NCBI GenBank assembly: GCA_963725665.1
Contig: CAVRZA010000004.1
Coordinates: forward strand, 480,001-544,000
Reading direction: 5' to 3'
Source: an uncultured Actinomycetes bacterium
Lineage (GTDB): Bacteria > Actinomycetota > Thermoleophilia > UBA2241
DNA length: 64,000 bases
Position numbers and translations under genes: made by a program. Below the pieces are notes generated by a model. The model did no database searches. It worked only from the letters and a program-made list of their open reading frames with translations, and was not told where the DNA came from. Shown one piece after another: positions 1 through 64,000 of the stretch (the first letter of the stretch is position 1; each line of letters starts with the position of its first letter).

Positions 1-2
1 CC

Positions 3-1355
3 GTGTGGCAGATCGGGATCGTCGTCATCGGGGCTTTTCTCGCTCCCGCTGGTGTCTTCCTATTGAGCCTGTCGGGGATCTGGATGCAGGCCGCCCTGGC
101 GCCGATACTGGCCGGGCGCGCAGGACCCGAGGAGAGCGACGTGGGACCCGGTGCGGCCTCGATGCTCGAGTATCTGGAGGCGCTGCAAAGCTCGCAGACG
201 ACGACTGAGCTGGGTGCCGGCACGGTGGTCTCCAAGGAACCGCCGCCGCAAGAGCGCGCCGCCGGCGGCGCGCAAGCCGTGCCGGGGCTGGGCGTCGTCG
301 GCGACAAGGAGCGCCCGGTGTGGGAGCGCGGTTCGGGCGAGGACGAGCGCCCGGTGTGGGAGCGTGGAGGCGAGGTCACGCCGAGCGAGGCCGCCGTCGC
401 CGGCGGGCTCATCGCGGGTGGCGCGGCGCTCGAGGGTCTTGCCGGCGAACCTGCGGATGAGCTTCTGGGAAGCCAGTGGTTCGTGCACGGCGAACCCATC
501 GTCGATCTGGCCTGTCTGCACCGCGTGGAGCTCGTCGTGCTCGACGACAAGGGCGATGTGACCGTGTATCGCAGAGAGAAGGCCGTGCGCCGCAAGCGCC
601 TGGCCGTCTCGCGGCCGCTCGGCCTGGGCGTGGCTCTCGACGATCACTTGGTCTTGGTCGACGGCGACGGCCGCGTCGTCGAGTTCTCGCTCGCCGAAGA
701 GGACTACGGTGGGGAAGATGCTTCGAGTGGGCGGGCGCACATCGTGCACGCCGGCGTCACCGAGGCCATCGACTGCTTTGCCGTCAGCCCGTCGGGGACG
801 ATGGTCGCCTTCGCGGCCGCGGCGCGGCCGCAGGTCTCCGCCTTCTTCCTGAGCAGCGAGATCACCCGCGTGCTGGCCGACGGCGTCGGGCGGCCGTCGG
901 CCCTCGGCTTCGCCGCCGACGGCCGCCGCCTCGCCGTCGGCACAGCGACCGGCGACGTGCGCATCCTCGATGTGGGTGGGCAGGGAGTGACCGGCGAGCT
1001 GCGCGACAACCGCTTCGCGGGCAGTGCCGTGAGCGCCGTCGCCGGGGCGCGAGACGGCCGCTGGCTGGTGGCTTACGACAACGAGCGCCTGGCACTGTGG
1101 GGCGGCGAAGGAGAGCTGGTGCGCGACATCGACGCCGGGGCTGCTGTGGTCTGCCTCACGGTCGATGAGATCTCGGGCAGCGTCGCCTTTGGGACGTCGC
1201 GCGGTTCGGTGCGCGTCAGCGACACGGACCTGGATGAGGTGCTCGTCGACGGGCGCATGGCGTCCAGCGCCGTCAAGGGCGTCGTGTTCATGGGCACCGG
1301 CAGCGAGATCGTCTGCGCCGGCGCCGGCGGCGAGGTGCGCTACCTGGCGCTGTAG
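3..1355 (+). CDS. Membrane-anchored WD40-like beta-propeller protein (may be 5'-truncated at window edge)
   Basis: Hydrophobic N-terminal segment, then an acidic low-complexity linker, then WD-like blades (IDCFAVSPSGTMVA, ALGFAADGRRLAVGTATGDVRILD, VAFGTSRGSVRVSD, IVCAGAGGEVRY). Confidence 0.7.
   Translation: MWQIGIVVIGAFLAPAGVFLLSLSGIWMQAALAPILAGRAGPEESDVGPGAASMLEYLEALQSSQTTTELGAGTVVSKEPPPQERAAGGAQAVPGLGVVGDKERPVWERGSGEDERPVWERGGEVTPSEAAVAGGLIAGGAALEGLAGEPADELLGSQWFVHGEPIVDLACLHRVELVVLDDKGDVTVYRREKAVRRKRLAVSRPLGLGVALDDHLVLVDGDGRVVEFSLAEEDYGGEDASSGRAHIVHAGVTEAIDCFAVSPSGTMVAFAAAARPQVSAFFLSSEITRVLADGVGRPSALGFAADGRRLAVGTATGDVRILDVGGQGVTGELRDNRFAGSAVSAVAGARDGRWLVAYDNERLALWGGEGELVRDIDAGAAVVCLTVDEISGSVAFGTSRGSVRVSDTDLDEVLVDGRMASSAVKGVVFMGTGSEIVCAGAGGEVRYLAL
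309..364 (+). repeat. 20-bp direct repeat (36-bp period) encoding ERPVWERG twice
   Basis: gagcgcccggtgtgggagcg at 309-328 and 345-364. Confidence 0.85.
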
Positions 1356-1401
1356 TCGCTCGCCACGCCGCCGGCGCCCGTCACGCTGACGCCGCCGGTG
1401 T

Positions 1402-1773
1402 TCACCACCAACCGATGAGCCCGAGGCCGCGCTGCGCGCAGAGGCCGAAGAAGGCTTGCAGCATGCGGATCTCGTCGGGCGTGGGCGTGTACCGTTCGCC
1501 CAGGTCGAGACCCTCGGTGGCCGTCTCTGGATCGCACTTGGCGATCCGTGCTGCCATCGCGGCCATCGTCTCGGGCGGGATCCATTCCTGGTACAGCGAC
1601 TCCTCGGTGACCTCCATCACGAAGAGGTCGTAGACCTTGCCGCGGATCGAGGCGGCCCCGTCGCTGAACATCCCGCCGCAGAGCTCGATATCCGACTCGG
1701 CGAAGGCTCGCTCGTCCTCGGGTGTGAGGACGACGTCCTCGGGGATGCGCGAGACCAAGTTGTCGAGTCCCAT
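1402..1773 (-). CDS. Hypothetical acidic protein, 123 aa (MGLD...GWW)
   Basis: ATG start with upstream GGAG, GC3-rich codons, same strand as the YbjN-like gene upstream. Confidence 0.75.
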   Translation of the reverse strand: MGLDNLVSRIPEDVVLTPEDERAFAESDIELCGGMFSDGAASIRGKVYDLFVMEVTEESLYQEWIPPETMAAMAARIAKCDPETATEGLDLGERYTPTPDEIRMLQAFFGLCAQRGLGLIGWW

Positions 1774-1857
1774 TTGCGACTCCAGCCCTTCAGCGGGCGG
1801 CCAAGGGTCGAACGCGACGCGAGCCGCTTCTCGTGGCGCGACGAGACATGGAAGACA

Positions 1858-2292
1858 TCACAGCTCGCTGCGCTTCTTGCCGCCCCACTTCTCCTTGATT
1901 TGGTCGTCGTACTGGTTCGTGCTGATGGCCACCAGATGGACGGCGACCTCGAGCTCGGCCTGGTTGAGGAAGTCGCCCAGCAAGGCCTGCTCGAAGTGGA
2001 CCTCCTGGCGCTCGGTGTAGAGGGCCAGCTTGCCGAACAGCAGCTTGGCGTTCTCCTCCGAGAGGAAGATGCCCAAATCGCCGTCGATGCGCATGTCCTT
2101 GTTGCACAACGACTCGACCTTGACCACCGTGCGCCCGTCGGGCAGCTCGCGCGGCATGACGAAGACCTGGACTCCGTCCTCGAACATGAGCACGAAGTCC
2201 TGGTCCATGTCTATCATGTACTTGAGGCCGCAGGCCGTGAGGTAGTTCTTGCAGGTCTCGCGGAGTGCCTTGAGGTGCTCGGAGTCGGTCAC
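1858..2292 (-). CDS. YbjN / type III secretion chaperone-like fold protein
   Basis: 144 aa acidic protein; pattern LSEENAKLLFGKLAL...EVHFEQALLGDFLNQAELEVAV...NQYDDQIKEKWGG resembles YbjN-family proteins; AGGGAG SD upstream of GTG. Confidence 0.7.
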   Translation of the reverse strand: MTDSEHLKALRETCKNYLTACGLKYMIDMDQDFVLMFEDGVQVFVMPRELPDGRTVVKVESLCNKDMRIDGDLGIFLSEENAKLLFGKLALYTERQEVHFEQALLGDFLNQAELEVAVHLVAISTNQYDDQIKEKWGGKKRSEL

Positions 2293-2371
2293 GGTGGTCT
2301 CCCTTCGAGTCGCGTTGATCCGCGCGGCGGGGCCATCTGGCCTCGCGGCACGAGACGATCACGGTGCGCGC

Positions 2372-2815
2372 TCAGTCTGGGCCTTCCAGGTCCCAGCCGC
2401 ACTTGGCGCACCACTTGGCGCCGGGCTTGTTGGTCGCCCGACAATTGGGGTTGCGACAGACGAGGGAGGCGGGGCCGGCGGCCCCGCCTCCCTCGTCTTC
2501 CTGTGCCGCGCTGGTGCTGCATTCGACCAGTAGCACCTCGCTGGCGCCGATCTTGACGATGTTGCCCTGTGACATCTCACGAGTGCCGGTCGCCTGCTCG
2601 CCGTTGAGGGTGAACGTCTCGCCACACGTGAGCTTCACGCCCTCGCTGCCGACCTCGAACGCGACGTCGTCGAAGTCGCCGAGATCGGGCTTCTGCACCG
2701 GAGGCAGGTCGGCAATCTCGCTCCCCAGGCTGACGCCGCCGTGAGCGATCGTGAACGTCAGCCCGTCGTAGGGCCCCGACACGAACTCGAAGCGCGCGTG
2801 CCACTCGCCGCTCAA
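2372..2815 (-). CDS. Degenerate FHA-like domain plus C-terminal zinc ribbon protein
   Basis: SGPYDGLTFTI...VSLG...FTLNG...GNIVKIG follows the FHA beta-strand pattern; C-terminal CRNPNC-x10-CAKCG zinc ribbon; start overlaps the Clp ATPase stop codon. Confidence 0.65.
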   Translation of the reverse strand: MSGEWHARFEFVSGPYDGLTFTIAHGGVSLGSEIADLPPVQKPDLGDFDDVAFEVGSEGVKLTCGETFTLNGEQATGTREMSQGNIVKIGASEVLLVECSTSAAQEDEGGGAAGPASLVCRNPNCRATNKPGAKWCAKCGWDLEGPD

Positions 2816-5262
2816 GGCGCACCTTCCGCGGCTGGCTCCGACGGCTCTGCCGCCGGCCGAGGTACCTTGGCCGGCGGCTCGGCTCCCATGTCGCCGGGTT
2901 CGTTCGCCGGTAGGACGGTGAAGGTCAGCTTGCCGCGCTTCACGCCCAGACGCACACCGTCGTGTTCCCCGAGGGCGCCCTTGAGCAGCTCGTTGGAGAG
3001 GGGCTCGGCCACGAGGTCCTGGATCGCGCGCCGCAACGGTCGGGCGCCCATCGTCTCGTCTTGGTCGTGTTTGACGAGGAAGGCGAGCGCCTTCGCGTCG
3101 GCCTCGACGCGCATCGGCAGTCGAGTGAGCATCAGGCTGGCGATGCGCGCCAGGTCCGCATCGCCCAGGGGGTTGAAGACGATGATCTCGTCGAAGCGAT
3201 TGCGGAACTCGGGCGCGAAGGTGCGCGTCAGGTCCTCTGCTACGGCTGCCTTCACCTCGTCGGCCGTCAGCTTCTCCTTGAGGTCGACCCTGAAGCCGAT
3301 GAAGCGTCGCTTGCCGATGTTGCGCGAGCCCACGTTCGAGGTCATGACGATGACCGCGTTGCGGAAGTCGGCCACCCTGCCCAGCCCGTCGGTGAGTCGG
3401 CCTTCGTCCATCAGCCCGAGTAGCAGCTCGTGCACCGCCGTGTCTGCCTTCTCGAGCTCGTCGAAGAGGACCACCGAGTAGGGGTCGCGACGGATCGCTT
3501 CGGTCAGCATGCCGCCCATCTCGGAGTTGACGTAGCCCGGCGGCGAGCCGATCAGGCGTGAGATGAAGTGCTCGCTGTAGGACTCACTCATGTCGACGCG
3601 GATGAGGCGACTCTCGTCGTCGAAGAGCGCCTCGGCGAGCGACTTGGCGAGCTCCGTCTTGCCCACCCCTGTGGGGCCGAGGAAGAGGAAGCAGCCGATG
3701 GGCCGCATGGGATCGCCGAACGCCGTGCGTGCGGTGCGGATCGACTGCGCCACCGCCGCCACGGCGTGGTCCTGGCCGAGCACCCGATGTCGCAGGATGC
3801 CTTCCAGATCGAGCAGCCGCTCGGCCTCGGTGGCCTTCACCTTGCCCACGGGGATGCGGCGCCAGCTCGAGACCGCCAGCGCGACCTCGTCGGGGCCGAT
3901 CGTCAGCTTGGCGTCCGGCGACGACTCGGCGGTCCTCTCGAACAGCGTCCGCCGTTCCTCCGGCGACAGGTCGCTCAGGTCGAGGTCGCCGAGGCCGAGC
4001 CACTCGCGCATGCGGCTCTCGGCGCAACTGCGGTCGATCAGCTCCAGCGCCTTGTCGGGCAGACGGCGGTCGGTCACGTAGCGGATCGCCAGCTGGACGG
4101 CAGCCCGCAGGGCGTCGTCGGAGATGCTCACGTTGTGGAACTCCTCGTAGCGGGCGCGGAGGCCGGCCAGGATCTCCAGGGTGTCGTCGGCCGTCGGCTC
4201 GGGCACACGGACCATCGCGAAGCGGCGCTCGAGTGCCGGGTCCTTCTCGATGTTCTTGCGGTACTCGTCGTAGGTGGTCGCACCGATGACGGTGATCTCG
4301 CCGCGCGAGAGAGCCGGTTTGAGGATGTTGGCCGCGTCCATTGTGTCGTGCAGGCCGGTCGCGCCGGCGCCGACGAGCATGTGGATCTCGTCGATGAAGA
4401 GGATCAGCGAGGAGTCGTCGCGGGCCTCCTTGATGAGCGCCTGGAGCTTCTCCTCGAGCTGGCCGCGCACGCCGGTGCCGGCGACGATGTTGGCCACTTC
4501 GACCGTGCGGATGCGTTTGCCTTGCAGTTGCGGTGGCACGGTGCCGCGGGCGAGAAGCTGGGCGAGACCCTCGACGATGGCCGTCTTGCCGACGCCCGCC
4601 TCGCCCACCAGCACGGGGTTGTTCTTCTCGCTCTTGCAGAGGACGGAGATGATCTGCAGGAGCTCCATCTGGCGGCCGATGACCGGGCGCAGCTTGCCCT
4701 GCTTCGCGAGCTCGGTGAGGTCGCGGCCGAGCGTCTCCATGAGGTCGCTCGACGAGGCCAATTCGGGCTGTTCGACGGGCGTGCGGCCGCGGTAGGCGCT
4801 CTCCGTCCACTCGTAGGCGGCGATCATGTCGCGGACGGCTTGGGCGACGGCGGCGGGATCCGCGCCCATGCTCCCGAGGGTCCGCACGGGCAGGCTGTTC
4901 TCCTCGGCGAGGATGGCCAGCAGGATGTGGGGCGCCCAGACCACCTCGTCGGTGTTGCCCTCGGGCCGCACGGTGAGGGCGAGTTGCATCGCCGCCTCCA
5001 TGACCCGCTTAGCCCGTGGGGTCATCCCTACGTCGCTCTCCCCGGGGGGACCCTCCTGTCGAGCCGCTTCGCGCACGCGCCGCGCGGCCTCGTCGATGTC
5101 CACGCCGGCGGCGCCGCAGCGCAGGTGGATGTTCCTGTCGTCGAGAGCGACGACGCCCAGGAAGAGGTGCTCGACACCGAGGTGCCGATGGCCGAGTTCG
5201 GTGCGAGCACGCTCGGCGTGCGTTACGGCGAGTGTGGCCGAGTTACCCAGTTCAACGGCCAT
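2812..5262 (-). CDS. ClpA/ClpC-family AAA+ ATPase (Clp protease ATP-binding subunit)
   Basis: Two Clp-N repeats (EHLFLG, PHILLA); NBD1 GEAGVGKT and FIDEIH; NBD2 GPTGVGKT and LFDELEKA; RRLPDKA; GARPLRR; IGF-type ClpP loop (FIGF). Confidence 0.95.
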   Translation of the reverse strand: MAVELGNSATLAVTHAERARTELGHRHLGVEHLFLGVVALDDRNIHLRCGAAGVDIDEAARRVREAARQEGPPGESDVGMTPRAKRVMEAAMQLALTVRPEGNTDEVVWAPHILLAILAEENSLPVRTLGSMGADPAAVAQAVRDMIAAYEWTESAYRGRTPVEQPELASSSDLMETLGRDLTELAKQGKLRPVIGRQMELLQIISVLCKSEKNNPVLVGEAGVGKTAIVEGLAQLLARGTVPPQLQGKRIRTVEVANIVAGTGVRGQLEEKLQALIKEARDDSSLILFIDEIHMLVGAGATGLHDTMDAANILKPALSRGEITVIGATTYDEYRKNIEKDPALERRFAMVRVPEPTADDTLEILAGLRARYEEFHNVSISDDALRAAVQLAIRYVTDRRLPDKALELIDRSCAESRMREWLGLGDLDLSDLSPEERRTLFERTAESSPDAKLTIGPDEVALAVSSWRRIPVGKVKATEAERLLDLEGILRHRVLGQDHAVAAVAQSIRTARTAFGDPMRPIGCFLFLGPTGVGKTELAKSLAEALFDDESRLIRVDMSESYSEHFISRLIGSPPGYVNSEMGGMLTEAIRRDPYSVVLFDELEKADTAVHELLLGLMDEGRLTDGLGRVADFRNAVIVMTSNVGSRNIGKRRFIGFRVDLKEKLTADEVKAAVAEDLTRTFAPEFRNRFDEIIVFNPLGDADLARIASLMLTRLPMRVEADAKALAFLVKHDQDETMGARPLRRAIQDLVAEPLSNELLKGALGEHDGVRLGVKRGKLTFTVLPANEPGDMGAEPPAKVPRPAAEPSEPAAEGAP

Positions 5263-5308
5263 GGATCCCCTTTCCGCGGCCTGTCAGACGAGCGGCCGCT
5301 CAGTCCCG

Positions 5309-5330
5309 ACTATACCAGGCGTTGCCTGGT
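5309..5330 (-). promoter_or_regulatory. Extended -10 (TGG-TATAGT) for the clp operon with overlapping 7-bp inverted repeat
   Basis: Minus-strand TGGTATAGT at 5309-5317; ACCAGGC-gtt-GCCTGGT at 5314-5330. Confidence 0.5.
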
Positions 5331-5478
5331 GCTTGCGCTTTCGGACCCCGGCGAGACGGCCGCGCGTTCTCGGCGACCTGGTCGCGTCCGGTCTGAGGTC
5401 GGCATCGGCCTGGAGAGGCTCCCTGGTGCGATAGAGTTGCCGACGGCAGGCCCGCGAGACTCCCGAGGAGGTCGCTCG

Positions 5479-6252
<774 letters not shown>

Positions 6253-6340
6253 CAGCACGTTCCGCAGGCGCGACGCTGCGCGGCGCCGCCCGACGCCTGC
6301 GCGACATCCCGCGCTGCTCCGGCCCTCAGCTGCGGTCGCC

Positions 6341-7201
6341 TTAGCTGAGCCCGCGCCCCTTGGCCATACCCTGCTTGGCGGTCGCCGCCAACAGGCGGCG
6401 TAGGACCTCCGCGATGCCGCTGACGCCGTCGACCCAGACATCGCTCGTCTCGCGCACGCGCGCCGGCGTCTCGTCGCTCACGGCCGCCACGCCGATAGCC
6501 GCTCGCTCGGGCCTGTTGCGCACCCAGACACGGAGGGCGGCGAAGCCGCTCGTGTCGGTGAGGTCGTCGCCGAGGAAGAAGGCCGTGGTGTAGCTCTCAC
6601 GTCCCAGCAGCGCCAGTGCGGCCGTGCCCTTTGTGACCTCCACCGGCGGGCGCACCTCGATCACCTGCTTCCCCGTGGTCACCGCGAGCCCGGCCTGACG
6701 TGCCGGCGCGACGATCTGCTGCCCGATGGCGCGCAACGCCGCGTCTTCGTCGTTCGCCAGCCGGTAGTGCGCCGCCAGGACGCTGCGCTTGTTCTCAAGG
6801 ACGATCCCGAGCGCTTCGAGCTCGGCCGTGCGGAGGCCGGCGACGATGGCCTGCACACGCGGCACGTACGGGTCCGCTCCGGGGTCCGTCTGCACCACGC
6901 CGGCGGGGTCCATGAGCTCGAGGCCGTGCGTGCCGATGTAGAAGGTGTTCTTGAGGCGTACGAGCCGGGCTCCGTCGAGGACGGCCCGACCGGTGACGAA
7001 GCAGAGGAGACCGAGGCGCGACGTGAGCGTCGCGAGCGCCGCGCGCTGCCGTTCGGGGACCACGGCGTCGGACGGCCGCGGCGCGATGGGGGAGATGGTG
7101 CCGTCGATGTCGCAGAACAGCGCCGTGGCGGCGGGGTCGAGCGCCACCGCCGCGAGGCCTTCTTCGAGCCGTTCCTCACCGTGCAAGATCAAGCCTGTCA
7201 T
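6341..7201 (-). CDS. otsB: Trehalose-6-phosphate phosphatase (HAD family)
   Basis: DIDGTISPI, TGR, GTHGLE, ENK, EVRPP..KG and GDDLTD motifs. Confidence 0.88.
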   Translation of the reverse strand: MTGLILHGEERLEEGLAAVALDPAATALFCDIDGTISPIAPRPSDAVVPERQRAALATLTSRLGLLCFVTGRAVLDGARLVRLKNTFYIGTHGLELMDPAGVVQTDPGADPYVPRVQAIVAGLRTAELEALGIVLENKRSVLAAHYRLANDEDAALRAIGQQIVAPARQAGLAVTTGKQVIEVRPPVEVTKGTAALALLGRESYTTAFFLGDDLTDTSGFAALRVWVRNRPERAAIGVAAVSDETPARVRETSDVWVDGVSGIAEVLRRLLAATAKQGMAKGRGLS

Positions 7202-7342
7202 GGGTGCATCTCCTCGGTCGAGGCGCGGCTGCAGCCGACACCGGGCCGCGCCTAAGGGTATCGGAAGCTCTCTCCGCCCGCTACAGACGGCTTGCGAAAG
7301 GCTTCGTCTCCGGCGCGCGCAACGTTAAGGAACAGACGGGCG

Positions 7343-8033
7343 ATGCCGACACCTTCGGGCATGGACGAGGTCGCCACGGAGAGCCTCGATGCCGCCGCCG
7401 GCCGACGCGGCCGCCGCCGTGGCGAGCGTCGTTGCCGACGAGCGTGCCGATCCCTACCTCAAGTCGATGCTCCTCAGCCTCATCGAGGAGAGCTATCTGC
7501 ACAGCGGCACCTTCACGCAGTTCGCCGCCGAGGTGCTCAAGGTCCTCGCCTACGCCGTGACGGTACCGGTCGCCTTCACCGAGGGCTTCTTGCGCGCCTA
7601 CCTCTCCATCGAACGCATCGAGGAGACCGACGAGGGCCGCATCAAGATCGTGCCCAAGGCCGACGCGAGCGAGGAGGACTGGATCCGCGACGTCGACCAG
7701 ATCACGGCCCAGGTCGACCCCAGCGCCGTGTTCAACCCCATCGTGCGCTCGAAGCTTGAGGCGGTCCACGACGCGTCGAGCAAGGTCATGCATTACGACC
7801 TCGACCAGCTCTCGAGGATGTCCGACGGCCAGCTCATGGACGTGCTGCGCCAGATGCAGAAGGAGTCCGAGGAGCTGGACGGCGAGGGGCCTCCCGAGGA
7901 GGAAGCCACCGACTACGTGCGCGCCAAGCTGGCGACGATCCGGCGCAACGTGCGCCAGTTCCAGGCCCAGGCGAAGCGCGCCGAGGAGGCCATCGACCGT
8001 GGCCTCGACGAGGAGAAGGACACGGATGACTGA
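7343..8033 (+). CDS. Hypothetical acidic alpha-helical protein; probable extra base near 7400 (intact ORF 7389-8033)
   Basis: Strong GC3 bias. AAGGAA SD-like sequence precedes ATG 7343 (MPTPSGMDEVATESLDAAA), which joins the main frame if one G near 7400 is removed. Confidence 0.65.
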
Positions 8034-8176
8034 GCGCACCTGCAGCCCCGCGTGCGTGCCTCCGCCGCCGCCCGCGGCTGCTTGACCCCGTAGCCTGCGA
8101 CCGGAATACTAGCCCGGCGCGAGGGCACCCTCGCGCTCCCCGCGACCGCGGGCAGGAGTGAAGGGAAGGAGAGCTC

Positions 8177-9088
8177 CTGGAGCGGTTCTCCGACAGGCTC
8201 GCCGCGCGCGTCCTGGCGACCGGCAGCGTCGTCTGCGTCGGTCTCGACCCCGATCTGGCCCGCATGCCGCCCGCCCTGGTGCGCAAGTACAGCCATCGGG
8301 CGGCCACGATCGACGACGCCCAGGCGGTGGCCCTCTGCTTCGAGGAGTTCTGCTGCGGGATCATCGACGTCGTGGCCGATAGCGCGCCCGTGGTCAAGCC
8401 TCAGGCCGCTTTCTTCGAGCAGTGCGGGGCGCCTGGCTGGATCGCGCTGCGCGCCGTCGTCGAGCACGCGCAGCGTCGCGGCCTGCTGGTCATCGTCGAC
8501 GCCAAGCGCGGCGACATCGCCTCGACGGCGACGGCCTACGCGCGAGCCCTCTTCGGCGGCGCGCCGGGTTTCAACGGCGAGCTCGCCGGCCTGGGCGCCG
8601 ACGCCGTCACGCTGAGCCCCTACCTGGGTGCGGATTCGCTGGCCCCCTTCATCGAGTACTGCGAGCGTGGCAAGGGCGTCTTCGTCCTGGCGCGCACGAG
8701 CAACCCGGGGGCGGCCGATCTCCAGGAGCGCGAGAGCGGGGAGCGTCCCCTGTTCGCCCACGTGGCCGCGATGATCCGCCGCCTGGGCGAGCCCCACGTC
8801 GGCCGCTACGGCTTCAGCGATGTGGGCGCCGTGGTAGGGGCGACGGCGCCCGACGCCCTGCGTTCGCTGCGCCCGGAGCTGCCGAAGAGCTTCTTCCTCG
8901 TGCCCGGCTACGGTGCGCAAGGGGGTGACGCCGCCGCGCTCGCCGGGCTCGGCGACGAGCGGGGCCTCGGCTTTATAGTCAACGCTTCGCGGTCTATCAT
9001 CTACGCCTGGCAGGAGACCGGGGCCGAGTACCAGCTCGCCGCCGCCGAGGCCGTGGCGGTCATGAAGGCAGAGCTGGCTGGGGTGTGA
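8177..9088 (+). CDS. pyrF: Orotidine-5'-phosphate decarboxylase (type 2)
   Basis: VCVGLDP, KPQAAFFE, DAKRGDIAST, RTSNPG, LVPGYGAQGG and NASRSI. The conserved N-terminus lies upstream of ATG 8264, implying a CTG start at 8177 after AAGGAGA. Confidence 0.92.
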   Translation: MERFSDRLAARVLATGSVVCVGLDPDLARMPPALVRKYSHRAATIDDAQAVALCFEEFCCGIIDVVADSAPVVKPQAAFFEQCGAPGWIALRAVVEHAQRRGLLVIVDAKRGDIASTATAYARALFGGAPGFNGELAGLGADAVTLSPYLGADSLAPFIEYCERGKGVFVLARTSNPGAADLQERESGERPLFAHVAAMIRRLGEPHVGRYGFSDVGAVVGATAPDALRSLRPELPKSFFLVPGYGAQGGDAAALAGLGDERGLGFIVNASRSIIYAWQETGAEYQLAAAEAVAVMKAELAGV

Positions 9089-9089
9089 G

Positions 9090-9731
9090 ATGGGAGACCC
9101 GACGAGGGGTGGGCCGCCTTACGATGACCCCGAGGCGACGCAGATCGGCGCGCCGCCGGAGGGTGTGGTCGACGAGAGCGGCGCGAGCACGGGGGCGCTG
9201 AGCGCCGACGAAGCCGCGACCCGGTGGGCCCCTATCGATGGCGGCGCGCTCGAGCCCACGCGGCTGCAGCCGACCTACGCGGCGCCGACCGGTCAAGCGC
9301 CGCCGCGCCCCGCCGATGGCGGCGCTGTTCGTGGCTCGTCCGGCGTGACGGGCGCGCCCTCCGGCGCCGCCGGGACGAAGCCCCGGCGGCGCCGGAGGGC
9401 GCGCCTCAACCTCCCGCGCCTCATCGCCCCCGTCGTCTTCCTCGCGGCTGTCATCGCCGTGCTCAGTATCGCCGTCGACAGCGGCGTCATCGGCGGCACG
9501 AAGGCCGGCAAGACGCCGGCGGCCACGGCGACCGGTAAGAAGACTACGAAGGCCAGCGGTTCCCCCGTCGTCAAGGTGCGCAAGTTCTACCGCGTGAAGG
9601 CGGGCGACACGCTGAGCGTCATCGCCGAGAAGTTCCACACCACCGAGAACGAGCTCATGATCGTCAACAACCTGAGCTCGACGACGTTGCGAGTAGGGCA
9701 GAGGCTGAAACTGCCGTCGCCCAGCCCGTGA
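9090..9731 (+). CDS. Membrane-anchored LysM domain protein
   Basis: Disordered N-terminus, one TM helix (LIAPVVFLAAVIAVLSIAV), C-terminal LysM (YRVKAGDTLSVIAEKF...LRVGQRLKLP). Confidence 0.88.
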   Translation: MGDPTRGGPPYDDPEATQIGAPPEGVVDESGASTGALSADEAATRWAPIDGGALEPTRLQPTYAAPTGQAPPRPADGGAVRGSSGVTGAPSGAAGTKPRRRRRARLNLPRLIAPVVFLAAVIAVLSIAVDSGVIGGTKAGKTPAATATGKKTTKASGSPVVKVRKFYRVKAGDTLSVIAEKFHTTENELMIVNNLSSTTLRVGQRLKLPSPSP

Positions 9732-9736
9732 CCCGC

Positions 9737-9776
9737 GCGGCGGGTACCTCGCGGGGCTAAAGCCCGCGCCCGCCGC
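9737..9776 (+). terminator. GC-rich hairpin after the LysM gene
   Basis: gcggcggg...cccgccgc arms enclosing a second stem; no clear U tract. Confidence 0.35.
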
Positions 9777-9901
9777 AAAGGTCGAACCACGCACGGTCCG
9801 CGAGCGCACTTCGAACGCTGTCTCGGTCATCCCCCCAGCCTCACTGATGAGCCCGTCGCACCCCGGGTGTCGATTCCTCCCATGAATGTGGTACAAGAGT
9901 A

Positions 9902-9932
9902 TTGCATTGTGGGGAATCGTGGGGTAAAGTGG
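9902..9932 (+). promoter_or_regulatory. dcw promoter (TTGCAT-17-TAAAGT) with three MraZ boxes
   Basis: -35 at 9902-9907, -10 at 9925-9930; GTGG at 9909, 9919 and 9929 with 10-bp period, matching the known MraZ direct-repeat site. Confidence 0.85.
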
Positions 9933-9937
9933 CGCGC

Positions 9938-10378
9938 ATGTTGGGGCCGCTGCTGCTAGGGGAGTACGAGTTCACCCTCGATGCGAAGAACCGCGTCGCC
10001 GTACCCGCTCGCTTCCGTCCCGTCTTCGCCGAGGGCATCTTCGTGACGCGCGGCTTCGACCGTTGCCTGAGCGTCTATCCCCCCGCGGAGTGGGAGCGTT
10101 TCGTCGGCGAACGCACGGGCGAGCTGCCGGAGATGAGCAGCAAGGGCCGACAGGTACGGCGATTCGTCTTTGCCGGGGCGACAGCCGAGGCGCTCGACGG
10201 CCAGGGGAGGGTCAAGCTGCCGCAGAGCCTACTCGAGTTCGCCGGCATCACGAAGGACGTGACGATCATCGGGGTCTACGACCATCTCGAGGTGTGGGAC
10301 CGCGCCTCGTGGGCCGACTATCGCCAACGCATGGAGGAGGGGGCCGATGCTAGCGCAGACGAACTCACGGTTCCGTGA
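9938..10378 (+). CDS. mraZ: Division/cell wall cluster transcriptional repressor MraZ
   Basis: GEYEFTLDAKNRVAVPARFR, DGQGRVKLP and IGVYDHLEVW; first gene of the dcw cluster. Confidence 0.95.
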   Translation: MLGPLLLGEYEFTLDAKNRVAVPARFRPVFAEGIFVTRGFDRCLSVYPPAEWERFVGERTGELPEMSSKGRQVRRFVFAGATAEALDGQGRVKLPQSLLEFAGITKDVTIIGVYDHLEVWDRASWADYRQRMEEGADASADELTVP

Positions 10379-11312
10379 GTACGAGATGGTGCTCGCCCAC
10401 ACGCCGGTTCTGCTGGAGGAGCTGGTCGACCTCCTGAAACCCGCGCCGGGTGAGGTGGCCTTTGACGCCACCTTCGGCGCCGGCGGACACGCCGCCGCCG
10501 TCGCCGAGCGTCTCGGCCCGGGGGGACTGCTCGTCGCCTGCGACCGCGACCCCGGCGTGGCGGACTACTATCGCGACTTCGAGCGTCACTCGCCCTGCTT
10601 GAGCGAGCTCTACCACGGCAACTTCGCCGAGGTGCTGGCCGAGCGCGGCGACCGATCGCTCGACATCGTGTATATGGACCTCGGCGTCTCGTCGATGCAG
10701 CTCGACCGCCGCGAGCGCGGCTTCTCATACGCTCATGACGCGCCGCTCGACATGCGCATGGACCCATCGCTCCCGGTCACGGCGGCCGATCTGCTCAACG
10801 ACCTCTCGGCCGACGAGCTGACCGACATCTTTCGCCGCTTCGGTGAGGAACGATACGCGAAGAACATCGCGCGCCGGGTCGTCGCGCAGCGGGCGCGGCG
10901 GCCGCTGGAATCGACCGGTGACCTCGTCGAGATCGTCAAGGCGGCTATCCCCACGCCCGCACGGTTCGGCGCCGGGAACCCGTCGCGGCGCGTCTTCCAG
11001 GCTCTGCGCATCGTGGTCAACGACGAGCTCGAATCGCTCGCTCGCGGGCTCGACCAGGCCTACCGCGTGCTCAAGCCCGGCGGACGTCTCGGCGTGATCT
11101 CCTTCCACTCGCTCGAGGACCGCATGGTCAAGGAGTTCTTCCGCGAGAAGGCCGCCGGCTGCATCTGCCCGCCCGGCCTGCCGCAGTGCGTCTGCGGTCA
11201 CGAGCCGACGATGCGGGTGCTGACGCGCAGGCCGGTCGTCCCACGCGCGCGTGAGGTCGAGATCAACCCGCGCAGCAAGGCCGCGAAGCTGCGCGTGGCG
11301 GCGAAGCTCTGA
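10347..11312 (+). CDS. rsmH: 16S rRNA m4C1402 methyltransferase (alternative start 10386)
   Basis: HTPVLL, DATFGAGGH, DLGVSSMQLD, RGFSY, PLDMRM, ISFHSLEDR and NPRSKAAKLR. Confidence 0.96.
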   Translation: MLAQTNSRFREYEMVLAHTPVLLEELVDLLKPAPGEVAFDATFGAGGHAAAVAERLGPGGLLVACDRDPGVADYYRDFERHSPCLSELYHGNFAEVLAERGDRSLDIVYMDLGVSSMQLDRRERGFSYAHDAPLDMRMDPSLPVTAADLLNDLSADELTDIFRRFGEERYAKNIARRVVAQRARRPLESTGDLVEIVKAAIPTPARFGAGNPSRRVFQALRIVVNDELESLARGLDQAYRVLKPGGRLGVISFHSLEDRMVKEFFREKAAGCICPPGLPQCVCGHEPTMRVLTRRPVVPRAREVEINPRSKAAKLRVAAKL

Positions 11313-11323
11313 GGGGCGCCTCC

Positions 11324-11769
11324 GTGCCCTCGGCCGCGTACACCCGCGCCACCGTCTCGTCGCGGGTCTCCTTGGCGCCCAGGCTCGACGACGAGCCGTG
11401 GGACGAGGCGCTGCCGCGGGAGGCGGCGCGGGCGCGGCTCCGCGTAGCCGCAGTCGCGCCCGCAGCCGCCCCCACGCGAAGCCGCCGGCCAAGCTGCTCA
11501 TCTTCGTCGTCTGCCTGGCGCTGCTCGCCGTGGTGCGCATCAGCCTGAGCTTCGCCGTGGTGCAGAAGAACCTGGCGACGACCCGCATCGTGAACGAGCA
11601 GCGCTCGCTGGCGGCCGAGAACTCGCGTCTCGCGGAGGAGGCGGCGACCCTCTCCTCGACGCTGCGCGTGCGCAACCTGGCCGTCGACCAGCTGCACCTG
11701 GCGGCGAGCGGCACCGTGCTCTATCTGCGTGCGCACGGCGGCGCGGGACGACAGAACCGGAGCCGCTAA
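11324..11769 (+). CDS. ftsL: Cell division protein FtsL-like; probable frameshift near 11485
   Basis: Lies between rsmH and ftsI; TM helix followed by a coiled coil (QRSLAAENSRLAEEAATLSS). The SD-preceded GTG at 11324 is in a different frame from the TM part. Confidence 0.65.
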
Positions 11770-13686
11770 TGGCTGGCGGCCGCCGCGACGGGCGCGGCCG
11801 CTCCTCGGCGCCGCCCCCGCGCCGCCGCACGGGGGCCGGCAGCGGCTCGTCACGGCCAGCCACGCGTTCGTCCTCGCGCGCCGGCTCCGCTGGGCAGGGC
11901 CTGCGCTCGTCGCCCTCGCCGCGCTCCGGCCAGCTGTCGTTCGACGACGTACGGGGCGCCGGGGGCGCCGGCGGCCCCAGCGGCGCCGGCGGGGGCCGGT
12001 CGGGCGGGAGGCGGCGCCGGAGCCGGCGGAGCGGCGCCGGCGCCGCCTCGACCGACCGGCGCATTCGGTTTCTGCGGGTCGTCCTCGTCCTCGCCTTCCT
12101 GGCCGTGGGCGGAAAGGCGGTCGCGCTCGCCTCCTCGTCGTCGAACCTGGCCGCCATCGCCGCCCAGCAGCAGTTGCGGAGGATCGTGCTCCCCGCGCCG
12201 CGCGGCGCGATCCTCGACCGCAACGGCGCCGAGCTTGCCGTGGGCAAGCAACAGCGCACCGTCTTTGCCACGCCCTACATGCTCCGTGACCCGCAGGCCG
12301 CCGCACGGCGGCTGGCCCACGTCTTGCGTGTGAAGCGCCGGCCCCTTCTCAAGCAGCTCTCCGATCGCGACAGCGGCTTCGTCTACGTGGCGCGTAAGGC
12401 CGATCCGCAGCTCGCCGACCCGGCGCTGGCGCTCGACCTGCCCGGCGTCGGCGCCTACAGCGAGGAGAAACGCGTCTATCCGATGAAGACCGTGGCGACG
12501 CAGGTGGTGGGGGTGGCCGGCGTCGACAACAAGGGCCTCGAGGGCATCGAGTACCGCTACGACGGGAAGCTCTTGGGACGCGCCGGCAGTGAGGTCGTGG
12601 TGCGCGACCCGGTCGGCCGCGATCTCAAGATCGTCAAGGCGGCGGAGCCGCGGCCGGGCGTGGCCGTGCGGCTGACCATCGACCAGGCCATCCAGTTCAC
12701 GGCCGAGCAGGTACTGGCGACGACGGTGCGCCAGTACCACGCGCGCGGCGCGACGGCCATCGTCGAGAACCCCAAGACCGGGGAGATCTACGCCATGGCG
12801 AACGTGCCTCTCGTCAATGGCAACCAACTCGCCGGCGCGAGCGAGGAAGACCTGCGCAACAAGGCTGTGACGACGATCTACGAGCCGGGATCGACGTTCA
12901 AGACGATCACCGTGGCCGGCTGTCTCGAGGACGGGCTCGTGCGCCCTTCGACCCGCTTGCGCATCCCCTCCTCGCTGCTCGTCGCCGACCGCGTGATCCA
13001 CGAGGCCCACCCGCACCCGACGGAGTGGTTCACCGTACGCCGCATCGTGGCCGAGTCGAGCAACGTCGGCGCGGTAAGGCTGGGTCAGCAGCTCGGGGCC
13101 AGAACGGCTCCTCAGGTGGATCAGGGCCTTCGGTTTCGGCAAGGCCACCGGTATGGACTTCCCCGGGGAGGTCGCCGGCGCCGTGCTGCCGCTGCGGCGC
13201 TGGTCGGGATCGACCATCGGCAACGTCCCCATGGGGCAGGGCATCGCGGTGACGCCGATCCAGATGGCGGCCGCGTACTCCACGGTGGCCAACGACGGTG
13301 TCTGGGTGCAGCCGCATCTCGTCCTGCAGGTGGGCGGCGCCACGACGCCGGCGCCCAAGACCAGCCGCGTCATCTCGGCGACCACCGCGCGGCAGCTCGC
13401 CTCGATGCTGAGCGACGCCGTCTCGGTCGGCACCGGCACCAACGCGCGCATCCCCGGTTACGTCGTCGCCGGCAAGACCGGCACCGCCCAGAAGGCGATC
13501 CCCGGCGGCTACTCGACGACACGCTACGTCGCCTCGTTCGTCGGCTTCGTGCCGGCGCGCAAGCCCCAGCTGGTCGTGCTCGTGGTCGTCGACGAGCCCT
13601 CGGCCCACTTCGGGGGCGTCGTCGCCGCCCCGGCGTTCGAGAAGATCGCCAGCTTCGCCCTGCAGCACCTCGAGATCGCGCCCTAG
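11769..13686 (+). CDS. ftsI: Septal class B penicillin-binding protein; extra G near 13095-13098
   Basis: RGAILDRNG, GLEGIE, EPGSTFK (SxxK), SSNVG (SxN) and, in the shifted frame, GQGIAVTPIQMA and GKTGTAQ. Confidence 0.92.
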
Positions 13687-13734
13687 GCTGCCCTCGCCGT
13701 GTCGGCCGGCTTTCGCGAGAGGGGAGGCAGGCTT

Positions 13735-13743
13735 TGGTAGAAT
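13735..13743 (+). promoter_or_regulatory. Extended -10 (TGG-TAGAAT), internal promoter before murE
   Basis: Near-consensus TGnTANNNT 8 nt upstream of ATG 13752; no SD between. Confidence 0.55.
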
Positions 13744-13751
13744 CGCGCCGC

Positions 13752-15374
13752 ATGGACGTGGCATCCCTCCAGGCCGTGGTCTCTGACGCGACGGTCGTCG
13801 GTGACCCGGCGACCGAGGTCGCGTCGCTCGCCTACGACAGCCGGCGCGTGACCCCCGGCGCCCTGTTCTTCTGCGTCCCCGGCGTCAGCGTCGACGGGCA
13901 CGAGTTCGCCTCCAAGGCGGCGGCCGGGGGGGCGGTCGCCCTCGTTGTGGAGCACCGGCTCGAGATCGCGGTGACCCAGGTCCTGGTGCCCTCGGTCCGG
14001 CGCGCCATGGCGCTCATGTCGGCGCGCTTCTTCGGCGACCCGACCACGAAGCTGCGTGTGGTCGGTGTGACGGGGACGAACGGCAAGACGACCACGGCCC
14101 ACCTCGCGGCGCAGATCCTCGACGCGGCCGGGCTGCGGCCGGCGCTCCTCGGCACCGTCGTCAACCGCATCGGCGGTGAAGAGACGCCGGTGACGCTCAC
14201 GACGGCCGAGTCGTGCGACCTGCAGGCAATGTTCGCCGGGATGGTACGCGCGGGCGATCTGAGCTGCGCCATGGAGGCCTCCTCGCACGCGCTCGCCCTG
14301 GAGCGCGTGACCGGCATCGAGTTCGCCGCCGTGGTGTTCACCAACCTGACGCGCGATCACCTCGACTTCCACAGCGACATCGACGACTACTTCCTCGCCA
14401 AGCGCCGCTTGTTCTTGCCCGACGGCGGACGTCAGCCGCGCGCGGTCGCCGTCGTCAACGTCGGCGACGCCCACGGCCGGCGCCTCGCCGGCGAGTGTCG
14501 CGTGCCGTACGGAGACGACCTCTGGACCTTCGCCGTGCGCTCCTCGGGCGGCGAACACGTCCCCGCGAGTGGCGCGGCGCGCGGCGCGGCTACCAAGGAG
14601 GCGGCAGTGGCCGGTGCGACGGCCACGGCCGACGCGACGGCCACAGCCGACGACCTCGATCTGCGTGGCGACGGCTCGTCGTTCACGCTGCGCGTGCCGC
14701 GCCTCGGGATCGCGCGCCGCGTCGAGATGCGTCTGGCGGCGCACTTCAACGTGGCCAACGGGCTCGCCGCCGCGACGGCCGGGCTCGCCATCGGTCTGCC
14801 GCTCGGCGCCGTCGTGGAAGGTCTCGAGTCGACGGCCGGCGTGCCCGGCCGCTTCGAGGCCGTGCGCGCCGGCCAGCCGTTCACCGTCCTGGTCGACTAC
14901 TCGCACACGCCCGACTCGCTCGAGAACGCGCTGCAGGCGGCCCGCGGCGTGGCCGCGGGCCGCCTGCTGTGCGTCTTCGGCTGCGGCGGCGACCGCGACC
15001 GCGGCAAGCGGCCCCTGATGGGCGAGGTCGCTTCGCGCCTGGCCGATCTCGCCATCGTGACCTCCGACAACCCGCGTACCGAGGATCCCCTGGCCATCAT
15101 CGAGCAGATCCGCGCCGGCGTGCACCCCGAGAGGACCATCGTGGAACCCGATCGCCGGGCGGCGATCGAGCTTGCCGTAGAAGAGGCCCTCACCGGCGAT
15201 GTCGTGCTCATCGCCGGCAAAGGACACGAACGCGGACAGATCATCGGGGGCGAGAAGATCCCCTTCGACGACCGCGAGGTCGCGCTCGAGGCTCTGCGTC
15301 GCGCGGGGTACGGCGTAGCCGATGCGGCGCCCGGTGCGGGCGACGGTCGCGCCCGCGAGCGGAGCGGATCGTGA
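13752..15374 (+). CDS. murE: UDP-MurNAc-dipeptide--diaminopimelate ligase
   Basis: GVTGTNGKTTT, MEASSH, FTNLTRDHLDFH, VDYSHTPD, GCGGDRDRGKR, DNPR (DAP-type) and AGKGHE. Confidence 0.96.
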   Translation: MDVASLQAVVSDATVVGDPATEVASLAYDSRRVTPGALFFCVPGVSVDGHEFASKAAAGGAVALVVEHRLEIAVTQVLVPSVRRAMALMSARFFGDPTTKLRVVGVTGTNGKTTTAHLAAQILDAAGLRPALLGTVVNRIGGEETPVTLTTAESCDLQAMFAGMVRAGDLSCAMEASSHALALERVTGIEFAAVVFTNLTRDHLDFHSDIDDYFLAKRRLFLPDGGRQPRAVAVVNVGDAHGRRLAGECRVPYGDDLWTFAVRSSGGEHVPASGAARGAATKEAAVAGATATADATATADDLDLRGDGSSFTLRVPRLGIARRVEMRLAAHFNVANGLAAATAGLAIGLPLGAVVEGLESTAGVPGRFEAVRAGQPFTVLVDYSHTPDSLENALQAARGVAAGRLLCVFGCGGDRDRGKRPLMGEVASRLADLAIVTSDNPRTEDPLAIIEQIRAGVHPERTIVEPDRRAAIELAVEEALTGDVVLIAGKGHERGQIIGGEKIPFDDREVALEALRRAGYGVADAAPGAGDGRARERSGS

Positions 15375-16740
15375 TCCCGCTGACGCTGACCGAGGTCGCC
15401 GCCGCCTGCGGCGGGCGCCTCGTAGCCGGCGGCGGCGACCTGGTCGTCGACCGGGTCTGCACCGACAGCCGCGCGGTCGCGAAGGGAGACCTGTTCATCG
15501 GGCTGCAAGGCGAGCGCTTCGATGGCGACCGCTTCGCGGCCGCGGCGCTCAAGGCCGGCACCTCCGCCGTGGTGGTGCGCGAGCAGACGGCGGCGCGCCT
15601 GCCCAAGCGCGCGGCGAAGATCGTCGTCGACGACGGGCTCGTGGCACTAGGGCGCCTGGCCGGCCACGTCCGCGGCCGCGTGCCGGCGCAGGTCGTGGCT
15701 ATTACCGGGAGCGCCGGCAAGACGTCGACCAAGGACATCCTCGCGGCGCTCGTGCGTCCGCTGGCCCCGACCGTGGCGACGACCGGCAACTTCAACAACG
15801 AGGTCGGCGTGCCGCTGACCCTTCTCGAGGCCGACGCAGAGACGCGTGTCGTGGTCACCGAGCTCGCCATGCGCGGCCGCGGCCAGATCGCCGACCTGGC
15901 GAGGATCGTGCGGCCCGACGTCGGCGTGATCACGAACGTCGCCCCAGTGCATCTCGAGCTTGTGGGGACCATCGAGGAGGTCGCGGCCGCCAAGGCGGAG
16001 ATCGTCGGCGCGCTGGCGCGGGGCACGCTCGTGGTTCCCCGGGACGAGCCGCTTCTGGAGCGCCACCTGCGCCGCTTCCGCGGCCGGCTCGTGACCTTCG
16101 GCGGGCGCGACGCCGACGTGCACGTCGTCGACGCCGAGCGGCGCGGCGCCCGGATGCACGCCATCATCGACGCCTTCGGGCGCCGCGCCGCCTTCGATTT
16201 CAGCTTCTCGGGCTCTCACTATCTCGCCGACGCGCTGGCCGCGCTGGGAGCTTTCGTCGCCCTTGGCTACGCGCTCGAGGAGGCCAAGGCGGGTGCGCGC
16301 GCGATCGTGTTCTCGAAGCTGCGCGGGGAGCTCTCGACGCTGACAGAGGACGGCCTTCTGCTCAACGACGCCTACAACGCCAATCCAGTGTCGATGGTCG
16401 CCGCCCTCGAGCATCTGGTCGACTTGGCCGAGGGACGGCCGGCGGTGGCCGTGCTCGGCGATATGTACGAGCTCGGGCCGGGCGCGGCGGAGTTCCACCG
16501 TCGAGGTGGGGGCCGAGGTGAGCGCGCGCCGGCGTGCGCCTCGTCGCCGTCGGCGGGCTGGCGCGCGACTATCTCAGCGGCGCTCCCGGAGAGCGCTGGT
16601 ACGCGACGGTCGAGGAGTGCCTCGCGGCGCTGCCCGACCTCGTCGAGCCGGGCAGCGCCGTGCTCGTGAAGGCTTCGCGCGCCCTCGCGCTCGAACGGGT
16701 CGCCGAAGCCATCCTCGAGCGGTACCGGGAGACCGACTGA
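15371..16740 (+). CDS. murF: UDP-MurNAc-tripeptide--D-Ala-D-Ala ligase; two apparent extra bases near 16501 and 16521
   Basis: TDSR, ITGSAGKTSTK, NNEVGVPLT, NDAYNANP and LGDMYELG; C-terminal VLVKASR is in another frame ending at 16740. Confidence 0.93.
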
Positions 16741-17726
16741 TGTTCAGGGCGCTCGCGGCGGGCATCACCTCGATGGTCGTCATTCTCATCATCGGACCGG
16801 CCTTCATCGACTACCTGCGCCGCAACGAGTTCGGGCAGGAGATCCGCGAGGACGGTCCCGCGGGGCACGTCACGAAGGCCGGCACGCCGACCATGGGCGG
16901 CGTCCTCATCATGCTCGCCGTGCTCGTCCCGTTCTTCGTCTTCAGCGACATGTCGGTGGCCTCGTTCGCCGTGCTCACGGTGATGATCGGCGGCGCCCTG
17001 ATCGGCTTCGCCGACGACTGGATCAAGATCGTCAAGAAGCGCTCGCTGGGCCTCGCGGCGCGCTACAAGCTGCTCTGTCAGTTGTTGCTGGGGCTGCTGA
17101 TCGGCTTCGTCGCGCTGCGCTTCACCGGCCTCGACACGACGATCGACGTGCCTTTCTCCGACCACGGCTGGCACCTGAGCACGTTCTGGTGGTACGTGCT
17201 CATCGTGGTCGTCATCTGGTCGACGACGAACGCCGTCAACCTCACCGACGGCCTCGACGGGCTCGCCGCCGGCACCTCGGCCATCGTGCTGCTCAGCCTG
17301 GCGTCGATCGCGTTCATCATCGGTCGCGGCGAGCACGATCCGGGCATGCTCGACCTGACGGTGCTCTCGGGCTGTATCGTCGGCGCCTGTCTCGGCTTCC
17401 TCTGGTTCAACACGTTCCCGGCCGACATCTTCATGGGCGACACCGGCTCTCTCGGCCTCGGCGGCGCCATCGCCGGCATGGCCATCCTCACGCGCTCCGA
17501 GATCCTGCTGATCCTCATCGGCGGCCTCTTCGTGCTCGAGACCCTCTCGGTGATCGCCCAGGTCGTCTCGTTCAAGCTCTTCCACAGGCGCGTGCTGCTC
17601 ATGGCGCCCCTGCACCACCACTTCGAGATGAAGGCCTGGTCGGAGACGAAGATCATCGTGCGCTTCTGGATCATCGCCGCCATCATGGCCGGCACCGGCT
17701 TCGCCATCTACTACGCCAGCTTCTGA
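16740..17726 (+). CDS. mraY: Phospho-MurNAc-pentapeptide transferase
   Basis: KAGTPTMGG, GFADD, NAVNLTDGLDGL, FMGDTGS and MAPLHHHFE; TGATG overlap with murF. Confidence 0.97.
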   Translation: MFRALAAGITSMVVILIIGPAFIDYLRRNEFGQEIREDGPAGHVTKAGTPTMGGVLIMLAVLVPFFVFSDMSVASFAVLTVMIGGALIGFADDWIKIVKKRSLGLAARYKLLCQLLLGLLIGFVALRFTGLDTTIDVPFSDHGWHLSTFWWYVLIVVVIWSTTNAVNLTDGLDGLAAGTSAIVLLSLASIAFIIGRGEHDPGMLDLTVLSGCIVGACLGFLWFNTFPADIFMGDTGSLGLGGAIAGMAILTRSEILLILIGGLFVLETLSVIAQVVSFKLFHRRVLLMAPLHHHFEMKAWSETKIIVRFWIIAAIMAGTGFAIYYASF

Positions 17727-17848
17727 GCGTCGAGGGACAGGACGCGCCACCCTCGTGGCATGCCGGCTTGCGCGCCTTTGTCACAGGACGCACCGACACC
17801 GCGGCGAACCTAGGTCGATGAGCCGTCGCTGCACGTACAAGGGATGAG

Positions 17849-19435
17849 ATGACCGACCTCGCCGACATCCGTTCGCTCGCCGTCCTCGGGCTGGGCTCCT
17901 CGGGGCGCGCCGCGGCGCTCCTGGCGGCGCGCCGCCTGACCGGCGTGGCCGTCACTGCGCTCGACGCCAAGCGCGAGGAGGAGCTCGGGGCGACGCCGGC
18001 CGAGCTGCGCTCGGCCGGCGTCGCCCTCGACCTCGGTCCGCAGGCGCACCTTCCGGACAGTGTCGACCTGCTGGTGAAGAGTCCGGGGGTGCCCAACGAG
18101 AGCCCGGTCGTGCGGGCGGCGCTGGCGCGCGGGGTGTCCATCTGGGGCGAGCTCGAGTTCGCCTACCGCTTCCTCGACGCGACGACGATCGCCATCACCG
18201 GCACGAACGGCAAGACGACGACCACCGAGCTGACCGGCGCCATCCTGGCGGGCGCCGGTCTCCCGGTGGTCGTCGCCGGCAACGTCGGCCATCCCATCGC
18301 CCTAGTGCCCGGCCACGCGCCGCCGGGAGCGATCGTCGTCGCCGAGGTGTCGTCGTTCCAGATGGAGTACGTGGAGCGCTTTCAGCCGCGTGTCGCCGTT
18401 CTCCTCAACCTGACCGAGGACCATCTCGACCGCCACGGGACCTACGCCGGCTACGTGGCCGCCAAGCTCCGCCTGTTCGAGAACCAGAGCGAGGGCGACC
18501 TGGCGCTGCTCAACGGGGACGACCCCGGCGTGGCGGCGGAGCTCGAAGGGCGGTCGGCGGGAGGGCCGGCTGCCCCGGCGGGACGCGAAGCCGCGCAGAG
18601 TGCGGTCACACGTGGTGCAGGGACGCCGGAGGCGACGCGGCCGGGCGTCGCGACACCGGGCCGAGGGGCGATCCCCGGCCGCGGCCGCCTGGGTTTCTTC
18701 GCCCTGGGGACCGGGCGCGAGCCTCTGCGCGCCGGCCTCGACGGCGAGCTGCTCTGGGTCGCCGGCGACGACAGGCGGCGTGCGCCGCTCTGCCGCCGCG
18801 GCGAGCTGGCTCTCAAAGGCGAGCACAACCTGAGCAACTCGCTGGCCGCCGCGGCCGCCGCGGCGGCACTCGGGGTCGCGCCGCCCGACATCGCCGGCGT
18901 GCTCACGAGCTTTCCGGGGGTGGCACACCGGCTGCAGGTGGTGGCCACGGTCGGCGGCGTGACCTACGTGAACGACTCCAAGGCGACCAACATCGACTCG
19001 ACGCTCAAGGCGCTGACGGCGTACTCGGGGCCGGTGCACCTCATCCTCGGAGGCTACGGCAAGGGCTCGCCGTTCGACGAGCTCGCCCAAGCCTGTGTGG
19101 GCAAGATCAAGGAGGCCATCCTCATAGGGAGGGCGGCCCCGGAGCTGGAGGAGGCCTTCGCGCGGGTGGCGGCGGCCGCCGAGGCAAGGCGCAGCGGCGT
19201 GGACGCGTCACGGAGCGAGAAGAAGGGTGCCCTCGCCGGTCAATCCGCGCCGCCTCCGCCGACGGTGGCGCTCCCCGACCTGCCGGCGGCGCTCGAGCAC
19301 GCGCATCGCGCGGCGGAGCCGGGCGACGTCGTCCTCCTGAGCCCGGCCTGCGCCAGCTATGACCAGTATAGGAACTTCGAGGAGCGGGGCGAACACTTTA
19401 TGGCCATGGTCCGCGAGCTGGAGGAGAGGAGCTAG
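17849..19435 (+). CDS. murD: UDP-MurNAc-L-Ala--D-Glu ligase
   Basis: KSPGVP, ITGTNGKTTT, EVSSFQ, DHLDRH, NDSKATN and LLSPACASYDQ. Confidence 0.96.
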   Translation: MTDLADIRSLAVLGLGSSGRAAALLAARRLTGVAVTALDAKREEELGATPAELRSAGVALDLGPQAHLPDSVDLLVKSPGVPNESPVVRAALARGVSIWGELEFAYRFLDATTIAITGTNGKTTTTELTGAILAGAGLPVVVAGNVGHPIALVPGHAPPGAIVVAEVSSFQMEYVERFQPRVAVLLNLTEDHLDRHGTYAGYVAAKLRLFENQSEGDLALLNGDDPGVAAELEGRSAGGPAAPAGREAAQSAVTRGAGTPEATRPGVATPGRGAIPGRGRLGFFALGTGREPLRAGLDGELLWVAGDDRRRAPLCRRGELALKGEHNLSNSLAAAAAAAALGVAPPDIAGVLTSFPGVAHRLQVVATVGGVTYVNDSKATNIDSTLKALTAYSGPVHLILGGYGKGSPFDELAQACVGKIKEAILIGRAAPELEEAFARVAAAAEARRSGVDASRSEKKGALAGQSAPPPPTVALPDLPAALEHAHRAAEPGDVVLLSPACASYDQYRNFEERGEHFMAMVRELEERS

Positions 19436-19439
19436 CTGC

Positions 19440-20834
19440 ATGCCCCGCGGCTCGCGTTCGAGCACGGGAGAGAATCCCGACCAGATGCAACTCCCCGACT
19501 GGGTGACGCCGCCGCCGGAGCGGCGCAGCGGCGTGGAGCGGCGGTCGACGGACCGCCGCGCCACGCCGCGCTCGCCCGGCGGCGACCTCGCCGAGCGCCG
19601 GGAGAGCGAGCGACGCGTCGCTGAGCGCCGCCGGGCGGCCGCGGTGCGGCAGCCGCCCGGCGTCGCCGAGCGCCGCGTCCTCGTCATCGCCGCTATGCTG
19701 CTGCTGGTCTACGGCCTCGTCATGGCGTACAGCGCCTCGACGGCCAAGGCCTACTTCCAGTACGGCTCGAGCTTCTACCTGTTCGAGCGCCAGGTCGTTT
19801 ACGCCGTCCTCGGGGTGCTGGCGATGGTCCTGCTCTCGCGCGTCGACTACATCTGGTGGCGCCGTTTGGCTGTGCCGTTGGCGGTCCTGGTCACACTGGG
19901 ACTGGTCGCCGTGCTCGTCCCCGGCGTCGGCTCGCAGATCAACGGCGCCCGGCGCTGGATCATCGTCGGCGGCCAGTCGGTCACTCCGAGCGAGTTCGCC
20001 AAGCTGGCCGCCGTCATGCTCGTCGCGGCGCTCATCGCTCAGCGGCCCTGGGAGGTGCGCACCGCGCCCGGCTTCGCCAGATTGGTCGCCATCGGCATCC
20101 TGCCGGCCGCGGCCCTGATCATGCTCGAGCCCGACCTCGGCACCACCATGGTGCTGGTCCTCGCGGTGGTCGCCGTACTTCTTGCCGGCGGGGCGCGCAT
20201 CGGCCACTTCGTGGTCTTCACCCTGGCCGGCGCGCTGTGCGTCCTGGCGCTCATCGTCGTGGAGCCCTACCGCATGGCGCGGCTGACAGCGTTCTTGCAC
20301 CCGTGGCGAGACCCGCAGGGCAGCGGCATGCAGACGGTGCAGTCACTGATCTCGATCGCCTCGGGTCGCCTGTTCGGCGTCGGCCTCGGCAACTCTATCC
20401 AGAAGTTCGGCTTCCTCCCGGAGCAGGCGACCGACTCGATCACCGGCATCATCGGGGAGGAGCTGGGCCTCGCCGGTCTGCTCGTGCTGATCGGCCTCTA
20501 CGTGCTCCTCGCCTGGTCCTGTCTGCGCATCGCTCTCGACTGCAAGGAGCGCTTCGGCAAGCTGCTGGCCGTCGGCATCGCGACCGGCATCGCCGGACAG
20601 GCTCTCATCAACATCGGCGCGGCTCTGGGTGTGCTGCCCCTCACCGGGGTGCCCCTGCCGCTGGTGTCGCTGGGCGGGACGAGTCTCGTCGTCGTCCTGG
20701 CCGGCGTAGGTATAGTGCTCAACATCGCCACGAATCGCAGGAGCCACATCGTTGCCAGCCCTGAAGGGAGCGACCCTCCTCGTGGCGGCGGGCGGGACGG
20801 GCGGTCACATGACGCCCGCGCTCGCCGTCGCTGA
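19440..20834 (+). CDS. ftsW: SEDS peptidoglycan glycosyltransferase FtsW
   Basis: MAYSAS, NGARRWI, PSEFAK, EPDLGT, GVGLGNS, IGEELG and LPLTGVPLPLVSLGG. Confidence 0.95.
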   Translation: MPRGSRSSTGENPDQMQLPDWVTPPPERRSGVERRSTDRRATPRSPGGDLAERRESERRVAERRRAAAVRQPPGVAERRVLVIAAMLLLVYGLVMAYSASTAKAYFQYGSSFYLFERQVVYAVLGVLAMVLLSRVDYIWWRRLAVPLAVLVTLGLVAVLVPGVGSQINGARRWIIVGGQSVTPSEFAKLAAVMLVAALIAQRPWEVRTAPGFARLVAIGILPAAALIMLEPDLGTTMVLVLAVVAVLLAGGARIGHFVVFTLAGALCVLALIVVEPYRMARLTAFLHPWRDPQGSGMQTVQSLISIASGRLFGVGLGNSIQKFGFLPEQATDSITGIIGEELGLAGLLVLIGLYVLLAWSCLRIALDCKERFGKLLAVGIATGIAGQALINIGAALGVLPLTGVPLPLVSLGGTSLVVVLAGVGIVLNIATNRRSHIVASPEGSDPPRGGGRDGRSHDARARRR

Positions 20835-21840
20835 CGAGCTCGACCGGCGCGGCGCTCGCGTCGCCTTCGTCACGACGCCGTCGCAGCTCGCCCGCGTCGC
20901 GGAACGCTACCCGGCGCGCGCCATCGAGATGAGGGGCTTCGAGCGGCGGCTGCTGGCCGCCGAGAACGTGACTACCCTGCGGCGGCTGGCAGCCGCTGCT
21001 CCCAGCGCATGGCGCGCCGTGAGCGAGGTCCGGCCCGACGTCGTGCTCGGCGGCGGCGGTTACGTGAGCGGTCCCGTCGTCGCCCTGGCGGGGCTGCGCG
21101 GCGTCCCGGCGCTGGCGCTCGAGAACGACGCCCACCTCGGCGTGACCAACCGCCTGCTGCGTCCGTTCGTGCGCCGCTTCTGTCTCGCGTTCCCCATCGC
21201 GGGGCTGGGACCGCCCAAGTACGTCGTCACGGGCCGGGCCCTCTCGGAGCGTCAGCTCGCCGCCGACGCCGCCGAGGCGCGGCGCGTCTTCGAGCTGGCT
21301 GCCGACGTCCCGCTGGTGCTCGCCTTCGGTGGCAGCCAGGGGGCGCAGAGCATCAACCGCGCTTGTGTCGAGGGCTTCTCGCCGGCGCCGCGCGGCTTCC
21401 AGCTCGTGCTGGTGACGGGGGAGAGGAACCTCGCGGCCGTAGACGAGGATCTCGCGCGGCGGGACGTCGACCGTTCGCTCTTCACGACGGTCGGCTACAC
21501 CGACAAGCTCGCCGACCTCATGGCCGCCGCCGACCTCATCGTCGCGCGCTCGGGAGGCTCGCTGGCCGAGATCACCGCTCTCGGTCGGCCGGCGATTCTG
21601 GTACCCTACCCCTTCGCCAGCGCCGACCATCAGCGCAGGAACGCCGAGTGGATGGCCGCCGGCGGCGGGGCCGTCATCGTCCCCGACGAGGAGCTGGACG
21701 GAGCGCGCCTGGCGCGCGAGGTCGCGGCGCTGCTGAGCGATCAGGAGCGGCTGGCGCGGATGGCGGCCGCGAGCCGGGCGCTGGGGCGGCCGGCGGCCAC
21801 GGCCGCCGTGGCCGATGAGATCGCACGGGTGCTGGCGTAG
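20752..21840 (+). CDS. murG: Undecaprenyl-PP-MurNAc-pentapeptide GlcNAc transferase
   Basis: GGTGGH, GGGYVSGP, GGSQGA and HQRRNA. Confidence 0.95.
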   Translation: MPALKGATLLVAAGGTGGHMTPALAVADELDRRGARVAFVTTPSQLARVAERYPARAIEMRGFERRLLAAENVTTLRRLAAAAPSAWRAVSEVRPDVVLGGGGYVSGPVVALAGLRGVPALALENDAHLGVTNRLLRPFVRRFCLAFPIAGLGPPKYVVTGRALSERQLAADAAEARRVFELAADVPLVLAFGGSQGAQSINRACVEGFSPAPRGFQLVLVTGERNLAAVDEDLARRDVDRSLFTTVGYTDKLADLMAAADLIVARSGGSLAEITALGRPAILVPYPFASADHQRRNAEWMAAGGGAVIVPDEELDGARLAREVAALLSDQERLARMAAASRALGRPAATAAVADEIARVLA

Positions 21841-21918
21841 CAGGGCGCGCCGGACCGCTCTCTCCCGTCGAACGGGCGAGGGTCGGCGGGCGTGCCGGCG
21901 AAGAGGAGCGAGGAGAGG

Positions 21919-23367
21919 ATGACGCAAAGCGGTCGAGACGTGAGCAGTGCTGTGCACGAGCCGCCGGCGGGGCCGGTGCACTTCATCGGCATCGGCGGCG
22001 CCGGCATGAGCGGCATCGCCGCCGTCCTCGCCCGTCTCGGGGTCGCCGTCACGGGCTCCGACCTCAAGGTGTCGCGCTACACGCGTCACGTCGAGGGGCT
22101 CGGCGTCGCGGTCCACATCGGGCACCACGAGGCCAACCTCGGTGAGGCCGCCATGGTCGTGATCTCCTCGGCCATCCCCGAGTCCAACCCCGAGCTGCGC
22201 GCCGCCCGGCGAACGGGACTGCCCGTCCTGCAGCGGGCCGAGATGCTGGCGCGCGTGATGACCATGCGGCGCGGCATCGCCGTGGCGGGCACGCACGGCA
22301 AGACGACGACCTCGTCGATGGTCTCGCACGTCCTGTTCCAGTGCGGCCTCGAACCCACCTTCCTCGTCGGCGGCGAGCTCAACGACATGGGCTCCAACGC
22401 CGGCGTGGGCGGGGGCGAGTGGCTCGTCGCCGAGGCCGACGAGAGCGACGGCAGCCTCCTCTTCCTGCGTCCCGAGGTGGCCGTGGTGACCAACGTCGAG
22501 CTCGACCACCACGCCAACTACCGCTGTCTCGACGAGGTGCGCGACGTGTTCCGGCGCTTCGTCGCGCTGCTGCCGCCGACTGGCCTTCTAGTGCTCGCCG
22601 AGGAGCCGACGACCGCGTTCCTGCCCGGGGCCTCGGGAGCGCCCGTCGTGACCTACGGCATCGATCGCGGCGATCTCGCGGCCGATGTCGAGCGCGTCGA
22701 CGATCGCGGCAGTGCGTTCGTCGTGCGCGAGCGCGGCGAGCAGTTGGGGCGCGTCGAGCTGCGCGTGCCGGGCGAGCACAACGTGCTCAACGCGCTCGCC
22801 GCCCTCGGCGCGCTGGCGCACGCCGGTGTGAGCTTCGACCAAGCGGCGCCCCACCTGGCCACCTTCAGCGGCGCAGCCCGTCGCTACCAGGAGTTGGGGC
22901 GCCGCGACGGCGTCGTGGTCGTCGACGACTACGCCCACCACCCGACCGAGATCGCCGCCACGCTGAAGGCTGCCAAGGCAGGCTCCCACCGACGGGTGAT
23001 CGCCGTCTTCCAGCCCCACCTCTTCTCGCGCACGCGCTACCTGCAGCGCGAGTTCGGCAGGGCGCTGACCCTGGCCGACGAGGCCATCGTCACCGATGTC
23101 TTCGCGGCGCGCGAGGAACCCGAGCCGGGTGTGAGCGGCAAGCTGATCGTCGACGCCTACCTGGCCGAGCGTCCCGGCGGCCCGGTGTGGTACCTGCCGC
23201 ACCTCGGCGACGTCGTCGGTCATCTGGCGCGCTCCGTGCGCCCCGGAGACCTGGTGCTGACGATCGGCGCCGGCGATGTGTTCAGGGTGGGGGAGAGGCT
23301 GCTCGAGGAGCTCGCCGGCGAGCCTGCGGATGAGTCTTCCGCGGCCGCCGGCACCATCTCGGACTGA
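21919..23367 (+). CDS. murC: UDP-MurNAc--L-Ala ligase
   Basis: HFIGIGGAGMSGIA, GTHGKTTTSSM, EADESDGS, DDYAHHPTEI and FQPH; AGGAGAGG SD. Confidence 0.97.
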   Translation: MTQSGRDVSSAVHEPPAGPVHFIGIGGAGMSGIAAVLARLGVAVTGSDLKVSRYTRHVEGLGVAVHIGHHEANLGEAAMVVISSAIPESNPELRAARRTGLPVLQRAEMLARVMTMRRGIAVAGTHGKTTTSSMVSHVLFQCGLEPTFLVGGELNDMGSNAGVGGGEWLVAEADESDGSLLFLRPEVAVVTNVELDHHANYRCLDEVRDVFRRFVALLPPTGLLVLAEEPTTAFLPGASGAPVVTYGIDRGDLAADVERVDDRGSAFVVRERGEQLGRVELRVPGEHNVLNALAALGALAHAGVSFDQAAPHLATFSGAARRYQELGRRDGVVVVDDYAHHPTEIAATLKAAKAGSHRRVIAVFQPHLFSRTRYLQREFGRALTLADEAIVTDVFAAREEPEPGVSGKLIVDAYLAERPGGPVWYLPHLGDVVGHLARSVRPGDLVLTIGAGDVFRVGERLLEELAGEPADESSAAAGTISD

Positions 23368-23516
23368 CGCCTCGCCGGAGGCGTTCATCTACGCCGGACC
23401 CTTCAAGGAGAAGGCCGCCTCCCGGCGAATGAGCCACAAGGGAGGACTGGTTCGGCGTCGCCGTACCCTGCGGTCCCCCGGGAGAGCCGGGTCGCGGGCG
23501 ATGGGAGGTGTGACGA

Positions 23517-24817
23517 GTGACGAGCAGTGGGCGACGGCCTCGTGTGCGTCTGCGCGTCCTCCTCATCGTGCTCATCGTCGCGCTTCCCCTGAGCGTCTAC
23601 CTGTGGGGACGCGGCTCCTCGGCATTCGCGGTGCAGCGCATCGAGCTCTCGGGGGCGCGCAGGGTCTCGGCCGCCAAGGCGGCCAAGACCCTGCGCGCCC
23701 GCTTCCTCGGGCACAACCTCTTCGGCGTGCGCGTCGCCCAGGTCGCCGCCGCTTTGGAGTCCTTCCCCTACTTCGCGCACGTCGAGATCGACCGCGACTT
23801 CCCCAACACGCTGCTTGTGCGCATCGTCGAGTACCGGCCGGCGGCCGTGCTCTTCTCAGCGGGGCGCTGGTACGTCGTGTCGCGCGAGGGCCGCGTGCTG
23901 CTGCGACTGCCGGGCGTCGTCGCGCCGCCTTCGGCGGCGAGCGGGGTCAGTGCTGGGGCGCAGGGGTCGGCGGGCGACGGGCAGGCCGACGGCGACGCCC
24001 GCTCGGGGACCGTCAAGACGACGGCCGCGTCGCGGGCGACGCGGCGGCCGCCACGCCGGCCGCGTCGGGAGGGACCTCGGCCGGCAGCGGCGGGACGAGC
24101 TCCGCATCGACGACCAACGCCGCGGCCGTCGACTCGACGACGACCAGCGCGAGCGCCGCCGCGGCAAGCGACGCGTCGGCGCTCGCGGCGTCGATCAGCT
24201 CCGCCTCGCTTGGAGCTCCGGCGCACGCGCCGTCCCTGTTCGCCGGAGATCTGACGGCCGAGATCCTCGCCGCCGCCGCGCCGCCGCGGCAAGCGGACCG
24301 GCTGCCCGTGCTGGTCACGAAGAAGAAGGTGAAGGTCGGCAGTACCGTCGCCGACCGCTCCGTGCGCGACGCGCTCGCCGTGCTGGCGGCGCTGCCCACG
24401 AGCCTGCGATCGCAGGTGCTGTTCGTGACGGTCGCCCCCGCCGGCATCGACGTCGTGCTGCGCAGCGGGGTGACCTTCGCCTTGGGCGACGCGCACGACC
24501 TGGACAACAAGGTCCTCGCCCTGCGGGCGGTGCTCGCGGCCTATCAGCGTCATCGTGTGCGCGCGACCTGGGTCGACGTCTCGGTGCCCAACCGGCCGCT
24601 GGGCACCCCGGTCATCGTCAGTCGTCCCGCCCAGGTGCAGTCCGCGTCGCCGACGCCCAAGTCCACCCCGACGCCCAAGTCCACCCCGACGCCCAAGTCC
24701 ACCGCGACGCCCAGGACCACGAAGGCCAGCCCCTCGCCCACCGCCAGTGGCTCGCCTGCGAACGGCAAGAGCGCTACTCCCTCGCCCAAGCCCACGAGGA
24801 CTGCGGCGTCGCCGTGA
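23517..24817 (+). CDS. ftsQ: Cell division protein FtsQ/DivIB with long low-complexity insert and tail; frameshift near 24030
   Basis: TM helix and POTRA-like segment (FAVQRIELSG...IDRDFPNTLLVRIVEYRP); the shifted frame carries ALGDAHDLDNKV...VDVSVPNRP; gene lies before ftsZ. Confidence 0.8.
24650..24720 (+). repeat. 18-bp tandem repeat encoding PTPKST x3 plus a degenerate fourth copy
   Basis: ccgacgcccaagtccacc repeated in the ftsQ 3' tail. Confidence 0.9.
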
Positions 24818-24903
24818 CCTGTCGGCGCGGCGACGCCGCAGTCCTCCGGCGAGTCGGGCCCGATGGCGTCGCCGGGCGTGACGGCGCATCGACGAGGCCT
24901 CGT

Positions 24904-24932
24904 TTGACACTCATAGGAGGCGTCAGTATGCT
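24904..24932 (+). promoter_or_regulatory. Housekeeping-sigma promoter for ftsZ (TTGACA-17-TATGCT)
   Basis: Perfect -35 at 24904-24909, -10 at 24927-24932, 17-bp spacer. Confidence 0.8.
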
Positions 24933-25107
24933 AGCCGGAAGCCCGGCTCAAGCCGGCGATGAGAGTTCCCTAGTGTGGGAAAGCCCTGCAAAACGGCTCT
25001 GAACGAAGTGGAGACCGCAAGGCCCGCAGTCACGCTTCAAGCAGAGCTTGAGGGTTTGCGGCGGCGGATTCGGCGAGTCTCAACGGTGACAGGAGGGTGA
25101 GCGGGCG

Positions 25108-26200
25108 ATGATGGACTCTTCGAGCAACTACCTCGCCGTCATCAAGGTCGTCGGCGTCGGCGGGGGCGGCACCAACGCCGTGAACCGCATGGTCGACGCG
25201 GGCCTGCGCGGCGTCGAGTTCATCGCCGTCAACACCGACGCACAAGCGCTGCTCATGTGCGACGCCGATGTGAAGATCCACATCGGCAGCAAGATCACCC
25301 GCGGTCTTGGGGCGGGCGCCAACCCGACGATCGGCTACCAGGCTGCCGTCGAGAGCAAGGACGAGCTGCGTGACGCCCTCAAGGGCGCCGACATGGTGTT
25401 CGTGACCGCCGGCAAGGGCGGCGGCACGGGAACTGGCGCGGCGCCCGTCATCGCCCAGCTGGCCAAAGAGCTTGGCGCTCTCACGGTGGGTGTGGTGACG
25501 CGTCCCTTCGGCTTCGAGGGCAAACGCCGCGCCCGCCAGGCCGAGGACGGCATCCGAGCCCTCCGCGACAAGGTCGACACGCTCATCATCATCCCCAACG
25601 ACCGCCTTCTGCAGGTCGTCGAGCGCCGCACCTCGATCATCGACGCCTTCAAGGTCGCCGACGACGTGCTGCGCCAGGGCGTGCAGGGCATCACCGACCT
25701 CATCACGGTGCCCGGCCTCATCAACCTCGACTTCGCCGACGTGCGCACGATCATGAAAGACGCCGGTTCCGCCCTCATGGGCATCGGTGTGTCCAGCGGG
25801 GAGAACCGCGCCGTGGAGGCGGCCAAGGCGGCCATCTCCTCGCCCTTGCTCGAGGCGAGCGTCGAGGGGGCCATGGGGATCCTGCTCAACATCACCGGCG
25901 GCGGCGATCTCGGCCTGTTCGAGGTCAACGAGGCGGCCGAGATCATCTCGGGCGCCGCCGACTCGGACTGCAACATCATCTTCGGCGCCGTCATCGACGA
26001 GAACCTCGCCGACGAGGTGCGCGTCACGGTGATCGCGACGGGCTTCGACCATCCCCGCGCCGGCGAACGGCAGGCAGCCGAGCCGGCCGCCAAGGACGAG
26101 CCCCTCAAAGGGTCGACACTCCTGAAGGACCGAGGACAAGCCGACCTTCGAGATCGACGAGGACGTGCTCGACATCCCGAGCTTCCTGAAGGACCGCTGA
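25108..26200 (+). CDS. ftsZ: Cell division GTPase FtsZ; extra G near 26127 displaces the C-terminal peptide
   Basis: [17 protein letters not shown] and NLDFAD. Removing one G restores ...[17 protein letters not shown] with TGA at 26198-26200. Confidence 0.97.
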
Positions 26201-26371
26201 CGATACCGGGCGCGCCACGCCGGCGTGCTGTTCGTCGACTTCGGATTCGCGACCTGCAGGCTGCGGATGCTGCCGTCGGTCGGCCGTGCCGCGCGACGTG
26301 CGTGCCCCCCGTCGCCACCAACGAAGTGCGTTTTTGCAGGGGTTTCTTCATTCTTGCAGCCTCCGTGTCGA

Positions 26372-26400
26372 TTGCATTCGCCTTCTGAACCGTCTAACCT
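26372..26400 (+). promoter_or_regulatory. Promoter for secDF (TTGCAT-17-TAACCT)
   Basis: -35 at 26372-26377, -10 at 26395-26400. Confidence 0.55.
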
Positions 26401-26448
26401 GTAACGCTTGATGGCCTCGACCAGATCGGTACATCCCGCACCCTTCTC

Positions 26449-28149
26449 GTGAAGCCCAAACAACGACATCTCACCATCCTGCTCGTCGTCGCGGCGCTCG
26501 TCGCCGTCTCGATCTACTTCATCGTCCCGCCGGCGGCGAAGACCCACCTCGGCCTCGACCTGCAGGGCGGCCTCGAGGTCGTCTACCAGGCGAAGACCAC
26601 GAGCGGTAAGCCGCCAACGCCGGACCAGTTGAACCAGACGCTCAGCATCATCAACAAGCGCGTCAACGGCCTCGGCGTGAGCGAAGCGCAGGTGCAGAAG
26701 CAGGGCTCCGACCAGATCTCCGTCGCCCTGCCCGGCGTGAGGAACCAAGAGCAGGCCGTGTCGATCATCGGCAAGACCGCACAGCTCCTCTTCTACGACG
26801 ACTCCAAGACACGCGTCGCCGGCCCGACGGCATCGCGCGAGGAGCTCCTCAAGCCCTACAAGGGCAAGGTGCCCAAGGGGATGACTCTGATCACCGCAGC
26901 CCCCGGGGCCGCGAGCCAGAACTCCCCTCAGGTGTACTTCCTCTACAAGGACAAGCCAGCCATGACTGGCGCGGCCATCAAGAGCGCGCGTCAGAGCTTC
27001 GACCAGACCAACCGGCCCAACGTGCTCATCGACTTCACCACCGAGGGCGGCAAGCAGTTCGGTGAGGTGACCAAGCAGCTCGCCCTCACTGGCGCGCTCA
27101 AAGGCGTGCCGCAGCAGTTCGCCATCGTCCTCGACGGCCAGATGGAGTCCGATCCGCAGGTCGATCCCAAGGACAACCCCAACGGCATCCAGGGCGGCAG
27201 CGCCGAGATCACGGGTAACTTCACCATCCAGGAGGCCAAGGACCTGGCCCTGGTGCTCAACACCGGCGCCTTGCCGGTGAGCCTGACGCAGATCATGAAG
27301 ACCCAGGTCTCGGCCACCCTCGGCAAGGACTCGCTGATCGCCGGCCTCATCGCCGCCGCCGTCGGCTTCGCCATCGTCTTCGGCTATCTCATCGTCTATT
27401 ACCGTTTTCTGGGTCTCATCGCCGATATCGCCCTGCTCATCTACGCGGTCCTGCTCTACGGCCTCTTCAATGCCATCCCTGTGACGCTGACCCTGCCGGG
27501 CATCGCCGGCATGATCCTCACCATCGGCGTGGCGGCCGACGCCAACGTGGTCATCTTCGAGCGCATCAAGGAGGAGGTGCGTCGCGGCAAGACGGTGCGC
27601 ACGGCAGTCAACACGGGCTACGGGCGCGGCTTCCGCACCATCCTCGACGCCAACGTCCTCACGCTGCTCACCGCAGTCGTGCTCTTCGAGTTCGCCACGG
27701 CGCAGCCCAAGGGCTTTGCCTTCACCCTGATCCTCGGCGTGCTGGTGAGCATGTTCACCGCCGTGCTGGCGACGCGTGCCATGCTCGGCTTGCTCTCCGA
27801 TTACGCCTTCTTCAACCGCCCGGGGCTCCTGGGCGTCAGGAGCGGCGACATCCGCGCCGACGCCCCTGCGGGTGTGGGCGCGGTCGAGCGGCGGCGGGCG
27901 CGGGCGAGGCGCGCGGCGGCGTCGGCCGCCGCCGGCAACGGCGGCGGCGACCTCGACGACCTCGCCGAGCCCGACCTGCTCGATGACGAAGCCGCGGAGC
28001 CCGCAGATCTGCTCGAGGCGCCGGAGCCGGCGGAGGCGCCGGCCGCACCGGCAGCGCCGGCTGCGCCGGCTCCGGCGGGTCCGACCCGCAGCGGCCGCCC
28101 GACGCGCCAGCGGCGCAAGCGCGGCGGTGCGAAGAAGAAGAGGAGATAG
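26449..28149 (+). CDS. secD: Protein translocase subunit SecD
   Basis: LGLDLQGG, RVNGLGVSE, GALPV, TLTLPGIAG, DANVVIFERIKEE and ILDAN. Confidence 0.96.
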   Translation: MKPKQRHLTILLVVAALVAVSIYFIVPPAAKTHLGLDLQGGLEVVYQAKTTSGKPPTPDQLNQTLSIINKRVNGLGVSEAQVQKQGSDQISVALPGVRNQEQAVSIIGKTAQLLFYDDSKTRVAGPTASREELLKPYKGKVPKGMTLITAAPGAASQNSPQVYFLYKDKPAMTGAAIKSARQSFDQTNRPNVLIDFTTEGGKQFGEVTKQLALTGALKGVPQQFAIVLDGQMESDPQVDPKDNPNGIQGGSAEITGNFTIQEAKDLALVLNTGALPVSLTQIMKTQVSATLGKDSLIAGLIAAAVGFAIVFGYLIVYYRFLGLIADIALLIYAVLLYGLFNAIPVTLTLPGIAGMILTIGVAADANVVIFERIKEEVRRGKTVRTAVNTGYGRGFRTILDANVLTLLTAVVLFEFATAQPKGFAFTLILGVLVSMFTAVLATRAMLGLLSDYAFFNRPGLLGVRSGDIRADAPAGVGAVERRRARARRAAASAAAGNGGGDLDDLAEPDLLDDEAAEPADLLEAPEPAEAPAAPAAPAAPAPAGPTRSGRPTRQRRKRGGAKKKRR

Positions 28150-28151
28150 GC

Positions 28152-29123
28152 GTGCTGCGTAGGCTGCGGGGCATCTACTCGTTCGACTACATGCGCCACA
28201 AGAAGTGGTGGTTCGGGATCTCCGCGACCATCATCGCCATCGGTCTGGTGGCCATGTTCGTGCGTGGCGACGGCGTCCCGTGGCGCGGCTTCAACTTCGG
28301 TCTCGAGTTCAAGACGGGGACCCGTGTCGGGATCGCCTTCAGCGACCGCGGCATCGATGTCCCCGAAGTCCGTGCGGCGGTGACGGCCGCCGGCTATCCC
28401 GACGCCGTCATCCAGCAGGTCACGCTCGCCGGCGGTACGCCCGGCTTCCAGATCCAGGTGAGGACGCTGGACCCGACGCAGGAGCAAGCGCTCAAGGCGA
28501 AGCTGAGCGAGGCGTTCAACAAGAAGGCGACCATCGCCGCGTACGAGGTCCAGACCGTCGGCCCGACGTTCGGCAAGGAGATCGCCTCGGCGTCCTACAA
28601 GGCCATCGCGCTCGCCCTGCTGCTGATCCTCGTCTACATCTCGCTGCGTTTCGAGTGGAAGTTCGCGCTGGGAGCGATCCTGGCGGAGTTCCACGACCTG
28701 CTCGTCGTGCTCGGTATCTACGCCCTGACCGGTCGCGAGATCACGACGGCCACCATCGCCGCCGTCCTCACCATCCTCGGCTACTCGCTCTACGACACGG
28801 TCATCGTCTACGACCGTATCCGCGAGAACGCGCCCAAGATGCGCCGCGTGCCCTATGCCGACATGGTCAACCGCTCTATCTGGGAGACCCTCACGCGCTC
28901 CATCAACACGACGATGATGACGTTGATCCCCGTCGTCTGCCTGCTGCTCTTCGGCGGCTCCACTCTCAAGGACTTCGCCTTCGCGCTGCTGATCGGTGTG
29001 GCATCGGGCGCCTACTCGTCGATCTTCGTCGCCAGCCCCTTCCTCTGCTGGCTCAAGGAGCGCGAGCCGCAGAACCGCAAGCTCGCCGCACGGGCCCAGC
29101 AGAGCCCGGGTTCGGCGCGCTGA
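28152..29123 (+). CDS. secF: Protein translocase subunit SecF
   Basis: GLEFKTG, VGPTFG, GYSLYDTVIVYDRIREN, TRSINT and GAYSSIFVA. Confidence 0.96.
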   Translation: MLRRLRGIYSFDYMRHKKWWFGISATIIAIGLVAMFVRGDGVPWRGFNFGLEFKTGTRVGIAFSDRGIDVPEVRAAVTAAGYPDAVIQQVTLAGGTPGFQIQVRTLDPTQEQALKAKLSEAFNKKATIAAYEVQTVGPTFGKEIASASYKAIALALLLILVYISLRFEWKFALGAILAEFHDLLVVLGIYALTGREITTATIAAVLTILGYSLYDTVIVYDRIRENAPKMRRVPYADMVNRSIWETLTRSINTTMMTLIPVVCLLLFGGSTLKDFAFALLIGVASGAYSSIFVASPFLCWLKEREPQNRKLAARAQQSPGSAR

Positions 29124-29449
29124 GCGTCGGCTTCGCCGGCGTCTTAGCGTCCCTCCCGGCCGCCCGGCGTCTGCTGCCCGCGCGCGCCTCAGGCGCCGGC
29201 AGAGGCGACCCTCTAGCCGCACCTGAGGTCGCGGCCGGACCGTTCCGACGTCCCTCAGCCTCGCCTCGAAGGTCACGCAAATGCAGGGGTTTTGTGGCCC
29301 TTTGCGGCTTTACAGGAGGCTGTGGTTGACCTAAGTTTCGGTGCCGTGAGAGAAGACCGGTCGACGAAAGATGGCCAAAGGCGCGCTGCGGCACGGCGCT
29401 CGTCCTTCCGCCGGTATGGGGTCGAGGACAGAGGATCGGGGGAATCGCC

Positions 29450-29890
29450 GTGACGCCAGATCGTGGTGGATGGTCCGTCAGCCAGGGCGCGCGGCTCGAC
29501 CTGCGCAACGTGGGCGACAAGCCGGGGTTCCCGGTGGTCTTTCTGCAGGGCGAGTTCGACATCGAGACGGTCCCCGAGATCGACCGCTTCCTGCGGCGCT
29601 CGTTCGGGCCCTTGTTCTTCAAGCGTCACATCGTCCTCGACCTCAACGAGGTGACGCACGTCGACTCGATCTTCATCGGCTTCGTCGTCGGCCTTGTGCG
29701 CCGCCTGCATGCGGAGCGCAAGGAGCTCGTGCTGACTCGCCCCGTGGGCCACGTGCGCCGGGTGCTCTCGCTGATAGGAGTTCCGAACCTGGTGCCCGTC
29801 TACGATTCGCTGGACGAGGCGGTGACGGCCGTCATGAGCGACAGCCTGCCGGCGATCCCGCCGGCCTTCAGAGCCGCTCCCGCGGTCTGA
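29450..29890 (+). CDS. STAS-domain anti-sigma factor antagonist (start uncertain)
   Basis: LQGEFDI, IVLDLNEVTHVDS and VRRVLSLIG match the STAS pattern. Confidence 0.8.
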   Translation: MTPDRGGWSVSQGARLDLRNVGDKPGFPVVFLQGEFDIETVPEIDRFLRRSFGPLFFKRHIVLDLNEVTHVDSIFIGFVVGLVRRLHAERKELVLTRPVGHVRRVLSLIGVPNLVPVYDSLDEAVTAVMSDSLPAIPPAFRAAPAV

Positions 29891-29942
29891 CGGGCTCTCG
29901 CCGCCGCGTCGCAGGCGGCATCGGCCGCGGCGCCCCAGACGG

Positions 29943-30314
29943 CTACTGCTGCGCCGAGCCGGACCCGGCGGCCTCGTCGCCGAGCCCGTTCGCGGCCGGC
30001 GGTGCCCCCTCGAGCAGGGAGAGCCTGTGCTCGAGCTGCGCCACCTTGAGGTTCAGCTCCTCCCACTCACCTTGCGTCGCCAGCCCCCACTGTCTGAAGA
30101 GGTCCTGCAGGTTCGCATCGAAGCGCTGGCGCAAGCCGGTGCCCTGATCGCTCGCCCTCTCCATGAGGTCGTCGACGAGGTCCTTTCCCTCGCGGCGCGT
30201 CAGCTCGCCGCGGCGGACGACCTCGTCGACGACCTCCTGCACGCGCTCGCGCGTGAGCGCGGCGGCGCCCAGGGCGAGGAGCAAGGTCCGTTCGAGAGGG
30301 TTCTGTGCGCCCAC
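29943..30314 (-). CDS. Phasin-like (PHA granule-associated, PhaF/PhaI-type) protein
   Basis: LLLALGAAALTRERVQEVVDEVVRRGELTRREGK...GLATQGEWEELNLKVAQLE matches the phasin-family pattern. Confidence 0.7.
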   Translation of the reverse strand: MGAQNPLERTLLLALGAAALTRERVQEVVDEVVRRGELTRREGKDLVDDLMERASDQGTGLRQRFDANLQDLFRQWGLATQGEWEELNLKVAQLEHRLSLLEGAPPAANGLGDEAAGSGSAQQ

Positions 30315-30315
30315 G

Positions 30316-30705
30316 TCAGCTTGCTCGCGCGACGTCGAGCTGGCGGTCGAAGACTGGCTGCCGAGCAGCCACCGTGCGCGCCTGGAACGCCCGCATGCGA
30401 CAGGCGTCGCTGCAGTACTTCTTGGCGGGGTTGTAGGTGATGAACTCGCGGCTGCAAGGCTCGAAGCTGCAGTTGCGCGTGATCTCCTCGCGCTCGTGCC
30501 GCTTGCGCGCCGACTGCCTCATCTCGTCGTGCCAGCCGCCCGAGTGCAGGGCACAGATGCTGGAAGGGTTGTAGGCCGAAAGCCTCGTCTGGCAGCCCTC
30601 GAAGCTGCAGACGCGCCCCGTGCCGTAGGTCTTGGTGCGCAGCAGATCGTCGGCCTGGGTGTACATCCGGCGACCGCGAAGACTCTTGCTGCTGAGGAAC
30701 TCCAT
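30316..30705 (-). CDS. Small protein with two zinc-finger-like modules (CCCH and CGNR-like C4)
   Basis: RVCSFEGC...YNP...CALH and RNCSFEPC...YNP...YCSDACRMRAFQAR; GGAGA SD-like sequence upstream. Confidence 0.75.
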   Translation of the reverse strand: MEFLSSKSLRGRRMYTQADDLLRTKTYGTGRVCSFEGCQTRLSAYNPSSICALHSGGWHDEMRQSARKRHEREEITRNCSFEPCSREFITYNPAKKYCSDACRMRAFQARTVAARQPVFDRQLDVARAS

Positions 30706-30809
30706 CTGCGCTTCTCCGATCCCGCTGCCAGCTCCGTCGCTTGCTCGGCCTGTCTACTGCTCGCTGCCGTCCTCGCCTGCGCCGCCGCGAGCTCGCGGCG
30801 CATCGGACC

Positions 30810-31169
30810 CTAACCCGCGGTCACGCTCAGGGCGTCCTCGCGAGTGGGGTAGATGCCGAAGATGCGGTCCAGCCCGGTGATCTCGAAGATGCGCGTGATG
30901 TTGTCGTCGGCGCAGACGATGTCGAGGGTCCCGTTCTGCGGGCGCACACGCTTGGCTCCCGAGACGAGCACGCCGAGGGCGGTCGAATCGATGAAGGTGA
31001 CTTTCGCCAGGTCGACGATGATACGGCTGGCGCCCTCCTCGATCCCCTGCAGGAGGACTTCCTTGAACTGCGGAGCGGAGTAGATGTCGACCTCACCCTC
31101 GACATCGACTACTGCGACGCTCTCGCTCGGTCTGAGGAGATCGACGCGGAACTGGGGCCTGTCTTCCAT
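30810..31169 (-). CDS. Anti-sigma factor antagonist (RsbV/SpoIIAA/BldG-like STAS)
   Basis: VEGEVDIYSAPQFKE, IVDLAKVTFIDSTALGVL and IFEITGLDRIF. Confidence 0.93.
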   Translation of the reverse strand: MEDRPQFRVDLLRPSESVAVVDVEGEVDIYSAPQFKEVLLQGIEEGASRIIVDLAKVTFIDSTALGVLVSGAKRVRPQNGTLDIVCADDNITRIFEITGLDRIFGIYPTREDALSVTAG

Positions 31170-31355
31170 GCAGTCTTCCCCCTCGATGAGTCGCGGGTCA
31201 AACCTCGGTACGCTCTGCCCGCTGATGTCCTTGGTTATGCTCGCCGCCTGGGGCTCCTAAACTCCGATTACGCAGGGACTAAGAGCACGCGAGCGACCAT
31301 CGACGACGACACGGTAGGGCGCCGCGGCCGGCGGGAAGCGCTCACACGCGAATGG

Positions 31356-32960
31356 TCAGCGCGGGGCGGTGGGGAGGAGGCGCTCGTCAAGGTTGCGGCC
31401 CTGCGCGGCGTACTGGACGATCATGGCGTCGGTCACCCACTCCACCGGCGCCCTGTCGTCGGTCCAGGGGTTCTGCAGCACAGCGACGGGACGAGCCTGC
31501 CGCGCGTACAGGTCGCCGAGCACCTGAAGGCGGGCCGGCAGGCCGCGCAGCCGGCCCGCCTGTTCCGCGGCCGGCACGGGGTTCGCGAAGCCGACCACGA
31601 GGGCGTTGAAGCGCAGCGCCTGCCAGTACTCGACCTGCGGAAAGACACTCGCCAGCGTGCCGGCGATGTCCTTTGCCAGGACGTGGTCGGTGGGCGTCGT
31701 TGAGATATTGAGCGCGACGATGCCGTCGGGCGCGAGGTGGCGACGCGCGAGCTCGAAGAACTCGCGCGTCGCGAGGTAGAAGGGCACGTAGGGCTGCCGG
31801 TAGGCGTCGATGAAGATGGCGTCGTAGCGGGCGCCGCTCGTGGCGAGGAACGGGCGTGCGTCGGCGGTGTGCACAACGAGGTTCGGGTTGTCGCCAAGAC
31901 CGAAGAAGCGCCGGGCGACCGCGGTGACCTGGGGATCGATCTCGACGCCGTGGTAGCGCACCGCGGGGAAGAAGGCTCCGAAGGCTCGGCCGGTGGTCCC
32001 GCCGGCGTTGCCCAGCATGACAACACGTTGCGCGGGGCGACCGAGGAGCCCTGGCGCGATGAGGAACATGTCCCATTCGCCGCCGGTGAGCACGGTGTCC
32101 GCACGCCATTCTGAGTGGATCGCGTAGCCCTCGTTCAGGTAGAGGTAGCGCACCGCCCCCGACGGCTCCTCGTGCTGCACCACCTGGATGAACTGGTAGC
32201 GCGACTCGCCCTCGTAGACCAGCCCGCTCTGTGCTTTGACGACACCGGGCGGGATCAGCAGCGCGGCCGCGAGCACGAGGCCGACCACGAGCCAGCGCCA
32301 GCCGAGCACGAGCGTAGCCGCCAGAGCAATCAGCGCCGCCGCTCCGAGGAGGGTGCGCTGCGTGCCGACGAGGGGGATGGTCACGAGCGCCGGCACGAAG
32401 GTGCCGATGAGGCTGCCGGCCGTCGAGAGGGCGAAGATGCGCCCAGCGGCTCGGCCGGCGGCCTCGATGTCGGCGACCGAGAGGCGGATGGCGAACGGCG
32501 TCACCATGCCGAGGAGCACGACCGGCGGCGCGAATAACGCCAGGGCGGCGATGAACGACCCCACGACGGCGCTGGGCGAGAGCGTGTCGACGCCCTTGAT
32601 CGAGAGGTCGAGGAACGGTCTCGCGACGAAGGGCACGGCGGCGACGAGGACGGCCGCGGCCAGGACGATGAAGCCGAGGAGGCGGGCGCTGGGCCGCCTG
32701 TCGGCCCAGCGCCCGCCGAGCCAGTACCCGAGCGCGAGCGACGCCAGGATGAGGCCGATCACGTTGGCCCACACGATGGTCGAGGAGCCGTAGTAGGGGG
32801 CCAGAAGGCGCGACGCCGAGATCTCGGTGGCCATTGAGCCGATGCCGGCGATGAACACGAGCAGGGAGAGCCGCCCGAGGCCGACCGCGTCCGCGGGTCG
32901 CGCCTTTTCCCGTCCGGAGCCGTGGGTCAAAGCCTGCGCCTCGTTGCTCATGAAGGGCAT
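31356..32960 (-). CDS. Fused membrane domain / spermidine synthase-like methyltransferase
   Basis: About 7 TM helices with RLLAPYYGSS; ESRYQ, LGNAGGT, VEIDP, DAR, IDAY and WTDDRAPVE. Confidence 0.88.
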   Translation of the reverse strand: MPFMSNEAQALTHGSGREKARPADAVGLGRLSLLVFIAGIGSMATEISASRLLAPYYGSSTIVWANVIGLILASLALGYWLGGRWADRRPSARLLGFIVLAAAVLVAAVPFVARPFLDLSIKGVDTLSPSAVVGSFIAALALFAPPVVLLGMVTPFAIRLSVADIEAAGRAAGRIFALSTAGSLIGTFVPALVTIPLVGTQRTLLGAAALIALAATLVLGWRWLVVGLVLAAALLIPPGVVKAQSGLVYEGESRYQFIQVVQHEEPSGAVRYLYLNEGYAIHSEWRADTVLTGGEWDMFLIAPGLLGRPAQRVVMLGNAGGTTGRAFGAFFPAVRYHGVEIDPQVTAVARRFFGLGDNPNLVVHTADARPFLATSGARYDAIFIDAYRQPYVPFYLATREFFELARRHLAPDGIVALNISTTPTDHVLAKDIAGTLASVFPQVEYWQALRFNALVVGFANPVPAAEQAGRLRGLPARLQVLGDLYARQARPVAVLQNPWTDDRAPVEWVTDAMIVQYAAQGRNLDERLLPTAPR

Positions 32961-33062
32961 GGTCGCAGCAAGGACGCCCGTGCGTCAAAGGACGGGGGCT
33001 GCGTCTTCGGGGGGCGAGCCCCAGCCTGCGATCGACGACGACGTGTGCGGAGGAGCGGGAAG

Positions 33063-33138
33063 TGGTGGAGGTAACCGGGCTCGAACCGGTGACCTTTTGG
33101 CTGCCAGCCAAACGCTCTCCCAACTGAGCTATACCCCC
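33063..33138 (-). tRNA. tRNA-Ala (GGC)
   Basis: 76 nt GGGGGTATAGCTCAGTTGGGAGAGCG...TGGCA...GGTTCGAGCC...CTCCACCA; G3:U70 pair, anticodon GGC, encoded CCA. Confidence 0.97.
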
Positions 33139-33172
33139 ACCGGGGGCCGACGTGCACAGCCGGCGAATGCAC

Positions 33173-33178
33173 AGTATA
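33173..33178 (-). promoter_or_regulatory. -10 hexamer (TATACT) upstream of tRNA-Ala
   Basis: Minus-strand TATACT about 35 nt upstream of the tRNA 5' end. Confidence 0.5.
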
Positions 33179-33471
33179 GCCCGCCGGGGGAGGTGCTGAA
33201 AACTCCCGCCAGGCTCGGAACGGCGGCCGGCGGTCGCGCTCGGCCGACGTCGGACGCAAACGGACGGGCGCGGCGAAAGGGCCGCGTTTTGCAGAGCTTT
33301 CGCCGCGCCCGCCACGTGGACAGCCCCTACTCTGAAGCCTACAATGGGAAGCGCGCCGACCGCTCCTCTCCTCTCAGAGTCCCTTCAGCGTAAAGGTTCG
33401 TCCTCCGCGTCCGACATCTCCTAGAGCCGGCTCCTGGAACGCCGGCGTGATGCGAGCGCACGGAGTCTAGT

Positions 33472-34923
33472 GTGATGGCCGACATGCTGCGCCGACTGGC
33501 CGCCCACCTACGCCGGAACCGCGTGCCGCTCCTCAAGGGCGGCTTGAGGTTCGTCCTCGTGCTGCTGCTGGTCGTCGTCGTGGTGCAGATCTTTGCTCCG
33601 TCGACGTACCGCCTCGCCGAAGGACTCGTGACCTTCCAGCTCGCGCCCTCATGGCCGGGCGGCAAAGTCATCATGCCGCTGGGACCCGCTGGGGTGCTCC
33701 AGCTCGCCACGCACCACACGCCTGTGAACCTCAAGCTCGACTTCACCCTGAACGATAGCGTGCCCTCGGTCAGCGAGGCCCAAGCCCTGCTCAGCGGCCT
33801 GCCCGGACTGCGGCCGGACGCGGTGGCGGCGTTCTACGGCTTCCTCGAGAGTCGCATCCCGTGGCTGCTTCTGCTGGGGGCACTCGCCGGCGTGCTCGTG
33901 GCGAACGGCGGCCGGCATTGGCTGCGCAGGACGTTCCTGCACGCGCTGTACGGCGTGGGACTCGTGGCGCTCCTCACGGCGGCCTTCGTCGGCGTGACGC
34001 TCCTCACCTTCGACTCAACGCCGGCGGTGCAGTATCAGGGTCTGGCCAAGAACCTGCCGCGCGTCGTTGAGCTCGTACGCCGCATCAACGCCGACTCCGG
34101 GGTGACCGAGAGCGGCATCGACGATTTCGTGCGCGGCATCCAGACCGTCGCCGCTCAGCTCGGCTCGGCGGCCCACGCCCCGTCGGGCGACGTCACGCGG
34201 GTGCTGGTCGTGAGCGACATGCACGACAACGTTGTAGGCATGATGCTCGCCTCGTCGCTGGCAAAGGACCAGACGGACCCGTTCTCGTTCGTCCTTCTGG
34301 CCGGCGACATAACGACGCGGGGAACCAACCCCGAAGCGCAGCTCTTCACGCACCAGTTCTCGAGCGACGGCCTGCCTGTGCTGATGGTGGGAGGAAACCA
34401 CGAGGACTACCCGGCGATGAAGGTGTTCCAGCGGGCCGGCTACCGTCTACTCGACGACTCGGCCGAGTCAGAGGGCGGCCTCAGCGTGTTCGGGGTGACC
34501 GACCCCAAGGCTTGGTCCCTGGAGGCGACGCCGGACCAGGGGCTCCTCGAGGCGGGTGGGGCGGCGGCTCTGGACCGCTTCCAGCGGCTCGAGCCGCCGC
34601 CCCAGGTCTTCCTGGTGCACGACTTCGCCGAGGCACGAGCGATCGTCGAGTACGCGAAAGAGCGAGGCCTGTCGCTCACGGTCGTCTACGGGCACGACCA
34701 CGTGGCCTCGGTGAAGCGCGACGGCACCGTGACACTCGTCGACGCCGGCACGAGTGGCGCGTCGGGCTACCTCACGCTGGGGCAGGAAGGCTCGCCGCCG
34801 TACACGTTCCAGATCCTCGACTTCTCACGGGAGCCCGAGCCCAGACTCCTCTCGGTGACGACCATGAGCTACGAGGGTCTGTACGGCAGATCGACCGCGA
34901 CCTACACGCCCATCGCGCGCTGA
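33472..34923 (+). CDS. Membrane-anchored calcineurin-like metallophosphoesterase
   Basis: Three hydrophobic segments, then SDMH, AGDI, GNHE, LVH and GHDH motifs. Confidence 0.88.
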   Translation: MMADMLRRLAAHLRRNRVPLLKGGLRFVLVLLLVVVVVQIFAPSTYRLAEGLVTFQLAPSWPGGKVIMPLGPAGVLQLATHHTPVNLKLDFTLNDSVPSVSEAQALLSGLPGLRPDAVAAFYGFLESRIPWLLLLGALAGVLVANGGRHWLRRTFLHALYGVGLVALLTAAFVGVTLLTFDSTPAVQYQGLAKNLPRVVELVRRINADSGVTESGIDDFVRGIQTVAAQLGSAAHAPSGDVTRVLVVSDMHDNVVGMMLASSLAKDQTDPFSFVLLAGDITTRGTNPEAQLFTHQFSSDGLPVLMVGGNHEDYPAMKVFQRAGYRLLDDSAESEGGLSVFGVTDPKAWSLEATPDQGLLEAGGAAALDRFQRLEPPPQVFLVHDFAEARAIVEYAKERGLSLTVVYGHDHVASVKRDGTVTLVDAGTSGASGYLTLGQEGSPPYTFQILDFSREPEPRLLSVTTMSYEGLYGRSTATYTPIAR

Positions 34924-35090
34924 CGCGAACGGCCCATGAGGCCCGGCTGGCGACCCACGCGCGGAGCCCCGGCGATGCCGGGGCTCCGCGCGTGCGGTCA
35001 AGACCACCTGACGGTGACTCATAAGGGCCTCAGCTCACGACCCACGTAGAACTCGTGCTCGGTCCGCGGTCCGTCGTGCCTCCGCGGGAC

Positions 35091-35690
35091 CTACTGTACG
35101 CTGAACGAGATGGGCAGCGTAAAGTCGTCCGCCTGCACCATGTAGGGGCTGTTTAGCGGCAGGAACTCCCCGGTGGCGGGGTCGGTCCACGTCGGGAAGG
35201 CGCGGGGCACTGACTCCCTCACCCAGCCGCTGTAGTGACCCGGGCGCAGCTTGCCGAGTGGCACCCACCAGTCACGCGCCCAAGTCTGATCATCCGGGGC
35301 GGCGGGGTCCCACTTGTAGGCCGGGCTCCAGTAGCGGAGTCCACACGCAGCCCTGGTGATCGCGAAGCTCCAACACCCGGTCGAGCGCGAGATCGCCATG
35401 GTGTGGAACCACTCGGCCGGAATGAGCGTCGCGCCCAGCCTCGTGTCGAACCACTCCGCGGTGACGACCACCTTGTAGTCGTGCGGGATCGGGACGTTGT
35501 TGACGCCGGTGTGGTCGATGATGTCGTAGGGACCCGTACCGGCCCATTCGAGCCAGCCGCCCCCCTCGCCCTGGATCCAGTAGGGGATGTAAGCGGTGTG
35601 CTGCTGTGGCGCATAGAAGGCCGATGCCGGGGCCGCGAACAGGCCCAGGCAGGCGGCGGCAAGCACGAACACAAGCAGGTATCTCTTCAT
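35091..35690 (-). CDS. Secreted Trp-rich hypothetical protein (199 aa)
   Basis: GAAAGGA SD; signal peptide MKRYLLVFVLAAACLGLFAAPASA; beta-rich mature part with LRPGHY. Confidence 0.75.
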   Translation of the reverse strand: MKRYLLVFVLAAACLGLFAAPASAFYAPQQHTAYIPYWIQGEGGGWLEWAGTGPYDIIDHTGVNNVPIPHDYKVVVTAEWFDTRLGATLIPAEWFHTMAISRSTGCWSFAITRAACGLRYWSPAYKWDPAAPDDQTWARDWWVPLGKLRPGHYSGWVRESVPRAFPTWTDPATGEFLPLNSPYMVQADDFTLPISFSVQ

Positions 35691-36031
35691 GGCGTGGGTC
35701 CTTTCGTGGCGTGCGGGTGGTGCGCACGCAAGCCCCTTGGTAGCGTGCGTCTTCTCCTCGGCTGAACCATAGGCACCCCCTGTGCCGATACCCCCGGAAC
35801 GACCGGCCCCAAGAACCACGCGGACCGTGTGCGGCCCGCCTGACGCCAAGGTCGGCTGCTGCTGACGTACGCCCCTTTTGATGCGTAGAAGTCGGCGAAG
35901 GATCAACCGAAAGCAGAGAGATGACCGGATGCGCGGGAGCGACATCCACGAGAGGAGGTCTTCTGAGTGGCGGGTGTCGGCGGCGCGAGGACCTGAGGCG
36001 ATCGGAGGGCGCGGGAGAGCAGGAGGAGGCC

Positions 36032-38224
36032 TCAGCGGAAGGGCATGTTCCCCTTCGCGCAGTAGAGGGTCTCACGAGCGATCTTGCCGTCTCGAATCTC
36101 GAGGACGGTCAGCCCCGCGACGCCTTCATATCCCGACGAGCCACTGGAGGCCGTCCATCTGACCACGGCCCATCCCGGTCCGGAGAACGTCCGAATGCGG
36201 GTGAAGGCGAGGTCACCTGGATAGGCGAACATTCGTTCATACCGCCTCAGCAGCTCCTTGCGCCGGCCGTGGTCGCCATAGCCCACGTCGAGGAACAGGA
36301 CGTCGGCGGCACTGATGCGCGCGAGCCTCGGGGCATCCTTCTCCCTCAGAGCGGCGGTATATGAGAGGGCGACCCGCTGCGCCGCTGAGGAGGTATCGGC
36401 GGGACCGGGCCGCGTGCGCAGCCGAACGGGATGCGGACTCACCTGGCCGGCCTTCGTGTTCGGGCCCTCGACCCAGAAGAAATCCTCGCGCGCGATCCTC
36501 TCGCCGCGCACCGTGACCACCTCGGCGACCGCTTCGGGGCTGTACCATCCTCCGACCGCGACGTAGCTGCCCGGCCACGCCTCCCACAGCGCTGCCCCCC
36601 GGCCGACGTAGGTCGAGACCGTCTTTCCGGTGACGAGGATCTCGGCCATGTCGCTGTTCCTGACCAGGACCTGCTCCTTGCCCCTCGCCCTCGCGTAGGC
36701 GTAGTGGTCGACGAGCCGAACCCCGTTCGTGAAGAGGTCGCTCAACCTGCTGAGATCGTTGGCTCTGGTCGCCGAAGCGTAGGCGTTGAACACCGTTCGC
36801 GTGCGCCACACCCCGTACGTCTCCAGCGACTCCGCGATCGACAGGAGATTGCGTCGCGTCACGTCGCCGGCCACCGTCACGAGAAGCCCGTTGCGAAGTG
36901 CCCACAGGTGGGGTAGTTCCAGCGCGTGTACGCTGAGGCGAGCGCGTGCCCCACTGAGGGCACCTGCCCGTAGTAGCACCTTCGCCGAGCTGGAGGTTCC
37001 CTTGAGCGAGGACCTGACGAAGGGGTCGTGTCCCGGGTCGGGGAGGGCGCCGTTGAAAGACCGTGTGGTGACGACGATGCTACGGAAGCCCCTGCGGTAC
37101 ACCAGGGACGCCACCCCGGACTCGTTGGAGAGCCAGGGCTTCTCGAGGGTCACCTCCGGCGTCTTGACCGCCACCAGTGAGAGCGTGAAGCCGTGGGGCA
37201 GCCTCTCCGGAACGAAGAGACGCCCGTGCACGGCCGAGCTCGCCTTCGACAGGGAGAGACGGTGGAACCCCTGATCCTTGCCGGTGATCAGCGCCGCGCT
37301 GCTGGGAAGCTGGACGGCGAAATCGGAGGCTACAAGCGGCGGATCGAGGCGCACCTGGCTGAACCCCCAGGTCTCCACCGCCGTGCCGTGGTAGGTCCTG
37401 ATTACCCGCACAGGGAGCCAGGTCTTGCGATCGATGAGCATGGAGACCTCGTCGAAGCGCGGTGACGAAGAGCCTTCCGCTCCAAGCGTGACTGCCGACG
37501 TGGGCTCGGCGGGAGCGGTGACCACGAGCGCCGGTCGGCCTTCATACGTCGAAGTGGACACCTTGGCGTCGGCGATGGCGAGCGGGCTCATCTGGCCCGC
37601 GTATTCCACGGGGAAGAGCCCGCTGCCGACGGCGTCGGGGGCTCCCGGGGCGAGGTTGATGCTGCGTGCGACGGTAAGTCCGTTCTCGGAGTTCCAGGCT
37701 TCGGTCCGCGTCCCGTCGGGCAGGCTTCTCACCTCTACGTGCAGTCGTGGGGTGTCAGTAAGAGTCGCGCCGGCAGCCGGAAGTCGCCACGAGCCGTCCG
37801 CAACGCTGATGGCCGACGTCTTCACGCGGCCGTCGCTGGTCGCCAGGACGCGCGCCTGGATCAGGGGAGCACCCTTGCGTTGGTAGTAGAAGATCGCGCT
37901 CAGCGAGCGGCACGAATCCAGACGCAGCCTGACGTTGTCGATGACTTGCGCGACAGCCGGAGGCGGGGCCACCATCCCCTGCTCTCGGCTCAACGGCCAG
38001 CCGACGAGCGACACGGCCATCCAGACGGCGACGGCGGCCGCGGCGAGCGCCACCGCGACGAGCCGCGACCGCCGGAACACCGGCCGCCGTGCGGGGCGCT
38101 CGACAGGCCTGGTCTCTGAGGCGTCGATCCTCTCCCAGAGCCGTTCGTGGAACCGCGGCTTCGCCGGCGGCGCCTCGAGGGTGCCCAGCAAGCGCTTCAG
38201 GTCCTGATCGGGCTTCTCGCTCAT
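36032..38224 (-). CDS. Putative transmembrane anti-sigma factor with LolA/RseB-like and two SnoaL/NTF2-like domains
   Basis: ATGA-coupled to the ECF sigma; short N-terminal helical domain, one TM helix, IDRKTWLPVRV/VPERLPHGF region, two SnoaL-like repeats ending VTVRGERIARE and LEIRDGKIARE. Confidence 0.7.
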   Translation of the reverse strand: MSEKPDQDLKRLLGTLEAPPAKPRFHERLWERIDASETRPVERPARRPVFRRSRLVAVALAAAAVAVWMAVSLVGWPLSREQGMVAPPPAVAQVIDNVRLRLDSCRSLSAIFYYQRKGAPLIQARVLATSDGRVKTSAISVADGSWRLPAAGATLTDTPRLHVEVRSLPDGTRTEAWNSENGLTVARSINLAPGAPDAVGSGLFPVEYAGQMSPLAIADAKVSTSTYEGRPALVVTAPAEPTSAVTLGAEGSSSPRFDEVSMLIDRKTWLPVRVIRTYHGTAVETWGFSQVRLDPPLVASDFAVQLPSSAALITGKDQGFHRLSLSKASSAVHGRLFVPERLPHGFTLSLVAVKTPEVTLEKPWLSNESGVASLVYRRGFRSIVVTTRSFNGALPDPGHDPFVRSSLKGTSSSAKVLLRAGALSGARARLSVHALELPHLWALRNGLLVTVAGDVTRRNLLSIAESLETYGVWRTRTVFNAYASATRANDLSRLSDLFTNGVRLVDHYAYARARGKEQVLVRNSDMAEILVTGKTVSTYVGRGAALWEAWPGSYVAVGGWYSPEAVAEVVTVRGERIAREDFFWVEGPNTKAGQVSPHPVRLRTRPGPADTSSAAQRVALSYTAALREKDAPRLARISAADVLFLDVGYGDHGRRKELLRRYERMFAYPGDLAFTRIRTFSGPGWAVVRWTASSGSSGYEGVAGLTVLEIRDGKIARETLYCAKGNMPFR

Positions 38225-38976
38225 GGCGTCTCCGCGCTGACGGGAGAAGGCGGATCCCCTTGCATCGTCTCCGGCATGACCTGCGCCGATGTGAGGGCTT
38301 CCCGAAGCGCCGCCCGCGCCGCGTTGAGGCGGGAGCAGACAGTGCCCTTCGGCACGTCGAGCACCTCCGCGACGGAGCGGTAGTCGAAGCCGTCGCGGTC
38401 GACGAGCAGCACGACGACGCGCTGCTCCGGGCTCAGACCGGCCAGCGCCGAAGCCACCTGGGTGCGCGTGATGTAGCGGTCGGCGAGATCAGGGTCGGTG
38501 CCGAGGACCTCCTCGGACTCTTCGTAGCTGACGCTGCCGCCGCGTGCCCGGCGCAGATACCCCATGCACACGGTGTACGTGATGCGATAGAACCACGTGC
38601 CGAGCGAGGAGCGGCGACGAAAGGCCGGCAGTCCGCGGAACGCATTGAAGAAGGTGTCCTGAAGAGCGTCGTCGACCAGGTCGGCGTCGTGCAGCAGATG
38701 GAAGGCCAGCAGACGCAGGCGATCAAGATACAGGTCGACGATGGCGTCGAAGGCGGCACGGTCCCCGCGCTGGGCGGCTGCCAGCGTGAAGGGGTCGATC
38801 TCGCGGAGCTTCGTCGCTGTAGCCGGGGATTGCGGCGCGAGATCATCCTCTAGACCAGTGGGTCCCGTGTCTCCCACCGTACCCCCAACGATGGCGCCTG
38901 CTCTCGGCCGCCAGGCCGGCCGAGAGCCGCTCTCCATTGTCGCCGCCAGCGCCACCACTGTGACTCCTCGTGTCAC
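38221..38976 (-). CDS. ECF RNA polymerase sigma factor (true start probably downstream of 38976)
   Basis: Region 2 DDALQDTFFNAFRGLPAFR..SSLGTWFYRI; region 4 LSPEQRVVVLLVDRDGFDYRSVAEVLDVPKGTVCSRL. Confidence 0.92.
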   Translation of the reverse strand: MTRGVTVVALAATMESGSRPAWRPRAGAIVGGTVGDTGPTGLEDDLAPQSPATATKLREIDPFTLAAAQRGDRAAFDAIVDLYLDRLRLLAFHLLHDADLVDDALQDTFFNAFRGLPAFRRRSSLGTWFYRITYTVCMGYLRRARGGSVSYEESEEVLGTDPDLADRYITRTQVASALAGLSPEQRVVVLLVDRDGFDYRSVAEVLDVPKGTVCSRLNAARAALREALTSAQVMPETMQGDPPSPVSAETP

Positions 38977-39022
38977 CTGCCCTTTGGATGCCCGGCGGTG
39001 CCGAGGGAATCAGATGAGACGC

Positions 39023-40678
39023 CTACTTCACCCACACCATCCACATGTCGATGACGCCCATCGGGTCCAGCGCCTGGTCCTGGACCCGGTTGTTGGCGAC
39101 GCGAAAGTCGCGATAGAAGTACAGAGGGATCACAGGGGCGTCGGAGAGGATCTTCTTCTCCGCCTGGGCGTACAGGTCGAGCCGCCGGCTCTCGTCGAGG
39201 GTGCCTCGCGCTTCCTCCAGGAGTCGGTCGACCTGTGAGTTGTTGTAGAAGGTCCACAGGGTGCCGGCCCCGGACGAACTGCTATGGAAGAGGTCGTAGA
39301 GGAAGTTGTCGGCCGACGGGTAGTCGACCGCCCAGCCGCTGATGTAGAGCCCACCTTCACCCTTGATCCCCTCACGGATCCAGGAGTTCCACTCCAAGCC
39401 CTCAAGCGTGACGTCGAGGCCGACCGACCTCCAACCGGAGAGCAGAGGTGCCTCGAGGTTGCTGAATCCCTGTGACGACCCGCCCTGCGTTTCCAGGGAC
39501 AGGTAGCGGAGGGTAGGCAGGGGGGCGATCTGCTTGACGAGCTGTTTGGCCTTCTCAGCGTCGGATGGGTAGACAAGGCCGCCGGAATCGTCGTGAGGGA
39601 TGCCGTCGGGGACCAGCCCTGTGGCGGCTATGCTGGCGTTGTCCTTGGCGGCGATCACCGCGGCGCGATCGACGGAGTAGCTCAAGGCCTGGCGGAGCGG
39701 GAGGTTCGCAGGGCCGCCTACACGCGCGTTTTTCTGACTCATGCCGACGAGGATCAGGCACAGCTGGGGCCACGCTCTTGCACTCCACGAGCCGTCCCGC
39801 ACCTTGAGATGGTCTCGCGCCGCAGCCACCTGGTCCCTGGGCACCGAGGTGAAGTCGATCGCTCCCTTCTGGAACTCCCGCCACTGCGTATCCACGTCCA
39901 TGATGGGCATGTGGATCCTGTCGACATACCCCGCGTGCTCCGGGTCCCAGTAGTCCGGGTTCTTCACCAGGTCGACATACTCGCCGTGGATCCAGCGGTC
40001 GACCATGTACGGGCCCGTGCCGATCGGCTTGTTGCGGAAGGCCTCGTGACCGACCTTCTCCATGTAGTCGCGAGGCCAGACTCCTGCGACGGGGTGGCCG
40101 AGATGCAGGTAGAAGTCGGCGAGCGGGTACTTGAGCGTGACCCGCACGGTGTAGCGATCGAGAGCCTTCACGCCGCTCAGGCCCTTCTCGGCGTAGCCAT
40201 TGACGTCGGTACCCTTGATCGGCGACAGCACGAAGGTCAGGGCCGAGTTGTTCGCAGGGTCTGTGACGTAGTTCCAGTCGTTCACGAAGTCCTGCGCCGT
40301 GACCTCCCGGCTCACCGGCGGCTGGAACATGACGCCCTTCTTCAGCCTGAACGTCCACACGGTCGCCTCGGCGTTGACGCTCCAGCTCTCGGCGAGACCG
40401 GGCACTCCCCTCACGGTGCCGTCGCTCCCGGTCTCATAGCGCACCAGGCCCTGGAAGACCTGGTGGTTCACCAGGATGCTCTGGTCCTCGTAGACGTTCA
40501 GGGGCTCGATGGAGGCAGGCTCTGACTCGAGCGGCACGACGTAGGTGCCGCCCGGGACCGGCGTCGGGCTCGGAGCTGAGGCCTTGCTCTCTCCGGCGCA
40601 GCCGGAGACGGTGAGCAACAGGATGATGACGGCGGCCAGCAGGAGGAGGGACGCAGGCGATGTGCGAGAGAACCTCAT
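39023..40678 (-). CDS. Family 5 (OppA/DppA-like) substrate-binding lipoprotein
   Basis: Lipobox [43 protein letters not shown] and DAPVIPLY. Confidence 0.92.
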
Positions 40679-40925
40679 GCTGCCCCCCCAGGAGAAGATC
40701 CCCAGTGACGCCATTCTAGTCCCGCAAACGCCTCGCTCCAAGGAGTGTCTCGTACGGGACAGGTCGCCGCAAGTCGGGTGGCCACAATCGGCCCGCCGGG
40801 GTTTCTCCCAGCCGTCTGGTGGCGACGCTGTGTCTGTGTGCGGCGCCCTTTTGGCGCCGCAGGCACGCCCTGCGATAATAGGCAGCCGTGCCCGGGCCGA
40901 CGGGGTCCGATGCAGAGGGGACGGC

Positions 40926-43471
40926 ATGGAACGACGCTACAAGCCTCAGGAGATCGAGTCGAAGTGGCAGCGCGCGTGGCGCGAGCGCGACGCCTTCCGC
41001 ACGCCCGAGACCGCCGACAAGCCGAAGTACTACTGCCTTGACTTCTTCCCCTATCCGTCCGGCGAAGGCCTCTCAGTGGGTCACTGCCGCAACTACGTGC
41101 CCACCGACGCCGTCTCGCGCTTCATGCGCCTGACGGGCCACAACGTCCTCCACCCCATGGGCTGGGATGCCTTCGGGCTGCCGGCCGAGAACTACGCCAT
41201 CAAGCGCAGCGTGAACCCGCAGGTGACGACCGAGCAGAACATCGCCACCTACAAGCGCCAGATGGACCTGCTCGGCCTCTCCTACGACTGGTCGCGCGAG
41301 ATCAGCTCGATCGACCCCGATTACTACCGCTGGACGCAGTGGTTCTTCCTGCTCATGTTCGAGCGCGGGCTGGCCTACCGCGCCCTGGGCTCGCAGTGGT
41401 GGTGTCCGGTCGACAAGACGATCCTGGCCAACGAGCAGGTGGTCGCCGGGCGCTGCTGGCGCTGCGGCAGCGAGGTCACCAAGGTCGACCTCGAGCAGTG
41501 GTTCCTCAGGATCACCGATTACGCGCAGCGGCTGCTCGACGACCTGGCGATCATCGACTGGCCGGAGCAGATCAAGCTCATGCAGGCCAACTGGATCGGG
41601 CGCAGCGAGGGCGCCGAGGTCGATTTCGCGATACCGGGCCAAGACGAGCCGATCACGGTGTTCACGACCCGTCCCGACACGCTCTTCGGCGCTACCTACA
41701 TGGTGCTGGCGCCCGAGCACCCGCTGGTGGCGCAGTTGACGACTCCCGAGCGGCGCGCGGCGGTGGCGGAGTACCAGGCGCGCGCGCGCCGCGAGAGCGA
41801 GATCGAGCGCCTCTCCACCGAGAAGGAGAAGACCGGCGTCTTCATCGGCGCCTACGCCGTGAACCCGGTCAACGACGAGGAGATCCCCATCTGGATCTCG
41901 GACTACGTGCTCATGACCTACGGCACCGGCGCCATCATGGCCGTGCCGGGGCACGATGAGCGCGACTTCCAGTTCGCCACCGAAGTACGGCCTGCCCATC
42001 GTCGAGGTGATCGCGCCGCCCACCGGCGCGCAGGGCACGCTCAGCGAGGCCTACACGGGCGACGGGATCATGGTCAACTCCGGTCGGTTCGACGGTCTGC
42101 CGGCGCCCGGCGAGGCGTTCGCGGTCATCGTGGCCTGGCTGGGCGAGCGCGGCCTGGCGCGCAAGAAGGTCAACTTCAAGGTTGCGCGACTGGCTCATCA
42201 GCCGCCAGCGTTACTGGGGCGTGCCGATCCCTATCGTGTACTGCGGATCGTGCGGCATCGTGCCCGTCCCGGTCGAGCAGTTGCCGGTGCTCCTGCCCGA
42301 CCTGGAGGACTTCAAGCCGACCGACGACGGCCGCTCGCCGCTGGCGCGGGACGAGGAGTGGGTGCGCACGACCTGCCCGCGCTGCGGTGCCGAGGCGAGG
42401 CGTGAGACCGACACCATGGACACGTTCGTCGACTCCTCCTGGTATCACTTCCGCTTCCCCTCGCCGCACTACGACGGCGGCCCGTTCGAGCGCGGCGAGG
42501 TCGGCTACTGGCTGCCCGTCGATATGTACGTCGGCGGGGCCGAGCACGCGGTCATGCACCTGCTCTACGCGCGTTTCTTCTGCAAGGTGGCGCAGGACGC
42601 CGGCCTGGTCGACTTCGGCGAGCCCTACGCGCGCCTGCGCAACCAGGGCATGGTGCTCGCCGAGGACAACCAGAAGATGAGCAAGTCGAAGGGCAACGTG
42701 ATCACCCCCGACAGCGTGGTCGAGAAGTACGGCGCCGACAGCCTGCGCGTCTACGAGCTCTTCATCGCCCCCTTCGAGCAGGCGGTGGCCTGGAACGACC
42801 GCGGCGTGCAGGGCTGCCACCGCTTCATGGCGCGCTACTGGAACCTGGCCCTCGACGTGCACGAGGCGTTCTCCGGGCAGGGTTCGGCGCCGGCGGGCGC
42901 CGGCGCCGGCGCGGCGCAGCCGGCCGCCGGCGCTCAGAGGGGCGGGAGCGACGGTGCGGGCGCGGCCGCGGAACGCGGCCGCGCCCTGGTGCGCTCCCTG
43001 CACAAGACGATCCGCAAGGTCACCGGCGACATGGAGGGCTTCCGCTTCAACACCGCCGTCTCGGCTCTGATGGAGCTGCAGAACGAGGCGCTCGACGTGT
43101 GGGGCGGGGCGCGCGACGGGCTCAACGACGAGCAGTGGCGCGAGTACGTGGCCACGTTCACGGTGCTGGTCTCACCGATGGCTCCGCACCTCGCCGAGGA
43201 GGTCTGGCACGCGCTCGGCCTGGGGGGATCCGTGGTCGACCAGTCGTGGCCCGGCTGGGACGAGGGCCTCGCCGCCGACGAGGTGGTCACGGTGGTCGTT
43301 CAGGTCAACGGCAAGCTGCGCGACCGCCTCGAGGTGGCCGTCGACGCCGACAAGGACGAGGTGCTCGCCGCCGCGCGCGAAATGCAGAACACGGGGCGCT
43401 TCCTCGCGGGCAAGCAGGTCCTCAAGGAGGTCTACGTGCCCGGCAAGCTGGTGAACTTCGTCGTCAGGTAG
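40926..43471 (+). CDS. leuS: Leucine--tRNA ligase; extra G at about 41981 and 42181
   Basis: [60 protein letters not shown] and C-terminal [10 protein letters not shown], spread over three frames. Confidence 0.96.
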
Positions 43472-43475
43472 CGAA

Positions 43476-43548
43476 TCGCCCGCCGGCGGCGCCGTCGCGG
43501 GTCGCCCGCCGGCGGTGCGGTCGCGGCTCGCCCGCCGGCGGCGCGGTC
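43476..43548. repeat. 26-bp imperfect tandem repeat (about 2.8 copies) with internal palindrome CCGCCGGCGG
   Basis: Units starting tcgcccgccggcgg at 43476, 43502 and 43528, between convergent genes. Confidence 0.85.
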
Positions 43549-43551
43549 TTC

Positions 43552-44358
43552 CTACAGCTCCTTCCGCGCAAAGACGCGCACGGCCGCGTACAGGAACGCT
43601 CCGGCCAGCACGAGCGTGGTCGCGACCGGCCAGGCGAGGGCGACGTCGCGTCCCTTCAGCAGCGCATCGCTGGCGGCGATGATGCCGGCGGGCGAGTGGT
43701 CGCGGATGACGGGAAAGCCGGTCAGCACGACCAAAGAGACGTACACGCCGATGCCGGCGCCGGCGGCCGGCGCCTGACCCTTCATGGCGGCCGACAGGAA
43801 GAGCATGAGCAGCATGAACATCGCTCCTAGCACCAGCCAGAGAGCGACCGAGGCGATGAACGCGGCGATGTGTCTGCTGTCGAAGATGGCCGTCGTGACC
43901 AGGATGCAGACCAGCGTCCCCAGGGCGGTGGCCACGACCAGCAGGGCGAGCTGTGACGCCGCCTTGGCGAGGATGAAGCCGGCGCGCGAGAGGGGCTTGG
44001 TGAGCACCAGGACGATGGTGCCGGAGCGCCGCTCCGAGGCCACGATCGCCGCCCCGGCGATGATGATGGCCAGTAAGGCCACCTGGTCGAGGTTGCCCAG
44101 GAACTGCAGGTAGGAGTCGCGCGACGTCGGGTTCGGCAGCTTGATGACCACGCCCGGCTGTGAGCGCTCGGTGGCGCGCAGGAGCGCCGGCGTGACCGCC
44201 GTGAGCACGGGCGTTCCCAAGCCGAGGAGGAGGACCATGATGCCCGGCAGCACCCAGAGCCGCCAGGTGCGTCGCGTCTCGAGGAACTCCTTGCCGAGGA
44301 AGGCGCGGAAGCCTCGCGTTGAAGGAGCCGCCATGGCGGTCTGCGCGGCCTGACTCAC
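43552..44358 (-). CDS. ABC-2 type transporter permease (YxlG-like)
   Basis: KEFLE..RT.R, ASERRSGTIVLVLTKPLSR..FILAK, about six TM helices, C-terminal FARKEL; GTGA overlap with the ATPase gene. Confidence 0.88.
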   Translation of the reverse strand: MSQAAQTAMAAPSTRGFRAFLGKEFLETRRTWRLWVLPGIMVLLLGLGTPVLTAVTPALLRATERSQPGVVIKLPNPTSRDSYLQFLGNLDQVALLAIIIAGAAIVASERRSGTIVLVLTKPLSRAGFILAKAASQLALLVVATALGTLVCILVTTAIFDSRHIAAFIASVALWLVLGAMFMLLMLFLSAAMKGQAPAAGAGIGVYVSLVVLTGFPVIRDHSPAGIIAASDALLKGRDVALAWPVATTLVLAGAFLYAAVRVFARKEL

Positions 44359-45308
44359 CGACCGCCTCCCGCGACGAGGTCGACGAAGACCTCCTCGAGC
44401 GAGACCTCGGCGGCGTCGAGGCGGCGCAGGGCAAGGCCCTGCGCCGCGACGACGCCCGGCAGCTCTATGAAGGCCGTCTCGAGATCGGTGACGTCGATGT
44501 TCAGCTCGCGACCGTCGCGGCTCGCCTCCTTGACCCAGGGCGCCGCCGCCAGCGCGGCCGCGAGCCGCGCCGGGTCGTCGACCTCGACCGACACCACGTG
44601 GCTGCCGCCGTGCCGCGTCTTGAGCTCGTCGATGCCGGCCTGGGCCACCACGCGCCCCCGGTCGAGGATGGCCACGCGGTCGCAGACGCGCTCCACGTCG
44701 GAGAGGATGTGCGTCGAGAAGAACACCGTCGTGCGGCCCGCCAGCGACGAGACCATGTCGAGCACCTCGCGCCGCCCGATGGGATCGAGGGCGCTGGTGG
44801 GCTCGTCGAGCATGAGCAGGCGCGGCGCGTTGATGAGCGCCTGGGCGACCCCCAGCCGCTGCTTCATGCCGCGCGAGTAGCCGCCGATGCGCGCGTCGAC
44901 GCCCTGCAGGCCGGCGAGGTCGAGCAGGGCGTCGACGCGCTCGCGCAGCACGCGCTCGGGCAGGCCGAAGAGCCCTCCGGCCAGATCCAGGAACTCCCGC
45001 GCCGTCATCCACGGGTAGAAGCCCGGCACGTCGGGCAGGAAGCCGATCACGGCGCGCACCTCGTTCGTGGCCGCGACCACGTCTCGGCCGAGCACCTTCG
45101 CCGCCCCCGAGGTCGGTCGCGCCAGGCCGGCAAGGATGCGCAGCGTCGTCGTCTTGCCGGCACCGTTGGGTCCCAGAAAGCCGTAGACCGAGCCTTCGGG
45201 GATCGTCAGGTCGACGCTGTCGAGGGCGCGCGTCGAGCCGTAGACCTTAGTCAGGTTCCTGATCTCGATCGCCGCGGCGGCGCCCGCGGCGGCTTTGGCT
45301 TCAGTCAC
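44355..45308 (-). CDS. ABC transporter ATP-binding protein
   Basis: GPNGAGKTT, YSRGMKQR, LDEPTSALD and STH. Confidence 0.95.
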   Translation of the reverse strand: MTEAKAAAGAAAAIEIRNLTKVYGSTRALDSVDLTIPEGSVYGFLGPNGAGKTTTLRILAGLARPTSGAAKVLGRDVVAATNEVRAVIGFLPDVPGFYPWMTAREFLDLAGGLFGLPERVLRERVDALLDLAGLQGVDARIGGYSRGMKQRLGVAQALINAPRLLMLDEPTSALDPIGRREVLDMVSSLAGRTTVFFSTHILSDVERVCDRVAILDRGRVVAQAGIDELKTRHGGSHVVSVEVDDPARLAAALAAAPWVKEASRDGRELNIDVTDLETAFIELPGVVAAQGLALRRLDAAEVSLEEVFVDLVAGGGR

Positions 45309-45684
45309 GGGACGGTCCGTCGTCGGGCGGTTGCTGTTCGTCGTCGAGCGGCTTCCGCCCGCCGTCGGGCGGCTGCTGCGCGCCGGGGCCGTAGAGCAGG
45401 TCAGCGGCGTGGCTTGCGCGGTCGGTCGTGGGCGTCTGGTCCGCCTCCTTCTCGGCCACCGGCGGCTGCTCTCGACCGATGGCGAAATAGATGATCGGTC
45501 CGATGATCCCGAAGAGGATCACGATCACGATCCAGATCCATTTCTGCCCCCAGAGGACGGCCGGGCGCTGCACGATGTCGAGGATCGCCCAGACCATGAG
45601 GATGAGCTCGACGATGACGAGCAGGCCGACCGCGATGGCGACGCCTGTAGAGAGTCCGAAGATGTCGCCCGCGGGCAGGTGCAT
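45301..45684 (-). CDS. PLDc N-terminal-domain small membrane protein (YxlE-like)
   Basis: Two TM helices: LMVWAILDI...KWIWIVIVILFGIIGPIIYFAIGR. Confidence 0.82.
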   Translation of the reverse strand: MHLPAGDIFGLSTGVAIAVGLLVIVELILMVWAILDIVQRPAVLWGQKWIWIVIVILFGIIGPIIYFAIGREQPPVAEKEADQTPTTDRASHAADLLYGPGAQQPPDGGRKPLDDEQQPPDDGPSRD

Positions 45685-45819
45685 GTCGCCTCTCTCCCTC
45701 GATAGTTGACAGCGCGCCGCTTTGGTGTCGCTGAGGGCAATCCTGGCGGCGGCTGCCGTGCGATCGCAAGCCTAGCGCGGCGTCCCTCGTCGAGTCGAGC
45801 CGGCGGTACGCCGCTGCCA

Positions 45820-45861
45820 CACTGCGCGGTCAACCCGGTGGAGCCACTGCGCGGTCAACCC
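45820..45861. repeat. 17-bp perfect direct repeat (25-bp period) in a divergent promoter region
   Basis: cactgcgcggtcaaccc at 45820-45836 and 45845-45861. Confidence 0.85.
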
Positions 45862-45978
45862 CGCATATTGGCCTCGGCGGACGATGCCCGGCCTTCGCCG
45901 GAGTGCTACGGTCGGATCGTCCCTGCGCTCACGCCCCGGCTCGCCGTTTCGCGAGCCCTTCGAAACCCGGAGGTCCTT

Positions 45979-46629
45979 GTGCATCCGACCCGTCGCCAGC
46001 TCATCGCCTACGCCGTCCTCGCTGCGGTCGTGACTGCTGTGGGTGTCCGCTACCTGGCTTCGGCTGGGCACGCCGGGCAGACGGCGGTCGAGCTCACGGC
46101 GGCAATCGCGTCCCCTTCTGCGTCCCCGACAACGGCCGCGTCTGCGGCGCCGCTCGTCGTCTACGCGTGCGGCGCCGTGAACCACCCCGGCGTCTACGAG
46201 TTGCCCGCCGGGGCGCGCGTCGCCGACGTCCTCGCCTTGGCCATGCCGGTCGGCAAGGCAGACCTCGCCTCCATCAACCTAGCGGCCCGTCTCACCGACG
46301 GCCAGCAGGTCGTCGTGCCGCTCAAGGGGGCGGTCGCCCAGTCCGCGGCTGGGAGCGTCGGCGGTCCGGCGGCCTCCGGTGGCGCCGTCGCCGCGGGCGC
46401 CGCGGGCGCCACGACCGGCTCCGGCGCCTCTCAGTCGGCTCCCGTCAGCCTCAACACAGCCACGCTCGAGCAGCTCGACGCGCTGCAGGGTGTCGGCCCG
46501 GTGACGGCGCAGAAGATCATCGACTACCGCACCGCCAACGGCGGCTTCAAGAGCGTCGACGAGCTCAAGAACGTGTCCGGCATCGGCGACGTGCGCTTCG
46601 CCGCCCTCAAGGACTACGTGACCCTGTGA
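45979..46629 (+). CDS. comEA: Competence DNA receptor ComEA
   Basis: TM anchor, SLBB (GAVNHPGVYEL...INLA), helix-hairpin-helix (LNTATLEQLDALQGVGP...GIG); GGAGG SD. Confidence 0.92.
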   Translation: MHPTRRQLIAYAVLAAVVTAVGVRYLASAGHAGQTAVELTAAIASPSASPTTAASAAPLVVYACGAVNHPGVYELPAGARVADVLALAMPVGKADLASINLAARLTDGQQVVVPLKGAVAQSAAGSVGGPAASGGAVAAGAAGATTGSGASQSAPVSLNTATLEQLDALQGVGPVTAQKIIDYRTANGGFKSVDELKNVSGIGDVRFAALKDYVTL

Positions 46630-46631
46630 TG

Positions 46632-46674
46632 GCGGCGGGGCGGCGCGGCCCTTCAGGTCGCGCCGCCCCGCCGC
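46632..46674 (+). terminator. 19-bp stem hairpin between comEA and comEC
   Basis: gcggcggggcggcgcggcc-cttca-ggtcgcgccgccccgccgc (one G-U pair) followed by tctgtc. Confidence 0.6.
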
Positions 46675-46737
46675 TCTGTCGCGTTTCGCGGGCGCCGCTT
46701 GCCCGTGCCCGTGGTCAACCGTATCGCCCCAGGAGTC

Positions 46738-49114
46738 ATGCCCCGCTTCGCACCCGCGCACGTCGTTCTCGCCGCCTACACGGCCGGGCTCTGCATGTGC
46801 CTGGCGCGCTGGCCGCTGACGATCGCGCTGCTTGCGGTCGCGCTGCCGACCGTGGTCCTCGGCGCGATCCTGATGGCCTGCCGCCGGCGACGCGCCGTGC
46901 GCCTCGCGGCCCTGGCCGGGCTGCTCTTGGCCGCCGGCCTGTTGGTCGGCGCGGGGCGGCTCGCCGTGGTGCGGCAGAGCGTACTGCGGCCGCTGCTGTA
47001 CGAGTCGGTCCCGGTGCGCGTGACGGTGCTCGACCTGCCGCGCGGCGATGAGCGCCGCGTGCAGGTGATGGTGCAGGTCACCAGCGTGGCGGGACGACGG
47101 GTGGCCGAGCGCGCTGAGCTCGAGCTCAAGCGGGGCGACGGCGACCCGCCCGGCATCGCGGCGGCGCTCGTCGAAGGCACGATGCTCGAGATCCCACGGA
47201 CCCGTCTCGAGCCGCTGCCCGAGCCCAAGCGCGGCGCCTTCGACTACGCGCGCTACCTCGAGCGGCGCGGCGAGCACGTGGTGCTCGCCGCGCCGCTCTC
47301 CTCGGCGCGCGTGGTCGGGCGCCGCGAGCGGCATCACCGGGCTCATCGATCGCCTGCGTCTGGCGGCACGCGAGCGGCTCAACGCGGGTCTCTCGCCGCC
47401 CGTGGGCCCGGTGCTGCAAGGCATGGTCCTGGGCGACGATGAGGCGGTCGACGAAGGGGCGATCGAAGACTTCCGGCGCAGCGGCCTGCTGCACATCCTG
47501 GCCGTCTCGGGCGAGAACGTCGTTTTGCTCTGTTCGATGTGGTCCTTCGCCTTGCTGCTCCTGGGCGTCCCGCGCACCGCTCGCCTGGTGATCCTGTTGC
47601 CGATCATCGCGGCCTACGTGGTGGTGACGGGCGCCTCGCCCTCGATCATGCGCGCCGGTGTGGCCGGCTGCATCACCTGCCTGGCGGCGCTGGTCTCGCG
47701 TCCCAGCGACGGCTGGCTGCTGTGGCTCATGCCGGCGGCGGCCCTGCTGACCCTCAACCCGTACACCCTGCTCGACGTGAGCTTCCAGCTCTCGTTCGCG
47801 GCCGTGGCCGGGCTACTCCTGTGGTCGCGCCGCTTCACCGAGGGCTTGCGCTTCTTGCCCGGCCCGCTGGCCGAGCAGGTCGGGGTGACCTCGGCCGCCA
47901 GTCTCGCGACGGCTCCGGTGTCGCTGGCCACCTTCGGCCAGGCCTCACTGGTGGCTGTGCCGGCCAACGTCGCCGGCGGCTTCGCCCTTGGTCCCATCAT
48001 GTTCCTGGGCATGATCTCGATGGTGGTGGGTCTTCTCGTGCCCCCGCTCTCGGTCCCCGTCAACCTGCTCAACGGACTCTGCATCGCCTTCCTGCTGCAG
48101 GTGGCGGCGTGGTTCGGCGACCTGTCGTTCGCCGTCTATGAGTGGCACGGTCCGACGCTGACGGTCATGCTGCTGGTCGGCGCGGCGGGCGAGGCGCTGG
48201 TGCTCCAGCGCCTCGCCCGCCGCGCCGGCCTCTCGCTGCGCGCGTTCGTCGATCGGCTCGTCCGCAGCGGGCGCGGTCGGGTGAGGCTCGCCGGCGGCAC
48301 CGCCTTCGTTGTGCTGCTGGTCGTCGTGGCGACCCCGCCTCCGCCGGCCGCGCCCGGCGTGGTGACGCTGAGCTTCCTCGACGTCGGAGAGGGCGCGGCC
48401 ACGCTCATACAGGTGCCGCGCGGCCCGACGATCCTCATCGACGCGGGGCCCGCTCCTCTCGGTGAGCAGCTGCGCGTCCATGGCGTGCGCCGCATCGACC
48501 TGCTCGTGCTCTCGCACGGGCACGCCGATCACATCGCCGGGCTGTCCGATATCGTCGGCAATCTGCCGATCGCGGCCGCTGTGCTCCCACGGCCGCCACG
48601 TCCCTCGCAAGCTCTCGACGAGCTGAGCGCGACGTTGCGAGATCACGGGTGCGCCGTGCGTCGCTGCACCTCACCGCTCAGTTTCGGTGCAGGGCTGCTG
48701 CGTCTCGAGGTGCTGCCGACGACGGCCCAGGAGTCCGAGAGCAACCAGTCCGAGAACGATCACGCTCTCGTCGTGGTCGCCCGGCTTGGTGGCCAGGGCG
48801 TGCTGCTCCCGGGCGACGCCGAGACACCGGCGCTGCGTCCGCTGAGCTTGCGTGGTCTGGCCTTCGTCGAGCTCCCCCACCACGGCAGCGCCGACGGCTT
48901 CGACGAGCGGCTACTGGGTGACTACCGGCCACTGTTGGGAGTCATCTCAGTGGGCGAGGACAACACCTACGGCCATCCGTCGCCGAGCATGCTGTCGTTG
49001 TTCGCCCAGGCGGGGATCCCCGTACTGCGCACCGACCAGGTGGGCGAGATCGATCTCGCTCTGGGGGCGCATGGCCTGGGGGTCGAGGTGGCGCGGCCGC
49101 CTCCGTCGCGGTAG
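46738..49114 (+). CDS. comEC: Competence channel ComEC/Rec2; extra base near 47326
   Basis: FDYARYL, GLLHILAVSGEN, SFQLSF, FLDVGEG, LSHGHADH and PHHGS. Confidence 0.93.
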
Positions 49115-49194
49115 CGGCGCGCCACCTCGACCGCCGCCTCCTCGCTGCCCGCGCCCCGGCTCGTCGCATCGAGCTCGCTCCGGGCCACCCCGGG

Positions 49195-49203
49195 TGCTAT
49201 CCT
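49195..49203 (+). promoter_or_regulatory. Extended -10 (TGC-TATCCT) before holA
   Basis: TGnTANNNT 7 nt before ATG 49211; no SD, so likely leaderless. Confidence 0.5.
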
Positions 49204-49210
49204 TCGGACG

Positions 49211-50179
49211 ATGGCCGACACCAAGCCGCTCGAACAGCTCTACCTGATCGCCGGCAGCGACACACCGAAGGTGCGCCGCGCCGTGGCGCGCCTGCGCAGG
49301 CGGGTGCACGACGAGACGGCGAGCGACCTCAACGTCTTCGTCTTCGACGGCCGCGTCGTCAGGGCGGCGACCGTTCTGGAGGAGGTGCAGACGCCGACGT
49401 TCGCCCTCGGCACGCGGCTGCTGCTGGTCTACGACGCCGACCGCTGGCCGGCGGCCGACCGCGACAAGCTCGCCGACTACCTTGCCGATCCGGCGCCGGA
49501 TACCTGCCTGACGCTCGTGGGCGGGTCCTTCAAGAAGACCGAGCGCCTCACCAAGCTGGCCGAGAAGCACAAGGCGGTGTTGCGCTACGACCTGCCGAAG
49601 CGCTACGAGCTGCCAGACTGGGTGCGAGAACGCGCCCAGGCCAGGAAGCTCCACCTGGGACGCCCCGAGGCGCAGCACCTGCTGGAGTGGGTGGGCAGCG
49701 ATCCTGAGTCGCTCGAGAGTGAGATCGAGAAGCTGGCCCTCTACTCACCGGGTGGGCACGTGAGCGTGGCCGACATCGACGAGGTGTGCGTGCAGAGCCT
49801 CGAGGCGTCGATCTTCCAGCTCATGGACGCGGTGGGCAAGCGCGACGCCCGCGGCGCCTTTCGCGCTCTCGAGATCCTCTACTCGCGGGGCGAGGATCAG
49901 TTCAGCGTCTTCTACATGCTCCTGCGCCACATCAGACAGCTACGCACGCTCACGGACCTGCCGTCGGAGACGCCGCCGGCGGAGGCGGCGCGCATCCTCG
50001 GCGTGGCGCCGTTCCGGGCGCAGAAGCTCGTCGAGCAGCGGGGCAACTTCGACCGCCGCGACCTCGGCCGGGGCCTCGTGGCGCTGGCCGACGCGGAGGG
50101 TCAGATGAAGGGCAAAGCGCAGTACGAGCCGAAGCTCGCGCTCGAGATGGCCCTGGCCCGTCTGATCAGCGGGAACTGA
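49211..50179 (+). CDS. holA: DNA polymerase III subunit delta
   Basis: YLIAGSD, SEIEKLALY, SIFQLMDAV and ADAEGQMKG; conserved position between comEC and rpsT. Confidence 0.9.
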   Translation: MADTKPLEQLYLIAGSDTPKVRRAVARLRRRVHDETASDLNVFVFDGRVVRAATVLEEVQTPTFALGTRLLLVYDADRWPAADRDKLADYLADPAPDTCLTLVGGSFKKTERLTKLAEKHKAVLRYDLPKRYELPDWVRERAQARKLHLGRPEAQHLLEWVGSDPESLESEIEKLALYSPGGHVSVADIDEVCVQSLEASIFQLMDAVGKRDARGAFRALEILYSRGEDQFSVFYMLLRHIRQLRTLTDLPSETPPAEAARILGVAPFRAQKLVEQRGNFDRRDLGRGLVALADAEGQMKGKAQYEPKLALEMALARLISGN

Positions 50180-50197
50180 CGGGGAGGGCGGGAAGGC

Positions 50198-50461
50198 CTA
50201 CGAGAGGCGGGTGTAGACGCGCGCCACGCGGCTCTTCTTGCGCGCCGCGTTGTTCTTGTGGATCACGCCCTTGCTGGCGGCCTTGTCGATCTTCGCCGTC
50301 AGCTCGGTGAAGAGGCGGGTCGCGCCCTCGCGGTCCTGCTCATCGACGCTGGTCTGGAAGCGCTTGAAGAGCGTCTTGATCGACGACTTGTACTGGCGGT
50401 TGCGCAGGCGCTGCTTGGCCGCCAGCCGCATGCGCTTCTCCTGCTGCTTGATGTTGGGCAC
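50198..50461 (-). CDS. rpsT: 30S ribosomal protein S20
   Basis: PNIKQQEKRMR...RNRQYKS...IDKAASKGVIHKNNAARKKSR. Confidence 0.96.
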   Translation of the reverse strand: MPNIKQQEKRMRLAAKQRLRNRQYKSSIKTLFKRFQTSVDEQDREGATRLFTELTAKIDKAASKGVIHKNNAARKKSRVARVYTRLS

Positions 50462-50575
50462 GTCGTTCCTAGGTCGGACTTTGCGCTGCTCGCAGGGCCG
50501 GGTGGCCTGCAAGCGCGACATGCTACCACAGCGCGAGGCCGAGCGGCAAGGCGGTCTGCTAGACTGTGTCGCCGT

Positions 50576-50629
50576 GCGCCGCTCGCGCCACTCGCTTCTC
50601 TGAAAGAGATGGAGTGGCGCGAGCGGCGC
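50576..50629. other. 18-bp perfect inverted repeat in the rpsT/murJ intergenic region
   Basis: gcgccgctcgcgccactc ... gagtggcgcgagcggcgc with an inner tctc-tgaaa-gaga stem. Confidence 0.8.
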
Positions 50630-50642
50630 GAATCTAAACGGG

Positions 50643-52319
50643 ATGACGGTGAGCGAGGGCGATAGAGGCGACACCCTGGGGCCGCGCGATCCCGACGCGG
50701 GGGTGAACGGGTCCGCGCCGCACACGACGGCCGCCGAGCGCGCCAAGCGGCTCGCCTGGGCGGCCGTCTTCGTGGCTTCAGCGACGGGGATCTCGCGCCT
50801 CGTCGGCGTCGCGCGCGAGATCCTCACCGCGAGCTCCTACGGCGTCTCGGCCGACATCGGCGTGTACGCCAGCGTGTCGGTGATCCCCAACCTTGTGCGC
50901 CAGCTCTTCGCCGATGCCGCCATCAGCGCGGCCTTCGTGCCCGTCTTCACCCAGCTCTTCAGCCGGGGCGAGAAGGAGCGCGCCTACCGCCTCGCCTCAT
51001 CGCTTCTGACCTTCATGATCGTCGTCGTCGGTGTCGTCGTCGCGCTTCTCGTGGTCGCCGCGCCGCTGCTGGTGCGCCTCGTCTACCCCGCGTTCGCCGA
51101 TCAAGCCGAACTCGATCGCCTGGCGACGCAGATGCTGCAGCTTCTGCTGCCGACCGTGCTCGTCTTCAGCGTGGCCGGCGTCATGATCGGCGTGCTCTAC
51201 GCCTACGAGCGCTTCGTCATGCCGGCGGTGGTGTCGATCGTCTGGAACCTCTTCATCATCGCCTTCCTGGTGTTCTTCTCGGCGCCCGGCTCACTGGGCA
51301 TCTACGCCCTCGTCCTGGGCACCCTGTGCGGCACCGTGGCGGAGCTCGTGCTGCTCATCGTCGCCGTGCGCCGTGTCGACCTCCACTGGTCGCTGTCGTT
51401 CCACTGGCGCGACTCGCTGCTGCGGCGCGTGCTCATCCTCATGGTGCCGGTCACGATCACCCTCGGCATCCTCAACTTCAACGCCCTCATCGACTTCGTG
51501 TTCGCGCAGTTCGTCAGCGTCGAGGCGTCGGCGCAGATCAACTACGCCTTCCGGCTCTATCAGCTCCCGCAGGGCATGTTCGCCATCACCATCGCCACGG
51601 TGCTCTTTCCCACGCTGTCACGCTTCGCGGCCCGCGACGACGTCGTCGGCGTACGCGACACCGTCTCGCTCGGGGTGCGGCAGATCCTCTTCGTCTCACT
51701 GCCCTTTGTGGCCTGGTTCGTCGTCGTCCCCGACGCCATCGTGAGGCTCATCTACCAGCACGGCAGCTTCACCGCCTCCGACACGGCGCTGGTAGCTCCC
51801 GTGCTCGCCTTCTTCACCCTGGGCATGCTCTTCGCCAACGCCAACATCATGTTCAACCGCGGCTTCCAGAGCCTGCAGCGGCCGTGGCTGCCGCTGTACG
51901 TGGGCCTCGCGAACCTGGGCCTGAACGCCCTGCTCGACTGGGCGCTCTACCGGCCGCTCGGTGCCCGCGGCATCGTCCTCTCGACGTCGCTCGTCTCGGC
52001 CTTCAACTTCGTCGCCCTGGTGTGGCTTCTGCGACGTCAGATCGGCCTCATCGACGGGCGCCGCATCGCCAGCGCCGCCGCGAGGATGGCCGTCGGCACT
52101 GCGGGACTGGCTCTCGTCAGCTTCGCGCTCTGGCGGGCGCTGCGTGGCTTCGCCGACGGTGGCCTGGCGCAGCTCCTCTTGACGGTCGTCGTCGTCTTCG
52201 CCGCCGGAGGACTCGTCTACCTCGCGGTGGCGCGTTTGCTACGTGTGGAGGAGCTGGGGGTGGTGCGCACCCTGCTGCGACGACGCGCGCGGCCGGTGCC
52301 GGAGGTCGATGCGACGTGA
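50643..52319 (+). CDS. murJ: Lipid II flippase MurJ (MviN)
   Basis: SRLVGVARE, IPNLVRQLFADAAISAAFVPVF, YAFRLYQLPQG and TVLFPTLSR; many TM helices. Confidence 0.94.
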   Translation: MTVSEGDRGDTLGPRDPDAGVNGSAPHTTAAERAKRLAWAAVFVASATGISRLVGVAREILTASSYGVSADIGVYASVSVIPNLVRQLFADAAISAAFVPVFTQLFSRGEKERAYRLASSLLTFMIVVVGVVVALLVVAAPLLVRLVYPAFADQAELDRLATQMLQLLLPTVLVFSVAGVMIGVLYAYERFVMPAVVSIVWNLFIIAFLVFFSAPGSLGIYALVLGTLCGTVAELVLLIVAVRRVDLHWSLSFHWRDSLLRRVLILMVPVTITLGILNFNALIDFVFAQFVSVEASAQINYAFRLYQLPQGMFAITIATVLFPTLSRFAARDDVVGVRDTVSLGVRQILFVSLPFVAWFVVVPDAIVRLIYQHGSFTASDTALVAPVLAFFTLGMLFANANIMFNRGFQSLQRPWLPLYVGLANLGLNALLDWALYRPLGARGIVLSTSLVSAFNFVALVWLLRRQIGLIDGRRIASAAARMAVGTAGLALVSFALWRALRGFADGGLAQLLLTVVVVFAAGGLVYLAVARLLRVEELGVVRTLLRRRARPVPEVDAT

Positions 52320-52340
52320 CGCTCGCGGGCAGTGTCCCTT

Positions 52341-52349
52341 TGCTACTCT
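52341..52349 (+). promoter_or_regulatory. Extended -10 (TGC-TACTCT) upstream of lepA
   Basis: TGnTANNNT match 41 nt before the lepA start. Confidence 0.45.
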
Positions 52350-52390
52350 AGAGGGGTGACCAGGTCCTTGCGCATCGCTGCCGCCCACTA

Positions 52391-54201
<1,811 letters not shown>

Positions 54202-54205
<4 letters not shown>

Positions 54206-54852
54206 GAGAGGGGACTTTGGGGGATGCAAAGAGCCGGCCGTGTCTCGTCGCGCCGTCGGCGGAGCTGCGCGTCTCGTTCCTCTCCGCCCTCGCCGAGTAC
54301 CAAGGCGAGGGCAGGCTGCTGCACCTCGATGGCCTACGGCTCGCCGATGCGGCGACATTCGACCGCTATGTCGCCGCTCTGCGGCTCGAGGCCTTCGACG
54401 TGCGCGGGGCTTGGCGAGTCCTTGATGAGATCGGTCTCATGCCCTACGAGAACGTCGATTTGGCGCAGCTCGTCCCCGAGACGGTGCTGTGGTGGGCCGA
54501 GCGGCGCGAGTACCTGGGACGAATCAGCATCCGTCATCGGCTCAACGACGCGTTGATGCGCGAGGGCGGCAACATCGGCTACGACGTGAGGCCCAGCGTC
54601 AGGCGCCGCGGTCACGCCACGGCCATGCTGGCCGCGGCGCTGCCCCACGCCGCCCGTCTGGGCATCGACCGCGCGCGCATCGACTGTGACGTGAGCAACA
54701 TCGCCTCGCGGCGGGTCATCGAGAAGAACGGCGGCCTCTTCGAGAAGGAGGAGAAGGGCTCGCTGTACTTCTGGGTGCCGACCGGCGATGGGCGGGCGAC
54801 GGCCTTCGGGAGAGAGAGCGTTGGACCGGGTGGGGCGGCCGGCTGTGAGTGA
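54202..54852 (+). CDS. GNAT family N-acetyltransferase
   Basis: [12 protein letters not shown]...[19 protein letters not shown]...[13 protein letters not shown]. Confidence 0.88.
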
Positions 54853-56176
54853 CTCCGCGACGGAGGCGGCAGGGAAACCGGGACTGCGCGGCCTGCGACC
54901 GGACCCGCCGCGCCACCTCTACATCCACGTGCCGTTCTGCCGCGAGAAGTGCGACTACTGCGCCTTCTGCTCCGAGGCCGTGGGGGCGGTCGGCGAAGAC
55001 GCCCCGTGGCGTGCCGCCAGGCTCGAGCGGTTCATCGAGGCGGCGCACGCGGAGTGGGCGGCCGAGGCCGCCCGACAGCGCGTGCGCCGCCTCGAGACCG
55101 TCTACGTGGGCGGCGGCACGCCGTCGCTCCTGGAGGAGGAGGGCTTGGAGCGGCTCCTGGCGCCGCTCCTCGCCGCTCGGTCGCCGTGGGAGCCCCGTCT
55201 GCCCCTACTGACCGAGCACGCTGAGGTCAGCGTCGAGACCAATCCTGAGGATGTGAGCGAGGGGTACGCCGCGTGGGCGGCGGCGCGCCGCGTGCGCGTC
55301 TCGCTCGGCGTGCAGAGCTTCGACCGGCGCCTGCGCGAGACGCTGGGTCGGCGCGCCGCCGCCGATCCCGCCGCGGCTTTCGATCGCCTGCGCGCCGCCG
55401 GTGTCTCGAATCTGAGCGTCGATCTCATCTTCGGCATCCCCGGCCAGACACCGGCCGACATCGATCGCGAGCTCGATGCGGTGGCCGCGCTGGGTCCCGA
55501 CCACGTCTCCTGGTACGAGCTCGACTTCGTTGCGGGCGCGCGCCTGGCGCGCAGGCTCGCCGCTGATGACGGGGCCGGCGAGGAGCAGGCCGAGCTCTAT
55601 CGTCGCATCGTCGCCGGCCTGGGACGGCTGGGCTACGACTGGTATGAGGTGAGCAACTTCGCCCGGTCCGGCAAGCGCTCGCGGCACAACCTCGCCTGCT
55701 GGCGGGGGCGGCCGTACCTCGGCCTCGGTCCGTCGGCGGTGAGTACGGTCGGCGAACAGCGCTGGCGCAACGTTGCCGACGTCGAACGCTACCTGCGGGC
55801 CTGGGCGCCGCGGCCTTCGGCACGAGGCGTCGGTGGCCGGCCGCCTCTGGCTCGGCCACCTCTGGCTCGTCAACCGCGGTCAACCAGCTCTCAGGTGAAC
55901 CCTGGTGTGGTTGACGAGGAGGTCCCTCTTCGCGAGATGGAGCTCCTCGACGCGGCCACGCGCGCCCGCGAGCGGCTGTTCTTGGCGGCGCGCATCGGCG
56001 CCCGGGTCGAGCTCTCCGAGCTCGACCCGGCGCTCGACAGGGCCGCCCTGCAGCCGCTCGCGGGCGCTGGATTCATTTCCCTGCACGGTGGTACACTTTG
56101 TGTGACGCGAAAGGGACGCTACGTGGCGAACGAGGTCTGCGTGCGGCTTTTTCGCGACTACTTTTCTGGGGGATAG
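54845..56176 (+). CDS. hemW: Radical SAM heme chaperone HemW (HemN-like)
   Basis: LYIHVPFCREKCDYCAF, GGGTPS, SLGVQSF, YEVSNF, HNL and YLGLGPSA; lies between lepA and hrcA. Confidence 0.88.
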   Translation: MSDSATEAAGKPGLRGLRPDPPRHLYIHVPFCREKCDYCAFCSEAVGAVGEDAPWRAARLERFIEAAHAEWAAEAARQRVRRLETVYVGGGTPSLLEEEGLERLLAPLLAARSPWEPRLPLLTEHAEVSVETNPEDVSEGYAAWAAARRVRVSLGVQSFDRRLRETLGRRAAADPAAAFDRLRAAGVSNLSVDLIFGIPGQTPADIDRELDAVAALGPDHVSWYELDFVAGARLARRLAADDGAGEEQAELYRRIVAGLGRLGYDWYEVSNFARSGKRSRHNLACWRGRPYLGLGPSAVSTVGEQRWRNVADVERYLRAWAPRPSARGVGGRPPLARPPLARQPRSTSSQVNPGVVDEEVPLREMELLDAATRARERLFLAARIGARVELSELDPALDRAALQPLAGAGFISLHGGTLCVTRKGRYVANEVCVRLFRDYFSGG

Positions 56177-56177
56177 A

Positions 56178-57200
56178 TTGGCTCTGAAGCCGAGACAGGA
56201 GACAGTCCTGCGCGCGGTGGTAGAGGAGTACATCGCCTCGGGGTCCCCCGTCGGCTCGAAGTATCTGACCGAGAGCTACGATCTCGACGTGGCCCCCTCC
56301 ACCATCCGCAACGACCTCGCCGAGCTCGAGGAGCTCGGATTGCTCGCGCACCCGCATACCTCCGCGGGAAGGGTGCCCACCGACGAGGGTTACCGGCACT
56401 ACCTCGAGGCCATCGTCGACGAGTGGCGCAGGGGGCCGGCTCCCGAGTTCTCGATCCAACGCGAGCTCATGCGCAGTGAGATCGACGAGGCGCTGCAGGA
56501 GACGGCCGAGGCTCTGTCACGCATCACCGAGCTCCTGGCGGTGATCTCCTCGCCCTCGCTGACGGGCACGACGATCAAGCATGTCGAAGTGCTGCGCCTG
56601 CAGCCGCACCTCGTGATGGTCGTCCTCATCACGACGGCCGGTCGCGTCAGCAAGCGCGTCTTCTCGTTCGAGCAGTCGGTCGACGAAGGTCTCGTTGACT
56701 ACGCCCGCGTGTACCTCAACGAGCGCCTCACCGGCGTCCGGCTCGGCACGCGTCTGATCGACTCGTCGCTCAACGCGCCCGATCTGGGGCCCACCGAGCA
56801 GCGCTTCTTGAGCACGATCGTCCCCGCGTTCAGAGTGGTCGCCGCAGAGGACGCGCGCGCGCTCCACATCGGCGGCACCGCGCGCCTGCTCGAGCGGCTC
56901 AGCGCGCAGGGCGTGACCAACCTCAACGAGCTCCTCGGCGCCCTCGAGGAGCGCTACAACCTGCTCGAGCTGCTCTACGGCGCTCTGCGCGCCGACGACG
57001 TCTACCTGCGCATCGGGCACGAGCTCGGCGAGCCGTCCTTGCAGGCTTGCTCACTGGTCGCAGCGAACTACGGTGTGGCCAACCGCAACCTCGGCACGGT
57101 GAGCGTCCTGGGCCCGACGCGGATGGACTACCAGCGGGTCATCAGCACCGTGCGCGCGGCCGCCGGCAGCCTCAGCGAGCTGCTCGAAGAGATCTGGTGA
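56178..57200 (+). CDS. hrcA: Heat-inducible transcription repressor HrcA
   Basis: [25 protein letters not shown] and LGPTRMDY. Confidence 0.96.
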
Positions 57201-57234
57201 GGGCGCGGCCCTTCCGGCGCGCGGCGAGAGGCGC

Positions 57235-58383
57235 ATGAAGCGAGACTACTACGACGTGCTCGGCGTCGACCGCGGCGCCGGCGAGACTGAGATCAAGAAG
57301 GCCTTCCGCAAGCTGGCCCGGCAGCTGCATCCCGACGTCAACCGAGACGACCCCGAGGCCGAGGCCAAGTTCAAGGAGGCGGCCGAAGCCTACGAGGTGC
57401 TCTCCAACGACGACACGCGGGCCGTGTACGACCGCTACGGCTTCGACGGTCTGCGCGGGCGTCCGATGACCGACTTCGCGCACATCGACTTTGCCGATCT
57501 CTTCGGCGCCTTCTTCGGCGGCGACGTCTTCGGGTCGGTGCTCCGCGACGCCGGGGCGGCCGGACCCTGGGGGGCCGCCGGAGGACCCGCGCCGCGGGGT
57601 GAGGACATCCATGCCGCCGTCGAGCTCGATCTGCGCGAGGCGGTCTTCGGCGTCACCAGGGAGATTGCCGTGAAGGGCGACGTCGCCTGCGAGGCGTGTT
57701 CGGGCTCGGGCGCGACGCCGGGAACGGGCCGCGAGACGTGCCCGCAGTGCCGGGGCAGCGGACGCATGCGTGAGGTGAGCAGCATCGGCGGCTTCGGGCA
57801 GTTCATCCGCACGAGCACCTGTTCTCTCTGCCGCGGGCAGGGGACGATCGTCAAGGACCCGTGCGCGACGTGCCGGGGCACGGGCAAGCAGCGCAAGGAG
57901 CGCACGATCTCGGTCGAGATTCCGGCGGGGATCGACGACGGGCAGCGCCTGCGCCTCTCGGGGGAGGGCGGCGCCGGCGGCGCCGGCGCGCGTCCCGGGG
58001 ACCTCTACGTGGCCGTCAAGGTGCGGCCCGACGAGCACTTCGTGCGCGACGGCGACGACCTCGTCTATCGGCTCGACGTGAACATGATAGAGGCGGCCCT
58101 GGGGACCAAGACGCGGGTGGAGGCCTTCGACGGCGATATCGAGGTATCGCTTCCCGCCGGCACGCAGCCGGGGGAGGTGCGCGTCTACCGCAACCGCGGC
58201 GTCCCGGCCCTCCACGGGTACGGTCGCGGTGACCTGAAGATCGTCGTCAACGTCGCCGTGCCGCGTCATCTGAGCGACGAGCAGCGCGATCTGTTGAACC
58301 GTCTGGCCGAGCTCATGACGGCCAAGAACTTCGAGGCCGACGAGAGCTTCTTCGACAAGGTGAGGGCCGTCTTCAGGCAATGA
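57235..58383 (+). CDS. dnaJ: Chaperone DnaJ
   Basis: J domain with HPD, G/F region and four CxxCxGxG repeats. Confidence 0.97.
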
Positions 58384-59237
58384 CCGCCGACGTTCCGTTC
58401 ACGCGCTGCACCCTTGAGACTAGTGGCGAAGACTATGACCGCGTCGTCGCCGCGCTGCTCGACCTGCCCATCTCGGGCTGGCAGGAGGCCGAGGGCACGT
58501 TCACGTTCTGGGTGCCGCAGGACGAGGAGGCCAGCGAGCCCACGCTGGGGCGACTGTCGGCGCTGCGCGGGCTGGGCAAGTTGTGGTGCGAGCCTGAGCA
58601 GAGCGGCTGGGAGGAACGCTGGCGGCGCCTGCACCACGCGGTGACCGTGGGACGCGTGAGGGTCCGTCCGCAGTGGGTGCCTCCCGACGTCGGCACGCTC
58701 GACGTGGCCATCGACATCGGCATGGCGTTCGGCACCGGCGCCCACGTGACGACGCGGCAGTGCCTCGACGAACTACAGCGCCTCCCTCTGGGCTCACTTC
58801 TCGACGTGGGCACGGGCTCGGGCGTCCTCGCCATCGCCGCGGTACGCCTCGGGTTCGGCCCCGTCTACGGGCTCGACCACGACGGCACCGCGCTGTCGCA
58901 GGCGGAGCGCAACAGGCGGCTGAACGAGGTCGACCTCTTCCTCCTGCTGGCGGACGTCTGTGACCCCACCGTCGAGCTTCCCGTCACCGACGCCGTGGCG
59001 GCGAACATCGCCCTCAAGCCCCTCGTGGGGCTCGGCGGGCTGTACGCCCGGGCGGGGGAGCAGGGGAGACCGCGGCCGCGGCATATCGTCCTCGGCGGCC
59101 TGCTCGAGGAGCAGGTCGACGAGGCGCTGGCTGCGTTCGGCGGCTACGAGCTGGTCGGCCGCAAGAGCGAAGCTGGCTGGGCGCTCCTGAGGCTGATGAT
59201 GAGCGGGGCCGGCAAGGCCGAGGGGCCGACGCCGTGA
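58380..59237 (+). CDS. prmA: Ribosomal protein L11 methyltransferase
   Basis: [26 protein letters not shown] and ANI; follows dnaJ. Confidence 0.9.
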
Positions 59238-60478
59238 CGACGTATACGACCGCCTTCGTCGGCTGCAAAGTGAGCCAGGCCGACTGTGAGGCGGCCGCGA
59301 GCAGGCTCGCGGCCGCCGGTCTCGAGCCCGCACAGGGAGACGAGGCCGACGTCGCGCTCGTCATGAGCTGCTGTGTCACGGCGGAGGCCGAACGCAAGTC
59401 TCGTCGGCTGGCCCACCGCTTCGCGCGGCGAGGTGCGCGTGTCGTGGTCGCCGGCTGCGCCTCGCGACTACGTCCGGAGCAGTTCCGCTTTCCGGGGGTC
59501 ACCCCGCTCGACGAGCCGTCGGCAGACGGAGCGCTCGCGCGGGCCCGGACGGGCTACGAGCACGGCGGTGGCGAAGGCGAGCCGGCGCCGCGCCGCACAC
59601 GCCTTGTGCTCAAGATCCAGGACGGGTGCTCTCAGACGTGCAGCTACTGCGCCGTGCGCCTGGTCCGCGGCGCGCCGGTGAGCCTGCCGCTGACCGACGC
59701 GCTCGAGCAAGCCCGGCGTGGCGTGACGAACGGCTGCGGCGAGGTCGTCCTCACAGGTGTGGACCTGGGCGCCTATCGCGACGTGGCGAGCGGCGCCGAC
59801 CTCGCCGAGGCCGTCGCGGCGCTTTGCGCTCTTCCCGGCCTGCGCCGCGTACGCCTCTCGTCGCTCGAACCCGGCCATCTCACGCCGAGGCTCGTGGACG
59901 CTCTCGCCCACGAGCGCGTGGCGCGCCACCTGCACGTGCCGCTGCAGTCGGCGGACGACCGGGTGCTGGCCGACATGGCTCGCCCGGACGCGTTCGCCGA
60001 CTACCTGCGACTGATCGTGCGAGCGCGCGAGGCGCTCGGCGACGTCGCCGTGAGCACCGACGTCATCGTCGGCTACCCCACCGAGGGCGAGGAGGCGTTC
60101 GCACATACGCTGGCGGCGATCGACGGTCGGGGCGGACCAGGCGGCGGGGTCGGCCTCTTCGAACGCGTCCACGTCTTCCCATACTCACGTCGCCCAGGGA
60201 CGCCGGCCGAGGCGCTCGACGAGCTCGACCCGGCGGTGGTGAAGGAGCGCGTGGGCCGCGCGCTGGGCGTCGCGCGCGACGCCCAGCGCGCGGCCCACCG
60301 GCGCCGCCTCGGCCAAACGGCCGAGGTCCTTCTCGAGGAGCGCCGCGACGGCCTCTGGCGCGGGTACAGCTCGCACTACGTGCGTTACTACCTCGAGGGC
60401 GACGGCGCGCGCGGCGAGCTGGTGAGCGCGGTCGGCGACGAGGCGTTCGCCGACGGGCTCAAGGGCAGGATCGTGTGA
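59234..60478 (+). CDS. mtaB: Radical SAM methylthiotransferase, MtaB-like
   Basis: GCKVSQ, SCCVT, KIQDGCSQTCSYC, HLHVPLQS and HVFPYSRRPGT. Confidence 0.85.
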   Translation: MTTYTTAFVGCKVSQADCEAAASRLAAAGLEPAQGDEADVALVMSCCVTAEAERKSRRLAHRFARRGARVVVAGCASRLRPEQFRFPGVTPLDEPSADGALARARTGYEHGGGEGEPAPRRTRLVLKIQDGCSQTCSYCAVRLVRGAPVSLPLTDALEQARRGVTNGCGEVVLTGVDLGAYRDVASGADLAEAVAALCALPGLRRVRLSSLEPGHLTPRLVDALAHERVARHLHVPLQSADDRVLADMARPDAFADYLRLIVRAREALGDVAVSTDVIVGYPTEGEEAFAHTLAAIDGRGGPGGGVGLFERVHVFPYSRRPGTPAEALDELDPAVVKERVGRALGVARDAQRAAHRRRLGQTAEVLLEERRDGLWRGYSSHYVRYYLEGDGARGELVSAVGDEAFADGLKGRIV

Positions 60479-60557
60479 GCGCTCGCCTACGCCGCGCCGC
60501 CGCCGGCCCCCTGCGTTTGCGGAGAAGAACCTCGAAGCGGCACGAAGGAGGCGGGCG

Positions 60558-61031
60558 ATGAGCGCGCAGTACATGGGTCGGGGGGGCCTGATCGAGCGCC
60601 TCCAGGGCGAGGCCATGGCGGCGCTCAAGGGCGGCGACCGGCGCCGCGCCGAGGCGCTGCGCCTCATCGTCGCGGCCCTCAAGCACGAGCGCACGCAGGG
60701 CACGCGGCACGACCTCTCCGAGCAGGAGGAGCTCGCCGTGCTCAAACGCGAACGCAAGCGGCGGCGGGAGGCGGCCGAGGTCTACGAAGGGGCGGGGAGG
60801 GCCGAGCAGGCCGAGCAGGAGCGCTACGAGGAGGCCATCATCGAGTCCTACCTTCCGGAGGAGCTCTCCGACGAGGAGCTGACGCGGCTCGTCGACGAGG
60901 CCATCGCTAGCACCGGGGCTTCTTCGGTCAAGGAGATGGGCATGGTGATAGGCACGGTGATGAGGGCGGTCGCGGGACGCGCCGACGGCGGACGCGTGAG
61001 CGCCCTGGTGCGCGCTAAGCTTGGTGCGTAG
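60558..61031 (+). CDS. GatB/YqeY domain protein
   Basis: KRRREAAEVY, IESYLPEEL, KEMGMVIG and GRADG. Confidence 0.9.
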   Translation: MSAQYMGRGGLIERLQGEAMAALKGGDRRRAEALRLIVAALKHERTQGTRHDLSEQEELAVLKRERKRRREAAEVYEGAGRAEQAEQERYEEAIIESYLPEELSDEELTRLVDEAIASTGASSVKEMGMVIGTVMRAVAGRADGGRVSALVRAKLGA

Positions 61032-61109
61032 CTCGCAGGTCTGAATGCTTGAGAAGGAACGTGTGACGCGAACGAGAACCCTGCCTGAAGGAGGCGACGG
61101 ACACCGACG

Positions 61110-62078
61110 GTGAAGACCACGATCGATCTCGGCGACAACGCCACCGCGCTCGCGCTCGCCGGCGAGCACGACGCTCATCTGAGGGTCCTCGAGAAGGCGC
61201 TCGCCTGTGACCTGATCTTGCGTGGCAACCAGCTCATCCTCGACGGCGACGCCGGCGACGTCGAGAAGGCCGCCGGCGTCGTCGGTGAGCTCCTGCAGGT
61301 CATCGGCTCCGGCAGGCCGGTCAACGCCCCGATGGTCGAGTCGCTGGTCGACATCGCCGTGAGCGAGAACGGCCGCGCGGCCGAGGTCTACGGTGATGTC
61401 GTCTGGACCCACCGCGACCGCCAGATCGGACCGCGTACGAGCCACCAGAAGCGCTACGTCGACGCCATCCGCGCCAAGACGATCACCTTCGGCATCGGGC
61501 CCGCTGGTACCGGCAAGACTTACTTGGCTACGGCCATGGCCGTGGCTGCCCTCTTCTCGAAGCAGGTCGGCCGCATCATCCTCACGCGCCCGGCGGTCGA
61601 GGCGGGGGAGAGCCTCGGCTACCTGCCGGGCACCGTGCTGGAGAAGGTCGACCCGTACTTCAGGCCGCTCTACGACGCTCTCTACGACATGATGGACGCC
61701 GGGCGCCTGCAGAGCCTGATGGACAAGGGCGAGATCGAGATCGCCCCGCTGGCCTTCATGCGCGGGCGCACGCTCAACGACTCCTTCATCATCCTCGACG
61801 AGGCGCAGAACACGAGCCCCGAGCAGATGAAGATGTTCCTCACCCGGCTGGGCTTCGGCTCCAAGATGGTGGTCACCGGAGACATCACACAGATCGACCT
61901 GCCGGGCGGCCGCACCTCGGGCCTGGTGCTTGTCGGCGACGTGCTGAACGAGATCGGCGACATCGAGTTCGTGCGCTTCGACAGCCGCGACGTGGTGCGC
62001 CACAAGCTGGTACAGAGCATCGTGGCCGCCTACAAGGAGTACGGCGAGCGGCAGCAGGGCGGGGAGAACGGCCCGTGA
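61110..62078 (+). CDS. phoH: PhoH-like ATPase
   Basis: GPAGTGKT, LTRPAVEAGE, PLAFMRGRT, DEAQN and DVVRH. Confidence 0.95.
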   Translation: MKTTIDLGDNATALALAGEHDAHLRVLEKALACDLILRGNQLILDGDAGDVEKAAGVVGELLQVIGSGRPVNAPMVESLVDIAVSENGRAAEVYGDVVWTHRDRQIGPRTSHQKRYVDAIRAKTITFGIGPAGTGKTYLATAMAVAALFSKQVGRIILTRPAVEAGESLGYLPGTVLEKVDPYFRPLYDALYDMMDAGRLQSLMDKGEIEIAPLAFMRGRTLNDSFIILDEAQNTSPEQMKMFLTRLGFGSKMVVTGDITQIDLPGGRTSGLVLVGDVLNEIGDIEFVRFDSRDVVRHKLVQSIVAAYKEYGERQQGGENGP

Positions 62079-62097
62079 CCGGTCGAGCCGGCGGGAG

Positions 62098-62607
62098 ATG
62101 AGCGAAGCGCTGCAGATCGAGGTGCGCAACGACACGCGCTACAGCGTCGATACGGCGGCCGTGGCCGCCCTGGCGCGCGGCGTGCTGCGCGCCGAGGGTG
62201 TGACGGCCGCCGAGCTCGGCGTCGGCTTCGTCGGCGAGCTGCGCATGCGCTCCCTGAACCGGGTCCACCTGAGCTCCGACTACGTCACCGACGTCCTGGC
62301 CTTCCCGCTCGAAGGGCCAGACGAGAGCGCGGAGGGGGCCGCGGCCGGCCCGGGGACGAAGTCCGCCGGCCTCGAGGACGTCCCGAGGCTCCTCGGCGAT
62401 GTCGTGGTGTGCCTGAAGCGGGCTGAGCGGCAGGCCGCCGCAGCCGGCCTGCCGCTCAGCCTCGAGACGGCCGTCCTTCTGGTGCACGGCGTCCTGCACG
62501 TTCTCGGTCACGACCACGAGACCGACGCCGGCGAGATGGCGCTGCGCCAGGCCGAGATCCTCGGGTCGCTCGCCTGGGACGGCCTCGTGGCCGCGCCGCC
62601 GGCCTGA
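62098..62607 (+). CDS. ybeY: rRNA maturation endoribonuclease YbeY
   Basis: TDVLAFP, LGDVV and HGVLHVLGHDH. Confidence 0.94.
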   Translation: MSEALQIEVRNDTRYSVDTAAVAALARGVLRAEGVTAAELGVGFVGELRMRSLNRVHLSSDYVTDVLAFPLEGPDESAEGAAAGPGTKSAGLEDVPRLLGDVVVCLKRAERQAAAAGLPLSLETAVLLVHGVLHVLGHDHETDAGEMALRQAEILGSLAWDGLVAAPPA

Positions 62608-62621
62608 CGGCGGGTGCGAGG

Positions 62622-63347
62622 GTGCCCGACCGTCGCCAGCAGAGCCTGCTGCAGAGCTTCAACTACGCCTTCGACGGCATCGTCCTCGTGCTGCGTCAGC
62701 AGCGCAACATGCAGATCCACTTCGGGGTGGCCATCGGCGTCATCGTCGCCAGCTTCTTCTTCCAGCTCACCCGCCTCGAGCTGATCGCCCTCTTCACGGC
62801 CATCGCCTTCGTGCTCATCACGGAGATGCTGAACTCGGCCATCGAGCACGCCATCGACACCTTCTCCACGGACTACGACCCCTCGGCCAAGATCGCCAAG
62901 GACGTGGCCGCGGGAGCGGTGCTGATCGCCACCGTCAATGCTCTCGCCGTCGGCTACCTGATCTTCTATCAGCGCGTCGCCAGTACGCCGTACACCATCC
63001 TGCAGAGCGTGCGCCAGTCGCCCATCGACGTCACCGTCGTCGCCCTCGTCCTCGTCATCCTGCTCGTCATCGCCGTGAAGGCGCTCCTGGGCCGCGGCAC
63101 GGCGTTGCGCGGCGGTTTGCCCTCCGGCCACGCGGCCCTAGCCTTCGGCGGCTGGGTCGCGGTGACGTTCATCGCCACGGGGACGGCCTACGCGCTGCCC
63201 ATCTCGTTGATCGCCCTGGCCATGGCCGTTCTCACCGCGCAGAGCCGCGCGCAGGAGGGCGTCCACAGCCTGCTCGAGGTCGCCCTTGGAGCGATGCTCG
63301 GCATCGCCGTCGCGGTGCTCATCTTCAGGCTCTTCTACCGAGCATGA
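62622..63347 (+). CDS. dgkA: Diacylglycerol/undecaprenol kinase fused to a PAP2-like domain
   Basis: SFNYAFDGI, EMLNSAIE and AKDVAAGAV; C-terminal GLPSGHA and SR...HS..EV. Confidence 0.85.
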   Translation: MPDRRQQSLLQSFNYAFDGIVLVLRQQRNMQIHFGVAIGVIVASFFFQLTRLELIALFTAIAFVLITEMLNSAIEHAIDTFSTDYDPSAKIAKDVAAGAVLIATVNALAVGYLIFYQRVASTPYTILQSVRQSPIDVTVVALVLVILLVIAVKALLGRGTALRGGLPSGHAALAFGGWVAVTFIATGTAYALPISLIALAMAVLTAQSRAQEGVHSLLEVALGAMLGIAVAVLIFRLFYRA

Positions 63348-63850
63348 ACGAGGGCAGGAGAAACCCACGGGGACGGCCGCCGACCGCGGCCGAGCAGCAG
63401 CTTTTCGGCGAGGCCGAGTCCGTCGCGGCCAACGCCTACGCGCCGTACTCCGGCTACAAGGTGGGTGCGGCCGCGACGGGGCCTGTCGGCCGCCCCCACC
63501 TCGGCGTCAACGTCGAGAACGCGTCGTTTCCCACCGGCCTCTGCGCGGAGCGCGTCGCCCTGGGCGCCGCAGTGGTCGCCGGCGAGCGCGCTCTCACGGC
63601 CGTCGCTGTGGCGACGGCCGACGGGCGCGACGCCGTCCCCTGCGGCGCCTGCCTGCAGGCCCTGGCCGAGCTCGGCGACCCCGATGTCGTCTTTCGTCTC
63701 GGCGGGGAGCTGGGCGTGCTCGCCCTGCACGAGCTGCTCACGTCGCCGTTCGCAGCGCTCGCGCCGGCCGACGCCGTCGCCGACCGGCACTCGCCAGAAC
63801 GCCCCGCCGCCGGTGAGGGCGCGCCGCCGCGATCGGGAGACGAGGAGTGA
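63344..63850 (+). CDS. cdd: Cytidine deaminase
   Basis: [20 protein letters not shown] and PCGAC. Confidence 0.92.
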
Positions 63851-64000
63851 GCGAGGAGGCCGCAGCCGCCTTCCGCTCCGGCTTCGTCGCCGTGCTGGGG
63901 CGCCCCAACGTGGGCAAGTCCACCATCGTCAACCGACTCGTGGGGCACAAGGTCAGCATCGTGTCCGATCATCCGCAAACGACACGCCGCCGCATCAGCG
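63847..64000 (+). CDS. era: GTPase Era (N-terminal part; runs off the window)
   Basis: [39 protein letters not shown]; GTGA overlap with cdd. Confidence 0.93.

Follow-up and report, generated by a model that had tools for sequence, protein, structure and literature searches.

The four co-directional genes at positions 1402-5262 of the window, a stretch of 64,000 nucleotides from an uncultured soil actinobacterium, appear to encode a specialised accessory unfoldase derived from ClpC together with private partner proteins, set in a conflict-type (immune or programmed-death-like) island. We give this reading a probability of roughly 0.55. The cassette probably acts as a switch for the island that works by regulated unfolding or degradation, a function that we infer from the features listed here and from their neighbours.

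3..1355, plus strand: beta-propeller-like C-terminal part of an 834-aa membrane protein (weak, sub-threshold WD40/beta-propeller matches)
1402-1773, minus strand: MGLD gene, 123 aa
1858-2292, minus strand: YbjN/TY-Chap1 gene, 144 aa
2372-2815, minus strand: FHA-fold/zinc-ribbon gene, 147 aa
2375-2464, minus strand: four-cysteine zinc ribbon of the 147-aa protein (C120, C125, C136, C139)
Residues 103-115 of the 147-aa protein, minus strand: linker, low-confidence in the model
2510-2815, minus strand: FHA-fold domain of the 147-aa protein (residues 1-102), from the predicted structure
2812-5262, minus strand: ATPase gene, 816 aa
3292-3303, minus strand: ClpP-type loop FIGF of the ATPase (residues 654-657), aligned with PLGF of the genome's own ClpC
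4789-5262, minus strand: N-domain of the ATPase (residues 1-158)
ATPase D1, motif positions: Walker A 220-227, Walker B 287-294
ATPase D2, motif positions: Walker A 529-536, Walker B 597-604

These coordinates agree with the arrangement described in the earlier note, in which the first two genes overlap by 4 bp and the others lie about 80 bp apart. The overlap is the sequence TTGA, which is common to the stop of the ATPase gene and the TTG start of the 147-aa gene, and the remaining gaps measure 79 bp and 84 bp. Purine runs resembling Shine-Dalgarno sequences precede the starts of the cassette genes, and third-position GC is high in each of the four (0.87-0.95). A scan of the region for terminator-like sites on the minus strand found none in either gap; it returned two sites against 1.3 expected, both outside the gaps. 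After MGLD, the island continues with the gene for the 834-aa membrane protein, which begins 1150 bases before the left edge of the window and runs towards the MGLD gene in convergent orientation.

Judged by its domains and motifs, the ATPase is an accessory, ClpC-derived two-ring AAA+ protein without an M-domain. Its Pfam content consists of Clp_N, two AAA modules (AAA, AAA_2, AAA_lid_9) and ClpB_D2-small. The Clp_N match (37.1 bits against a cut-off of 20.7) covers one stretch, residues 111-147, and the first Clp_N repeat is visible by alignment only. The Walker motifs of both rings are intact. The nearest solved chains are the ClpC proteins of Bacillus subtilis, Staphylococcus aureus and Mycobacterium tuberculosis (574-620 bits), with 620 bits for B. 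subtilis ClpC versus 472 bits for ClpA. Assignment to ClpB, ClpA or ClpV1 (TIGR03345) was rejected, the NCBIfam scores being under cut-off (719.5 against 1232, 649.2 against 993 and 612.1 against 885, respectively).

Alignments with the ClpC of the same genome and of the class show that the M-domain is replaced by a short linker, about 28-30 residues fewer, and no UVR-type family was found among the best 25 of 49 Pfam families. The loss of the M-domain makes MecA-type control unlikely. In the D1 pore loop, GVRG (264-267) takes the place of the KYRG of ClpC, and the D2 pore loop retains GYV (574-578). Within the subfamily, the aromatic pore-loop residue is absent from D1 in the type found here and from D2 in the G023b type; such unusual loops could mean weak or altered threading. 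At the ClpP-loop position, the subfamily ATPases carry FIGF, FLGL or FGF in the alignments, and the ClpB-like paralogue of the same genome has no such loop. Because the docking loop is kept, the ATPase most likely feeds the single ClpP of the genome, a reading that rests on a three-residue motif.

The earlier note had allowed that this ATPase might be the only clpC of its genome and might group with ordinary ClpC orthologues. Neither is the case. Two canonical ClpC copies, one ClpB-like paralogue and one ClpP gene are encoded elsewhere in the genome, and in a quick IQ-TREE tree of 19 rows the ATPase falls in its own clade (SH-aLRT 100), separate from the 7-row ClpC clade of the class (also 100). 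An N-domain with at least 44% identity to that of the ATPase occurs in only 6 of the 401 genomes of the class; the remaining matches, including the N-domains of the class ClpC proteins, reach at most 36%. In two distant ATPases linked to MGLD, the Walker motifs of D2 are degenerate. The distant ATPases lie on very long branches outside the clade, and the tree therefore does not demonstrate a single cross-phylum system.

For the 147-aa protein, Pfam gave sub-threshold zinc-ribbon matches only, with no match to FHA (PF00498) at E<=0.1. Its AlphaFold2 model was built from 7 sequences and has a modest pLDDT of 71.9. Nearly all of the 50 VIA rows for this model are FHA domains (best Z 8.3, rmsd 3.1, 83 aligned), and Foldseek gave matches at probability 1.00 and E 0.0099-0.1, with a type III secretion protein (4d9v_B) at the top. 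The phosphothreonine consensus of FHA domains comprises Gly-Arg, Ser-x-x-His and an Asn-Gly turn. When these positions were matched by eye on the family alignment, N71-G72 alone was invariant, and neither the phosphothreonine-binding Arg after strand 3 nor the Ser/His motif was conserved. The description of this protein in the earlier note as a degenerate FHA/zinc-ribbon protein fits the predicted model, which has the FHA fold, lacks the phosphothreonine residues and carries the four-cysteine ribbon.

Modelling of the Clp N-domain with the 147-aa protein, a check of the kind that the same note had proposed, placed this protein on the N-domain with scores of 0.73, 0.73 and 0.75 against 0.00 for the best control, in a model with shallow alignments, a partner pLDDT of 67 and agreement between runs in at least 59% of contacts. 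Of 157 solved complexes, 116 reach the mark used for docking, as do 2 of 215 mismatched pairs. The modelled contacts include residues that are invariant in both families (10-19 of the 147-aa protein, 81-86 of the N-domain). In a relative from genome G014, Clp_N (33.7 bits) and an FHA-like domain are fused in one open frame. Three observations support the predicted position of the 147-aa protein on the N-domain: the docking model, the fusion found in nature and the translational coupling of the two genes. The family is small, with 6 proteins found, and confined to a few Thermoleophilia.

The 144-aa protein scores 32.5 bits against TY-Chap1 (cut-off 27) and 22.9 bits against YbjN (cut-off 22) in Pfam, and its relatives score 29-46 bits. 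An ATPase of the subfamily adjoins the YbjN-like gene in 14 of 15 YbjN-seeded loci, the 15th being a contig of 1.5 kb. No other partner of this ATPase subfamily is as constant as the YbjN-like chaperone.

The MGLD protein is stand-alone and acidic (pI 4.11), with the invariant N-terminus M-G-L-D. It had been called an orphan, which no longer holds: 109 relatives were found in the 90%-identity cluster database, the unnamed family comprises 579 representative clusters at E<=0.001, and the genome has two further copies, 5-12 kb away on the left side, the family being multi-copy in these islands. Phage (viral) contigs also carry relatives. The protein has no Pfam match; its model (pLDDT 91.7) predicts a compact folded protein, and the fold matches are only weak or to uncharacterised proteins.

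Homologues of the cassette genes do co-occur, as the idea of a common system implied, with the ATPase, FHA-like and YbjN genes collinear in three genomes (G005, G303 and G023) and in metagenome locus L052. MGLD occurs in the same gene string in its own locus and in L017, L019 and L035, at differing positions. Of the 15 YbjN-seeded loci, many of them short contigs, a single one contains MGLD, which is therefore only loosely tied to the ATPase, at the level of the island and not always within the operon. Among the recurring gene strings, the tightest is SLOG-like -> (TrkA_N-RyR) -> YbjN -> ATPase; a SLOG-like gene is found in 6 and a TrkA_N-RyR gene in 5 of the 15 loci, the SLOG assignment being sub-threshold (E 0.008-0.06). 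The conserved core is the YbjN-like chaperone with the ATPase, often accompanied by SLOG-like and TrkA_N-RyR genes beyond 1402-5262. Among the MGLD-seeded loci, which span several phyla, a Clp-like ATPase is found in 8 of 21 and WD40 in 12 of 21; the 13 that were Pfam-scanned include RelA_SpoT-SLOG-RyR in 5, NUDIX in 4 and DUF4062-STAND NTPase in 4. The same neighbours recur in searches seeded from three different genes, in loci that are mostly related Thermoleophilia or near-identical metagenome contigs and hence not independent. The four genes do not make up the self-contained system that had been suggested; the cassette forms the edge of an island of about 30 kb. The FHA/zinc-ribbon gene occurs in 1 of the 15 YbjN-seeded loci.

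The island itself contains two TIR genes, two WD40 genes, a VIT-vWA gene with an AAA-RyR gene beside it, a Cap2-like E1 gene and a TrkA_N-RyR gene. These neighbours agree with the conflict or defence setting suspected from the start, and toxin-antitoxin-like genes are also among the neighbours. SLOG-like and TrkA_N-RyR genes lie 3-6 kb from the cassette, and a housekeeping dcw cluster starts 4.6 kb to its right. No integrase or tRNA was found marking the island. In PADLOC 2.0, none of the three small proteins matched a defence model, and the ATPase matched through its D2 module alone, to the single-ring proteins PDC-M37B and DolB. The Pfam-scanned genes of the island and flanks, about 45 kb, include no secretion-system family, type VI genes among them.

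We propose that the ATPase would form a two-ring AAA+ machine which, as its motifs suggest, passes substrates to ClpP. The 147-aa protein would use its invariant G-P-x-D-G loop to sit on the N-domain and serve there as adaptor or gate, and the YbjN/TY-Chap1 protein, given its family and near-constant adjacency to the ATPase, may be a co-chaperone that binds peptides and either holds the client or presents it. The client could be a component of the island. Candidates are the TrkA_N-RyR membrane protein and the MGLD proteins, which are small and acidic and would then be inhibitors or decoys. Unfolding or degradation of the client might set the threshold at which island effectors (TIR, membrane proteins) are released. 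The dedicated unfoldase with its own adaptors put forward in the earlier note is supported in part by the distinct clade, the predicted N-domain docking and the G014 fusion, though not as a four-gene unit; of the actions named there, regulated proteolysis is favoured by the retained ClpP-type loop and ClpV-like disassembly is not. We tentatively suggest, as possible rather than probable, that filamentous or soil bacteria have here an immune system of several components, so far undescribed. Its conserved core would comprise a SLOG-like ligand sensor, a membrane effector with RCK(TrkA_N) and RyR domains, a co-chaperone like those of type III secretion and a ClpP-coupled, M-domain-less unfoldase. 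MGLD would then be an inhibitor or decoy shared with phages, whose unfolding or degradation arms the system, and the FHA/zinc-ribbon protein a new class of N-domain adaptor, with an acidic loop replacing the phospho-degron.

The order of the tightest string, with its SLOG-like (6/15) and TrkA_N-RyR (5/15) genes, both also present 3-6 kb away in the genome studied here, would also suit a regulatory, non-immune module. In such a module, the unfoldase and the chaperone would control the turnover or assembly of the TrkA_N(RCK)-RyR membrane protein, and the trigger would be a nucleotide ligand sensed by the SLOG-like/Rossmann domains, in a signalling or ion-homeostasis circuit. The small proteins without a PADLOC match are consistent with this view, which we nevertheless consider somewhat unlikely: the distribution is sporadic (6/401 class genomes), the surroundings include toxin-antitoxin-like genes besides TIR, WD40, STAND NTPase and RelA_SpoT/NUDIX, phage contigs carry relatives of MGLD, and the SLOG call is sub-threshold.

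It is improbable that the ATPase is an ordinary stress-response ClpC paralogue with incidental neighbours. Its closest solved relatives are indeed ClpC proteins, its Walker motifs are intact and the dcw cluster is near; however, the genome has a separate canonical ClpC, the ATPase forms a separate clade that is rare in the class, the neighbours recur from three different seed genes, and the M-domain is lost. It is very improbable that the genes encode a machine for export or disassembly of the ClpV or type III kind, in which the FHA protein and a type III secretion-type chaperone would serve the secretion of MGLD or other effectors. Precedents exist, as FHA proteins and Clp-family ATPases cooperate in type VI secretion and type III secretion chaperones pass effectors to an ATPase, and a type III secretion protein heads the Foldseek matches of the FHA model. 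Against such a machine, the ClpV1 score stays at 612 bits under a cut-off of 885, the scanned island and flank genes contain no secretion-system family, MGLD is predicted to be compact and folded, and the ATPase has a ClpP-type loop, which ClpV is not known to have.

Clp unfoldases usually count as housekeeping machines, for which few adaptors are known. The ATPase described here seems to have been recruited into an immune-type island as a private unfoldase, constantly paired within its subfamily with a type III-chaperone-like protein and linked to a sizeable unnamed family, MGLD, that phages also carry. The 147-aa protein is a candidate for a new type of adaptor, with an FHA fold that lacks the phosphopeptide residues and is predicted to bind the N-domain. 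If this is true, the idea of chaperone-set thresholds in bacterial immunity would extend to Clp/ClpP proteolysis, and three families without a known function (MGLD, bacterial RyR-domain proteins and actinobacterial YbjN-like proteins) would gain testable partners.

Among known systems, the best solved-structure matches of the MGLD model are DMP12 and YfbM, which are acidic like MGLD. These matches lie in the chance range (Foldseek E 0.023, probability 0.91; VIA Z 4.1, rmsd 3.8-3.9, 86-97 aligned), and a DMP12 cluster scores 0.89 against MGLD in the protein atlas. MGLD shows no sequence similarity to either protein, and we know of no counterpart of its invariant N-terminus in them. The 144-aa protein resembles TY-Chap1 and the class I chaperones of type III secretion, being above both Pfam cut-offs. 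According to PMC9503650, TY-Chap1 chaperones occur in systems centred on ADP-ribosylglycohydrolases, and Clp is not mentioned in that paper; in contrast to those systems, the scanned island genes include no ADP-ribosylglycohydrolase gene. Chaperone/co-chaperone pairs with a 'thresholding' role in conflict systems, namely the MoxR-vWA ternary systems and TRIP13-HORMA, are described by Kaur et al. 2020 (PMC7159879). The cassette is like those pairs in combining an AAA+ ATPase and a peptide-binding partner among TIR, WD40, STAND and vWA genes of multicellular-type bacteria, and unlike them in that the ATPase is Clp-type and the co-chaperone TY-Chap1/YbjN. Those passages of PMC7159879 that mention Clp, YbjN, RyR, TrkA or DUF4062 contain no account of a system with this pair.

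Like ClpC2 of mycobacteria, the G014 protein has a Clp N-domain without AAA+ modules. ClpC2 is a stand-alone copy of the ClpC1 N-domain, whereas the G014 protein is fused to an FHA-like domain, and its relative is the accessory ATPase (50% identity) rather than ClpC. In E. coli K-12, clpS lies directly before clpA; here, too, a small putative adaptor gene abuts the unfoldase gene, its product is predicted on the N-domain, and the ATPase, like ClpA, has no full M-domain. The order is reversed, however, with the partner gene downstream and overlapping, and the partner has an FHA fold and a zinc ribbon instead of the ClpS fold. The best solved-structure match of the ATPase is ClpC/ClpC1, the class I Hsp100 of Firmicutes and Actinobacteria that works with the adaptors MecA and McsA/McsB. 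McsA carries a zinc-binding module, as does the 147-aa partner, which otherwise resembles neither MecA nor McsA and is predicted to adopt an FHA fold. Although the ATPase differs from ClpC in its missing M-domain, a D1 pore loop without tyrosine, its separate clade, its rarity and its place in an island, it shares with ClpC the Clp_N domain, two AAA+ rings, D2-small and an [LIVF]-G-[FL] loop at the ClpP-docking position, together with a small partner predicted on its N-domain.

The four co-directional genes that the earlier note had placed at 1402-5262 are borne out by their coordinates, their common minus strand and their spacing. The genes for the ATPase and the 147-aa protein overlap by TTGA, which combines the stop codon TGA with the start codon TTG, and the remaining intergenic gaps are 79 and 84 bp.

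Genes of the cassette (window coordinates)
2812-5262, minus strand: Clp ATPase, 816 aa
2372-2815, minus strand: FHA-like/zinc-ribbon protein, 147 aa
1858-2292, minus strand: YbjN-like protein, 144 aa
1402-1773, minus strand: MGLD protein, 123 aa

Third-position GC is 0.87-0.95 across all four genes, each start is preceded by a purine-rich ribosome-binding stretch, and a site scan found no terminator-like sites in the gaps. The source genome, G000 (3.7 Mb in 12 contigs, 97.5% complete, 5.0% contamination), in which the window is C4:480001-544000, has close relatives of its genes in Thermoleophilia MAGs. The 20 sequencing entries listed as matching the cassette are all DNA contigs, with no RNA among them, and the best contains 0.24 of the sampled words.

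The computations show that the ATPase is a distinct paralogue. Its Pfam domains are Clp_N, two AAA modules, AAA_lid_9 and ClpB_D2-small, and it falls under the NCBIfam cut-offs for ClpB, ClpA and ClpV1. Among solved chains, the best scores go to three ClpC proteins, those of B. subtilis (620 bits), S. aureus (584 bits) and M. tuberculosis (ClpC1, 574 bits), with ClpB (553 bits) and ClpA (472 bits) both behind them. The genome contains one ClpP gene and three more Clp paralogues: two canonical ClpC, on contigs C3 and C6, and one ClpB-like protein on C2, which has no ClpP-type loop and joins E. coli ClpB in the tree (95 SH-aLRT). The ATPase is therefore not the only clpC of the genome, which the earlier note had named as a finding that would speak against its proposal. 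Relative to ClpC, alignments show that it lacks about 28-30 residues of the middle domain. The D1 pore loop reads GVRG, compared with KYRG in ClpC, ClpA and ClpB, the GYV of the D2 pore loop is kept, and FIGF occupies the position of the ClpP loop. The two ClpC genes, which lie on separate contigs (G000:C3:21546-24116 and G000:C6:419831-422389), are almost identical, and each has a PLGF loop and a complete middle domain; the pair could be a true duplication or could reflect the 5% contamination or strain mixture of this assembly.

A quick maximum-likelihood analysis of 19 rows places the ATPase and three relatives in one clade (100 SH-aLRT) and seven ClpC from the same class in another, separate clade, also supported at 100; the deeper order in this tree is unsafe because of long branches. 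Of the 401 class genomes searched with residues 1-200 of the ATPase, 6 gave matches at orthologue level (44-80% identity), namely G000, G303, G005, G023 (two loci), G014 and G008, and the remaining matches were at most 36% identical. Thus, the ATPase does not cluster with ordinary ClpC, the outcome that would have spoken against the proposal of a separate system. Contig C16 of G023 (loci L015 and L041) carries two accessory ATPase copies. Copy 1 is collinear with FHA-like and YbjN-like genes, but is broken by frame changes. The second copy (the G023b type) is 51% identical, has only a YbjN-like gene beside it, and retains the D1 tyrosine with its D2 tyrosine replaced by leucine; loss of the D1 pore-loop tyrosine was therefore rejected as a mark of the whole subfamily.

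The YbjN-like gene, whose product passes the Pfam cut-offs of both TY-Chap1 and YbjN, is the most constant neighbour of the ATPase subfamily, and the computations establish that the linkage is recurrent. The order ATPase, FHA-like, YbjN-like is found in G005 (locus L017), G303 (locus L019) and G023; in G008 and at the second locus of G023, the YbjN-like gene comes before the ATPase and the FHA-like gene is absent. Using the YbjN-like alignment as query against metagenomes yielded 15 loci, 14 of which have an adjoining Clp gene nearer to the ATPase subfamily than to the canonical ClpC of the source genome; the exception is a 1.5-kb contig. Ten of these loci are not independent, since their ATPases share about 78-89% identity with the second copy of G023. 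A homologue of the 174-aa SLOG-like gene of the island lies just upstream in six of the 15 loci, a homologue of the TrkA_N-RyR protein occurs in five, and the FHA-like gene and MGLD occur in one each.

The family of the 147-aa protein is small, with six members in a word-based search, itself counted, and the gene is present in 3 of 40 relatives. The family alignment has an invariant F-E-x-V-x-G-P-x-D-G-x-T-F stretch, an invariant N71-G72 pair and four cysteines spaced C-x4-C-x10-C-x2-C; Pfam gave zinc-ribbon matches below threshold only. An AlphaFold2 model computed from seven sequences predicts a beta sandwich (pLDDT 71.9 overall, 84-92 over residues 51-100) with an FHA fold. The model has 47 chain matches at Z of 5 or more, almost all of them FHA domains, including GarA (VIA Z 8.3, rmsd 3.1, 83 residues aligned) and the FHA domain of DgcB (Z 8.0), and the Foldseek probability is 1.00 (E 0.0099-0.1). 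FHA domains bind phosphothreonine through a consensus of Gly-Arg and Ser-x-x-His. Neither element is conserved in the 147-aa family, and the description of this protein as a degenerate FHA plus zinc ribbon in the earlier note therefore holds.

We tie the 147-aa protein to the Clp N-domain on the basis of the overlapping start codon, a fusion frame in G014 and a model of the complex; computation provides one relative with a fusion and one passing docking model for this pairing. The G014 frame (L014:9428-10333, plus strand) is a single open frame of 302 codons that joins Clp_N (33.7 bits, 50% identical to the N-domain of the ATPase) to an FHA-like domain, without AAA modules and without the zinc ribbon. 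It could be a natural fusion or the remnant of an in-frame deletion. A homologue of the island AAA protein lies 9 kb downstream of it. The complex model of the N-domain with the 147-aa protein scored 0.73, 0.73 and 0.75, and the best control scored 0.00. Of 157 solved complexes, 116 attain the mark used, as do 2 of 215 mismatched pairs; these counts apply only roughly here because the model was built from alignments that we made ourselves, with 6 and 7 rows. The runs share at least 59% of their contacts (partner pLDDT 67), which place partner residues 10-19 against N-domain residues 26-31, 81-86 and 122-127, with invariant positions on both sides. This model supports the 147-aa protein as a candidate binder of the N-domain.

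The MGLD protein is acidic (pI 4.11) and belongs to a sizeable family, with 109 relatives in a 90% cluster database, one of which, from Roseiflexus, is named only 'hypothetical protein'. Its profile matched 579 representative clusters with E≤0.001, of which 309 have E≤1e-10; almost all are 105-150 residues long, with an alignment that starts at residue 1. The invariant positions of a 29-row alignment are M1-G2-L3-D4, R9, D20, S42, R44, G45, Y48, W64, P67, C112 and G118. Nothing above noise was found in Pfam, NCBIfam, PHROGs or PADLOC. No fused form was found among proteins of 260-2000 residues, a weak result, given that the search scored 8000 candidates and did so by shared words. The model (pLDDT 91.7) matched no solved structure at Z 5 or Foldseek E 0.001, the best being weak matches to DMP12 and YfbM (both Z 4.1; Foldseek E 0.023), and in BFVD it matched two uncharacterised viral proteins (E 1.7e-5 and 6.2e-5). 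Two of the three top protein-atlas clusters are labelled viral. Two IMG/VR contigs hold MGLD relatives among phage genes (L042:363-680 and L043:2944-3249). One contig has a DnaB-like helicase and an HNH endonuclease as phage neighbours; the second has an array of small genes with a polynucleotide kinase and an endonuclease. The phage genes of these contigs also include a methyltransferase-like protein. Two further MGLD copies lie to the left in the source genome, at distances of 5 and 12 kb, and one of them, the paralogue at G000:C4:468772-469138 (minus strand), is split across two reading frames; L017 has five copies and L019 has four. MGLD lies in the same gene string as the ATPase in the source genome, L017, L019 and L035, standing last in the first of these and first in the other three.

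A genome scan with an 8-row MGLD alignment gave 21 loci from Actinomycetota, Chloroflexota, Gemmatimonadota and others. From these, 244 ORFs were called, 88 from 13 loci were scanned with Pfam, and the tblastn comparison covered all 21. A Clp-like two-ring ATPase without the M-domain lies within 10 kb in 8 of the 21, an ordinary ClpC in one further locus, and WD40 genes in 12. The 13 Pfam-scanned loci contain YbjN/TY-Chap1 (six loci), RelA_SpoT proteins that carry SLOG domains, RyR domains or both (five), NUDIX (four) and DUF4062-STAND NTPases (four). The distant MGLD-linked ATPases are 30-37% identical, two of them with degenerate D2 Walker motifs, and a single clade of all MGLD-linked ATPases is unsupported, the distant ones falling outside the clade of the cassette ATPase with branch lengths of 3.9-4.3 changes per site. 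In two Chloroflexota loci (L021:10823-12191 and L028:10921-12613), MGLD directly adjoins a DUF3037 gene and a HipA_2 kinase gene.

The cassette stands at the edge of an island of conflict-type genes. Housekeeping genes begin immediately to its right (enoyl-CoA hydratase, trehalose phosphatase, pyrF-like, LysM, mraZ, rsmH and the dcw cluster), and the island extends about 30 kb leftward, up to a UvrD-type helicase (C4:452846-455239).

Features of the island (L, extracted loci)
TIR protein
L038:16824-19190, minus strand: VIT-vWA protein, beside an AAA protein ending in RyR (L038:19433-19999 joined to L016:3-1640, minus strand)
Protein with a TIR-like stretch
G000:C4:468009-468752 (L016:8009-8752): ThiF protein, matching CBASS E1-E2 models (E 1e-33)
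Membrane proteins
L016:10947-12680: TIR protein, 577 aa
Two WD40 proteins
MGLD copies
SLOG-like gene, 174 aa
L016:16790-18772: TrkA_N-RyR protein, 660 aa
Running into the window: membrane/propeller protein, 834 aa

The ThiF match spans the C-terminal two thirds of the E1-E2 (Cap2-like) models; the ORF filter called no gene in the 1.6 kb before it, where the absent E2-like part may lie. Residues of about 290-575 of the 577-aa TIR protein, which follow its TIR domain, match no Pfam family; this C-terminal half recurs elsewhere, either as a fusion with WD40 repeats (L021, L028) or on its own (L018, L051). The 174-aa neighbour is tentatively labelled SLOG-like on sub-threshold matches to YpsA, cpYpsA and YAcAr (E 0.008-0.06), and it has no match among solved structures. 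In the TrkA_N-RyR protein, inspection by eye of the N-terminal 170 residues suggests a ligand-gated, channel-like effector, with two membrane helices around a pore-loop-like stretch before the RCK-type TrkA_N; no Pfam channel family was matched. No tRNA was found within 52 kb, and no integrase family was found among the island and flank genes scanned with Pfam. On the housekeeping side, one 1201-codon frame (window 11769-15374, plus strand) encodes Mur ligase domains after PBP dimerisation and transpeptidase domains; it represents either a fusion of FtsI with MurE or two separate genes that an assembly indel has joined.

Overall, in the reading with most support, the cassette would encode a private accessory unfoldase, derived from ClpC and equipped with partners of its own, that would serve the conflict-type island, and we give this reading a probability of roughly 0.55. 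The ATPase would be coupled to ClpP, as suggested by its three-residue loop and the presence of ClpP, and the YbjN-like protein may act as a co-chaperone; an immune function and the identity of the client are points that we infer. The chief alternative is a regulatory circuit without an immune role, centred on the TrkA_N-RyR membrane protein. Homologues of that protein recur near YbjN-like genes, the island also holds TIR and WD40 proteins, and we consider this alternative rather unlikely. The housekeeping and secretion readings are weak: the genome encodes canonical ClpC elsewhere, and the ATPase scores under the ClpV1 cut-off.

No description of the gene set was found in the full-text literature searched or in term look-ups of related papers. 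We rate the cassette of the accessory unfoldase as a Clp unfoldase with adaptors plus three attached component families of unknown function. Within the island, the AAA-RyR protein has weak MoxR/torsin-like matches, and its pairing with the VIT-vWA protein is reminiscent of the MoxR-vWA pairs in described conflict systems.
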